Positions 1 to 64,000 of a stretch of DNA of 64,000 nt are shown here, in pieces; position 1 is the first letter of the stretch, and each line of letters opens with the position of its first letter. The stretch is from Macrostomum lignano (Eukaryota): assembly GCA_002269645.1 (NCBI GenBank), contig NIVC01001407.1, forward strand, positions 231,109-295,108. Direction: 5' to 3'. Under the pieces are notes generated by a model, which was given only the letters and a program-made list of their open reading frames with translations, was not told where the DNA came from and made no database searches. The translations under genes and the position numbers were made by a program.

Positions 1-1
1 G

Positions 2-1681
2 GATTTCGTACACCAGCAGTCTCATCTGGACGCTGTCCGCAACCACTAGGCACCTGGCTGAGTCACCTGGCAGCTTGGTCACAGCTACTCCTTGTGGACG
101 TTTTAAAGTGACCGAAGCGCCATACGTTGAGCTGCAAAATTCAGCTAGAGATGGCAACTGCTGGTGCTGCTGCAGCTGCAAAGCTCCATCACCGTCTATG
201 CTGAGCATTCGCACCGAGCTGCTCGCCGGGTCGCTGCCGTACAGCAGCAGCCTGTCGGTTCTGTCAGCCGCCATTTTCCACGGAGGCCGTTGGAAGCCGA
301 CGGGCAGCCTGCCAAGCCGGCGGCTCGGGTCCGACAGGCTCAGCTGGCGCACCTGTCCGCTTCTTGTCACGATCAGCAGGTTGTCGGCGTGCAGAGCCAA
401 TTCGTGCATCTCGTCAGCGTTGATGCCGCCGCTTTCTTGGCCGCCGACTAAGAAATTCACCTTGCCTAGCACCCTGTCAACGCTGATGATGCAGTTGTTG
501 CCGATGTCAAGAATGAACACCTGGCTGTCCGAGACTGCGATGCTGCTAATCCAGTCGATTGGCATGCCCAGGCTGCCGGCGGAGATCACCCTGGTCACTT
601 CGCCGTCCAGATTGGTCACAGTCACGGTATTGGCCTGGGCTATAAATAGCAACTGAAGCGCACTGTCGCACTGGAGCCCGTTGATCCATACTGACCAGTC
701 CAGGTTGCTTTGGAAGCAAACTTTATCGTATCCGGTGAGTGACGTCACTGCCAGGTAGTCGATGCACTCGGGAAGGAATGAGACAAAGATAGCCGGCTGA
801 GGCAATGGAAACTGCTGATTCGTAGAACTGATTGCCTTAACTATTCGGTTGTTCGAGTCGCACACGAACCCAGCCGTGTTGGTGCACACAGCTACGTGGT
901 AGGGTTCGCTAGTGAGGGATTCAATCGAACCTACAAGACGACCAATCGGCTGCTGCGGTGGAGGTGGAGCTGTAGGTTGCCGCTGTTGACCAGAAGAACG
1001 GCTGTGTTCGAACGAGATGGCGGGATGCAGTGGCTGCAGACTGGGCCCAGGTGCATTCGCAAGATCTGGTGCAACTGAATTCACCTGAGCAACGTGGGCA
1101 ATTTGACTATCAATCAGCTGATGCAGCTGCTTCACTGCAACCGGCAGATGATTGGTAGATCCCTTGGTGCGAAGATATTCAGCTGACCTCTCGTTGGCCT
1201 CGTCTATCCACAGCTCGGTTGAGTTTAACAGTTCCACGATGCGTTGGTTGTCGCCGCTGTTGCCGGCAAGAGTCAGCTCCTTCTCGCAGTCGGTCGCCTC
1301 GGTCATATCGCTAAGCTTGCCGGCTACGGAATCCTGCGCCCGCTGCATCTGCGACATCACTGTGTCCGACCACTGCTCGATGCTGTCTCGCATGGCATCG
1401 AAAGTCGCCTGCACTTCGGCCAGCTGCAAAGTCAACGAGTCGTACTCCTGCTTCAGTGACTGCTGTCGATCGTTTGACTCTCTCATCAAGCGCAGGTTGC
1501 GAAGCAGTTTAGCCAGCATATCGCCTGCCTTTTTCACGTCGCGCTTCAGATGATAGGAGCACAGAGGCAGATTGGACACTGGGCCCACGCCAGCTGACAT
1601 ATTTCTACATCCTCGTGAGCTGCAAGACAAGTTGGGATTGCTGCCCGTCTCTGGCTCTTCATGCGGTGAATTCGCAGACAT
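2..1681 (-). CDS. Coiled-coil + NHL-repeat beta-propeller protein (TRIM-NHL-like); 3' end runs off the window
   Basis: Manual translation from ATG at 1681 gives 560 codons with no stop to the window edge, which explains its absence from the ORF track. It has an N-terminal C/H cluster (CSSRGC...LCSYH), a heptad-rich coiled-coil (LKQEYDSLTLQLAEVQATFDAMRDSIEQW) and NHL-type blades (EPYHVAVCTNTAGFVCDSNNRIV; KRPQGVAVTKLPGDSARCLVVADSVQMRLLVYEI). Confidence 0.75.
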   Translation of the reverse strand, partial: MSANSPHEEPETGSNPNLSCSSRGCRNMSAGVGPVSNLPLCSYHLKRDVKKAGDMLAKLLRNLRLMRESNDRQQSLKQEYDSLTLQLAEVQATFDAMRDSIEQWSDTVMSQMQRAQDSVAGKLSDMTEATDCEKELTLAGNSGDNQRIVELLNSTELWIDEANERSAEYLRTKGSTNHLPVAVKQLHQLIDSQIAHVAQVNSVAPDLANAPGPSLQPLHPAISFEHSRSSGQQRQPTAPPPPQQPIGRLVGSIESLTSEPYHVAVCTNTAGFVCDSNNRIVKAISSTNQQFPLPQPAIFVSFLPECIDYLAVTSLTGYDKVCFQSNLDWSVWINGLQCDSALQLLFIAQANTVTVTNLDGEVTRVISAGSLGMPIDWISSIAVSDSQVFILDIGNNCIISVDRVLGKVNFLVGGQESGGINADEMHELALHADNLLIVTRSGQVRQLSLSDPSRRLGRLPVGFQRPPWKMAADRTDRLLLYGSDPASSSVRMLSIDGDGALQLQQHQQLPSLAEFCSSTYGASVTLKRPQGVAVTKLPGDSARCLVVADSVQMRLLVYEI

Positions 1682-2733
1682 TTTTGTTAAGACAGCTCGT
1701 CGTTTGTTGGGTAAAGCAGATTTTCCTTATTTTAGCTTTCAGGTTAAAGGAATTGTCAAACAATGCGGAGTAAATGTAAAATACGAGCGTATATATAAAC
1801 AAAACTGTATCCAGATACCCATGAAAAGTCACTACTTGCTTTGCTTGTTTTCGGTAAGCAGATACCTTTTACTGCATTTTCACCGCTACGAGGATGTAAG
1901 AAAGCAACAAATTTCAGATTTTTCCGCATTTATTCCGCCTCCACCTCCTTGCTCCACCTTCCAGTTGTCAACCCATGAACTTATTAACTCTTAGATCCCG
2001 ACCCCCTCTGCGTCCCGACCACAGACCATATTTTTCAAATGACATAAGACATAATAGATTAACTTTTTGCGTTCAGAGACAAATCAAAGATTGCCACGTG
2101 TCATAAGCATTGGCTTTAGAAATCTATCCCTATCCCTAGCTCCACGGCCACTGTCCCCCCCCCCGCTTTTCTATGTTGTCAGACGAATATCCCTCCCCCG
2201 GGGGGCGCACTCTTCCCCAAAGCTGCCCCCGCCAGCAATGTACTTGCTCCACTCTCCACAGAAAACTGTACTCGCAAAGCTAAATGCCTGGCGTGTACAG
2301 TTGCGGCCATTGTTTCAGCTAGCTAGCTGTATATTGTTCTTCAGCTGCCGCGGTGGCGGTTGCAGACATCTGACGTGGTCGGCTTTGGAGTGGGGTGGCG
2401 AGAGGGTGAAGCTACAGCTGTTGCCAGCAGCTCTCTCTCTCTGTCTCTCTCTCCTATCCATGCATTCTGCGAAATAGAGAGCTAAACTGTCTGAACAGTT
2501 ACTGCCAATTTGCTGTTCGTTAACAGCTGTAGTATCGTGACGGCGTGGCAAACTACACGAGTATTAAGCCGCGTGTTCGCGTCCACCCCTCCTAATACAC
2601 TGTTTAAATCCCTTCCACACACGGGACGCGTGGGAGTTTTGGTATCTCATATAAGGTTCTTCGAGAAGCCAAAGGCCAACGTAACCAGGATTATTTGTAG
2701 TTGACTATTTTGAAAATTCTTACCTGTAGCTGT

Positions 2734-5700
2734 ATGGACTCGCAAAAGTTCGTTGTCGGTTTGCTCTGCTGCATCCTGATTCAGTGTGCCAAGCTCTCCA
2801 GTTGCTATGAGCAGTTTTGCGACGTGGAGCGCTGGCTGACAGACAACGACATGCCTGTGAACAGGCTGGATGTGTCCAGCTACGCCAAGAGCAGGCTGCT
2901 GGTAAGTCTGCAATCGCGAGAAAAACTAATCAAATGCTCATTTCTACGAGCCGTGCACAAGGAAGCCGATTTGGAACGGTCGTTTAAACAAAGTCGCTAC
3001 CGGGTTAGTAAACGTGAAATCAAAAATCGACAAGAAGAGAAAACAAGGAGACACAACAGAGAGCGAGACGAGGTCGACAAGGACGACAGAGATTTGTCCT
3101 CAAGAGGAGATTCTCAAAATGACGATCTGCTTGATGCGGTCGATGAGGCTGGGAAACGAAGTCGGTCACCGGACGAGTGGGACTCCAATGCGTCAACGGA
3201 GAGGCAGGCGCAGCCTGTGGAAGAGCAGTCAAAGCAGCAGCAACCAGAAGATGGTGAGCAAAAACAAAAGCAGACGGAAAACCCACAAGCACAACAACAG
3301 CAGCCAACTGGACAGCAGCAGCAACCGCAAGAACAAAAGCAACCGGAACCCCAGAAGCATCAATTAGAAGAAAACTCACAAAATCAGCATCAGGGTAGAA
3401 ACAGTAAAGACAGTGCTGAAACTCCACTGCAACCCGAGGAGAAAAATTTAACCAATGAAACTAAAAGTAACCATGTAAGCACAATGAACTCCTCAGCTGC
3501 TACACCAGAGTTCAGTAATCACTCAAGGGAGCTGCCCAATGGGACCCAGAAAAAACTCTACCTAAACGCCAGCTTAAATCAGGCAGCGAATGTTACCGAA
3601 GCAAAAAAATGGCTGCAGCAATGTTCCACTACAAGCTCGAAGCTTCCAAATCGATTAACCTCTTTCTGGTTTTGTCACCTTTTTCACAAAATAAAATTAT
3701 CTAGCTTTCCAAAAAAGGCAATAGAAACTTCATCGACTAGTCGAGATGTTGCAAGCCTCTGCACAAAATGTCCCAGTCAGCACTCAAACCAAAGCTTGCC
3801 ACGTTTTTGCGAAGTTCTGTTTTCAATAAATTTACGAGAATCGGCGCGGCAAAGTGTTTTGGATCCAGTAAACTCCTCTGAAGTTGATACTCTGCATTTG
3901 ATGGAGCATTCAAAGCAGGGCACCGCTGCTGAAGACGTCAATGGCTTCACTGTATCGTGCCTTCAATGCAAGGTATCATTTCGCAACACGACTCGGTCGA
4001 TGTGCATATTCGCAGCAAAATTTATTAGCCTTGATGGCGACATCGTTGCTAACAGAAATCCGCTAGACGATCCCATTGCAACTAAGCTTCAGTTCATCGG
4101 TGACAAGGTGAGCAGTGGTAGCCCAGCAGCCGTTGGATCAACAGAGCAGCATATGCTGGGCGGCGAGCTGCAAGAAACTGAACTGCCAACCAGAATACGA
4201 CAAGATGCTCACAATAAGAGACAGGATCAGACTGAATCCAATCAAACGGTTCAGTCGGCTAGTGAGCCAACTGCCGAGAAGCAACACTTACCTCAGAACG
4301 ACTCTTCCAATGAACACGCAGCTCCTGTTGCAACTGATACCGGCTCTGCTACCAACCAGATTGAATCTTTGACCAGCTCGATTTTCATGGAAAAACTGTA
4401 CGACAGTCTTCTTAGTCAGCGAGCAGCTTCAGTTGAGTCGGTGCTGAATCTGTCACGAAGAGTTGATAGTTTGAACAATCGAATTGACAAAGCGCTTAAT
4501 ACGACTTCTCAGAGAGACCAAAGCAGCGTTATGCAGAGTCCAAAACTGCACGAATTAGAAAGCAGATTAACTCAGATAATTGTTCAGATGGCGCAGCTGA
4601 ATCGCAAATTAATCCAACGAATGCGCAACCTGGAGTCCGCAACAATGCGCAAGTTGGCAACCTGCGAGATGAAGCTGAACATATCACGAGCTCAGGCTGA
4701 GTCAGCCAGCCAACGAGATCGCATCCGAACTGCTAGACTGGAGCGCAGGATCAGACAAGTGGCTAGTCAGCTAAAGCACATGCGAGATCGTAGATTTGCG
4801 GATGAGGCAGCAATGGCGCATCCGGTGATGCCCCCGATGGTGCAGTACGGTTACCTGGGGCATGCAGACTTGGAGCAGCGGCGCCATACTGAGCATCAGC
4901 GCCAGCAATATATGCCCAACGCTGCAGATGCCACGCTTCCAAATATTATTGGTACGTCTGTCTTTCATAATGAACCCTGTAATAATACATCTATGTACTC
5001 GTAAAGAAGGTTGTCACTTTATGAATGAAAAATCTATGAAAAATAGTTCTCTGAAGTCTTTAGGATTCGACGTTTTTGTGCCACCAAATGGACCAATATT
5101 TCAAGGGGATCATCAATTGTGAAGGGAGGTGCCATCACATTTAGAGGGGGTGCCATTTCATTTTGAGGAGTGTTGTTTTGTTTTGAGAAGTGCCACTTCC
5201 TTTTGAAAATCACCATTTCATTTTGAGAGGGTGCCATTTTATTTTAAGGGGTGCCATTTCATTTTGAGTTGGCCGGAAACACCGAGGGGGGGCTTTTGCA
5301 CCAGAGGCTTTAAAACTGACTATTGTGATACTTCAGTAGGTTTTACTAATGTGTACCAACTTGTCTTATCATGAATACATGAAATACATTAATACATGAA
5401 AACTCTTCACAGACTGTTCCGACATCTACGCCAAAGAGAAAACCAAGCAACGCGATTCTGCGTCAGACCTTTCCGATGGCGTGTTCTCAACTAATCTGGG
5501 CCTGACAAAACCGGTACAGGTGCGCTGCGACATGCGAAACGAAGGCTGGACATATATTTTGAGTCGAAGAGACGGAAAAACCGACTTCTTTCGGAATTGG
5601 ACCGAATATCGAAGCGGATTTGGTGGTAAGCAAGCTAGAGTGTTTTTGCTTCAGAGTGAGAGTGTTTCTTCGCATTAACTTGTAGCTTGAAAGCAGGCCC

Positions 5701-8700
5701 TTGTTGTTTACGAGCATGCCAGCTATAAAAGGAACAGAAGCTACAGAGGGGTGACAGCTACAGAGGGGCGACAGCTACAGAGGGGCGACAGCTAAAGAGG
5801 GGCGACAGCTACAGAGGGGCGACAGCTACAGAGGGGCGACAGCTACAAGAGGCGATAGATACAGAGGGGCGACAGCTACAGAGGGGTGACAGCAACAGAA
5901 GGGCGACATCTACAGAGGGCCGACAGCTACATGGGGCGACAGCTACAGAGGGGTGACAGCAACAGAAGGGCGACAGCTACAGAGGGCCGACAGCTACATG
6001 GGGCGACAGCTACAGAGGGGTGACAGCAACAGAAGGGCGACAGCTACAGAGGGGCGACAGCTACAGAGGGGCGACAGCTACAGAGGGGTGACAGCAACAG
6101 AAGGGCGACAGCTACAGAGGGGCGACAGCTATAGAGGGGCGACAGCTAAAGAGGGGCGACAGCTACAGAGGGGCGACAGCTACAGAGGGGCGACAGCTAC
6201 ATGGGGCGACAGCTACAGAGGGGTGACAGCAACAGAAGGGCGACAGCTACAGAGGGGCGACAGCTACAGAGGGGCGACAGCTACAGAGGGGTGACAGCAA
6301 CAGAAGGGCGACAGCTACAGAGGGGCGACAGCTATAGAGGGGCGACAGCTAAAGAGGGGCGACAGCTACAGAGGGGCGACAGCTACAGAGGGGCGACAGC
6401 TACAAGAGGCGATAGATACAGAGGGGCGACAGCTACAGAGGGGTGACAGCAACAGAAGGGCGACAGCTACAGAGGGGCGACAGCTACAGAGGGAACGACA
6501 GCTACAGACGGGCGACAGCTACAGAGGGGCGACAGCTACAGAGGGGCGACAGCTACAGAGGGGCGACAGCTACAGAGGGGCGACAGCTACAGAGGGGCGA
6601 CAGCTACAGAGGGAACGACAGCTACAGACGGGCGACAGCTACAGAGGGGCGACAGCTACAGAGGGGCGAAAGCTACAGAGGGAACGACAGCTACAAGGGG
6701 CAACAGCTAGAAAGGTGTATATAGAGTACTAGTCTCTAAAGTCTACTAATAGTAGTATAGTAGTAATCTCTACAATTAGTATTGCTAGTTTAGGATCTAA
6801 AAACTAGGCTAGACAGTTATTTCAAATTCGCAGTACGCGACAAACAGCTCAGGTTATTGAAAAAATACTTTCGGCTCGTAGAATGAAAAAAGAGTAATAT
6901 CTTGACAAATCTTAAGGGAAGTATTCAGTCTTCACTTTTCTTTATAATCACGGCGCGACACGGGTAACGGGTGACCTATCGATGAATAATAGCTTTTTGT
7001 TTGAATGGGACTAACGTCGTACGAGCAAGCAGTGGCGTATACGCAGTCAGGGCCCGCCCCCCCCCAATCGACCTTACAAAAATCCTCCAAAAAATGAATG
7101 AAAGGAGTTGACAGGAACTGAACTTTTGCCACCTCTTAGACTTGGCATTTACTGGAATAAGATACAGGGATGTCCACCGAGAGACAGGGGTGTCCACCGA
7201 GAGACAGGGGTGTCCACCGAGAGACAGGGGTGTCCACCGAGAGACAGGGGTGTCCACCGAGAGACAGGGGTGTCCACCGAGAGACAGGGGTGTCCACCGA
7301 GAGACAGGGGTGTCCACCGAGAGACAGGGGTGTCCACCGAGAGACAGGGGTGTCCACCGAGAGACAGGGGTGTCCACCGAGAGACAGGGGTGTCCACCGA
7401 GAGACAGGGGTGTCTACCGAGATACAGGGATGTCCACCGAGAGACAGGGGTGTCCACCGAGAGACAGGGGTGTCCACCGAGAGACAGGGGTGTCCACCGA
7501 GAGACAGGGGTGTCCACCGAGAGACAGGGGTGTCTACCGAGAGACAGGGTTGTCCACCGAGAGACAGGGGTGTCTACCGAGAGACAGGGGTGTCCACCGA
7601 GAGACAGGGGTGTCCACCGAGAGATAGGGGTGTCCACCGAGAGACAGAGGGGCGCCCATGCACTGACAGGGGCACCCACCGTGAGACAGGGGCGCCCACC
7701 GTGAGACAGGAGCGCCCACCGAGAGACAGGGGTGTCCACCGAGAGATAGGGGTGTCCACCGAGAGACAGAGGGGCGCCCATGCACTGACAGGGGCACCCA
7801 CCGTGAGACAGGGGCGCCCACCGTGAGACAGGAGCGCCCACCGAGAGACAGGGGCACCCAACAAGCGACAAGGGGTGCTCACCAAGACGCAGGCTAGAAA
7901 CTGGCGCCCCTTATATTTTAGGGTTGCTGCCCCAGTAATTAAAATTCCTGCGAACGCTACTTGCGAGTGAGTGATAGTACCCATTACACTGAATCCGAAC
8001 AAAACAAATTGCATAGTTGAGTGGAGTTGTGAGCTAAAACAGTCAAATTCATTTCTGACTCAGCCTGCAGTCACAGTCCTGAATTCACCTCGGCATTGAA
8101 TTTTCCTTTCCCTAACTCTCAATATTTCGAATATAGGAGGCAATTGAGCGTAGCGAATGATAGCGACTATAAGCGCAGAAATTGAATTCTAGTGGGTTTG
8201 AATTCCGATTTTATCTATTAGTATAGAAACAGAATGAGACAAACATTGACGCGATGACTAGACAAAAAGCTAGGATTTAGGAAGGGTGGAGCTCTTTGTT
8301 TGATCAATTCTTTGTTGGTATCAATTGCCAGCGGATTGTTTAATGCGTATTTTTAGGAAGGTTACGCGTGTACATCCATATAGGTAGGCAGAGTAGGCAT
8401 GTGGGGTGAGTAGACGTCAGGCCGGCAGGCAGGCAAACAGGCAGGTAGGTAGGTAGGTAAGGTAGGTAGGCAGGTAGGTAGTAAGGTAGGTAGGTAGGTA
8501 GGTAAGGTAGGTAGGTAGGTAAGTAGGTAGGTAGGTAGGCATGTATTGTATTGTAGGCTAGCTTTTTCTGTAGCTATATATATTATCACTGAAATGCATT
8601 TAAATATCACTTAAAGGCCCAACATATAGCTATTAGATACTTGACTTTATTTGTGATATTGTTTTTGTTATCGAACGTACATGTAAAATACTTCATTCAA

Positions 8701-11603
8701 TAAATCAATGCGTAAAGGTTGACGTTTATATCGCATAGGCATAGGCATAGCTAAAGTTACTTCAGCATGGGTAACTAAATGAGAATTGTATCGATTCATT
8801 TTTCTTTGATGCATTTTAGTATCAGGAAAGGACAGACAGAAAGTACCGACAGTTGTATAAAATCCAATTTGACTGTTTCCTAAAATGTAAAAAATGTTTC
8901 GCAAAGGACTTTTTAGTGCATTATGAGATCCCATACTAAAATTATCTGATAATGGTCCCCTTTGAAGGTCACTCGCGTCGCAATGTACAGTTTACTTCGT
9001 GTCACGCGCTTTAAGCGTGATATAATAAAAAGAGAGAGGGAGATACGGAAAGGCTATTTTTAGATTCGGGTGCAAGACATTAATGTACACTGCTGAGTGT
9101 ACATATAAATGGGGGAGGGGGTAAATCTGGGCGAGAAGACGCTTCTTGTTTACCCCCGTAGTTCACTGACTTTTTTCAGTTTGAGGGAAGGAAAAGATGG
9201 TGTGTTTTCAGAACCAGTTCTAACCGGCCTTTAAACTGGATCAGAAGCTCTCCAGTTTACTCAGGCCACACTGACGAGTGACGTGACGTATGATTTAAAA
9301 AACAATTTCTAGCATCTGCACGTTATGAAATCTTTTGAAATCTTGGGAGCCATCTTTAATATTCAGTTTTACACCTGGGTGACGGGTGTACAGTATACAC
9401 TCAGCAACATGTTAAAGTTTCCACCCTGAAGCCAGTGAAAAATGAATGAATTAATGAATTAAATCTTAATGTTATCATTGACAATACACTAATATCAGGT
9501 TATTTTTCGTCATATCAGCTTGATTGCGAAATCAGCCCATACGAGCCCGCGGACGCGTGGAGTGTGAATTGCGTCACTTGGGGCTGAGAATCTCAGATCT
9601 GAGGAAAGTTGACCAATGACCACTGGTTTTGGAGTGGAAACTTTAACATGTTGCTGAGTGAGTGTACATGTAATTTGCTGACCGCAAAGATCATGCAATA
9701 TAATTTACATAAAAGGTAATGTAACGTGTGGATCAACTCGGTCTCCTACAGTAAAATTCCAAATGTCATTGATTTGCTCCACAGTTAAATAAAAATAAAA
9801 AAATCTAACAATAACTAACAAATCTAACAAGACGTCAATTCAAAAAGTTTGAGGCTTTTAATTTGGCTTCCTTTAGGGTATTACTATAACTACGAGTATA
9901 TTATCTTGCCCATCGCCCATTAAATCTATACTCAGCATTCAGCAACAGTCAAAAGTTCCACCCTCCGAGCGAGATGAAAATTTTCTCACTGTTTGCGACA
10001 ACTTTGCACTCACAATTCAACCCTTCGGTTACGTAAATAAGCCGCCGGCACGCCGCGAGGAAGGGAGAGTTGATTGAATCAATAATAAACCTCATTCGCA
10101 CAAAATCATAACAGTTTTTTTTGCAATCTTCAGTTAGAATCGCGATGCTTAATAACGCGTGTGGGATCCCCCGCACGCAGAAGTGCGGCGACTCTGGGTT
10201 GCATTCCCAGGAAAAGGAGGGGCCGCAGAAAGTCCTGGGGAAGCTGCCGCCAAGCGTTTTCAAAGGCATGACGCAGCTCCGCAACATTCTGTTGTGGTGA
10301 ATTTTCTTTTCGATCGCAGAATTTTAGGAAATCTCAGACATGCTCGATGGGATTCATGTCTGAGGATCGGGAAGGCCGGCGCAGAGTGTGCAGCTGTAGC
10401 TGTTCTTTCAGTTGACTAACGGCATCGGCATCGGCAGACCCAAACCATCCCCAGCCCCAGGTGGCAAAGGCAATAATTAAGCTTTGCACGTGCGAAGTAA
10501 GTTGCGTCACTAGCAATAGTGAAAAAAATTCATCTCGCTTGGAGGGTGGAACTTGTGACTGTTGCTGAGTATAGCAAAGACAGGTTAAGCAATGTCATTG
10601 CATGGTAACTCAACTTCTTCAAAACTTCATCTGCTTTGTTGATCAAGATGCCACAGTGGCGTAGCCAGGGGAGGGCAGGGGGCCGCAATCGCCTGAGGGG
10701 GGTGGGGTTGGGCGCGGCGGGTACCAAAAACCATGAGGCAATTGAGTGCCTGCGGCGCTAAAATGAGTGCCTGCGGCGCCAAAATGAGTGCCTGCTGCGC
10801 CAGAAGTGGCAATGGCATAAGGCATGGCCAGCCAGGCCAACCTGCCCCCCCCCCCAATTGAAATTCCTGGCTACGCCACTGAGATGCCAAACATCCCCCT
10901 ACTAATGAAAGAAAGATCCTGGCTACCCCTGGTGCTATGCGTCACGACTATGAAGGTCTGAGTAACTTATGAGGGTCTATATAGCTATTATTTGGTATCC
11001 ATGTACATGTACAGAGTACATGTACCCATAGCACACTTACACCTAAACACTTGCTAATGCAAGAACGCTACAGACGTTTTTAAGTGTTACGTACGTACCA
11101 TGCAGAATGTTAAAAATACACTTTGCTTAATCCTATTTTTAGATCCGTCGGGCGAGCACTTTCTCGGACTGGATGCACTTGCCGAGATGACGTCTAGACG
11201 CGAATACCAGCTGTGGGTGGTTCTGGAAGACTGGGAGGGTTTAGTCAAGCATGTCAACTACGATCGCTTCTTTGTTTTTGGCAAACAGTACAACTACAAG
11301 CTTATCGTGGACCGTTTCCATGGCGACGCAAGCGTCGGCGACTCGCTAGGCAGCCACTCGAACGCGTCGTTCAGCACCTTCGACTCGGACAATGATCTTG
11401 TTGATACTAAATTTGGCGGCAACTGCGCTAAACGCTTTCGCGGCGGTTTCTGGTACTTCTCGTGCTATCGAGCGAATCCCACTGGTCAATACTATCAGGG
11501 CGGAGCAATACCCAACAAGAAGTGCGATGGTATCGTCTGGAAGACTTGGAAAGGACCGCATTATTCGCTTAAGTCAATTGAAATGAAGATTAAACCGTTA
11601 TAA
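2734..11603 (+). CDS. Secreted coiled-coil + fibrinogen-related-domain (FReD) protein, about 963 aa; exons 2734-4951, 5413-5625, 11143-11603
   Basis: Signal-peptide-like start (MDSQKFVVGLLCCILIQCAKLSSC). GT-AG junctions with matching phase 1 (ATT G|gtacgt..cacag|AC TGT; GGT G|gtaagc..tttag|AT CCG) give 2892 nt in frame. FReD motifs: DCSDIY, VRCDM, GWTYILSRRDG, FFRNWTEYRSGFG, EHFLGL, FSTFDSDND, NCA..GGFWYFSC, GIVWKTWKG..YSLK..EMKIKP. Additional in-frame introns within exon 1 cannot be excluded. Confidence 0.85.
5738..6710. repeat. 17-bp minisatellite (GACAGCTACAGAGGGGC)n in FReD gene intron 2
   Basis: Direct tandem repeat visible in the sequence. Confidence 0.95.
7163..7857. repeat. 20-bp minisatellite (GTGTCCACCGAGAGACAGGG)n in FReD gene intron 2
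   Basis: Near-perfect period-20 tandem array that degenerates at its 3' end. Confidence 0.95.
8440..8540. repeat. (GGTA)n-type microsatellite
   Basis: Run of AGGT/GGTA units. Confidence 0.9.
9396..9667. repeat. Inverted-repeat-bounded segment, possible MITE
   Basis: TACACTCAGCAACATGTTAAAGTTTCCAC (~9396) is mirrored by GTGGAAACTTTAACATGTTGCTGAGTGAGTGTA (~9636-9667). TSD not firmly identified. Confidence 0.45.
10155..10400 (-). pseudogene. Tc1-like transposase C-terminal relic
   Basis: Minus strand reads RPSRSSDMNPIEHV*DFLK...NVAELRHAFENAWRQLPQDFLR...RVAALLRA. This matches the Tc1 WPxxSPDLNPIEHxW motif and C-terminus, with the conserved W changed to TGA. Confidence 0.8.
10654..10881. mobile_element. 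hAT-family MITE (228 bp)
   Basis: TIRs CAGTGGCGTAGCCAGG / CCTGGCTACGCCACTG with a perfect 8-bp TSD AGATGCCA (10646-10653 and 10882-10889). An 8-bp TSD is characteristic of hAT elements. Confidence 0.9.
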
Positions 11604-12198
11604 TTTTGCACAATGTTTCTAGAGAGTGAATAGTTTGGATTCCACGTTCCTGTCTGTGTTCTTTTACCTGGTAGTTACACAACACGACAACACTGTTTGT
11701 TTTTGGCTACATGTAAATCGTGATTGCTAGCTGTACGGGTCAACACCACAATCTCGAAATTTCATATCCTTGAAGACAGGAAACTTCATAAAGCTCGAAA
11801 CTTTGCATATCGTCGGATTATTTACATTTGTGTTCTTATTTCCATGCAGGAAAATTCCAGCTTTTGAACTCCCTAGCTGCTGTACGTGTTACATTTAGAT
11901 CTTTTTGTTTGTTAATGTGCCTTTTCAACAAATCATTCTTAGTGTGGTGTCTGGACCTCTGTTGATTGTTGATGTCACATGATAGTATCTTCATCAACTG
12001 AACTGTACACTTTTCGATCCTGCAGAGTACGGAATTGTGGGCTCGGAAGACCTAACCTGCGTGTGTACAATGTCAATGTGCATTAGGTGTTTTAGGTTCA
12101 GATCAGTACTCATGCTTTTAACTGAGAAATCAGATTAAATAGGTTTTCCCAGTCATGTAGCGCACAATACCCAACTCAAGTTGATAGCCATCTCAATC

Positions 12199-12603
12199 TA
12201 AATAGCCAAGTCAAGTGCAAATTATCCAATCAGAGCGCTTCTCGATATTCATCCCGCTGCTGCGCAATGACAACAATTGACGAACAACCGATCGCGTAAA
12301 GTGCGAGCGACAAAGTCAACTCAACCAGTAGCGCAACCAGAAATTTTGTGGGGATTCTAGAGGGTAAAGACTCGGGAGGGGGCGGAGGGGTGGCTCTGTT
12401 TTTTGCGAAAAGTCGCTTGGTCCCCCTTTGTTTTTTTTCTAGTCTCCGCCTAAGGGGGGCTCACAGAATTAACGAACGAGTTTGCCACCTGAAATGACTT
12501 TAATGCTGCACTCGACTTGAAAAGCAACTGGATTCGTGGCTTGTTGCCATTTAAATAGAATGACGCACTTCAGCTAAGTTATTTGCACTTGAGTTGGCTA
12601 TTT
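12199..12603. repeat. 23-bp inverted repeat pair bounding ~400 bp, possible MITE
   Basis: AAATAGCCAAGTCAAGTGCAAAT versus ATTTGCACTTGAGTTGGCTATTT (1 mismatch). Confidence 0.45.
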
Positions 12604-13785
12604 TGCGCGCTGCCCTTGACCGAAAAACTTATATTGGAGCTTTGCTATAATTTTCTGACTTGACTTAATCAACTTCTTTTTTTTCGCAATTGAATTGTAT
12701 TGATTTTTGTACAGCTGGTTTGTATTTCTGTGACGCAACGTGAGAAGTTTAAATTTGACATCACAAATTCTCCTCTGTCATTGTCAAAGTTCTCAGAAGT
12801 TCATGCATGCATAGTAAACTCCTCTCAACTCTAAATTTACTCAACTGTGATCGACACAGTGCAGGTACTATAGTGCAACTATGCTATGGCCGAAATAATC
12901 ATTTGTTGTGGAGATTGCACTATTACAATTACAAATTGACTCTTAAGTGAAGCATAATTTTTATCAGAATCTTAGCAGGCTTATACGAGTATTCTTAATG
13001 GCTCGTATACTTATAGCTTTAGCTATAAGAGGTATACAACTATACATCTACTACGACTACGAGCAGTTATACATTTAGCCTAGTCAGCTGGTTTTCTTAT
13101 GGAACAATATTGTGTCCTTGTTATAAAAGTGAAGAACTATGTATATCGGATCTATCTCCATGTGTGTGACTGGCCCCACCCTGAAATGTTTCACGTAGCT
13201 ATCTTTGTTTCTCTTAACAAAGACCCAAGTCCTAAAAGATGGTTAATTAACCGTCTGATTTCCAATTCAGCGATGTTTGCCACTTATAAATGAAAGAATA
13301 ACTCGAATTTGAAATATTGAAAAATGGTATTTTTATGCAATTTTATTAATATTATAGATAGTGAACAACGGCTTAATTTAGAATCTAGATCAGAGATAAT
13401 AAATAGATAAGATTTTTTCTACACTGCATACATGTGAATATCACATTCAGAACAGGCCAAAAGACTGTAAAGTGTACACGAATGCCCATTGGCTGTTTGA
13501 TTAAAAATGAGGAAAGAGGACAGATAAGAGAGAGGAGCGTGGGGTGGTTTGGATTCGCCTCCAACCCCCCATCCCCCCGGAGGAGGACGTGGCGGGGTGG
13601 AAAGCTCTGCTTTGTGGCCCAGTGTATGTGCTAAAAATAGATCAGTCCACTCCGGCCTGGCTCAACACCCCAAAATTCTTGTGTCCCCTTGTGTCTGCCT
13701 TCTCGCTCGCTTTTATGTTCAAAGCACCTCCACCTCTCTCTGTTCATCTGAACTGAAAAGGCGTTAAACCTTCTAGCACTACGCG

Positions 13786-13941
13786 CACAAAGCAAAGCAA
13801 ATTTTAATTCTAGAAAAGAAAGGTTAGCTAATGGAGGCACAAAGCAAAGCAAATTTTAATTCTAGAAAAGAAAGGTTAGCTAATGGAGGCACAAAGCAAA
13901 GCAAATTTTAATTCTAGAAAAGAAAGGTTAGCTAATGGAGG
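13786..13941. repeat. Three tandem copies of a 52-bp unit
   Basis: CACAAAGCAAAGCAAATTTTAATTCTAGAAAAGAAAGGTTAGCTAATGGAGG starts at 13786, 13838 and 13890. Confidence 0.9.
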
Positions 13942-16900
13942 GGGGTTGCGACTAGACGAGTAAATCGATAAGCCAACCAGCACAAAGCTATGTTTGCCTA
14001 GCCAATGAGAGGAGGTTGCAAAACCCGCTGGTTTCAATCAATAATTTCTACCCCACCCTGCTCTCCTTTTTATGCGCCCCTTGAATGTGCATAGACAGTT
14101 GGACAAGCAACTGTACAGTGACTTGCAAGCAAGCTGAATCTGCGAAGAAAGGCCTTCACTATCTCAGCTTCAACCTGGGCACGACATTTCAACCGAATCA
14201 CTTAGGTAGGTACGTCGGCGCCTACCATTATTTATCATTTATTTATCATTAACACAAATAATTAACGCATTCGTGATAATTATATTGTTTCTCCAAATTC
14301 AACTATTCAACTATTCAACTATTTGATGCTATTTATAGCATTCACCGTGACTCACGAGTCACGTGACATGTCCGCAGACCGCACCTCACAGGCCGGCACC
14401 TCTCACCCAGTATATAAAGCCCTTAAGCTCTAAGCCCTAAGTCGATTAAGACTACTGTGATTGGTCGCTGGTAGAGATACTTGTATGTTGTATTGTACAT
14501 CAGTACATGTAAAGAAAATAGGAGTATGACAACTAAGTGTCAAGTGACTACGAGCGTATAGGACAGTTGCGGATTTAGGGGGCGATGCACACAGGGTGCG
14601 CCCCCCATTGAGTTTGATTTTTGATTTTTTATATGGGAAATACACATAACTTTATAAAAATATTTTTCTGCTTCGATTTTCATTGACTGTGGCAGAATTT
14701 TTGTGCCTCCGAGTCCCCATCATAAAAGTGTCTCCGAATCCAGTGGCGTAGGGAGTGGGGAATGGGCATGGGGGAGGATGCATCTGACAATTTTTTGTCC
14801 ATTCTTATTGTAGTTTAGTAATTTCTTGCGTTCATTTATGTGTGGGATCGGGATGGGATGCTCTCAAGCGTTTTAGAAGAACTTAATCCACCCCCTCGAA
14901 TAAAGTATCTGCATCTGGCAGTTCAATCCAAGTAAAATAATAAGTGCCAAAACCATATGCATTATGCACTAATGCACACTGCACAGCACAATCTAATTAA
15001 AAAGAAACAAGAATTGCGCCAATTTCCAGACTTGTGCGCCTTTCTAGACTAATGAGGTTCCTCTCCAGAGTCCAGATGCTTTATTTTTGGAATCTACGAT
15101 GTTACATTCAAAGTTTAAACCTCTCCGACTTGTTAAGTCCATTAAGTCCATTATACTTTTGTTTCTACTTAAGTCTTAATCAGAATTAAAAGAAAATTTG
15201 CAATTAAAAATCAGTCAAAAGTAAACGTTTTCAAATTTCCAGTATAACCACAACCGCATGTCAAAAAATTGAATCACATACGCAAGCAATACGCATGTCA
15301 AAAAACTTAAAACTTAAGAGTTAACACCTAAAGTAAATTCAGATTTTAACGATTTTGAATTATCCTCTGTGCCCATTGCCAAGCGCCCCCAACCCCTTTA
15401 TTTATTTCTTTCTTTATCTCTAGCGCGTTGCGTACATTTAAGTTTAGCTTTAAAAGTTTTGCCTTACTCCCTATTGCCGAATAGCTACGTGTTTGTGGAA
15501 TTGGAGGCAAAGTCTTTCTGTACATTAGTCATGCACGCGCGTTCTTTAGTGTAAAAACTCCCTCTACTGCCTCTCTCTCTCATGAAAGCTAGTTTAGTTC
15601 AGTCGATATTTTCTCTCCCCCACAGTGCGCTGATTCAACCTCCGCTGATTCAACCCCTCACCGCTTCAAACCTCTCTCTCCATATCTGGCTACGCATGCG
15701 TGGGGGAAGGGGGAGTGACGCACAACACAACCCCCCACTTTCCCTCCCCCGCACTAGTATATTCTCGCTAGCAGTTTATTGGCTGCTTCTTTCTCACTGT
15801 ACAATGAAACGGCCTGACGGGTCTGCGGCCCAAAGCCTCGCTGGGGGTGGCATTTCGTCTCTAGTCCAGCCCATAGTTCTTGTAACCAATAGAAACTTAT
15901 CGATTTTTCTTCTACACCCTTTTTCATGGGTGTACATTGTTTATTGGCCCTTAAATGCCAGTAGAGGGTTCGTATAGCCCCTGCGGCCCTGCCCTAACTT
16001 ACGCCTTCCTTCACAATTCAGCTATAGAAAGATGTGTACAATTGTACATAGTTTCTAAATATAGATTAAGCGGTGTACGGTAAAATTATCGATTTTTCTT
16101 CGCATATAAAATGCAAGCTCCACCCTAACATTCCGGCTAATTCCCTCAGGACAGTCTTCGTTCTTGCTACAGTATAGATTCTAGTGCCTCATCCGTCATC
16201 TGGACTGGACTTCCTAAAGTTCCCAAATACCATTTTTGAAACTCCTATGCAATTAGTAAGTTTATTAATATCTCACTGTCACTGTTGCGTAAATTCGACT
16301 GCCCATAAGATTTAGAATTCTTTAAGACTTATCTAGGCTGGTACTGGTAGCTTAGCCTGGCGACGGATCGTTTATTGATTTTTACGCGAGACAAAGACCT
16401 TTTATATACGAAGCACCCAGTCACAACTTTAAGAAAGAGGTAAGAGGTACAATTTACGTATTTGTAAATTGTAAATTGTTTGTTTCTCCTACGTCTATTC
16501 ACTGTTACAAAGGCTACAACTACACGTAATTTTATTTATTTATACGTTAATTGTTTCAACTTTCTGTAGCTTCCAATTCTAATCCATATTCAATGAGGCC
16601 AATATGCGTTTACTGCTTCAGGGTTGTACATAAAAAACATGCAATTGTGCATTGATTTTTTGAGGTAACTAACAACATTGAATGCTATCAACAAGGATAT
16701 CAAAGTCCAGGGTTGGGACTTAGGATTCATACATATATATTTATTTCCTACAAAATTGTTCGACAATATTCCAAAATGCATAAACAGAAACAGTTAAAAA
16801 TTTAATCAAATAATTTATGCGGCAAGCTGTGACGTGACCCCGGAGAAATGATTACCAAAAACCGTGAGTGGTCAAACATCAACGTTTTCCAAAGCAGCCG

Positions 16901-18247
16901 AGTCAGTGATATTTCTGGCGTTGTTCTGCTAATTTCGGTTAAAATATCGGATAAATGGCTGGATTTAGGTGGCTGTCAGCTGAATTAGAAAATCTCGGTT
17001 CAAGTCTATACATGTTAACATGTATGTATTACGTTTTAAGTGCCAACTGAATGCTATTCTTATAGCACTGTCAATCTGTACATTTAAAAGTACATAGCGC
17101 TATAGCAAGCAAATCCAAAAGTGTGCTTTGAACTGCAGTATTCACGAATCACGAGATGCAGATACAGAGGCAAAGGACAAAGATACATTTTTCAGTGTCC
17201 ATAATGACAAGACCAAGAAGGCGCACGAAGATTAAGTCTTCCGACGTTCGATGCATTTTTACAATTAAATCTCGACCGAATTCAGATAATAAAATTGATA
17301 GTACGCTACAAAAATTCCTTAATTAATGCTCCGATAAGTTATCAAAGTATATATAAACTGGTATTTCTATGAAGCCACGAAAGGTAATCAGCACGTTTAA
17401 AACGTTGTGAGCCTAAAAGTCCATGCGCAGATGGCGATACACTAAAAACACTTGCTTAGCTACTGGACAGCATGCCATACGTATGATTTTAGTTGAATAT
17501 CAAGGCCAGAATCAATCAAAATAGAAAATGAAAGCTGAAAGCCATTTGCAGAAGTTCACGATTGAAAACAGCAAGTCTAATGTGATTACATATTTTTTGA
17601 ATTGGAGTTTCCTAATCAAGTTTTCCTAATCAAATCTCCGCACAAAAAGCGTCAAAGAAGTCATGACCATGACGTCTAGCGTCAAAGAAGTCATGAAATT
17701 GGTCATATATACCACATAAATAAATAATTAATCAATGTACCTGGTCTGATTAAAGATTAAGAGACATGAGTTAGAGTTACCCGGTATAGTTGTCCTATTG
17801 TCTGGCTGGCAGTCTTAATATCTATTTCAAATTGAAAATCGGTGACTCAAGAGTATCTGCAAACCAAGTAGTGAATCCACTCGATGACTGAAATTCTGAT
17901 AAATGTCCCTTTTAGATAGACAATAAAATAAAATTAAGTCTGATGACGCAACGACGTCTTGGGAATGCAAATAATAATCGCCGTGCTTCTAAATAAACTA
18001 AAAGTACATATATTCGTATTATAGTGAGCAAAGAAGAAAAACTAGACCAATGACTTTTCGAAGAAATTAAACAAACCAATCAGATTGACGGAGTAGCTAT
18101 TTAATTAACTATAATGCACGTAAATTGTCTATGGTCTAAAGTCAGTTGGCAGTCAGCATATCATCAGCTACGATTGACCGTGATTGATTTGTACTTAAAA
18201 AGACTAATTTTCTTAAAAACCTTTCAGGCTCCATAAGGAAACCCCCG

Positions 18248-19846
18248 ATGTCCGAAGCCAGAGTGAAAAGCGAGAAATCGGCAGCTGCCAGCGGTAACAA
18301 TATCAATAATAACAACAACAACATTGTCAATGGAAATGTGAATAACAGCACTGTCAATGGCGTTACTGCTACTGCTGCCGCTGCTGTCGCCGCCAATCAA
18401 CGTCCAATAAGGCCAAGAGTGCCGGCTACATCGGCAGCTTCGGCGACTCCACCGAATCGCAACTCTGCCACCCCCGCAACTCAACTCAACGCTGCAGCTG
18501 GAGATCCGCACTCCCAAGCCAATGCTACTAAACCGATATCTAATCAGGTGCAATTTGGATTCGCCGAAATTGATGGCGCCTCAATTCCAAAAATCTATCG
18601 ATGCTTGCACGGCGAACAAGTTGCTTATGTTGTTGTTAGAATGGTCGAATTGAAGCTGTTATGGCGTTTTCCTAATAATTATCCAGAAGAGTTGAAAAAA
18701 CGACCGCCGTTGCGCAGTTCCTACATGTCGAGGATGAGGGCACGCTAGTTAATGAGATTAACGAGACTCATTGCCTTAGCGAATATGGCAAGCACGATTA
18801 TTCCAAGCGGGACAATATGCTGGTCAAGTTTGAAGAGTTTATGGACTTTTATAACGCTGTGCGAAGGTGCTACGCAGATATTGCCGCTAATAGGTGAGCC
18901 GTTTTATTCGAATACTATTCTATTCTAATCCTAATAATAGATGCCATCGTTACAAGGTAAATCCCTCCTCACATGATAGATCCCATCCCCACATGATCAT
19001 GATAGATCCTATACCCACCTGTCAGATCCTATCTTTTTCAAAATAGACCCCATCCCCACATGATACATCCCATCCTCTTATAATGTATCCCATTCTCACA
19101 TGATAAATCCCATCTCTGCATGATCGATCTCATCCCCGCATGATTGATCCCATCCCGCATGATAAATCCCATCCTCGCATAATAGATACTATCCCCGCAT
19201 GATAGATTGATAGATCCTAGTTCCACATGATAGATCCCATCAACACATGATAGATCCCATCATCTGCTAGATCTTACAAGTATCTTTTCCAGATAGATCT
19301 CACCCCTACAGTGAGCAATCTGATAATTGTTTAACCATATAAAATTCAGTGGTTTTATTTTCTTCATAATACCCCAAAGTTTTATTCGAATTAAAGTAAT
19401 GTTTATTTAACGACTGCTTTCACCGATCCTAATTGGCTAGGTGCGTCGGCATAAGCCTCGACGAGCTCAACCAGATGAAGGGCGGTTTCCTCCAGGTGAA
19501 CAACATAGTGTGTCCGTTCGTTTACCGCAAAGAGATCAAATTTGTGCCGTACACCTACCTGCACAGTTGCGGCATGAACATCGGCCTGCCCAATACCGAT
19601 GGCTTCGGATTCTATCCGTCCCCGAAAGAATGCGCATTCTTTAATTCGTTATCGCCCCGAGTAAATCTGCGCATTCAGATGGGCATGTTGAGCAAAATGA
19701 TGTCGCTAGACATGATTGAACGATTGACAGAGTGCAACGTCCGCGAATTAAATACGATTAATCCGTTAGCGACTATACAGTACATACCTGGCCAAACTGA
19801 GCTGCGATTGGCTGGTCAATTAACACGGAATCAGCAGCAATTGCAA

Positions 19847-19887
<41 letters not shown>

Positions 19888-22800
19888 ACAGTTGCAACAG
19901 CCGCAGGCGGCCGTTTTCAACGTGATGGCGGTGAACCGGCCAACAATGATCAGCGTGGCGCCGCTGGTGTCCGCTGCTGGTGGCACCTTTGCTACGGCCA
20001 ATGGCATCTCAGTGCTGAGCGGGGCGCAGTTCGTACCGGTGAGGAGTTTTTAACTCTGCTGATAATATAGCTGTATCTAATTTATTACTTTGTACATTGT
20101 CTCTGAACTGTATTCTAAGAATCGCTCCTAAACTGTATCCTAAGAATCGCCCCTAAACTGCATCCTAAGAATCGCTCCTAAACTGCATCCTAAAAATGGC
20201 CCCTAAACTGCATCCTAAGAATCGCCTCTAAACTGCATTCTAAGAATCGCCCTTAAACTGTATCCTAAGAATCGCCCTTAAACTGCATCCTAAGAATCGC
20301 TCTTAAACTGCATCCTAAGAATCGCCCTTAAACTGTATCCTAAGAATCGCCCTTAAACTGCATCCTAAGAATCGCCCCTAGACTGCATTCTAAGAATCAT
20401 CCCTTAAACTGCATTCTAAGAATCGCCCTAAACTGCACCAAGAATCGCCCCTAAACTGCATCCTAAGAATCGCCCTTAAACTGCATCCTAAGAATCGCCC
20501 TTAAACTGCATCCTAAGAATCGCCCTTAAACTGCATCCTAAGAATCGCCCTTAAACTGCATCCTAAAATCGCCCTTAAACTGCATCTAAGAATCGCCCTT
20601 AAACTGCATCCTAAGAATCGCCCTTAAACTGCATCCTAAGAATCGCTCTTAAACTGCATCCTAAGAATCGCCCTTAAACTGCATTCTAAGAATCGCCCTT
20701 AAACTGAATCCTAAGAATCGCCTTAAACTGCATCCTAAGAATCGCCTTAAACTGCATCCTAAGAATCGCCCTTAAACTGCATCCTAAGAATCGCCCCTAA
20801 ACTGCGACCTAAGAATCGCCCTTAAACTGCATCCTAAGAATCGCCCTTAAACTGCATCCTAAGAATCGCCCTTAAACTGCATCCTAAGAATCACCCTTAA
20901 ACTGCATCCTAAGAATCGCCCTTAAACTGCATCCTAAGAATCGCCCTTAAACTGCATCCTAAGAATCGCCCTTAAACTGCGACCTAAGAATCGCTCTTAA
21001 ACTGCATCCTAAGAATCGCCCTTAAACTGCATCCTAAGAATCGCCCTTAAACTGCATCCTAAGAATCGCCCTTAAACTGCATCCTAAGAATCGCCCTTAA
21101 ACTGCATCCTAAGAATCGCCCTTAAACTGCATTCTAAGAATCGCCCTTAAACTGCATCCTAAGAATCGCCCTTAAACTGCATCCTAAGAATCGCTCTTAA
21201 ACTGCATCCTAAGAATCGCCCTTAAACTGCATCCTAAGAATCGCCCTAAACTGCGACCTAAGAATCGCCCTTAAACTGCATCCTAAGAATCGCCCTTAAA
21301 CTGCATCCTAAGAATCGCCCTTAAACTGCATCCTAAGAATCGCCCTTAAACTGCATCCTAAGAATCGCCCTAGACTGCATTCTAAGAATCATCCTTGAAC
21401 TGCATTCTAAGAATCGCCCCTAAACTGCACCAAGAATCGCTCTTAAACTGCATCCTAAGAATCGCCCTTAAACTGTATCCTAAGAATCGCTCCTAAACTG
21501 CGACCTAAGAATCGCCCTTAAACTGCATCCTAAGAATCGCCATTAAACTGCATCCTAAGAATCGCCCTTAAACTGCATCCTAAGAATCGCCCTTAAACTG
21601 CATCCTAAGAATCGCCCCTAGACTGCATTCTAAGAATCATCCCTTAAACTGCATTCTAAGAATCGCCCCTAAACTGCACCAAGAATCGCCCCTAAACTGC
21701 ATCCTAAGAATCGCCCTTAAACTGCATCCTAAGAATCGCCCCTAAACTGCGACCTAAGAATCGCCCTTAAACTGCATCCTAAGAATCGCCCTTAAACTGC
21801 ATCCTAAGAATCGCCCTTAAACTGCATCCTAAGAATCGCCCTTAAACTGCATCCTAAGAATCGCCCCTAGACTGCATTCTAAGAATCATCCCTTGAACTG
21901 CATTCTAAGAATCGCCCCTAAACTGCACCAAGAATCGCTCTTAAACTGCATCCTAAGAATCGCCCTTAAACTGTATCCTAAGAATCGCTCCTAAACTGCG
22001 ACCTAAGAATCGCCCTTAAACTGCATCCTAAGAATCGCCATTAAACTGCATCCTAAGAATCGCCCTTAAACTGCATCCTAAGAATCGCCCTTAAACTGCA
22101 TCCTAAGAATCGCTCTTAAACTGCATCCTAAGAATCGCCCTTAAACTGCATCCTAAGAATCGCCCCTAAACTGCGACCTAAGAATCGCCCTTAAACTGCA
22201 TCCTAAGAATCGCCCTTAAACTGCATCCTAAGAATCGCCCCTAAACTGCGACCTAAGAATCGCCCTTAAACTGCATCCTAAGAATCGCCCTTAAACTGCA
22301 TCTTAAGAATCGCCCTTAAACTGCATCCTAAGAATCGCCCTTAAACTGCATCCTAAGAATCGCTCTTAAACTGCATCCTAAGAATCGCCCTTAAACTGCA
22401 TGCATTCTAAAATCGCCCTTAAACTGCATCCTAAGAATCGCCTTAAACTGCATCCTAAGAATCGCTCTTAAACTGCATCCTAAGAATCGCCCTTAAACTG
22501 CATCCTAAGAATCGCCCTAAACTGCGACCTAAGAATCGCCCTTAAACTGCATCCTAAGAATCGCCCTTAAACTGCGACCTAAGAATCGCCCTTAAACTGC
22601 ATCCTAAGAATCACCCTTAAACTGCATCCTAAGAATCGCCCTTAAACTGCATCCTAAGAATCGCCCTTAAACTGCATCCTAAGAATCGCCCTTAAACTGC
22701 GACCTAAGAATCGCTCTTAAACTGCATCCTAAGAATCGCCCTTAAACTGTATCCTAAGAATCGCCCTTAAACTGCATCCTAAGAATCGCCCCTAGACTGC

Positions 22801-25800
22801 ATTCTAAGAATCATCCCTTAAACTGCATTCTAAGAATCGCCCCTAAACTGCACCAAGAATCGCCCCTAAACTGCATCCTAAGAATCGCCCTTAAACTGCA
22901 TCCTAAGAATCGCCCTTAAACTGCATCCTAAGAATCGCCCTTAAACTGCATCCTAAGAATCGCCCTTAAACTGCATCCTAAAAATCGCCCTTAAACTGCA
23001 TTCTAAGAATCGCCCTTAAACTGCATCCTAAGAATCGCCCTTAAACTGCATCCTAAGAATCGCTCTTAAACTGCATCCTAAGAATCGCCCTTAAACTGCA
23101 TCCTAAGAATCGCCCCTAAACTGCGACCTAAGAATCGCCCTTAAACTGCATCCTAAGAATCGCCCTTAAACTGCATCCTAAGAATCGCCCTTAAACTGCA
23201 TCCTAAGAATCGCCCTTAAACTGCATCCTAAGAATCGCCCCTAGACTGCATTCTAAGAATCATCCCTTGAACTGCATTCTAAGAATCGCCCCTAAACTGC
23301 ACCAAGAATCGCCCTAAACTACATCCTAAGAATCGCCCTTAAACTGTATCCTAAGAATCGCTCCTAAACTGCGACCTAAGAATCGCCCTTAAACTGCATC
23401 CTAAGAATCGCCATTAAACTGCATCCTAAGAAACGCCCTTAAACTGCGACCTAAGAATCGCTCTTAAACTGCATCCTAAGAATCGCCCTTAAACTGCATC
23501 CTAAGAATCGCCCTTAAACTGCATCCTAAGAATCGCCCCTAGACTGCATTCTAAGAATCATCCCTTGAACTGCATTCTAAGAATCGCCCCTAAACTGCAC
23601 CAAGAATCGCTCTTAAACTGCATCCTAAGAATCGCCCTTAAACTGTATCCTAAGAATCGCTCCTAAACTGCGACCTAAGAATCGCCCTTAAACTGCATCC
23701 TAAGAATCGCCATTAAACTGCATCCTAAGAATCGCCCTTAAACTGCATCCTAAGAATCGCCCTTAAACTGCATCCTAAGAATCGCTCTTAAACTGCATCC
23801 TAAGAATCGCCCTTAAACTGCATCCTAAGAATCGCCCCTAAACTGCGACCTAAGAATCGCCCTTAAACTGCATCCTAAGAATCGCCCTTAAACTGCATCC
23901 TAAGAATCGCCCCTAAACTGCGACCTAAGAATCGCCCTTAAACTGCATCCTAAGAATCGCCCTTAAACTGCATCTTAAGAATCGCCCTTAAACTGCATCC
24001 TAAGAATCGCCCTTAAACTGCATCCTAAGAATCGCTCTTAAACTGCATCCTAAGAATCGCCCTTAAACTGCATGCATTCTAAAAATCGCCCTTAAACTGC
24101 ATCCTAAGAATCGCCTTAAACTGCATCCTAAGAATCGCTCTTAAACTGCATCCTAAGAATCGCCCTTAAACTGCATCCTAAGAATCGCCCCTAAACTGCG
24201 ACCTAAGAATCGCCCTTAAACTGCATCCTAAGAATCGCCCTTAAACTGCGACCTAAGAATCGCCCTTAAACTGCATCCTAAGAATCACCCTTAAACTGCA
24301 TCCTAAGAATCGCCCTTAAACTGCATCCTAAGAATCGCCCTTAAACTGCATCCTAAGAATCGCCCTTAAACTGCGACCTAAGAATCGCTCTTAAACTGCA
24401 TCCTAAGAATCGCCCTTAAACTGTATCCTAAGAATCGCCCTTAAACTGCATCCTAAGAATCGCCCCTAGACTGCATTCTAAGAATCATCCCTTAAACTGC
24501 ATTCTAAGAATCGCCCCTAAACTGCACCAAGAATCGCCCCTAAACTGCATCCTAAGAATCGCCCTTAAACTGCATCCTAAGAATCGCCCTTAAACTGCAT
24601 CCTAAGAATCGCCCTTAAACTGCATCCTAAGAATCGCCCTTAAACTGCATCCTAAAATCGCCCTTAAACTGCATTCTAAGAATCGCCCTTAAACTGCATC
24701 CTAAGAATCGCCCTTAAACTGCATCCTAAGAATCGCTCTTAAACTGCATCCTAAGAATCGCCCTTAAACTGCATCCTAAGAATCGCCCCTAAACTGCGAC
24801 CTAAGAATCGCCCTTAAACTGCATCCTAAGAATCGCCCTTAAACTGCATCCTAAGAATCGCCCTTAAACTGCATCCTAAGAATCGCCCTTAAACTGCATC
24901 CTAAGAATCGCCCCTAGACTGCATTCTAAGAATCATCCCTTGAACTGCATTCTAAGAATCGCCCCTAAACTGCACCAAGAATCGCCCCTAAACTACATCC
25001 TAAGAATCGCCCTTAAACTGTATCCTAAGAATCGCTCCTAAACTGCGACCTAAGAATCGCCCTTAAACTGCATCCTAAGAATCGCCATTAAACTGCATCC
25101 TAAGAAACGCCCTTAAACTGCGACCTAAGAATCGCTCTTAAACTGCATCCTAAGAATCGCCCTTAAACTGCATCCTAAGAATCGCCCTTAAACTGCATCC
25201 TAAGAATCGCTCTTAAACTGCATCCTAAGAATCGCCCTTAAACTGCATCCTAAGAATCGCCCCTAAACTGCGACCTAAGAATTGCCCTTAAACTGCATCC
25301 TAAGAATCGCCCTTAAACTGCATCCTAAGAATCGCCCTTAAACTGCATCCTAAGAATCGCCCTTAAACTGCATCCTAAGAATCGCCCCTAGACTGCATTC
25401 TAAGAATCATCCCTTAAACTGCATTCTAAGAATCGCCCCTAAACTGCACCAAGAATCGCCCCTAAACTACATCCTAAGAATCGCCCTTAAACTGTATCCT
25501 AAGAATCGCTCCTAAACTGCGACCTAAGAATCGCCCTTAAACTGCATCCTAAGAATCGCCATTAAACTGCATCCTAAGAATCGCCCTTAAACTGCATCCT
25601 AAGAATCGCCCTTAAACTGCATCCTAAGAATCGCCCTTAAACTGCATCCTAAGAATCGCCCTTAAACTGCATCCTAAGAATCGCCCTTAAACTGCATCCT
25701 AAGAATCGCCCCTAAACTGTATCCTAAGAATCGCTCCTAAACTGCATCCTGAGAATCGCCCCTAAACTGCATCCTAAGAATCGCCCCTAAACTGCATCCT

Positions 25801-26461
25801 AAGAATCGCCCCTAAACTGCATTCTAAGAATCATCCCTAAACTGCATTCTAAGAATCGCCCTTAAACTGCATCCTAAGAATCGCCCTTAAACTGCATCCT
25901 AAGAATCGCCCCTAAACTGCATCCTAAGAATCGCCCTTAAACTGCATCCTAAGAATCGCCCCTAAACTGCATCCTAAGAATCGCCCCTAAACTGTATTCT
26001 AAGAATCGCCCCTAAACTGCATCCTAAGAATCGCCCTTAAACTGCATCCTAAGAATCGCCCTTAAACTGCATTCTAAGAATCGCCCTTAAACTGCATTCT
26101 AAGAATCGCCCTTAAACTGCATCCTAAGAATCGCCCTTAAACTGCATCCTAAGAATCGCCCTTAAACTGCATCCTAAGAATCGCCCTTAAACTGCTATAA
26201 GAATATTAAGAGGCGCGAATCATTTTTACTTGTAATTTTGTAAAATACAAAAAGTACAATTTCTACCTATCAATCGTCATCATCGTCTCCCTCCATTCCG
26301 TCACCCAGGCTGCGCCAGCCACCATCGCTCATGGTAGGCCCCCAGCTCCCATCATGCCGCCGAACCATGCCAACCCTAACGTCGCCGCAGCCACAGCCGC
26401 AGCAGCAGCTGCTGCTGCCGCCGCCAACAACACAAACGGTAGGAGACTTCAGCATCATCAG

Positions 26462-26493
<32 letters not shown>

Positions 26494-27484
26494 ACAGCAA
26501 GAACTTCTGCAACAACAACAACAACAGCAGCAACAGATGAGAAACAATGCTCGCCTGTTGTCTCCAACATCTGCAACTGTTCGACCGTCAGCAGCTCATC
26601 CAGCGGCTCAGGTTCAACAGCAGCAGCAGCAGCAAGCGGCGGTGGCGGCTGCTGTCGGTCCAAGCGATCCTAAACGTCGCAGGACTGTCAATCAACTCTT
26701 GCAGCATCAGCCACTGCAGCAGCAGCAGCAGCAACAACAGCAACAACAACAGCAGCAAGCTCCCCAGTCGGGTCCAATCCTACAGAAACAGGTTATCCGC
26801 GAGACTCACCTGGGCACCTGTTCGTTTCTAAAAGTACAAGGCGACCTAACCAACGGCCGGCCAATCACGCTGTGCATGATCCGGCCGTACATCCCGCTAC
26901 TGCCAGAGAATGCTCTCCAAGGCGACTACATTGTTCTTGAACACGTCAGGCGCACTTTATTCCCGGCTTGGAATCATGATCAGCTGCTCAACGTTCTGCG
27001 TTGCGTTGTACCGGCTAATAAGATCTATCGCATTGCCGAGGGTCTGGTTGCGCTATTCGAGGAAGCGTTCAGCTTTCATCTGACTTGCCGCGAAAATGCC
27101 CTTCTGCACGGGGAGGCTTTTTTAAAGAATCTGCCCTTCCTACAGATCCGCTACCGGGAGGCATTGTCAGCGGCTAGCAGGCAGCAGCAGCAGCAGCAGC
27201 ACCAACAACAGCAGCACCAGCAATTATTGTTGCAACAAGCCGCCGCAGCAGCTGCTAATCGGATCGCTTTGAGGCCGACTATGACGCAGCAGCAGTTTCC
27301 AGCTCCGCCACCTCTGGCTGCTGCACCCGCATCCTTGCCTATCCTGACTACCACTATCAGTGGCTTGACTCCTGTACAGCAGCATCAACAACTGCTAGCT
27401 GCACATCAACAACAGCAGCAGCAATTGCTCAGACAGAGGCAACAGCAAATCCAGCCTATGGATGTTATTCAAATTGACGATTAA
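18248..27484 (+). CDS. Poly-Q uncharacterised protein, about 806 aa; exons 18248-18893 (one apparent 1-nt deletion at ~18730), 19441-20038, 26309-27484
   Basis: Phase-compatible GT-AG junctions (AAT AG|gtgag..ctag|G TGC; CCG|gtgagg..cccag|GCT, in frame with the 26354 ORF). Adding one G at 18730 (ATG TCG [G]AG GAT GAG) opens a continuation, EDEGTLVNEINETHCLSEYG..., up to the donor. Three globular-looking segments are separated by N/A/Q low-complexity tracts. Confidence 0.7.
18920..19290. repeat. Degenerate ~20-bp CATGATAGATCCCATCCC repeat in intron 1
   Basis: Imperfect tandem copies are visible. Confidence 0.75.
20113..26200. repeat. ~6.1-kb satellite of a 25-bp unit (CTAAGAATCGCCCTTAAACTGCATC)n, about 240 copies, intronic
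   Basis: Period-25 tandem array lying between the donor at 20039 and the acceptor at 26308. Confidence 0.97.
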
Positions 27485-28945
27485 ACAAACTGAAATCTTT
27501 TTATCAGCTTTTTTGTGGCTTAAAAAATTCTATTTTTTAGTTAAGGATATGGTTATTATTAGTGCTTGATATAGTAGGACTCTCTAATTGCTCGAGTAAC
27601 TTGTAGACTCTGTTCCTCCGTTAGCAGCAACTCGATTTCTCATTTTTCCAAGTGTTATTGTATAATAACGAGTAAAAGCCCATATAGAGCTTATCCTTAT
27701 ATTTTTATTGGGATTACAAATTTGTCATTTTTGTTGTTACTGTGTACAACGCGTGCTGTTGCTGCTTTTGTTGTGCTTTTCTTCCCTGCCTATAATATGG
27801 ACACCTGTTGTTCTTCAATAATCAAAACTGGCAGCATTTCCTGTGCTTTATAATAGGATTTACATGTTAGGATTACTAATTACCCTGCATGAATCATAAT
27901 CTGACTGCGTTAACTTCTGCTTGCTGGCCAAAACAATATTGATATAATTTATTATCCGCAATAGAGGCTAGAGCACAACCTGTACAGTTTACTCATGTAA
28001 TTACATGTATCAACAAATCGGAAGATTATAAAAAATATATATTATCGAACTTTGTGTAAAACCTGCGCACTTTACTAACGAGAAATTTTAATTGGATATT
28101 TTTTCTAATTTAATTAAAAAGTGATTTAGACAGGTGATTCTACTGGCTGTAGCAGGTGCAGGATTCTAAATTTACATTTAAAAAGTTGTAAATATTACAG
28201 GTGATTCTACAGACTCTACGTTTGCCTGTACAGGTGATTTTACAGACTGCCTACATTTACGTGTTCATAATACAAGTCCTTCTACAGACTGCCTAAATTT
28301 ACATGTACGAGTACATATTACAGGTCCTTCTACAGACTGTCTTCATGAGCACATTTATAAGTGATTGTACGAAGTCTAATATTACGTGTACATGAGAATC
28401 GTATTACAGGTAGTAGAGAATTGTATTACAGGTGATTCTGCAAACTATCTTTATGTACATACTTGTAAATTAGGTGCATACATGTACTTGTTAGGTAAGC
28501 AACCAAACTCTGATAGCTTGTACAATATAGAAAGCAGATGTTTCAATCACTTCGAGCCTACGTAAATGCATGCATGTACCTTACATCATTTTTGATTGCA
28601 AAGAAAAACGGACTGAAATTGAAAATATAATTTTACTATCCGCTCATATTGTAATGACTCGCAGTTGATTCAAGCGTAGCTTTCTGAAACTAACTATAAA
28701 TCCAATATGGTAAGATTATAGCATCATGTATTTAACATCAAGCTAAAACAATAACAATAAAGAAATTTAAAGAACTACCGGAAAATTATTTTTTAGCTAC
28801 TCGAGTTCATACTCTAGCCAGCAGTAGTAAGTATGGGACTAAATGACTATTATTTGCGTAACATCAGAAATTAATGAGTAAACAAATAAGATCGACTTGA
28901 AGTTAAGGGGAAATTCGTTAAAATTTACGTAACAAAACAGTTAGT

Positions 28946-30895
28946 TCACTTCTTAACCAGCAGAGGTCCAACATTGTCGCCAGTGGTAGCATTATGCTGA
29001 TTGTGCGATCCGTCGCAATATGGAAATTTCTTAGATCGCCAGCAGCGGCACATGGCTACTTTCTCGCCAATCTCGTCTGCGCTAATTGTGTCGGCCACTT
29101 TGCTGACATCTTTGCGCCAGCTGATATTAACTAGGGTGCCTTTGCCAACTGAGTTCGGCTTGCTGGCTTTGCGGTATTGGTCCAGCTTTAACTGGCAGGT
29201 GGTGTACACCGAGTACACAACGAAACCGGATGCTCCAGTGAACAGGGCCAGCGAGGCCAGCTCAGAAACTGCAAATGACAAGTAGAAAGGGGAGGCGGTA
29301 GGCGCACATTGTAATGCTACTGTTCATTCAGTGCAAAACAGTTTAACTAATTACAATTGATTAGTGCTAATATTGAGGAGCTTAATTAAGTTTAATAATG
29401 CTTAGATGTGGAAATGGGGCAGTGCTTCATTGGGTGGCACATTTTTGGATTGGCGCTTTTTAGAGTGGCGCCTTTTGGATTTGCGCGTCATTGGGTGGCG
29501 TCTTTTAAATTGGCGCTTTTAGAGTGGCGCCCGTTTGAGTTGGCGCTTTTTAGACTGGCATCTTGGATTGGCGCTTTTGAGGGTGGCGCCTTTTTGGATT
29601 GGCGCTTTTAGTGTGGCGCTTTTAAGGGTGGCGCCTTTTGGATTGGCGCGTCATTGATTGACATCTTTCAAATTGGCGCTTTTAGAGTGGCGCCCTTTTG
29701 AGTTGGCGCTTTCTAGATTGGCATCTTGGATTGGCGCTTCTTAGGGTGGCGCCTTTTAGGATTGGCGCGTCATTGGGTGGCGCCTTTTAGGATTGGCGCT
29801 TTTGAGGGTGGCGCCTTTTTGGATTGGCGCTTTTAGAGTGGCGCTTAAGGGTGGCGCCTTTTGGATTGGCGCGTCATTGAGTGACATCTTTTAAATTGGC
29901 GCTTTTAGAGTGGGGCCCTTTTGAGTTGGCGCTTTCTAGATTGGCATCTTAAATTGGTGCTTCTTAGGGTGGCGCCTTTTAGGATTGGCACTTTATTGGG
30001 CGGCGTCTTATTGGATTGGCGCTTCATTGGGTTGGGTAGCGCTTTTTGAGGCAGGGGGCTTTATGGGGTGGCACATTATGGGTTTAAACTTCAATAGTTG
30101 AAAATTTCTATGGTTTGACATTTACAACAACCATAATAATAAATTGATTGTATATAGGGTGAGTACTTCAAGGACGATGTTATATTTTAAAATTGCATAG
30201 CACATGCTAGAGCCTGTTAAAACTAGAATAGTAATAATTGGTCACTTTTAAGTATAACTAATAAGTTCAAATACTTCATTTAATTTATTTGGGCTAGAGA
30301 TTAGGGATAATCTATTTAGTAAAAGGTTAAACATTAGATAATATAACCTGGCAAGGACTTAGCCTTATTAATATTATTTTCACCAAATATTTTGACTCGA
30401 AAAATTTAATTTAATAAGATGTGTGAATATAGTTAAAATTAAACAAAAAACACACTAAAATTAAAAAAAATATATAGACAAAAACAAATGCCTATACTAT
30501 ATAGTCTATCGACTATCAATAATTAGTATTTTAGGTGATTCATTTTGAAGATACTGGTTAGTAAATGCTAGTAAAACCTTATATTAGGAAATATTAAATG
30601 TGCAAGTCAAATTATAACACTGTTAAGTACTGAAGCTGAGTGTAATTTATCATTTATGTAAATATATGGAGTAGAGACTGGACTAGACTCTAGTGTTGTT
30701 ACCTTTGCATTCATAAAACAAACGTATATTCAGATTGAAATGATTCTTTCCCAATTTTCATCCCAAAACTTTGTATATTTCTGTGTTATTTTACTTACCA
30801 GATAGTTTGAATATACCAAAGAAGCTGTCGGGAACAGGTACGCGCTGCAGTTTGTCAGGCAATATTTCTGTGACAATTCGACGATAAAAGTCCAT
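28946..30895 (-). CDS. CISD2: CDGSH iron-sulfur domain protein (NEET family, CISD2-like), 139 aa; exons 30895-30799 and 29268-28946
   Basis: Exon 1 reads MDFYRRIVTEILPDKLQRVPVPDSFFGIFKLS, resembling the CISD2 N-terminus. Phase-1 junction TCT G|gtaagt..tttgcag|TT TCT. It has a TM segment and the 2Fe-2S motif MCRCWRSKKFPYCDGSH followed by NVGPL. Confidence 0.9.
29410..30060. repeat. GGATTGGCGCTTTT/GGTGGCGCC-type minisatellite in the CISD2 intron
   Basis: Many imperfect copies of TTGGCGCTTTT/GTGGCGCC units. Confidence 0.85.
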
Positions 30896-33800
30896 TTTTA
30901 AGACGAGGTAAACACTGCCTAAACTAAATTAAGAGAATAACGGGTTCAATCTGAACAAAAAAGCAAAGCAAACTTCTCCAATAGAAGGGCAATAAAACAC
31001 GAAGAACACGACTGATTCGTTGTCAACCGGCCAGGAACATCTGCCAGAAATAAATTATGTACTCTTAAAATTGAAAGTATGAACCAAACTTGTAAATTGA
31101 TCGAAAAAACATGGTTTTAGCTTCCTGATTAGATGCAAATAAAACTAAAATAATAATCGGCGCCGATTACGAAAAAGACTTATCTATACTTGTTTTTTTT
31201 ATTGATTTGTTTGAACGCGCGTGAAGTTAAATTAAATTTCTTTCCGTATTACTTAAATTGTAAGTGCCGCGGGCACGCAGGTCTATGCGGAATAGATCTA
31301 TGCCGATGGGACCAAATTCCGATGTATCAAAAAGCTAAGAAAAATCTTTAGAAATTCTAGAAATAAATGAAGAAGCAATTGTGGTGCAAAATTAATTAAG
31401 ATGATTCATGATGGAGCTCTCTTGCCAAAAACCGATTTTACATGTACAGCTGCATGCTAGGTTTGATGTACGATGTACATGTGTCAACACTAGAACTACC
31501 AAAGGAACACTCCACTGGGATTTTTTGCAGCGCTGGAACGAAGCAATTAACGAAGGACACGAAATTCAAGAACACGGATCAACTTTTTAGCTGCGCGCAC
31601 TTTCTCTAACAATTTTATCAATAAAACACTAGATATAGTTCCTATGGGAAAATCCTCGGAAGGCATGGCGACCTATTCAGTATTACATATACCCCTATGC
31701 GCCAATAATCGGCACCACGTCTCAGTGCGGGCCCTTGCCAAGCCTCTGAATTTCATCAGCACGTCGACGACCACCGCTGTATGAGTCTGCATCAGCTCTG
31801 CACGAGTTTTTTTGACTTGGCCTAATCACCCCAGGCGCGGAACTTCGACTGGACCCTCAACAGACTGAACAAGTTAAGGTGACTATAAGACTGCACCCTG
31901 TTGCGAATTTCTCCTAGCTTCGCTGATCTAGACTAGGATATACATGTAGTGACTAACAAAGTCACAGCTGATGCAGACATGTTGGTCGCGACGTTCTGAT
32001 GAAATTTGGGAGGTTTCCCGATCAAAAAGAAGTCGTCTTAAGACATCTTATAATTGTCTTAAGATGGCTAAAGACACCTCAAGACAATTTCAAGATATCT
32101 TAAACATTGCTTCCACAAGCCATCCTGACGAAGTTGTCTTCAAGATGACTTAAAATTTACTTTTGTGAGACGTCTTGTGCAAGACATCTTTAAGATATCA
32201 CCTACAAGTCTAAAAAATTACATAAACTATGGTTTCTACTGTCAGTAGGAAGTCTCAGATACAAATTTCCCTGCAATTGGATCAAATTAAAGAAAAACGA
32301 AAAACAACAATTCTGATAGAATTCAATAAATTTTGCTGTATTGTATATTCTACGAAGGTATTTTTAATTTTTAAAGAATTCAATTATGTTTGTAGAGCAA
32401 AATATATACATATTTATTTTATCGTTATGAACCTCGAGTAGAATTACAAACAACAACACTGTAAATATAAAGCAATGTTTTGTTTTTTAAATAAAAAATA
32501 AATCCCTTTAAAAAGATAAAAGTATAGTATATATTTTTATAAGTGACTCATTTGTTAAAAACAGCAAAAATCAATATGGCGGAACAACATTTTTTTAAAA
32601 AGCCAAAGACAACGAAGCCCGAGCAATAGCTGACACTCGCGTATCAATATGTTTTCGTCCTATTCCATGGTGGTGTGATAGTTTTGACTTCGATTGCCTA
32701 TTTTGATTGTTCGAGTTACAGTTTTCTGGCCTTGATGTAGGCCTATGTTTTGGTTTAAGTTTTGGAATCTGAATTTATAGATAAGTGGCTTGGCCTTGAT
32801 TGACTTTATAAATTAGGCCAGCTAGGCGGTAGGCCTACTAGTACTAAGTCATGTCATGCGTTAGGCCTATTTTCTAGTATTGTTTCAAATTAACTTAACT
32901 AATTATAGATTTTAGCTAGACCTTTTTGGCTTTTGTTTAAATTTGTCTAATAGGGCCTACTATACTACTATAGTATAGTCTATATTATTGCATTATGGCA
33001 TAAGTTAAATAAATAGCTAGAGCAGTTAATCTGTTTGTGAATAATAAATGATGTAAGACTTTAGTTTAGTAATATTTATTTTAGCAAGATTAAGCAAGAA
33101 AATTTTAAATAGGCCTAGGCCTATATAAATTGGTTTTTGCTAATAAATTATTGTGCTATATAAAATTTAATGGGTAACCAAAAGCCATAAAGTATTTTTA
33201 TTAGAGGCAAGGTGGTTGTGTGCACCCTGGCACAATTTAAGCATCATTGGCACACAACCAGCGAGAGGCATTACTGCCCATTCTGCCGACTCCCCTGAGC
33301 AGGCATACAAGCGCGCGGATACGTTACGCAGGCACACAGTCACATAGGAGTGTACAGCGGCCCTAACTTTATCAATTGTTAGGCATGTACACTTCACTGC
33401 GCCTTGGGGGGTTGGCTCTCAAGGCTGTTAATTGCACAAGCAAGCCAAGCTAAAATTCCAATTCAGCCCCAAATTAATGTGGTTATACTTGGAATCAAAC
33501 CTGGGTTGCAGCATACCAGAGCAGCTGCACTACCACTGGTTATGCCCCCCCTTAACCAAAAGGTAAGGGGTGAATAAGTTATTATCTGGAACAATATACA
33601 TGTTTATTTATATTTTAACACTAGTTTTAATGTTAGTAAAACTGAGTGACCAAAGTTATTTTCATAGCTTTTATTTTGTTTCCAATATAATACTCTTAAT
33701 TTTTGTTACTTTTATTCTTAAGCCAAGTAAAAAGATAAAATGATTATTAATATGTTAAATTATATTTAAAAAACCAAGAATATTAAATTAAAGATATTGG

Positions 33801-34175
33801 CTATAGTAGAAAGCAAATAATATTTCCTTATTATGTTATGATCCTTTCCTATGCATTTTGAGCCTAAGACTTTAAGATACAGCTTTTTTATTGTGTGAGT
33901 GATTTTATAAATAAGGCATCTACTTTGGCAAAAATTCATATAATATGAAAAAAGAAATATCTTTCAAAATCTCATTTGTTTTTGGTTTATTTGTCTTTAG
34001 TATGTGATTATTTTTCTATACTATCTATTTTTTATTTAATTTAAATTAAATTTACTTATCACTAGCATCTATTTTAACTTATAACTTATTTTACACATTT
34101 TAAGTTGTTTTAACTTTAAAAATTAGTAAACTATAATATTTAATAAACTTATCTTTTTATGCCATAGCGTGACCA

Positions 34176-34854
34176 ATGCCATTTGTTGTTGTTCAGGCTA
34201 ACCTAGGCACTGAAAATTCTTGGGTTGAACCAATCCTAAGTATTTGGTTAGCAAGTGATCAATCAACAGCACAATTCCCACCAAATGATAAACAACTTCA
34301 TTTGGTCCAGTGCTGTCGTCGGTTTGGGACATTAGACAGCTTCAGTGCGTTCCGATTTGAAAGCTCTCTTGCCTCTACAACAAGCTCTCAGTTTTGTCAA
34401 TGTCCCACGCATTCGTTCCGTACCATCGCCGACGCCGGACTCGATTCACCTTCGTCAACTGCATTCAGACTGCCCTATTGCACACAATTCTAATGACGTC
34501 AAACAGTACCTCTCTATTCAGATTGGATCCAGGGTCCTCAGTGCAAACGGCAAAGATTGTTTTTTTAAGGCAGTAAATGGTAACCTGTATAAACTGTTGA
34601 ATGTTCTGGTGTCCCGTTCATCCAACTCCTGCGATTTTCAGACTGATTATGACCTAATCTCACTTTTTTGTGTACAGCTTCGTAATCTGGCTGACTTTTA
34701 CACGTTCCCTTTGAAGAGTTCCGCGCTTGGCATCTATCAATTTTTAGAGTGTTATGTGAACAATCCTGTCTCAATACCCGCTTCCCAATTTTGTGCTAAG
34801 TATCTAGCTACGCATGCCAGCCAGTCGGATCATTTTGTATTGTTCCCCCTGTAG
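34176..34854 (+). pseudogene. CACTA/EnSpm-like transposase C-terminal fragments (frameshifted)
   Basis: Two overlapping ORFs (34176-34493, 34345-34854) carry motifs resembling the HxxxxxxxFGPLDxFSAFxFE and DFYxxPxxSSxLGIY segments of animal CACTA-like transposases. Confidence 0.65.
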
Positions 34855-35412
34855 TATTGAAAATCGTAATTTTGCTGTGGTAATTTTGTACTTTCTATAA
34901 AAGCTAGGGTTCTGCTAAGCGTTTTTGAGCTGTTTTATGCACTATTAGTAGCTAAAATACTTAGCTACCGGAAAACCTCTTAGTACTATAGTTGGGACAA
35001 CAAAAGTCTTGTCAGTGCTATGGTCACCGCTCAGCTAGATCACGAGACGCGAGGTGGGATTCTCATAGATCATCTCATTCACTTTCATCGCCAACCGACC
35101 TATCACCATCGCCGAGCACTTCCCACGTTTTGTCATTGACGTCTTTCATCCAGCGCTGTATGGTTCTCAGGGTTAGAACAGCATCGCCCCAAGCGGCCAG
35201 ATCTTGGTGGACTCCGGTAGCTGAGTCACCGAGCCTTAGTTAAGTAGCAGCGTAAAATTGAAAATGCCTCTTGTCAGGCTCTATGCTTCGACTGCGCTTT
35301 TTCTTATTTGAACCTGACTCCAAGTGAGTTTTTCTCGTAGCAAGCCAATTTTTAGCAACCAGTTTGTCTATAGCATTTTTTGTTTAAGTGACAAATGATG
35401 AAATATTAGCTA

Positions 35413-36170
35413 CGAGGTGTGGCCAAAAAGTAATGAGAATTTAGCTACAAAAACTTTCAAAACAAAAAATGAAAATTCAGTCAACTGCAGCCTTCAAAGT
35501 AATTGCCGCCACTTTCAACACATCGCCTCAATTGCTAGTGCCAGCTCCTGATGCAGCCCTGGAAGTCCTCCTTCATGATGCCCCTCAGCACCCCTGTCAC
35601 ACTCTCCTTGATGGCATCCAAGTCTTCAAATCTGGATCCTTTGAGAACCTGCTTCACCTTGGGAAAGAGCCAGGAATCACACGGTGACATATCCGGTGAA
35701 TAAGGTGGATGGCGCAACTCTGCGACCAGTCTTTTGGCCAAAAACTGTCTCAATGTCCCGATGACCAATCGCAGCTGCTTCTGATCGTCAGTGAGGAACT
35801 TTGCCACCATCTTTGAGGCTCTCCCATCCATCCCCGGAATCGCTTGTGCCACTAATACACTCTTGTCTGAGACATAGCATCATCTCTATGTTAAAGCACA
35901 AAGCAGCTGGAGGCATTCCGATGGCTTCTTGCCGAGTTTCACCAAAAACTTGATGTTGATTAGTTGCTCATTGTTTATTTTGTGACACAACAGTGTGACA
36001 GCTATAATGAAAAATAATTAAAAAATTATGAAAACCAAAACATTTCGACACAATACTGCTTCCTATAAAAGCTGAGAAGCTGAGCTTCAAGAAGACATCG
36101 ATTAATTTTAGTAGAAGTTTGTATTTTCAGATTTAAGCAGCAATTCTCGTTACTTTTTGGCCACACCTCG
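35413..36170 (-). mobile_element. Internally deleted mariner element nested in the CACTA-like element
   Basis: TIRs CGAGGTGTGGCCAAAAAGTAA(T/C)GAGAATT flanked by TA on both sides. ORF 35535-35852 joins AKMVAKFLTDDQKQLR (the WVP region) directly to HPPYSPDMSPCD (YSPDLAP motif), so most of the catalytic core is missing. Confidence 0.9.
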
Positions 36171-37971
36171 TATTTTTGCGAGTTATAGCCATGGATAGCC
36201 TTCTTAGCTATAGCTTAAAGGACAATGTTTTACCATAGAAGTTGTATCTTCTACATATGGATTAAAAGAATCAATCTAAGTCAAGTGTTAAGTGTTGCCG
36301 TATTCTTTTTTCCTTTACTATAGAACAAACAGGGGTTTGGAGTAATTTCTTCTATGTATTGAGTAAGTTTACACTTGTATTCAGGTTTAGATGTTACGCA
36401 ATCATCACTTTTCTTACGAGTACCTTACTATGCGTTTAATTTTTTCTAGATTCCGTGCTTTATGCATTATACTTTCGTATTTTGTGCTAGGTATTTTTGC
36501 ACCTTTTTTAAAACGCGTATTTTACTTTTTTCTTATTTTACATTTTAACTGCTTCTGTAAACTTAAAACTGCATTTTAAAAATAAAAATACAAATGATAA
36601 ATTGCTGAACCACCATGTATAGAAGTGTAAATAGCTTTTCCTTAATATTAATGTTGCCTGAAACAAAACCAATAAAGGAATGTGGTTTTTTCGTTTTTTA
36701 TTTTAAAAAACTGAATTTCCATGGCAACAGAATTTCTTAAATGATCTTGGGCAAGACATCTTCTGTAAGTCATCTGGAAGATATCTTTAAGCAAATTTTA
36801 AGATGTCTTGAAGATATCTTAAGACATCTTTAAGTTATCTCTAAGTTGTCTACAAGTGTTGCAAGGAGACAATTTTTAGATCGAATTAAGTCAATTTTAA
36901 GACGTCTTGAAGACATCTTTCTGTCTTATGCAAGACATCTTTAAGACATAACTAAGCCAACTTTTTTTGATCGGGTTGGCAAGGCTGCACTGGGGGCTCG
37001 TACTGAGGCCGCGCAGTGCTGATTGGCGCACAGGGGTGTACTGAATACGCTAGCGCTTATGAAAAAAATCCGACCGACCTTCCATGGCAGAGTGGTCGAA
37101 TATCTGGACGGTCCGGAGGCCGGCGATCGACTTGATTCTTGTTAGAGTAAGTGTGCAACAAAAATTTAAAGCCCATGTTCTTGAATTTCGTGTGCCTGCG
37201 CGTTGCTCCGTTCCGGCGCAGCAAAAAAAGTAGGTGGGAGGGGATCGAATCCCTCCTCTCGACGGGGGCGAAAAAAACTTGGTATTCCTAATCTTAAGGG
37301 GCAACTTACAAATAACAAACACACGAAGCCGTTTAAAGTGTAAAAGCGCTTACAATAAAAAAATGAAATAACAGCAGAATGAAAGAATTCTCTGTGGTGT
37401 CAACTGTCAAACTTTTTATTTGTGTCTGTTTCTTTGCGATACACTGAAGAGGACACGAGACTCAAGAATTTCAAATAACAACATTGAGACTTTTTAAAAT
37501 ATTGAATAAATAGACAAATATTCCAACAATCTATACGCAATGGCATCGCGACACTAATTGTAGTTTGAATTTTGAACACCAAAATTAAAAACTTGTGGCT
37601 ATAGTCAGTAGCATAAAATTGAGATCAAATTGAGTTTACATAAAAACTTGCTTATTCATTAAAAAAGCAATTGCAGCTGTCCATCAATTCGAAGAGCTGG
37701 TGGAACGAAAATTAACACAACACGATTTCATTCATAAAAGTCTCATTGATGTATCGAGCTGAATTAATAAGAAAGATAAACGAGTTATTCAATTAAAAAT
37801 ATACCGATCTGATTCGAAAAACGGTACAAAGACTACATTAATTGCGGATGTTAATTAATTAGTTGCCGAAAATATGGTTACAATTCAACAATAAAAATCA
37901 GTATTAAAAATTGTAAAAAATCCAAACTCGCTTTCAGCAGGGAAATATTCTACAAAAAATTCATAATTAAG

Positions 37972-40900
37972 TTACTCATTGTCGGCGTCAGTGTCAAACA
38001 CCAATTGGGGAACTGGATTAATGGCGGTTGGTTTCTGAACTGGTTTTAGCCGGCTGGCTGCCGCCGTGAGCGTCTTCTTGGCCTTCAGAGTGGCCGCCTC
38101 TCGAATCATTCGCTGTCGACGCTGGATGGCCGCCTCCGCGCGGTTGATTTCGGCGACACGACGCTCGTGATCGGGGCAGACGCTGGCGATGTTGTGAAGC
38201 AGGTCGCGTCTGACCTCGGCTGAGTCCTCCGCCTTCGATAGCTGGGAGGTTAGTGAGGCGATTGATTAGGCGATTGATTAGGCGATTGATTAGGCGATTG
38301 ATTAGGCGATTGATTAGGCGATTGATTAGGCGATTGATTAGGCAATTAATTAGGCGATTGATTAGGCGATTGATTAGGCGATTGATTAGGCGATTGATTA
38401 GGCGATTGATTAGGCGATTGATTAGGCAATTGATTAGGCGATTGATTAGGCGATTGATAGGCGATTGATTAGGCGATTGATTAGGCGATTGATTAGGCGA
38501 TTGATTAGGCGATTGATTAGGCGATTGATTAGGCAATTGATTAGGCGATTGATTAGGCGATTGATTAGGCGATTGATTAGGCAATTAATTAGGCGATTGA
38601 TTAGGCAATTTATTAGGCATTGATTAGGCGATTGATTAGGCGATTGATTAGGCGATTGATTAGGCAATTGATTAGGCGATTGATTAGGCGATTGATTAGG
38701 CAATTGATTAGGCGATTGATTAGGCGATTCATTAGACTATTGGTTAGAAGATTAATTGGGCAATTGATAAGGAGATTCATTAGGCGGTTGATAAGCCAAT
38801 TGATTAGGCGATTGGTTAGAAGCTTAACTAGCCCATTGATTAGGCGATTGATTTGGCAAGCTATTAGACGATATTATTAGACAATTTATTAAGCAATTAA
38901 TTAGGCGATTTATCAGACGATTGGTTAGACAATTGATTAGTCAATCGATTAGACGATTGATTAGGCGATTGATTAGGCTATTGATTAGACGGATTGTGCG
39001 ATTGACTAGAGAATCTAATTAATGATCTAATTAATGATTAACTGGTGAATCTGCTAGAGACTAGAAGATTCAGAAGGAAACTGATTAGGCGATTGCTTGA
39101 TTAGAAAATGATACGACAAGAAGATCTAATTCGATGAACTATTAGTCAGTAAATTAGACAGTTAATTAGGCGATATATTAGGCGGTCGATTAGACTTCAG
39201 TAACAAATATTGTTTAACTGACTCTTATAATCTGAAATATTTAAAAGTTAAAATTAGTCAACCTGGCCTACAATATGTATAGTTCCCTAGAGACCAAAAT
39301 AATACTCTTTTCAAACTTTAAGCTTCAAGTTATTCTAGCTACTGCTGATAAAGTGCAAAACCCGGCCATGCAGAGACGCAAAAGAAAACAGCTCTTTCGC
39401 GGAAATCTCGACACACCCCAGTGTTTCTACCGACCTCGATCTTTTTGCGGGAAATTTCTGTCCAAAGCGGAAATGAAGTTGAAATGTCAGATTTTGAAAA
39501 TGAAGCGATGAGGTCCAGGTAGAGAGACTGGAGGGAGAGAGATGATGATAGAAGCTCCGCGGAAATGCAACTATGGAATATATGGATACAAAAAAGCACA
39601 TCTATGTGTATGCATCTCTATTTTATTATGTCAAAATAAATCAAAGCGCGTTTTGAATAAACACTGACGCAGTATTTTTTGCGTATCTGCGCGAGGTAAT
39701 CTTAGATGGGTGCCAGAAAAATACCTCTGAAGCAACAGAAAGGTGGCAGCAAAAGTGCAAGTGTGAAATTGTGACAGTCATAATTGAGTGCGGGTGACTG
39801 AAACCCTGTGCGTGACTGAGAGGGAGTGAGTGACTGAGAGAGAGTGAGTGACTGAGAGAGGGAGTGAGTGACTGAGAGAGAGAGTGAGTGACTGAGAGAG
39901 GGAGTGAGTGACTGAGAGAGAGAGAGTGAGTGACTGAGAGAGGGAGTGAGTGACTGAGAGAGGGAGTGAGTGACTGAGAGAGAGAGTGAGTGACTGAGAG
40001 AGAGAGTGAGTGACTGAGAGAGGGAGTGAGTGACTGAGAGAGAGAGTGAGTGACTGAGAGAGGGAGTGAGTGACTGAGAGAGAGAGAGAGAGTGACTGAG
40101 AGAGGGAGTGAGTGACTAATAGGGAGTGAGTGACTGAGAGAGAGTGAGTGACTGAGAGAGAGAGAGTGGGTGACTGGAGGGAGTGAGTGACTGAGAGGGA
40201 GTGAGTGACTGAGAGGGAGTGAGTGACTGAGAGGGAGTGAGTGACTGAGAGAGGGAGTGAGTGACTGAGAGGGAGTGAGTGACTGAGAGAGGGAGTGAGT
40301 GACTGAGAGGGAGTGAGTGACTGAGAGGGAGTGAGTGACAGAGAGAGAGTGAGTGACTGAGAGAGAGAGTGAGTGACTGAGAGGGAGTGAGTGACTGAAA
40401 GGGAGTGACTGACTGAGAGAGAGAGTGACTGAGAGGGAGAGTGAGTGACTGAGAGGGAGTGACTGACTGAGAGAGAGAGAGTGACTGAGAGAGAGAATGA
40501 GTGACTGAGAGAGAGAGTGAGTGACTGAGAGGGAGTGAGTGACTGAGAGGGAGCGAGTGACTGAGAGGGAGTGAGTGACTGAGAGGGAGAGAGTGACCAC
40601 GTCCACGAGTGATTGACAGAACAAGTCTTATTCATCTGTCCTGTCAGTAGCCAGTCTAATCTCTGACAGCATCCATCAATTTTTGTCCCCAAGCTAGCGG
40701 CAGTTATTCTCAGAGCTTAATTATCTTTTAGCTTACAAATTAGGCTTGTCAGCTGAAGCAAAAGTGATAAATTTAGGAACAAAACAGCTTTCTTAGTTAC
40801 TCAAATTGAGGGAGGTAGCGTTTTTTTAACGTATGGACAACTGAAAAATGATAGGTTTCTTGGCAGTTGAAAAATCCCGGGCCAGCCTCCCGGAGTGTCA

Positions 40901-43389
40901 GTTGCTGGGCCAGCCTCCCAGATCCTCAGTTGCTGGGCCAGCCTCCCAGATCCTCAGTTACTGGGCCAGCCTCCCAGATCCTCAGCTGCTGGGCCAGCCT
41001 CTCAGATCCTCAGCTGCTGGGCCAGCCTCCCAGAGTGTCAGTTGCTGGGCCAGCCACCCAGATCCTCAGTTGCTGGGCCAGCCTCCCAGATCCCAAGTTA
41101 CTGGGCCAGCCTCCCAGATCCCAAGTTACTGGGCCAGCCTCCCAGATCCTCAGTTACTGGGCCAGCCTCCCAGATCCTCAGCTGCTGGGCCAGCCTCTCA
41201 GATCCTCAGCTGCTGGGCCAGCCTCCCAGAGTGTCAGTTGCTGGGCCACTCTCCCAGATCCTCAGTTGCTGGGTCAACCTCCCAGATCCTCAGTTGCTGG
41301 GTCAACCTCCCAGATCCCCTATGTCCAGAGTTCCCGAAGACTCACGCATTCGGCCAAAGCCGCAGTCATCCTTGGCCCGGCCACCTCGGACTCCTTGGCC
41401 TGAGCCTCCGCCAGTTGCTTGAATGTATACAGCATCATCGTCAGCTTCTTGACTCGTCGCAGCCAGGACTCCAGCCGCTGCTGTTCGTCCGCTAAATGCC
41501 GCTCGTCGCAAGCTACGGTGTCGGCTTCTTGACGCAGTAGGTTTCGAGTTCGAGCCTCCAGCTCAGGAAATCGATTCTTCAACGAAGCCAACCGTTGAGT
41601 AGCTCGGCTGAGATGCAACGCCAGCAGTTCAACCTCGGCTGAACTGGAGCGGCAGCGGTGCTGCAGGACATCCTGCCGCAGTTCGCTGGTGGTGGCATCG
41701 ACGTCGTCTAGCAGAGCAGAGACTTCGGCGCCTTCCAGACGGTAGGACTCGAGCTCAGCTTGGATTCGACTGCGCTGCTCGGAGCTGACCATTTGAACAG
41801 TTTGCTGGCCGGCATCTGCCCAGCCAGCCAGGATGCGCTGAACGTTGCTAGAGAGACTGACAAACATTCGCCGGGTCTCGCTGGTGCGAGTCTCGTGCTC
41901 GCGTCGCAGAGCGTCCTGGGCGGAGCGCAGCTGCCGGCACTCGTCGCGTAGATTTGTTAGGCGGTGCCGACGGCCGTCTAGCTGACGAGCGATGGAAGTC
42001 ACCTGGGAAGAAATTTAACAGGCTTAAAATGTTGTCAAGGTTTCAAATAAAATTTGCGGATGAATTTTGAGCAACCCAGTCGTAAATACGTCTGACTCTT
42101 GAGCCACGGCACCACGACCATCAATTCCACATTCATTTGGGGTTGTCGCGGGATTCACACCCATGATCGGTCCTCAAATCCTCAAGAAGGCACAGAGAGT
42201 GTGTCTTGGCGTGCTTGTCAGGAGTCAGTGGTATGGATTACAAGATGACTAATGAAGAAGGTACTTGCGAAGGTAAATATTTACCGCAAGTTTTACACTG
42301 ATTGCACGTGTACTGTATGCAGCACTATTCTCTCAGGAGTACATAGAGTAGTAATTAAAATTTCTTTAATATTCACCTGAGCCTCCAGACGTTCAATTCT
42401 CTGCTGACTGCCTCCTGGAGCAGCCGAGGAAGAAGCAACAGCAGCAGTTTTAGTTGAACCTGCGCCTGCCCGGCAGGTGCACTCGCAGCTGCACCCAGCC
42501 GTCGCCGAGGTGGACGCTACGCTGCACGCGCTTCCGCCGCCACTACCGCTGGACGTCGACTCCATGAGAAGCAGCGAATCTGGCGGCAGACGACGCAGTT
42601 GCGGCAGTTTCGACGCCGAATCAGCCGAAGTCAGAGTCTGCCAACAGCTGCTGGGCCAGTCGGATCGTTGGAGACGGATGCGCCATCGGCTGCCCAGAGA
42701 CTGCACAGCAACCGGCCACTGGCTGGCGAACAGGGCCCAGAGATCGGCCGGACTGGACAGCTGACGACCAACGATAGTTAACCGACGCTGCTGGCCTTCG
42801 AGCTCAAGTAGCAAGTCTCTGGGTCTTCAGTGCCGGCGCTACCGTTGACTGATTGATCGGTCAGGTTGGACCGTTGGTGCAGATGCTGGTGCTGGCGGTG
42901 CTGATGACGACGGGTTTCAAACAGCGGCGACGGTGCAACAGCGTCAATCGGTTCTGGCGGCAGCTGTTGCGGAATCACCTGCTTCCGAGCCGCAGCAGGC
43001 ATGGACGCTCGCAGACGTTTGGGACAGCCGAGTACAGTGGTTCGAATCCTGGATGGCTCCAGTTTCTGCTGCTGTTGTTGCTGTTGTTGTTGCTGTTGTT
43101 GTTGATTTTGCTGTTTGACAGTTTCAAAATCCGTTGGCTCGCCTCGATCGATGCAGTTCCAGCCGGCAACGCAGTTGTTGTCAAGCATTGACAGGCGTTG
43201 GTTAGTGCGCGACGACTGATGGTGCAATAGCAGCTGCTGGGATTGCCGATTTGCACTGTTGCTGCTGTCTGTAGTGCTGCCTTGGTGTCCACCGCCGCCA
43301 CGTCTCAACAGTGCAGTCAGGTTGCGAACACTTCTGCGCCCGAGCGTGGACCAGCGGGCAGTGGTCGAGTGCGAAGTAGTGTGCTCCAT
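37972..43389 (-). CDS. AIP3-domain coiled-coil protein (SRCIN1/p140Cap/sickle-tail-like), about 646 aa; exons 43389-42377 (apparent 1-nt deletion at ~42805), 42002-41346, 38241-37972
   Basis: Phase-0 GT-AG junctions (CAG|gtgaat..cccag|GTG; TGC|gtgagt..cccag|CTA). Family-like segments: YLELEGQQRRL...LSSPADLWALFASQWP, RIERLEAQVTSI, LRQDVLQHRC...VE, LKNRFPEL...EQQRLESWLRRVKKL..LYTFKQL, and RDLLHNIASVCPDHERRV. Confidence 0.75.
38256..39000. repeat. 12-bp minisatellite (GGCGATTGATTA)n, intronic
   Basis: Tandem array that decays toward ~39190. Confidence 0.95.
39810..40600. repeat. (GAGTGAGTGACTGAGA[GA]n) compound minisatellite, intronic
   Basis: Variable 18-24-bp units. Confidence 0.95.
40877..41316. 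repeat. 28-bp minisatellite (GCCAGCCTCCCAGATCCTCAGTTGCTGG)n, intronic
   Basis: Tandem array beginning about 30 bp inside the donor at 41345. Confidence 0.95.
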
Positions 43390-44499
43390 TTTTTGCCTAA
43401 CACAGCACTTAGCAGAGGGTGCGCGATCTCGCCCAAGCCCTTTTTAACCCAATGAAGTTTTGCCTGGTTGGTCACTGGTCAAGTCAGTTGAGTCAATCGA
43501 GAACGTGACTTGATACGTAAGAGACTTTACAGTGGGGTGCTAAATATAAAAGTCAAAAGAGGCCTGCTAGATCACGCATCAGTAGTGGAAGGAGCTTCGC
43601 GGGTTTTATATATAAAAAAGCGGCTACACTACTATGTAGCTGTATACCAAGACGCCAGGGCACAACAGTGTGTATCAGCCTCTCACTCACTTCTCTTCAC
43701 TTGCGCTCTCTCTCGACCTACCCCCGCCCCCTTAGCCAACCACCGCCACGCCTCTGGGGAATTAAGGGGGCGGGAAGGGGGTGGTGCTGGTAACAGACGA
43801 CAGACCAGAGCGGGCAGTCTGAGAGTGAGAGGCCAGGGGGGGGGGAGTTAGCTAGTGGTGATCCAGAAGACGTGACCCAATCAAGACTGCATGCGCGCAG
43901 GGAGTCAGTCGCTCTGGATTTTTGCGCCAAAGAATATCAGTAGTAGGGGAAATGTGGACTCTGCCGCAGGAATTTCCGTGGGAAAACCACGGGCCTATAG
44001 TGTGTAAACATAGCGCCTATGTAAATGCATTGGTGGACTCTGCCGCAGGGAAAGCCACGGAATTTCCATGGGGGGGGGGGTCGGAGAGCGAAATATACGG
44101 GCTTTTCATATTACCGATTCCAGAACCAGAATCGGTTCGAAGCTTTTCATATTGTCTGTTCCGTCTTCATAGTCGGTTCCAGAACCGTGATCCGATTCTG
44201 GAATTCGGTTCGAGAAATTTTCTCGATCCTTTGTCGTATTTCTATAGAAACGAAAGGACGAATTTGAAATAACATTTCAAACATTTCAAAAAGAATACTA
44301 GTTTCTAGATTTTAGATAGACATGTTTTTATCCTTTAAGAAGTAGACAAAAATAGAATAGAAAACTAGCAATCTTCGCCCCCCGTTGGGGGTCATCTGTA
44401 TAGAATCTCTGTTCTCTACCAGTAACAAAAAGATAGCCAAATAAAGCCTTCACAAAGAAAACAGACAAAATACTCAAATGAAGTGCAATGCAAAACGAA

Positions 44500-45390
44500 A
44501 TCATCCCAAGACGACAAGCATCCCCCAGATACCAAGCATCCCCCAAATAGTAAGCATCCCCCAGATAGATAGCATCCCCAAATAGCAAGCATCCCCCAGA
44601 TAGCAAGCATCCCCCAAATAGTAAGCATCCCCCAGATAGCAAGCATCCCCCAGATAGCAAGCATCCTCCAGATAGCAAGCATCCCCCAGATAGATAGCAT
44701 CCCCAAATAGCAAGCATCCACCAGACAATATGTAGCTAGTGCGACAATTTCCTTAGCATTATAGTGGCTCCTTTAAAATTCGCTTACTTTTACGTTTGAA
44801 ATTGTGCATCTTTTATGTTCGAAATGGTGGCTCTTTATTGTTTGACATGGTGGCTCTTTTATGTTTGAAATGGTGGCTCTTAAATGTTTGACATGGTTGC
44901 TCTTTAATATTCTACATGGTGGCTCTTTTATGTTCGAAAAACAACAGACATTCCCTCTAAAAGCAAAACATCCCAAGACAGCAAGCATCCCCAGAGAGCA
45001 TTCAAGCATTGATCCCCAAATAGCAAGCATCCCCCAGACTGCAAGCATCCCCCAGACTGCAAGCATCCCCCAGACTGCAAGCATCCCCCAGATAGCAAGC
45101 AACCCCAGATAGCAAGCATCCCTCAGATAGCAAGCATCCCCAGACCCCAGATAGCAGACATCCCCCAGACCCCAGATAGCAAGCATCCCCCAGATGGCAA
45201 GCATCCCCCAGATAGCAAGCATCCCCCAGATGGCAAGCATCCCCCAGATAGCAAGCATCCCCCAGATAGCAAGCATCCCCCAGATAGCAAGCACCCCAGA
45301 TAGCAAGCACCCCAGATAGCAAGCACCCCAGATAGCAAGCACCCCAGATAGCAAGCACCACCAGATAGCAAGCACCCCCAGATAGCAGGC
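44500..45390. repeat. 18-bp minisatellite (GATAGCAAGCATCCCCCA)n in two blocks
   Basis: Tandem copies at ~44500-44720 and ~44965-45390. Related copies occur at ~51890-52100. Confidence 0.9.
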
Positions 45391-48300
45391 GACATGGTGG
45401 CTTTTTACTGTTAGACATGGTGGCTCTTTAATGTTAGACATGGTGGCTCTTTAATGTTCGACATGGTGGTTCTTTAATGTTAGACATGGTGGCTCTTCTA
45501 TGTTTAATAATGTGGCTCTTTAATGTTTTACATGGTGGCTCTTTAATGTTTTACATGGTGGCTCTTTAATGTTCGACATGGTGGTCCTTTAATTTTTGAC
45601 ATGGTGGCTCTTTAATGTTCGACATGGTGGCTCTTTAATGTTCTACATGGTGGCCCTTTAATGTTCGACATGGTGGCTCTTTAATGTTCGATATGGTGGC
45701 ACTTTAATGTTTGACATCATGCCAGATTTATGTTTGACATGGTGGCTCTTTAATGTTCGACATGGTGGTTCTTTAATGTTCGACATGGTGGCTCTTTAAT
45801 GTTCTACATGGTGGCCCTTTAATGTTCGACATGGTGGCTCTTTAATGTTCGATATGGTGGCACTTTAATGTTTGACATCATGCCAGATTTATGTTTGACA
45901 TGGTGGCTCTTTAATGTTCGACATGGTGGTTCTTTAATGTTCGACATGGTGGCTCTTTAATGTTCTACATGGTGGCCCTTTAATGTTCGACATGGCGGCT
46001 CTTTACTGTTAGACATGGTGGCTCTTTAATGTTCGATATGCATGGTGGCACTTTAATGTTTGACATCATGCCAGATTTATGTTTGACATAGTGGCTCTTT
46101 AATGTTCGACATGGTGGTTCTTTTAGGTTTGACATGGTGGCTCTTTAATGTTCGACATGGTGGTTTTTTAATGTTCGACATGGTGGCTCTTTAATGTTCT
46201 ACATGGTGGCCCTTTAATGTTCGACATGGTGGCTCTTTAATGTTCGATATGGTGGCACTTTAATGTTTGACATCATGCCAGATTTATGTCTGACATGGTG
46301 GCTCTTTAATGTTTGACATGGTGGCTCTTTTCTGTTAGACATGGTGGGTCCTTTTGGTTTGACATGATGGCACTTTTATGTTTTGACATGGCGGCTCTTT
46401 AATGTTTTACATGGTGGCTCTTTAATGTACGACATAATGGCTCTTTTATGTTTAACAATGTGGCTCTTTAATGTTTTACATGGTGGCTCTTTAATGTTCG
46501 ACATGGTGGCTCTTTAATGTTCGAAATGGTGGCTCCTTAATGTTTGACATAAAGTCACATATATGTTTGACATAAAGTCACATATATGTTTGACATAAAG
46601 TCACATATATGTTTGACATAAAGTCACATATATGTTTGACATAAAGTCACATATATGTTCGACATGGTGGCTCTTTTTAACATCTGACATGGTGGCTCTT
46701 CTATGTTTAACATGGTGGCTCTTTTATGTTTGACATGGTGGCTCTTTAATGTTCTTCATGGTGGCTCTTTAATGTTCGACATGGTGGCTCTTTAATGTTC
46801 TTCATGGTGGCTCTTTTTTGTTCGACATGGTGGCTCTTTTTTGTTCGACATGGTAACTATTTTATGTTTGATACGCTGGCTTTTTAATGTCTGACATGTT
46901 GGCTCTTTTATGTTTTACATGGTGGCTCTTTAATGTTCGACAAAGTGGCTCTTTAATGTTTGACATGGTGGCTATTGTTTGACATGGTGGCTCTTTAATT
47001 TTCGAAATAGTGGCTCTTCAATGTTTGAAATGGTGGCTCTTTGATGTTCTTCATGATATAGCTCTTTTATGTTACACATGGTGGCACTTTAATGTTCGAC
47101 ATGGTGGTTCTTTAATGTTTGACATAAAGTCACATATATGTTTGACATGGTGGCTCTTAAATGTTTGACATGGTGGCTCTTTAATGTTCGAAATGGTGGC
47201 TCTTTTGTTTTACATGGTGGCTCTTAAATGTTTGACATGGTGGCTCTTAAATGTTTGACATGGTGACTCTTTAATGTTTCAAATGGTGGCTCTTTAATGT
47301 TTTACATGGTAGCTCTTTAATATTCTACATTGTGGCTCATTTATGTTTGACATGGTGGCTCTTTAATGTTCAAAAAAGTGGCTCCTAAATGTTTGACATA
47401 GTGGCTCTTTGATGTTCGAAATAGTGGCTCTTTTATGGTCGACATGGTGGCTCTTTTATGTTCGAAATGGTGGCTCTTTAATGTTCGAAATAGTGGCTCT
47501 TTTATTTTTGACATGGTGGCTCTTTTAGGTTTGACATGGTGGCTCTTTTATGCTTGATATGGTGGCTCTTTAATGTTTAGCATGGTGACTTTTAATGTTT
47601 GACATGGTGGCTCTTTAATGTTCGACATGGTGGCTCTTTAATATTCGACATGGTGGCTCTTTAATGTTCGACATGGTGGCTCTTTAATGTTTGACATGGT
47701 GGCTCTTTAATGTTTTACATGGTAGCTCTGTTATGTCCAAAATGGTGGCTCTTTAATGTTTGACATAAAGTCACATATATGTTTGACATGGTGGCTCTTA
47801 AATGTTTGACATGGTGGCTCTTTATGTTTGACATGTTGGCTCTTTTATGTTCGAAATGGTGGCTCTTTTTTGTTCTACATGGTGGCTCTTTAATGTTCGA
47901 AATGGTGGCTCTTTAATGTACGACATAATGGCTCTTTAATGTTTGACAATGTGGCTTTTGAATGTTCGAAATGGTGGCTCTTTATTGTTCGAAATAGTGG
48001 CTCTTTTATGTTCGACATGGTGGCTCTTTAATGTTCGAAATGGTGGCTCTTTAATGTACGACATAATGGCTCTTTAATGTTTGACAATGTGGCTTTTGAA
48101 TGTTTGACATGGTGGCTCTTTAATGTTTGACATGGTAGCTCTGTTATGTTCGACATGGTGGCTCTTTAATGTTTTACACGGTGGCTCTTTTATGTTTAAC
48201 ATGGTAGCTCTTTGTTATTTTACATGGCGGCTCTTTCATGTTTGACAAAGTGGCTCCTAAATGTTTGACATAGTGGCTCTTTGATGTTCGAAATAGTGGC

Positions 48301-48540
48301 TCTTTTATTTTCGACATCGTGGCTCTTTAATGTTCGAAATGGTGGCTGTTTAATGTTCGAAATGGTGGCTTTTTTATGTTTGACATAAAGTCACTTATAT
48401 GTTTTACATGGTGCCTCTTAAATATTAGACATGGTGGCTCGTTTAGGTTTGACATGGTGGCTCTTTAATATTCGATATGTTGGCTCTTTTATGTTCGACA
48501 TGGTAGCTCTTCTATGTTTGACATTGCGCTTCTTTTATGT
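45390..48540. repeat. 23-bp satellite (ACATGGTGGCTCTTTAATGTTCG)n
   Basis: ~3.1-kb imperfect tandem array. Confidence 0.95.
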
Positions 48541-48584
48541 TTAGAAGTTTTGTGTTTTTAAGGTGTTTTAATAAAAAAAATATT

Positions 48585-48655
48585 TTTTGCACTACTAAGA
48601 TTCGAACCCAGGTCGCTACAATAGCATTCCAATCTGTTCGCATCTGGGCTATCTT
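48585..48655 (-). other. tRNA-derived (SINE-head-like) segment with A/B boxes
   Basis: Minus strand reads GATAGCCCAGATG...GCGACCTGGGTTCGAATC and is followed by a T-run. Related copies occur at 51785-51852 and 53172-53236. Confidence 0.55.
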
Positions 48656-49472
48656 TTTCAATTGGAGAACATGAATTGTGGCCCTTATAATTCAATTCTT
48701 ACAGCAAGTCAATTGGAGTAAAAAGTTATGACATAATCAATTTCTCAGTCAGCCAGTATCAGTCTCAATTTAAGTTAGCAATATGGTTACGCAATTTAAA
48801 TCAAGTCGTGTGTGCATTTCTTCGGCACTGTTTTCAACTTGTTGTGATGCAATCTTTATCACAATCGGAATTCAGCCAGTCAGTTTTTTCTCTAGCATTC
48901 TTACAATGCACTTCAAGTCGAAAATTTTGCTTGACCTTTGCAAAAAAGCATGTTTTTCGAATATTTAATCCCTTTAACATTGAGCAATTTCTTAGCCAAG
49001 ATGCATGTACCGTCCCAGGAAAATTTCTGATCGAATGGTGCAAGTTTGAAGAAAATCGGTTGAGCCAATTTTTCTGAAATCTATCGCATACCCACATACC
49101 CACATACAGACAACTCATTTTTAGTATATAGGACTAGCAATCTAGCGCCCCCCTTCGGGGTGGCCAATAAGCAAGGGACGAATCCTTTAAAATGAAAAAA
49201 AATTCTTAGGGAGGGGGGCTAGGAATCGAATTCTCATTTTAATTCCAGGCTTATGTACCAATAAAACATGTTTGTGCAGAATTTTATAACAGACATTGAA
49301 ATTCAACCATACTTGCCTTCTTTCAGAGCTACTTCTACCAGTATGCTTCAGTACGCTACCAGTACCCGTGTAGCAATCCCCCCCCCCACAAGCCTTAACA
49401 TATCAACTCCCCCCCTTGACATCTCAGCGATGCTCCCATAAGCCTTGAAATCTTAAAAAATCTGTCTACTTT

Positions 49473-49518
49473 CTAACCCTAACCCTAACCCTAACCCTAA
49501 CCCTAACCCTAACCCTAA
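49473..49518. repeat. Interstitial telomeric repeat (CCCTAA)7
   Basis: Seven perfect CCCTAA units. Confidence 0.9.
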
Positions 49519-50479
49519 AGCATTGAAATTTCAGTAATTCTCTCTAAGAGTCTATAGCACTACTACAGCATTAAAGCGATTCCCTGCAAGCCTCGACATC
49601 GTAGGGATTCCCAAATGAATCTCTTAACTTCGACATGAAGCTTCTTTTTTTTACATTACGCCTTTTCTATCAGCGATCCCTCCCGTGAGGAGCCAACAAA
49701 TAATGTAATAACTTTTTTCCAATAAACTACATGTAGCTTCTGACATTAGCCTTGACATCTCATTTATTCCCCGTGAGCCTTGACATCTCAGCTATAGATA
49801 GATAGATAGATAGATTCCCCTCGTAAGCCTTGACATGTCAGCGATGCCCCCCATAAACCTTGAAATCTAAAAAATCCCCTGTTAACCTTGAAACGCGCTA
49901 AAATCTAACCCTCAACCCAAACCTGACGTAAACCTAACTTTTACCCAACCTAAAGCCTTGAAATCACAGCAATTCTTCTTCCCTAAGCCTTGGCATTTAA
50001 GTGATTCCTTCTTTAAGAATCACAGCACTATAACGATTCCCTCCAAGCTTTGACATCGTAGCAATTCCCAAATGAATCTTTTAACTTTGACATGACTTTT
50101 ATTTTATGTATACATAGTGCTCCTTTTATTTTTACATGACTCTTCTTCTATCAGCGCCCCCCCCACCGTGGCAAGCCAACAAAGAATGCAATAAAAAACT
50201 TAAGTAAAGTACATGTACTTTGAAGTAGCTTCTGACTTTTGCTTTAACATCTCAGAAACCCCCCTGTAATCTCAGTTATTCTCTGTGAGCCTTGACGTCT
50301 CAGTGATTCTCCCCAGCACAGCACTATAGCTTCATTTAATTTTTATGACACTTGTTTCATGTCTGACATGACGCTTCTTTTGATTTTTACGTTACGCTTC
50401 TTTTATTCTTCCATGATGCTTCTTAATTTTTTAAATGACACACTTTCATTAGTTTTTATATGAGGCTTCTATAATTTTT

Positions 50480-51725
50480 TCATGACGCTTCTATGTTAAC
50501 ATGACGCTTCTATGCTTGTTTACATGACGCTTTTATGATTGTTTACATGACGCTTTTATGATTGTTTACATGACGCTTCTATGATTGTTTACATGACGCT
50601 TGTATGATTGTTTACATGACGCTTCTATGATTTTTTACATGACGCTTCTATGATTTTTACATGACGCTACTATGATTTTTACATGACGCTTCTATGATTT
50701 TTTCATGACGCTTCTATGATTTTTACATGACGCTTCTATGATTTTTTACATGACGCTTCTATGATTTTTACATGACGCTTCTATGATTTTTACATGACGC
50801 TTCTATGATTGTTTACATGACGCTTCTATGATTGTTTACATGACGCTTCTATGATTCTTAAGACGGTTTTATGATTTTAACATGACGCTTCTATGATTTT
50901 TTACATGACGCTTCTATGATTGTTTACATGACGCTTGTATGATTGTTTACATGACGCTTCTATGATTTTAACATGACGCTTCTATGATTGTTTACATGAC
51001 GCTTCTATGATTTTTACATGACGCTTCTATGATTTTTACATTACGCTTCTATGATTTTTTCATGACGCTTCTATGATTTTTACATGACGCTTCTATGATT
51101 TTTACATGACGCTTCTATGATTTTTTACATGACGCTTCTATGATTGTTTACATGACGCTTCTATGATTGTTTACATGACGCTTTTATGATTGTTTACATG
51201 ACGCTTTTATGATTGTTTACATGACGCTTCTATGATTTTTACATGACGCTTCTATGATTGTTTACATGACGCTTGTATGATTGTTTACATGACGCTTCTA
51301 TGATTGTTTACATGACGCTTGTATGATTGTTTACATGACGCTTCTATGATTTTTTATGACGCTTTTATGATTTTAACATGACGCTTCTATGATTTTTTAC
51401 ATGACGCTTCTATGATTGTTTACATGACGCTTGTATGATTGTTTACATGACGCTTGTATGATTTTAACATGACGCTTCTATGATTGTTTGCATGACGCTT
51501 CTATGATTTTTTATGACGCTTTTATGATTTTAACATGACGCTTCTATGATTTTTTTACATGACGCTTCTATGATTGTTTACATGACGCTTGTATGTTTGT
51601 TTACATGACGCTTTTATGATTTTAACATGACGCTTCTATGATTGTTTACATGACGCTTCTATGATTTTTACATGACGCTTCTATGATGGTTTACATGACG
51701 CTTGTATGATTGTTTACATGACGCT
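50480..51725. repeat. 23-bp satellite (ACATGACGCTTCTATGATTGTTT)n
   Basis: Tandem array whose unit is alignable to the 45390-48540 unit. Confidence 0.95.
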
Positions 51726-52139
51726 TCCATAATTTTTTTTGTCTTGGCGTTAAAAAGCTTTAATTAAAAAAACTCTACTCTCTAAAAATTCGAACCATCG
51801 TCCCTGCATCGTCCCTGCAGTTTAGTCTGTTTACCTCTAGGCTAGCTCTCATGAATTTTAGTCATTACCCCTAAATAGAAAATATTCCCAAGACAGCAAG
51901 CATCCCCCCAGTAGCAAGCATCCCCTAATACTCCTAGCAAGCATCCACCCAGATGGCAAGCATCTGCAGATAGCAAGCATCTTGCAGATAGCAAGCATCT
52001 TGCAGATAGCAAGCATACCCCAAATAATGTAGAAGCATCCTTCCAGATAGCAAGCATCCTGCACATAGCAAGAATCCCTAAATAGCAAGCATCCCTGGAT
52101 AGAAATAATCCTATACATGTAGCCAAGCTTATCAAGCGC

Positions 52140-53100
52140 AGTAATCCTTGGCTATCGAGTGCAGTAATCCTTGGTTTATTAATAGCAATAATCCATGGCT
52201 TATCGAGTGCAGTAATTCTTGGTTTGCCAAGTGCAGTAATCCTTGGTTTATTAATAGCAATAATCCTTGGCTTATCGAGTGCAGTAATCCTTGGTTTGCC
52301 AAGTGCATAATCCTTGGTTTATTAATAGCAATAATCCTTGGCTTATCGAGTGCAGTAATCCTTGGTTTATTAATAGCAATAATCCTTGGCTTATCGAGTG
52401 CAGTAATCCTTGGTTTATTAATAGCAATAATCCATGGCTTATCGAGTGCAGTAATCCTTGGTTTGCCAAGAGCAATAGTCCTTGGTTTATTGAGTGCAGT
52501 AATCCTTGGTTTATTAATAGCAATAATCCTTGGCTTATCGAGTGCAGTAATCCTTGGTTTGCCAAGTGCATAATCCTTGGTTTATTAATAGCAATAATCC
52601 TTGGTTTATCGAGTGCAGTAATCCTTGGTTTATTAATAGCAATAATCCTTGGCTTATCGAGTGCAGTAATCCTTGGTTTGCCAAGAGCAATAGTCCTTGG
52701 TTTATTGAGTGCAGTAATCCTTGGTTTATTAATAGCAATAGTCCTTGGTTTATTGAGTGCAGTAATCCTTGGTTTATTAATAGCAATAATCCTTGGCTTA
52801 TCGAGTGCAGTAATCCTTGGTTTATTAATAGCAATAATCCTTGATTAATCAAGTGCAGTAATCCTTGGTTTGCCAAGAGCAATAGTCCTTGGTTTATTGA
52901 GTGCAGTAATCCTTGGTTTATTAATAGCAATAATCCTTGGCTTATCGAGTGCAGTAATCCTTGGTTTATTAATAGCAATAATCCTTGATTAATCAAGTGC
53001 AGTAATCCTTGGTTTGCCAAGAGCAATAGTCCTTGGTTTATTGAGTGCAGTAATCCTTGGTTTATTAATAGCAATAATCCTTAGCTTATCGAGTGCAGTA
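52140..53100. repeat. 24-bp/48-bp dimeric satellite (TAATCCTTGGTTTATTAATAGCAA + TAATCCTTGGCTTATCGAGTGCAG)n
   Basis: Alternating 24-bp variants. Confidence 0.95.
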
Positions 53101-53171
53101 ATCTAAGTGTTTTTATTTAGTCCTTTAATAAAAGCTTTTAATAAAAAATTTTACACTACTACTTTTAAACT

Positions 53172-53236
53172 ACTTAGATTCGAACCCAGGTCGCTGCATT
53201 AGCAGTCTGGTCTGCTCAGCTCTAGGCTAGCTCTCA
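53172..53236 (-). other. tRNA-derived segment, third copy
   Basis: Minus strand reads GAGCTAGCCTAGAGCTGAG...GCGACCTGGGTTCGAATC. Confidence 0.55.
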
Positions 53237-53756
53237 TCGAAGTTATCAGTGAATTTGTACCACGTATATAATTCAACACTCACACCAAGTCAGGTAGAGT
53301 AAAAAGTCACGCGAAGCAGTTATGACATAATCAATTTCTTAGGCAAGTCAGTACCAGTGTCTATGAAAGCTAACAATATGGTTACGTAATATAAATTCAG
53401 TACTGCACTATACTTTCACACTCAAAGCTGTGACGCAATTCAATTGAGTGTCAAATTCAGCCAGTACACAGACGATAAATAAAGTGTATTGTGATGCAAT
53501 CTATTTCAGAATCAGAATTCAACCAGTCAGTTTTTTCTCTAGCATTTTTACAGTGCGTTTCAAGTCGAAATAGCTGCTTGACCTTTGCAAAAAAGCATGT
53601 TTTTCGAATATTTAATCCCTTTAGCATCGAGCAATTTCTTAGCCACGATGCATGTACCGTCACGGAAAAATTTCTGATCGAATGGTGCAAGTTCGAATAA
53701 AATCGGTTGAGCCGTTTTTGCTAAAATCGATCACACACATACCAACAGACCATTTT

Positions 53757-54919
53757 TAGTATATGGAATTCGACGCTTTTCATTTTCCTACTCGATCTTC
53801 AATGAAAAGCCGAATAGAGCTCTATGTAAATGGATTGGTGGACTCTGCCGCGGGGAAAGCAGCATAAGTTCCTGGGAAGCCCAAAACTGATTCTCTAAAA
53901 AGTAGTAAAAAACTTCTCTAGTGTACATTAGCCATAGTTAATTGAGAATTGGGTGAACCTGGCTTCCGATCTCCACAATATTTAAACTTTGTTGGCAGTG
54001 GGAATATATAGGCCTATGTTCATGAGTTCCTCCGCACTTTTGTACGAGTCTCGCAAATTGGACTGAATTTGTTGTGAAAGTGAGCTTGCAAAGAGCCGTT
54101 TATTGCCTTGTTATTGTTTTTCTTGATACTGCTGATTTGGCCGCGGGGAAGTGGGGTGCAGGTCTGGGGTGGAGGTCTTTAGAACTATCTGATGCACGCG
54201 ACGGGGGGAATGTTATCAGTTTTATTATTATTATCGTTCAATAACGGTAAGAAAATAATTAGTCATACACATATGTAACGTGTAAACATATCTGTATGTG
54301 TACATATAGGCGATATTGCCTGGTGATTTGGATATATTTAGTATATAGGAATTCGACGCTTTTCATTTTCCTACTCGATCTTCAATGAAAAGCCGAATAG
54401 AGCTCTATGTAAATGGATTGGTGGACTCTGCCGCGGGGAAAGCAGCATAAGTTCCTGGGAAGCCCAAAACTGATTCTCTAAAAAGTAGTAAAAAACTTCT
54501 CTAGTGTACATTAGCCATAGTTAATTGAGAATTGGGTGAACCTGGCTTCCGATCTCCACAATATTTAAACTTTGTTGGCAGTGGGAATATATAGGCCTAT
54601 GTTCATGAGTTCCTCCGCACTTTTGTACGAGTCTCGCAAATTGGACTGAATTTGTTGTGAAAGTGAGCTTGCAAAGAGCCGTTTATTGCCTTGTTATTGT
54701 TTTTCTTGATACTGCTGATTTGGCCGCGGGGAAGTGGGGTGCAGGTCTGGGGTGGAGGTCTTTAGAACTATCTGATGCACGCGACGGGGGGAATGTTATC
54801 AGTTTTATTATTATTATCGTTCAATAACGGTAAGAAAATAATTAGTCATACACATATGTAACGTGTAAACATATCTGTATGTGTACATATAGGCGATATT
54901 GCCTGGTGATTTGGATATA
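53757..54919. repeat. 583-bp near-perfect tandem duplication
   Basis: AATTCGACGCTTTTC at 53767 and 54350. Both copies end GCCTGGTGATTTGGATATA (54336, 54919). Confidence 0.95.
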
Positions 54920-55061
54920 AGGACTGAAAAATTCTACTGAGCCATTAAAAATAGATTTTGTTGATATTTAAACGGACTTCGAAATTTCAAATTTTCACAA
55001 AAAACCCTTGATTAAATTTTAAACCATAAGCCATTCTCGGTGCCCATCCTACGTTCATGAG

Positions 55062-55938
55062 GTGTGTGTCACCTGCAATATTAGTATGCTCGGTGGACTA
55101 AAGCACCATGTAGCGAATGAAGGCTGCAGTGTCACCCGATGGCTACTATGCCATGAATGCCAGTCCGTTGAACTCTTCACTGTTAGAGGCCAAATCAAAA
55201 GGCATAAAAATCATTCGACTGTTAACTGGAGCTCTGCTGAGGACCGCGAGCAGGCACGCATTACTGCTCTGGAAGTTGCACGTCAAGAGGAACGCAACAG
55301 GGCGGCAGAACACATTCGAGAGCCGGTGAGCACTTTGAGTCAAGTTATCACGAGCTTATGCGGCCGATCAACGAACACTGGTGACCAGCCCAACGCCCAG
55401 CCTGCTGCTGCTTCTGCTGCTCTACTCGACGGTGATGTCGGAGCTCCCCTGCTTGATGCTGCTGATGGAGGTGGCACCCCTGACTTCGAGCTGAATGAGC
55501 TGGACACCGCTTTCTTCGAGAACCTCGATGGTGAGCCTGAAGCACAGGAGCAGCAAGAAATGCAACAGCAGCAGCAGCGGCGTGCAATCCCTGTTCCCGG
55601 AAAAAAATATGGAGCGTGCCAGGATGCTGGCAGAAGTCAGCCTGTCCGACGTGATTCGCGATATGGACTCAGGCCCTGCGCCTCCACCACCGCCGCCACC
55701 GACTGAGGTTCAGCCTGCGGTCGAAGTCAGCCTGTCCGACCTGATTCGCGATATGGACTCAGGCCCTGCGCCTCCACCACCGCCGCCACCGACTGAGGTT
55801 CAGCCTGCGGCCGCTAATGAAGTGCAGCAGCCAGCACCTCTCTGCATCCAGCTGGTTCTGCCCAACAGTGTTACGGGTGAATATTGGATTGACTTGGGAG
55901 GGGCTTTCCGTATTCGCCTGAGCAATTCTCAATTCTAA
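55062..55938 (+). CDS. Polinton-borne hypothetical ORF(s): Cys/His-rich N-terminal part plus an overlapping Pro-rich ORF with a 30-aa duplication
   Basis: ORFs 55062-55706 (CVTC..HH, CHEC..H; no ATG) and 55495/55609-55938 (EVSLSDxIRDMDSGPAPPPPPPPTEVQPA x2). They may be one frameshifted gene. Confidence 0.4.
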
Positions 55939-56717
55939 ACTAATAATTCTAATGTACCAGTCGTTAAATATTAATTTAGCAACATTTTGTGTTGAATTAA
56001 ATTGCGAGATGCATGATTATCCGTATATTGAAAAAGTGAATAATGTTTATTTTTCTTTTCAACATCTCATTGCTATTTTTAAAGTTCATATTTATGCAGG
56101 CAGTGCGCGTTGATCAATTGCAAGCTGTGCTTGGGTGTGAATGCAGATTGGGTTTGATTCTGGTTGGGTTTGTAATCTCCTTCTTTAACTTGTGCTTCTA
56201 ATAATGTAGCGTATCATTGCATTTTTAAAATATAAGTTTTAAAGCGCAATGAAGCGCAGAATTTTGGAAAAGTTTTCAGATTTGAGTTATTTTGAATTTT
56301 TAGAATTCGTTTCATAAGACCCTTTTATTAAACCCTTTATGAGACCCCGAAATTTGGCACGTAACGACAAGACCCGAAGTACAACTTTCGAAAATATGTA
56401 CACTTAATACCAGCGTATATCCACAAATTAGGGATTTGAATTTACTTTTGCAAGAAAAAATAATTTCACAAATATGTATTTCAGCAAATTTCCTCCTGTA
56501 ATTCTCATCGAAAATGCTCTAAGCCGTGTCATCAACCGAACCGAGATGGCTTCTTCGAGACACACTTCATCATCATCATCAGCAAGTGATCGGCCGCTTG
56601 AGTCTACCAATTTTGCTATCGAAATCGAACCAACCAGTGAGTCAATCCAATGTGATTAGTAAAGCCAGTAAAGTAGACTCTTCCCTCTATAAATACAAGC
56701 AAAAGTAGTCACGAAAC

Positions 56718-57155
56718 CCGATTCCCGATTCGCCGATTCACCGATTCCCGATTCACCGATTCACCGATTCACTGATTCCCGATTCACCGATTCCCGAATC
56801 GCCGATTCACCGATTCCCGATTCGCCGATTCACCGATTCACTGATTCTCGATTCACCGATTCACCGATTCCCGATTCACCGATTCCCGATTCGCCGATTC
56901 ACCGATTCCCGATTCCCGATTCCCGATTCACTGATTCCCGATTCCTGATTCACTGATTACCGATTCACCGATTCCTGATTCGCCGATTCCCGATTCACCG
57001 ATTCCCGATTCGCCGATTCCCGATTCACCGATTCCCGATTCGCCGATTCCCGATTCACCGATTCCCGATTCACCGATTCCCGATTCACTGATTCCGATTC
57101 ACCGATTCCCGATTCACTGATTCCCGATTCCTGATTCCTGATTAACCGATTCCCG
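56718..57155. repeat. (CCGATTC[A/C/G])n short-unit array immediately upstream of pPolB
   Basis: Dozens of 7-9-bp CCGATT units. Confidence 0.9.
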
Positions 57156-57231
57156 CACAATAATGAGGTGGAATCAGGAATATGATTTATATATATTTTA
57201 ACTGTCGAGTGAAACGCGTACATCCAACAAC

Positions 57232-60200
57232 ATGCTAATTCATGCAGGCATTCAATTCAGCTCGGCTATTCACGCTAGTGCGCATGATGACACGCTGCAG
57301 GTCAGACGCTTCACTCCAGCATCAAGAGGTCTCGAGCCATTTCATTTTTTATCATCAACGAAGTTTGCAGTGCTACAGGCTGTTGAGATGAGATTCGATT
57401 CATCCGAGAATAAATCTATTCGAGCGCAGCTTAAGTTCAACATTAGAATGGTGAGAATCAAGGAAGCTGCGGTAATCAATGCAGAAGATAAGTGGATCGC
57501 ATGCGGTCTTGAGCTTCTCTCTGATCTAAGAGATTTTGAATTGTGGTGGTTGCAGCAGTTTTCTGAGCTGGAACGCAAGATTGATGCCTACAATTCAAAT
57601 GGGAGCGGTTGGATAGTTGAGCAAATCAACTATTTTGATCTGTGCTCTGCCCTCACTGATCGCATTCGCTACTATCGTGGACGATGCGCGAATTTTTCTT
57701 TGCCCAATCAGCTGGCCGTTAAGAAGGCCATAATCAACCCACCGAGCGATGGAAACAATTGCTTTCTGTTTGCCTGTCTCGCTTACCTGCACAACAGAGA
57801 TCCAGGTGTGATGAAGTCTTGCCATCGACTAACAACTTACAGCAGATGGTTGGATGAAATCGATCTGAGCGGCATCGCACTACCAGTCGCAATTTCCGAT
57901 TTAGACGTTATAGAGGAAAAGAATTCCGAAATCTGTTTCACAGTTTTTAGCTGGGAAGATGATGAGGCCTATGTCATTCGCCAGCCTCTTCCTGGGATTT
58001 GTGCCTCTCGCAAGGTTATTCCTCTACTCTTGCTTCGCAACTCCAGCTCCGATGATGCTGATGATGATGATGGTGGTGATGAGAATTGTGGGACTGGACA
58101 CTGGTGTGCAGTTTCGAACCTGGACCGGCTCCTGAACAGCAAAAAAGGTCTGAGGAATCGCAAATGGTGTGAGAAGTGCATTTCTCCGTTTCGATTCCAG
58201 GAAGAGTTGGAGCAGCATCGAGACAGCTGCAATCCTCAACTGAAACCAGCCATCATGGAGCGCATGCCTGATGCAAGTAGCAACACAATGCAGTTCATGG
58301 CTTGGGAAAAGACAATCAGTCCCCCATTTGTTGTCTACGCAGATTTTGAAGCTCTGAACACCCCACGTGAACCAGTGAAGCCTGAAAGAGAAGTTACTGT
58401 CACCAAGTTAACTGAGCATGTACCTGTAGCTGCTGGCTACATTGTTATTCCAAGAGAGGGTATGAGCAGCAAAATTCTGAGGCCGAGTGAGGATGTTTTC
58501 CTCTGCAGCGGACCCAATCCGAATTCTGTCGTGAAACAGTTTTTGGCCTCACTCGAACGTCTTGCTCGTGAAGTTTATGGTAGGAATACCGAGTTTAGTC
58601 ATCAGATTGCTGACAGAAACAGTGATGACAACAGGCGCAGCTTTCAAGATTCCACACAGTGCTATTTATGCAATGCAGTGTTCATTTCATCTTCTGACAA
58701 GCACTGGGATCACGACCACCTCAGCGGTGAATACAAGGGTGCTGCCTGCGCTTCGTGTAACAAGCTTGCTCGGCTAAAACGGCGATTTTTGCCAATAGTT
58801 TTCCACAATCTTCGCGGATATGACCTGCATTTGATTTTCTCAACTGCGCTGGGTGACATGACTGGTTGGAGGGTGAGCGTCATCCCCCAAACTGCTGAGT
58901 CGTACCTCTCCATGAGGGTCGAGTTCCAGATTGATGAGTATGAGAAAGATGGCGTAAAAAAGCCCCTGTTTTTCACGCTACAATTCATCGACTCACTGCA
59001 ATTCCTACACAGCAGTCTCTCTCAACTTATTAAGAACTTGCCGGAGGACAACTGTCCCATCACTAATGCGATGCAATCAAAGTATCCAAATCTCTCAAGC
59101 GATGTACTGTTTAGTAAGGGAGTTTTCCCGTATGATTATCTCTCGAATTTGAATGCGCTTGATGATCGCCAACTACCAAAAGTAGAAAGCTTTTTTAACC
59201 GACTCACCAACAGCCACTGTACCGAGGCGGAGTATCGGCATGCGCAGAAGGCCTGGACTGAATTCGAATCTACAACATTGCGCGATTACATGCTCTGCTA
59301 CTTGGAGCTGGACATCAGGCAACTAGCAGATATCTTTGAAGGGTTTCGAAGGCTGAGTTTGCAGGAAGACAAGCTAGATCCGGTGTATTTTGTGTCAACT
59401 CCAGGCTTATCATTCGCTTCTGCACTAAAGTCTTCTCAAGTCAAGATCGAACTGCTAACTGACCTCGAGATGTATAAAATGTTTGAGAAAGGAATTCGGG
59501 GTGGAATGTCTTTTGTCAATGTACATCATGTCCAGAGCGAAAGTAGTGATGATGATAATGAACCAGCAGGTAGGAGTTTACTGGCTGTTGATGCTAATAA
59601 CCTTTATGGTCATGCGCTCACAATGCCCCTACCTGTTGGCGGCTTTCGCTGGCTCAGTCAAGAGGAGCTGTGCTCCTGGTCCGAGTGCCGCTTTCTTTCC
59701 CTGGATGATGACGCTCCAATCGGCTACCTTGTCGAAGCGGATTTGCTCTACCCAGCCGAAATCCACACGGCAACGGAGGATCTTCCATTCGCCCCAGAGA
59801 AAAGGTGTGAATTTCGAAGAATTTCCGCAGTACATGCGAGAATTATGGGTACTGCTTCAACATGACAATGATCATTCTCATCATCATCAGCAGCAGCAGC
59901 CCGACGCGAACACGACTGAGAATCCTACCGTTGCGCGCTACCGTGGAGTACAAAAATTAATGCTCACATGCCACAACAAGTTTTCCTATGTACTGCACTC
60001 GTCTGCTCTCCGATTCTATCTATCGCACGGAATGAAGTTGCATGGGCTCCACAGGATGATCGAATTCAGGCAAGAACCTGTCTTCGCGGACTACATTAAG
60101 ATGAATAGCGAGAAGCGCTCTATGGCGAAAAATGATTTCGAGAAGGATTTCTATAAACTGAAAAATAACTCCCTGTTTGGCAAAACAATGGAGAACGTGC

Positions 60201-60982
60201 GCAAGCGGCGGGACATCAGAGTGTGCAGTGACAAGAAAAAAGCCAAGACTGTTTCTTCTCAACCAAATGTCGCATCATTCACAATCATTACGCCGTCACT
60301 CAGCATCTTTGAGCTTCAAAAGCACGAAGTAACTCTTGATCGCCCAATCTTCATGGGGCAGTGTGTTCTAGATCGCTCCAAGATCATCATGTATCGACTT
60401 TACTATGACAAAATAAAACCCATGCTAGAATTCCGTGATGGAGCAAGAGTTCGAGTTTGCGGTGGCGATACAGACTCGTTGTTTTTGAGCTTAGAGAACC
60501 TTAGTTTGCAGAGAGAAGTGCTGCCAATCCTGCATGCCGAAGGCCTCTTGGACACCTCCAATTTTTTCACTAATCATCCTCTCTTCTCGAATCGGCTAAA
60601 GGCCAAGCTAGGCTGCATTAAAGATGAAGCTGGTGGACTGCAACAGATTGAGTGGGTGCTGCTAAGGCCCAAGCTCTATTCTTTCCTCGCTGAAAGCTCG
60701 GCGGCATGCAAAGCTAAAGGCATCCAACGAAGCGTGCTGAAGAATGAAGTCTCCCACGACGACTATGTCAAGATTTTCAAGGGGGCTTCAAAGCTGTCGC
60801 TCACTGTTCGTCGAATTGGAAGTGAGAAACATCGCGTTTTCACCATTGAGCAACGTAAGCTCGCTCTCAGTATCTGGGAGGACAAGCGAGCGTGGACTGG
60901 CTCGAACTCAAGTCTTCCGTTCGGCCACTTTCAGCTGTTAATCAGGGGTAGTCCGAAAAGGACAGCGGACTGCTTAGAGTGA
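57232..60982 (+). CDS. Protein-primed family B DNA polymerase (pPolB), about 1250 aa, with one +1 frameshift at the A4 run 59800-59803
   Basis: Exonuclease motifs VVYADFEAL, FHNLRGYDLH, FIDSLQFL, KGVFPYDY. Polymerase motifs KGIRGGMS, AVDANNLYG, KLKNNSLFGKT, GGDTDSLF, KAKGI. An EndoVII-like insert reads CYLC..HWDHDHLSGEYKGAACASCN. Removing one A joins PFAPEK to GVNFEEFPQY. Confidence 0.93.
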
Positions 60983-61074
60983 TGCTTTGCACATCTGTGT
61001 AACCTTGGCGTTGAAATTTATTGACTTTTACTTATGTACTCCATGAATTGTTTCTGTGGTTTAATTAATCTGAA

Positions 61075-61105
<31 letters not shown>

Positions 61106-61700
61106 TGATGATGATAATGACAATGCTGGAACGAATAGAGCCAATTCAGTTAGTTACATATTTGTAGTCTCTAAGCAACTAACTGAGCGTAACATTTTCG
61201 AGTTGAGTTGTTCCAGATTTATTTCAATACGAACTTGTGAAAGCCATGTTGGAATAATTTGCGGCATATTGGTCTGGCTTTCCCCTTTTTTATTATCCTT
61301 GAATTTTTGCACAATTGAATGAACTGAGTTACTGTCCTTTTTTATCTTTGCTAGCTTTGCTACTCATATTTTTTGTAACCATTATCCAATGATTATCTGA
61401 AAAATATTTGCTTCCTTTTTCATTTCTGCTAGTTCTTGTTCGTTTTTGTCTTAGCAGTGCATAATCTGAGTGATGGGTGTGCTTTTTTTCTTGAGTTGGT
61501 GGTGGTCTGATTAAATTTTCTATACTCAAACTAATATTGCGATTTCAGTTTTGAAAATAAAGAAAAAGTCGATCGAAGTCTGATTTTCAGGTATATTGAT
61601 TAAAATGCACGCATCTTAATACGTGGTATATGCATGCAAATTATTATATTTTTGTTCAGCTGTCGTCTTTTTATTTAATTGTTGAAACATATGGTTATTA

Positions 61701-62264
61701 TTAGCACAGAAAACGGACAAGCAAGGAAAAGTCGGAAATTAGCATGCTCATTGTTTTTGCACCACTGAGAACAAATGAGCCATTGTGAAAAAGCAGGCAT
61801 TTGCAGAAGCTTAGTTTGCAGATCAAAGCAGAAAATGATTCTGGCTCATATTGAGCACTTGGTAAAGTGTTTACAAGATTAGCGAGGGGAAGTGCTCTGC
61901 ACAAGTCAATCTTCCCATGAGCAGTAATAGTTTTAATCCGCACATGCACAGCTTGATGAGGCAGCAGTTGAGCAGGCACTCTGCGATGCAGCATAGCCAC
62001 GAAGCGACGAGCGGCCCTGACTGAGGCCGAGTAGCTCCGGGCGCCACAGATACTCAGTTGTCCAGTCGGATAGAGCAACAGAGTCACTCTGGGATTCCGC
62101 ATCCTCTTGATAAGCACTCGGGGCCAGACGGGACGATAGATGACATGAGCCATGCTGAGAGCCAGTTCCCGCAGAGGCAATTGGGCACCCCTGCCTCCAG
62201 CAAGTCTCAGATCCACGCCGCCGACCAGATTGGTCACTCGCAGGGCTGTCGCAGGTGTACTCAT
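61701..62264 (-). CDS. Divergent TATA-binding-protein (TBP)-like protein, 187 aa, inside the Polinton
   Basis: Two TBP half-repeats: VTNLVGGVDL..IYRP..RMRNPRVTLLLYPTGQLSICGARS..AARRF, and YEPESFSALI..LLFHNGSFVLSGAKT. These align by eye with canonical [38 protein letters not shown] and YEPELFPGLI..LLIFVSGKIVLTGAK. The ORF is intact and intronless, with AATAAA about 25 nt after the stop. Confidence 0.88.
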   Translation of the reverse strand: MSTPATALRVTNLVGGVDLRLAGGRGAQLPLRELALSMAHVIYRPVWPRVLIKRMRNPRVTLLLYPTGQLSICGARSYSASVRAARRFVAMLHRRVPAQLLPHQAVHVRIKTITAHGKIDLCRALPLANLVNTLPSAQYEPESFSALICKLSFCKCLLFHNGSFVLSGAKTMSMLISDFSLLVRFLC

Positions 62265-62334
62265 TTAGAGAGTCCTTTCTGCCTGTGGTACTGTCTTTGC
62301 GAGCTTTTGAGTGGTACGGGCACACCTCGCTTCT

Positions 62335-62778
62335 TAAGTTGATACAGAACTTCGGTTTCAGCCAGTTGTAGTACAGTAATACATTTTTCACTGCGCAACC
62401 AGTATCAGATGCTTGAATCAAAGGTGGTCCCAGATCCTCTAGGTTGTACACCTGTCTGCCAAGCAGCTCAGTCAGAAAGATGGACTTCTTCACCCCGCTT
62501 GTCCAGGTGGGACCGTAAGCAATGTTTAGAATGTCATTTGCCAAATGCATGTACGGTCGAGATCCATCTGTTCACTTGAAATGATGCAAATTCTTTGAGA
62601 GCTTTCTGTAATGCACTTGCATCTCAGGTGAGATTCTCTCCCATGAGAACGGAGAGGCGTACACGTGATGAGTGATATGGTAACTGCCAGCCCGGACTTG
62701 GGCAATGCCCAGCTCCTTCACAACGAAATCTCTGCTCGATCTCTCGCGTGGGAAGCCTTGGAAGTCAATATAGTTCAT
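62335..62778 (-). pseudogene. DEDD-like 3'-5' exonuclease/RNase-H-fold ORF of a type seen in Polintons, with an in-frame TGA at 62572
   Basis: Reads MNYIDFQGF..FVVKELG..HHVYASPFSW..NLHHFK*TDGSRPY..SGVKKSIFL..VYNLEDLG..CAVKNV..NWL in one frame. The stop falls where a Trp is expected (HxxxWxDG). The 3' end is uncertain. Confidence 0.6.
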
Positions 62779-62851
62779 GATCGGATGGTTTCAAGACGCA
62801 AGATGTCGGAAGCCGACTCAGTTCCCCTTCTTAAATAGTTTTTTTTCCTGC

Positions 62852-63529
62852 TCAGGTGTAGCCAGGCTCTCCCACTCCCGAATCCCTTAACTGTATGATG
62901 TGCAGGGGTGGCCTCTGGAGAAACAGCAGCGGTTTAGAAATTAGCTGCCTTACTGACTTTCCTATAGCCGAAGCTGGGATGTTAAGCTTTTTGTCTTGAA
63001 GCAATGAGACAAACTCACTCCAGCCTACCGGCTCGTGGCACATTTCGAATCCCTCACCGCACTGTGAAACAAATCCAGGATGTTTGAGGAGGGTATTGTC
63101 TTCCCAGAAATTTGCGCCTCGCCATTTTCGGACACCCGATGATCAGAGAGGGATTGCCAGATAGGATGGCCCATAGACTGCGGGCTCTCGCTTTAAACTT
63201 CTGCGGCACGGATTGGGTGATCTTTCCCCCCAGCTGCTGGGTGCAATATCTGTTTTCAGCATCTTTGCATCACTCGCAGGTACCGCACCATCCTTTCCAG
63301 TCCGCTTGCGCTTGGCCAGCAAACTCTTCATCGCATCATGGTACATGGCAGCTTTCACATCGTCTGGGCAATCCTCGGCAAGCAAAATATCATTGCATTT
63401 CCTCTGCGCATATCTCACAGCAGTGTCCATTCAGACTCGACTGGCTTCAGACTCGACTGGCTTCAAATTCTGTGTGAGCATGTCGTACTCTGACTTGGGG
63501 ATCAGAACCATTTCTGAGAACTTATTCAT
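62852..63529 (-). pseudogene. Conserved Polinton-type hypothetical protein, disrupted
   Basis: Fragments in different frames: MVLIPKSEY, NDILL..DDVKAAMY, ENGEAQISGKTIPSSNILDLF, EPVGWSEFVSLL..NIPASAIG. This motif order is one I recall from Polinton ORFs adjacent to PW. Confidence 0.55.
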
Positions 63530-63559
63530 TTTGTTTCTTTTGCTTCACTAGCTTTATTA

Positions 63560-63843
63560 GAATGTAGAGAATTTTAATAAAACCCCGTATTTAGCAGATC
63601 CGCAGTTCTTCTATGTGTTAGAAATTTTGCGGATTATTTGCTTTTGCTTCACCAGCGCTGCCTTCTTTGAGTGAGTGAGAACGACAGAGTGTTTTGCAAT
63701 AGGTTGTAGCAGGCCTCAATGAGAAATTCACGTACGGCTTCTGGACCCGCTCTGATCAACAGACGTTTAAAGCTGATGGAATATTTCGGTGACGCGAGAA
63801 CATTAAACAAACTTTCATGTGAGTCAAAGGTTTCCATTATCAT
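63560..63843 (-). pseudogene. Polinton PW-like small protein, frameshifted
   Basis: Reads LFNVLASPK..KRLLIRAGPEAVREFLIEACYNLLQNTLSFSLTQR, then after a shift KAALVKQKQIIRKIS. This resembles the PW pattern (I..LCE..LN.L.....L...Q...L...K..IR.L). Confidence 0.55.
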
Positions 63844-64000
63844 TTGTGTTGCAGAATATAGAGCAAATGGCAAAATCTCGGCTGTTATTTCTTAAGTGTA
63901 AACAAGGTAGGTGGTCGCTGATTGGGCAGGATTCGAGCCCGGACCCGCAGCTCATCAGGGGTGGAAGGGTGAAAATCCAGGAGCAGGTAGGCTCCCCTGC

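Follow-up and report, generated by a model that had tools for sequence, protein, structure and literature searches.

Can a Polinton/Maverick element carry its own TATA-binding protein (TBP), and if so, what would the element use it for? This question is raised by a 187-aa open reading frame (ORF) near the end of a 64,000-nt stretch of Macrostomum lignano DNA (hereafter called the window). We refer to its product, the Polinton-encoded TBP, as vTBP. The relevant features are listed below, with coordinates given for the window.

61701..62264, minus strand: vTBP, 187 aa, two repeats, without an N-terminal extension
61986..62240, minus strand: TBP repeat 1 (residues 9-93), also covered by the nuclease frame (dual coding); moves with the capsid/integrase arm
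61740..61952, minus strand: TBP repeat 2 (about residues 105-175); KTIT, YEPE stirrup, F190, K203, F207; moves with the pPolB arm
61670..61675, minus strand: AATAAA poly(A) signal, read from the sequence, 25 nt past the vTBP stop
57232..60982, plus strand: protein-primed DNA polymerase B (pPolB, PF03175), two overlapping ORFs in this copy (57232-59865 and 59519-60982)
55086..55938, plus strand: one or more Cys-rich ORFs that precede pPolB; adintoviruses have 'Oncoid' genes in this position
61933..62778, minus strand: MAEL/DEDD-like nuclease ORF, broken in this copy; 273-293 aa long where unbroken, in either family
63143..63843, minus strand: ORF230 and ORF105, conserved in the Polintons but broken in this copy; the capsid/integrase arm beyond is known from sister copies alone

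The original prediction described an intact, intronless TBP made of the two-repeat saddle, and this description is confirmed. The ORF begins with ATG and has no internal stop codon. Pfam family TBP (PF00352) has two matches in it (E 1.6e-21; 76 bits, where the cut-off is 22.9), the best-matching PDB sequences belong to TBPs of archaea and eukaryotes (E 1.7e-16 to 3e-9), and the Atlas gives TBP clusters at 0.96. The fold is that of TBP: an AlphaFold2 model built from a 49-row alignment (pLDDT 95.2) forms a ten-strand, four-helix saddle, and Foldseek lists 40 rows at E<1e-9, every one of them a TBP or a TBP complex (TM 0.76-0.83). The proposed poly(A) signal is likewise present. The proposed placement between pPolB and a nuclease ORF holds in part. 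The pPolB gene does lie on one side, convergent on the plus strand, but the nuclease frame is not a separate neighbor, because in the window it stays open over vTBP codons 1-110 and covers all of repeat 1.

The window ends with its contig (position 64000), and therefore the structure of the element was taken from sister copies. The window's own copy has lost one end at the contig end, and its other end is rearranged; at this pPolB-side end (53767-54930) there is a tandem duplication of ~580 nt, and the outer part of the terminal repeat is missing. A search of the same genome gave at least 152 vTBP matches (the best 150 of 234 candidates were scored), and 94 of the best 150 are near full-length and stop-free, with 72-100% identity. 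Matches cannot be equated with loci here, because single-copy genes of the host are present in triplicate in the assembly, and copy counts thus include duplicated or haplotype copies. For example, the host canonical TBP and TRF2-like genes (L096-L101) occur three times each, at loci without element genes. As predicted, the TBP is carried by Polintons. The nuclease is present at 36/36 short vTBP loci, and pPolB lies within 1.5 kb at 34/36. Among 24 long stretches of this family (family A), which were picked for diversity rather than at random, all have the nuclease, vTBP, and Polinton genes, and 21 have pPolB. Polinton genes also accompany vTBP in 10/10 long stretches of a second family (B) described below. 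In 12 of the 34 long stretches, which come from both families, the two AGTAGT ends are present together with a 6-bp target duplication (11 perfect, one 5/6).

The order of genes in family A is PC4-like, integrase, ORF269, ORF138, ORF427 (likely capsid), protease, ATPase, ORF105, ORF230, nuclease, and vTBP, followed by the convergent pPolB and Cys-rich ORF. One sister copy (C130) carries PF03175 pPolB, PF00665 integrase, and a chromodomain. The protease matches PF00770 (E 4e-5, over the cut-off), the packaging ATPase has a Walker A motif with weak Pfam matches, and the Atlas lead for the nuclease ORF is Maelstrom (0.89). ORF427 gave no sequence match in Pfam, PHROG, or PDB. Its structural model is poor (pLDDT 38), and the top Foldseek matches include adintovirus, MELD-virus, and NCLDV capsids; it is a candidate double-jelly-roll major capsid protein. 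A PC4/Sub1-like gene is present in both families (PF02229, E 8e-5, below the cut-off; e.g., L039:3129-3854 in G000:C130). In family A it occupies the left end, and in family B it is reversed and occupies the right end. Given this Pfam match below the cut-off, it would be a second general-transcription-factor-like gene of the same element. The PC4 fold is known both as a coactivator and as a single-stranded DNA binder. No RNA polymerase gene is present among the identified ORFs of the element.

A genome search with canonical TBP returned weak multicopy matches (among the best 150 of 169 candidates) that proved to be family B. Its layout differs from that of family A, with pPolB on the left and the PC4-like gene on the right. 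Nevertheless, a vTBP of 199 aa, 35-37% identical to that of family A, directly follows the same nuclease in 10/10 stretches, and at least 26 long, stop-free rows share 83-100% identity (best 150 of 202 candidates). Identities between the two families are 48-61% for integrase, 38-43% for capsid, and 39-47% for pPolB. The closest named database proteins are from Macrostomum lignano. Proteins with the vTBP signature were found in Logan, ENA, and JGI data, with identities of 71-74% (P0002-4), 51% (P0009), and ~32% (P0019, P0158, P0159, and P0165).

Families A and B and the metagenome proteins form one clade, far from the host TBP, in a FastTree analysis of 163 rows from which fused, partial, and near-duplicate rows were omitted (support 0.975), and the same clade is starred in an IQ-TREE analysis of 45 rows (SH-aLRT 96). 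Grouping of vTBP with the host TBP is rejected (p-AU 0.003), and the two proteins share only 24-28% identity, which rules out a host TBP orthologue or recent copy. The host TRF2-like protein is not joined to vTBP in the free tree, but their forced union is not rejected (p-AU 0.067; the branches are long). Polinton linkage of vTBP is established within the loci of this genome. A metagenome scan gave 13 loci, of which the four examined are archaeal- or protist-type TBP genes and the other nine are weak, and scans of viral contigs with A1, P0165, P0009, ORF427, and P0024 returned nothing. Environmental contigs also encode minimal TBPs of ~170-190 aa with Thr for the second Asn (P0024, P0032, P0083, P0116, P0123, P0132, and P0142; P0122 and P0144). 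These clades adjoin the Polinton clade in the IQ-TREE analysis through an unstarred link, and their TBPs may belong to other mobile elements.

Selection was evaluated by using our own NG86 script on pairs that are not independent. Among natural family-A copies, dN/dS is 0.05-0.27 for repeat 1 (nine copies, 36 pairs) and 0.05-0.29 for repeat 2 (23 pairs with estimable dS). The values are far below 1, not near 1 as in the refuting case of an unlinked retrocopy that the original prediction named. Its other refuting case, no match to the TBP fold, was not borne out either. Of 87 vTBP sources, 79 have an intact ORF, and the distinct coding sequences number 38. The upstream nuclease frame is free of stops until vTBP codon 107-131 in 36 of the 38, and in the other two it stops at codon 90. 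Synonymous shuffling of the overlap predicts 3.7-5.1 stops (P of none 0.001-0.013), and T occupies 0 of 11-16 would-be stop sites, compared to about a third elsewhere (Fisher p 0.003-0.03); in these statistics, copies within a family are not independent of each other, but the two families nearly are. The dN/dS of the nuclease tail in the overlap is 0.95-4.7. Its amino acids are not conserved, and therefore the open frame itself is what is kept.

A break between elements also lies within the vTBP gene. Inter-element identity drops from ~97% to 50-75% at vTBP nt 310-350 (window about 61915-61955) and stays low on through pPolB. Across 16 family-A elements, repeat 1 tracks the capsid arm (two to three types) and repeat 2 tracks pPolB 1:1 (nine types), where types rest on clusters of 97% or more identity only. 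Judged by these clusters, elements exchange arms at the junction between repeats 1 and 2. We infer that the dual-coded block, which is the best-conserved DNA beside the polymerase arm, serves as the crossover site. Taken together, vTBP is a real, old, and selected TBP-like gene of a Polinton lineage.

What the protein could bind is suggested by its two surfaces. Residues are given in yeast numbering via alignment to the host TBP, with the roles generally assigned to them in TBP; those of positions 194, 203, and 205 are taken from PMC1636458. T68/N69, Y116, C124-G125, K158-T159, E186/E188, F190, K203, and F207 are identical in 19/19 aligned clade rows, and position 161 is Thr in 18 and Ser in one. 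The corresponding host residues are Q68, F116, T124, Q158-N159-x-V161, and V203. The earlier residue assignments are correct against this alignment: F190, F207, and Y-E-P-E are retained, F99 is replaced by Pro after a Trp, F116 by Tyr, and N159 by Thr. Thus, the canonical TATA-reading set (N69/N159, F99/F116/F190/F207, and V71/V122/V161/V213) is altered by N159T, F99P/L, F116Y, V122S/T, and V161T, to which V203K is added. Several repeat-2 phosphate contacts are variable or gone (K201 and K211), and these absences together with the loss of F99 could weaken DNA binding. E186 and E188, which in canonical TBP belong to the acidic TFIIB-binding stirrup, are present in all 19 rows, as read from sequence. 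A complex prediction of vTBP with one exon of host TFIIB, run without DNA, gave scores of 0.32, 0.01, and 0.01, which speak neither for nor against contact. vTBP is TBP-like in fold and partner surface yet departs from the canonical TATA-reading residues, and hence it is a TBP-like protein rather than a canonical TBP.

If vTBP reads DNA, its target might be a recurrent word upstream of element genes, (C/T)(A/T)TAAGAA or YWTAAGAA, which lies 35-150 nt ahead of most integrase, capsid, ATPase, and nuclease starts. The following occurrences lie in the window.

62331..62338, minus strand: CTTAAGAA motif within the nuclease ORF, 74 nt upstream of where vTBP starts; candidate TATA variant
62828..62835, minus strand: TTTAAGAA motif, before the nuclease start
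63889..63896, minus strand: CTTAAGAA motif, before ORF105

TAAGAA is the top or joint-top pre-start 6-mer in three family-A elements and is among the top in two of family B. In 13 elements bounded by terminal inverted repeats (TIRs), [ACT]TAAGAA occurs 125 times on the gene strand versus 17 times on the other. By using a window of 25-150 nt before a start, which was set after the motif was seen, we found 7/8 hits in position in C84 (p 5e-5) and 7/7 in C393 (p 7e-6). Five copies in which some starts were missed gave 5/8, 5/8, 5/8, 4/7, and 3/7, and the test is weak in one family-B copy (C738, p 0.07). In C114, the start patterns missed the integrase and ATPase starts, which follow two hits (-6360 and -2263) at 39 and 42 nt. 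TAAGAA is kept at 7/7 sites between arms that are 72-73% identical (6-mer background 0.21-0.22), and because it is kept in different reading frames, it is a DNA-level signal. The motif was not found upstream of the protease and ORF230 starts, and its density is no higher within elements (7.3 per 10 kb) than in their flanks (8.4 per 10 kb).

A TATA box usually sits at -30 and is followed by a short leader, and the typical spacing of 35-80 nt between motif and start fits this geometry. The PC4-like gene and the first gene of the pPolB arm mostly have TATATAAG- or TATAAA-type boxes instead. The family-B vTBP gene has a canonical TATA-type box; upstream of the family-A gene stands the variant word, and vTBP would thereby be self-reinforcing. 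In yeast TBP, V203 and L205 face TATA base pair 2, the changes I194F/V203T/L205V alter specificity there, and the cavities of the wild-type protein accept G at TATA positions 3 and 6 (PMC1636458, in part). Base 2 of YWTAAGAA is T at most family-A sites, and vTBP position 203 is Lys throughout the clade rows. Two registers of the motif appear to fit: one with G at TATA position 6, and another in which TAAG is the 3' half and the 5' half is degenerate. Words considered as probes for vTBP versus host TBP are CTTAAGAA, TATAAGAA, TATAAGCA, and TATAAAAG.

The reading that we favor, with a probability of roughly 0.6, is that vTBP is the late-gene promoter factor of the element. The original prediction offered a promoter-recognition factor or a TBP mimic, and the motif lends sequence support to the first. 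Host TBP would start the replication genes from canonical TATA boxes. vTBP would then bind the YWTAAGAA variant as a predicted core promoter, and once on DNA it would recruit host TFIIB and RNA polymerase II. The virion, packaging, and integration genes (capsid, ATPase, and integrase) would be switched on second, giving a two-step cascade. That the motif is a core promoter, that vTBP rather than host TBP reads it, and that expression proceeds in two steps are all points that we infer from the arrangement of sequences. Because vTBP is present in both families and the motif precedes most capsid, packaging, and integration genes, the elements likely bring their own Pol II promoter switch. More tentatively, the overlapping nuclease frame might keep repeat 1 untranslated off a longer upstream message, such that vTBP would rely on its own promoter. 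A broader proposal, to which we give slightly less than even odds, is that the element runs a virus-like early/late program with an altered-specificity TBP on a private TATA variant, and that the vTBP gene is also the hinge for replication/capsid exchange, each working vTBP being a chimera of two independently inherited repeats.

Other explanations must be weighed against this late-promoter reading. Several of the results above also speak against it: the motif density in flanks, the lack of the motif before the protease and ORF230, the weak positional test in C738, and the loss of F99 and of phosphate contacts. In addition, repeat 2 varies over nine arm types while the motif is unchanged. The protein could be a decoy or repressor whose stirrup soaks up TFIIB or engages NC2, Mot1, or TAF1, damping transcription of the host or of competing elements, with host TBP reading the motif. 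The invariant E186/E188 on a protein whose DNA face is non-canonical and lacks F99 would suit such a role, as would the acceptance of G at position 6 by host TBP (PMC1636458, in part). Since wild-type TBP takes G at positions 3 and 6, host TBP might also read the TATAAGAA-type sites that are common in family B. Furthermore, a related word, of the TATAAGCA type (TAAGC), precedes structural genes in two further Polinton families, C and D (L146 and L147; G000:C1975 and C362), and these families have no TBP in the parts seen, namely 8.4 kb of each partial stretch, with genome TBP searches covering the best 150 of 169-330 candidates. A TAAG word could be a common property of Polintons and have some other reader than vTBP. 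However, the DNA-facing residues of vTBP have not decayed but are fixed to new polar or basic ones across families whose vTBPs share 35% identity, which a pure protein decoy would not obviously need, and an element that relies on host Pol II would presumably harm its own genes by removing TFIIB. We consider the decoy explanation unlikely. Families C and D also carry dUTPase and a PLA2X-like ORF (a label that we take from adintovirus gene names), and further ATPase groups are present at 34-36% identity. One TBP-profile match in control family C (E 0.002) was rejected as an AT-rich, duplicated, non-coding stretch.

An equally improbable alternative is that vTBP binds DNA outside of late activation, either by bending or marking ends or an origin during protein-primed replication or packaging, or by boosting all element promoters without sequence preference. 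Here, the 1:1 co-segregation of repeat 2 with the pPolB arm (nine types, 16 elements) rather than with the motif-carrying arm is suggestive, as is the PC4-like gene with its PF02229 match below the cut-off. Yet co-segregation is what physical linkage beside the crossover point gives, and a TFIIB stirrup would be superfluous for replication. Apart from the AGTAGT ends, no motif-like site was noticed in the terminal repeats. Finally, vTBP could be a passenger, that is, a captured host retrocopy or a frame held open only by the nuclease overlap. Its intronless gene (the host TBP core is also intronless) and the dual coding of repeat 1 might be read in this way. Nevertheless, within the overlap it is the TBP frame that is constrained and not the nuclease tail, and repeat 2 is still under purifying selection beyond it. 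The retrocopy account, named as the competing possibility from the start, fails against the Polinton-linked homologues, the low dN/dS, and the rejected union with host TBP. We therefore regard the passenger explanation as already largely refuted and its probability as very small.

The element resembles Polinton/Maverick elements of the adintovirus type in its AGTAGT-ended TIRs and 6-bp target duplications and in having pPolB, an rve integrase that carries a chromodomain, a C5 protease, a packaging-type ATPase, a candidate double-jelly-roll capsid, and a MAEL-like ORF (PMC8502044, in part); 'MAEL' and 'SSDBP' are labels in the Fig. S2 text of that article (Starrett et al. 2021). It differs from the adintoviruses described in the covered portions of the same article (PMC8502044) in that a full two-repeat TBP is a fixed gene. 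In those portions, TBP is an abbreviation in the Fig. 5 legend only (MELD viruses, section 3.4, non-animal datasets), without a named element or analysis, and 'Oncoid' genes and the mixing of polymerase and capsid modules are described. In the main-text portions covered of Barreat and Katzourakis 2021 (PMC8097293), the words 'TATA' and 'transcription' are absent. In the literature searched, which mostly lay outside subscription journals, we found no work on a Polinton TBP or the YWTAAGAA motif.

Compared to cellular TBP, TRF2/TBPL1, and archaeal TBP, vTBP shares the saddle fold (TM about 0.8), N69, F190, F207, the YEPE stirrup, and GA[KR] motifs, but in addition to the substitutions listed above it has Q158K, and the repeat-2 hairpin of family A is two residues shorter. 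The host has canonical TBP and TRF2-like genes of its own. TBP-fold proteins are also encoded by large DNA viruses, including Nucleocytoviricota in BFVD and mirusviruses, in which TBP is listed as a core gene (PMC10132985, in part). However, such viruses have genomes of hundreds of kb and many have their own RNA polymerase, whereas the element described here is an integrating one of 10-17 kb. vTBP shares 8-14% identity with named BFVD TBP-like matches (20% with one other row) and is no closer to them than to cellular TBP. As in yeast TBPm3, whose changes at 203/205 shift the reading of TATA base pair 2 (PMC1636458, in part), position 203 is changed in vTBP, to an invariant Lys; TBPm3 was engineered with three mutations and its binding was measured, whereas the shift in vTBP would be a prediction from its residues. 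The Polinton word also resembles the late promoter of baculoviruses in having a TAAG core before (late) structural genes. That promoter is (A/G/T)TAAG, and transcription starts inside TAAG by a viral RNA polymerase, an enzyme that was not seen in the Polinton element.

New here are the motif/box split, the invariant non-canonical DNA face with its stirrup, the overlap with the nuclease frame, and the arm swaps at the repeat junction. These features bear on the timing of capsid and integrase expression in Polintons and on whether animal Polintons act as viruses. With a named factor and a named promoter word, the question of timing can be tested by using one protein and short DNA probes. If true, a natural TBP whose TATA preference has changed would be a ready probe of Pol II core-promoter recognition. 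Likewise, a crossover mapped inside the vTBP gene offers a concrete mechanism for the mixing of polymerase and capsid modules in adintoviruses (PMC8502044, in part).

Several minor observations concern the sequence record. At L035:935-10000, contigs from four public studies show single-base length differences from the assembled copy at several sites, so that errors of long-read assembly, and not decay, may account for some of the frame breaks in assembled copies. Contigs over the TBP region come from four runs that were guessed to be RNA; one of these runs covers the whole stretch evenly, as DNA would. Elsewhere in the window, positions 11100-11603 hold a host ORF with a fibrinogen C-terminal domain (PF00147, E 5e-40).
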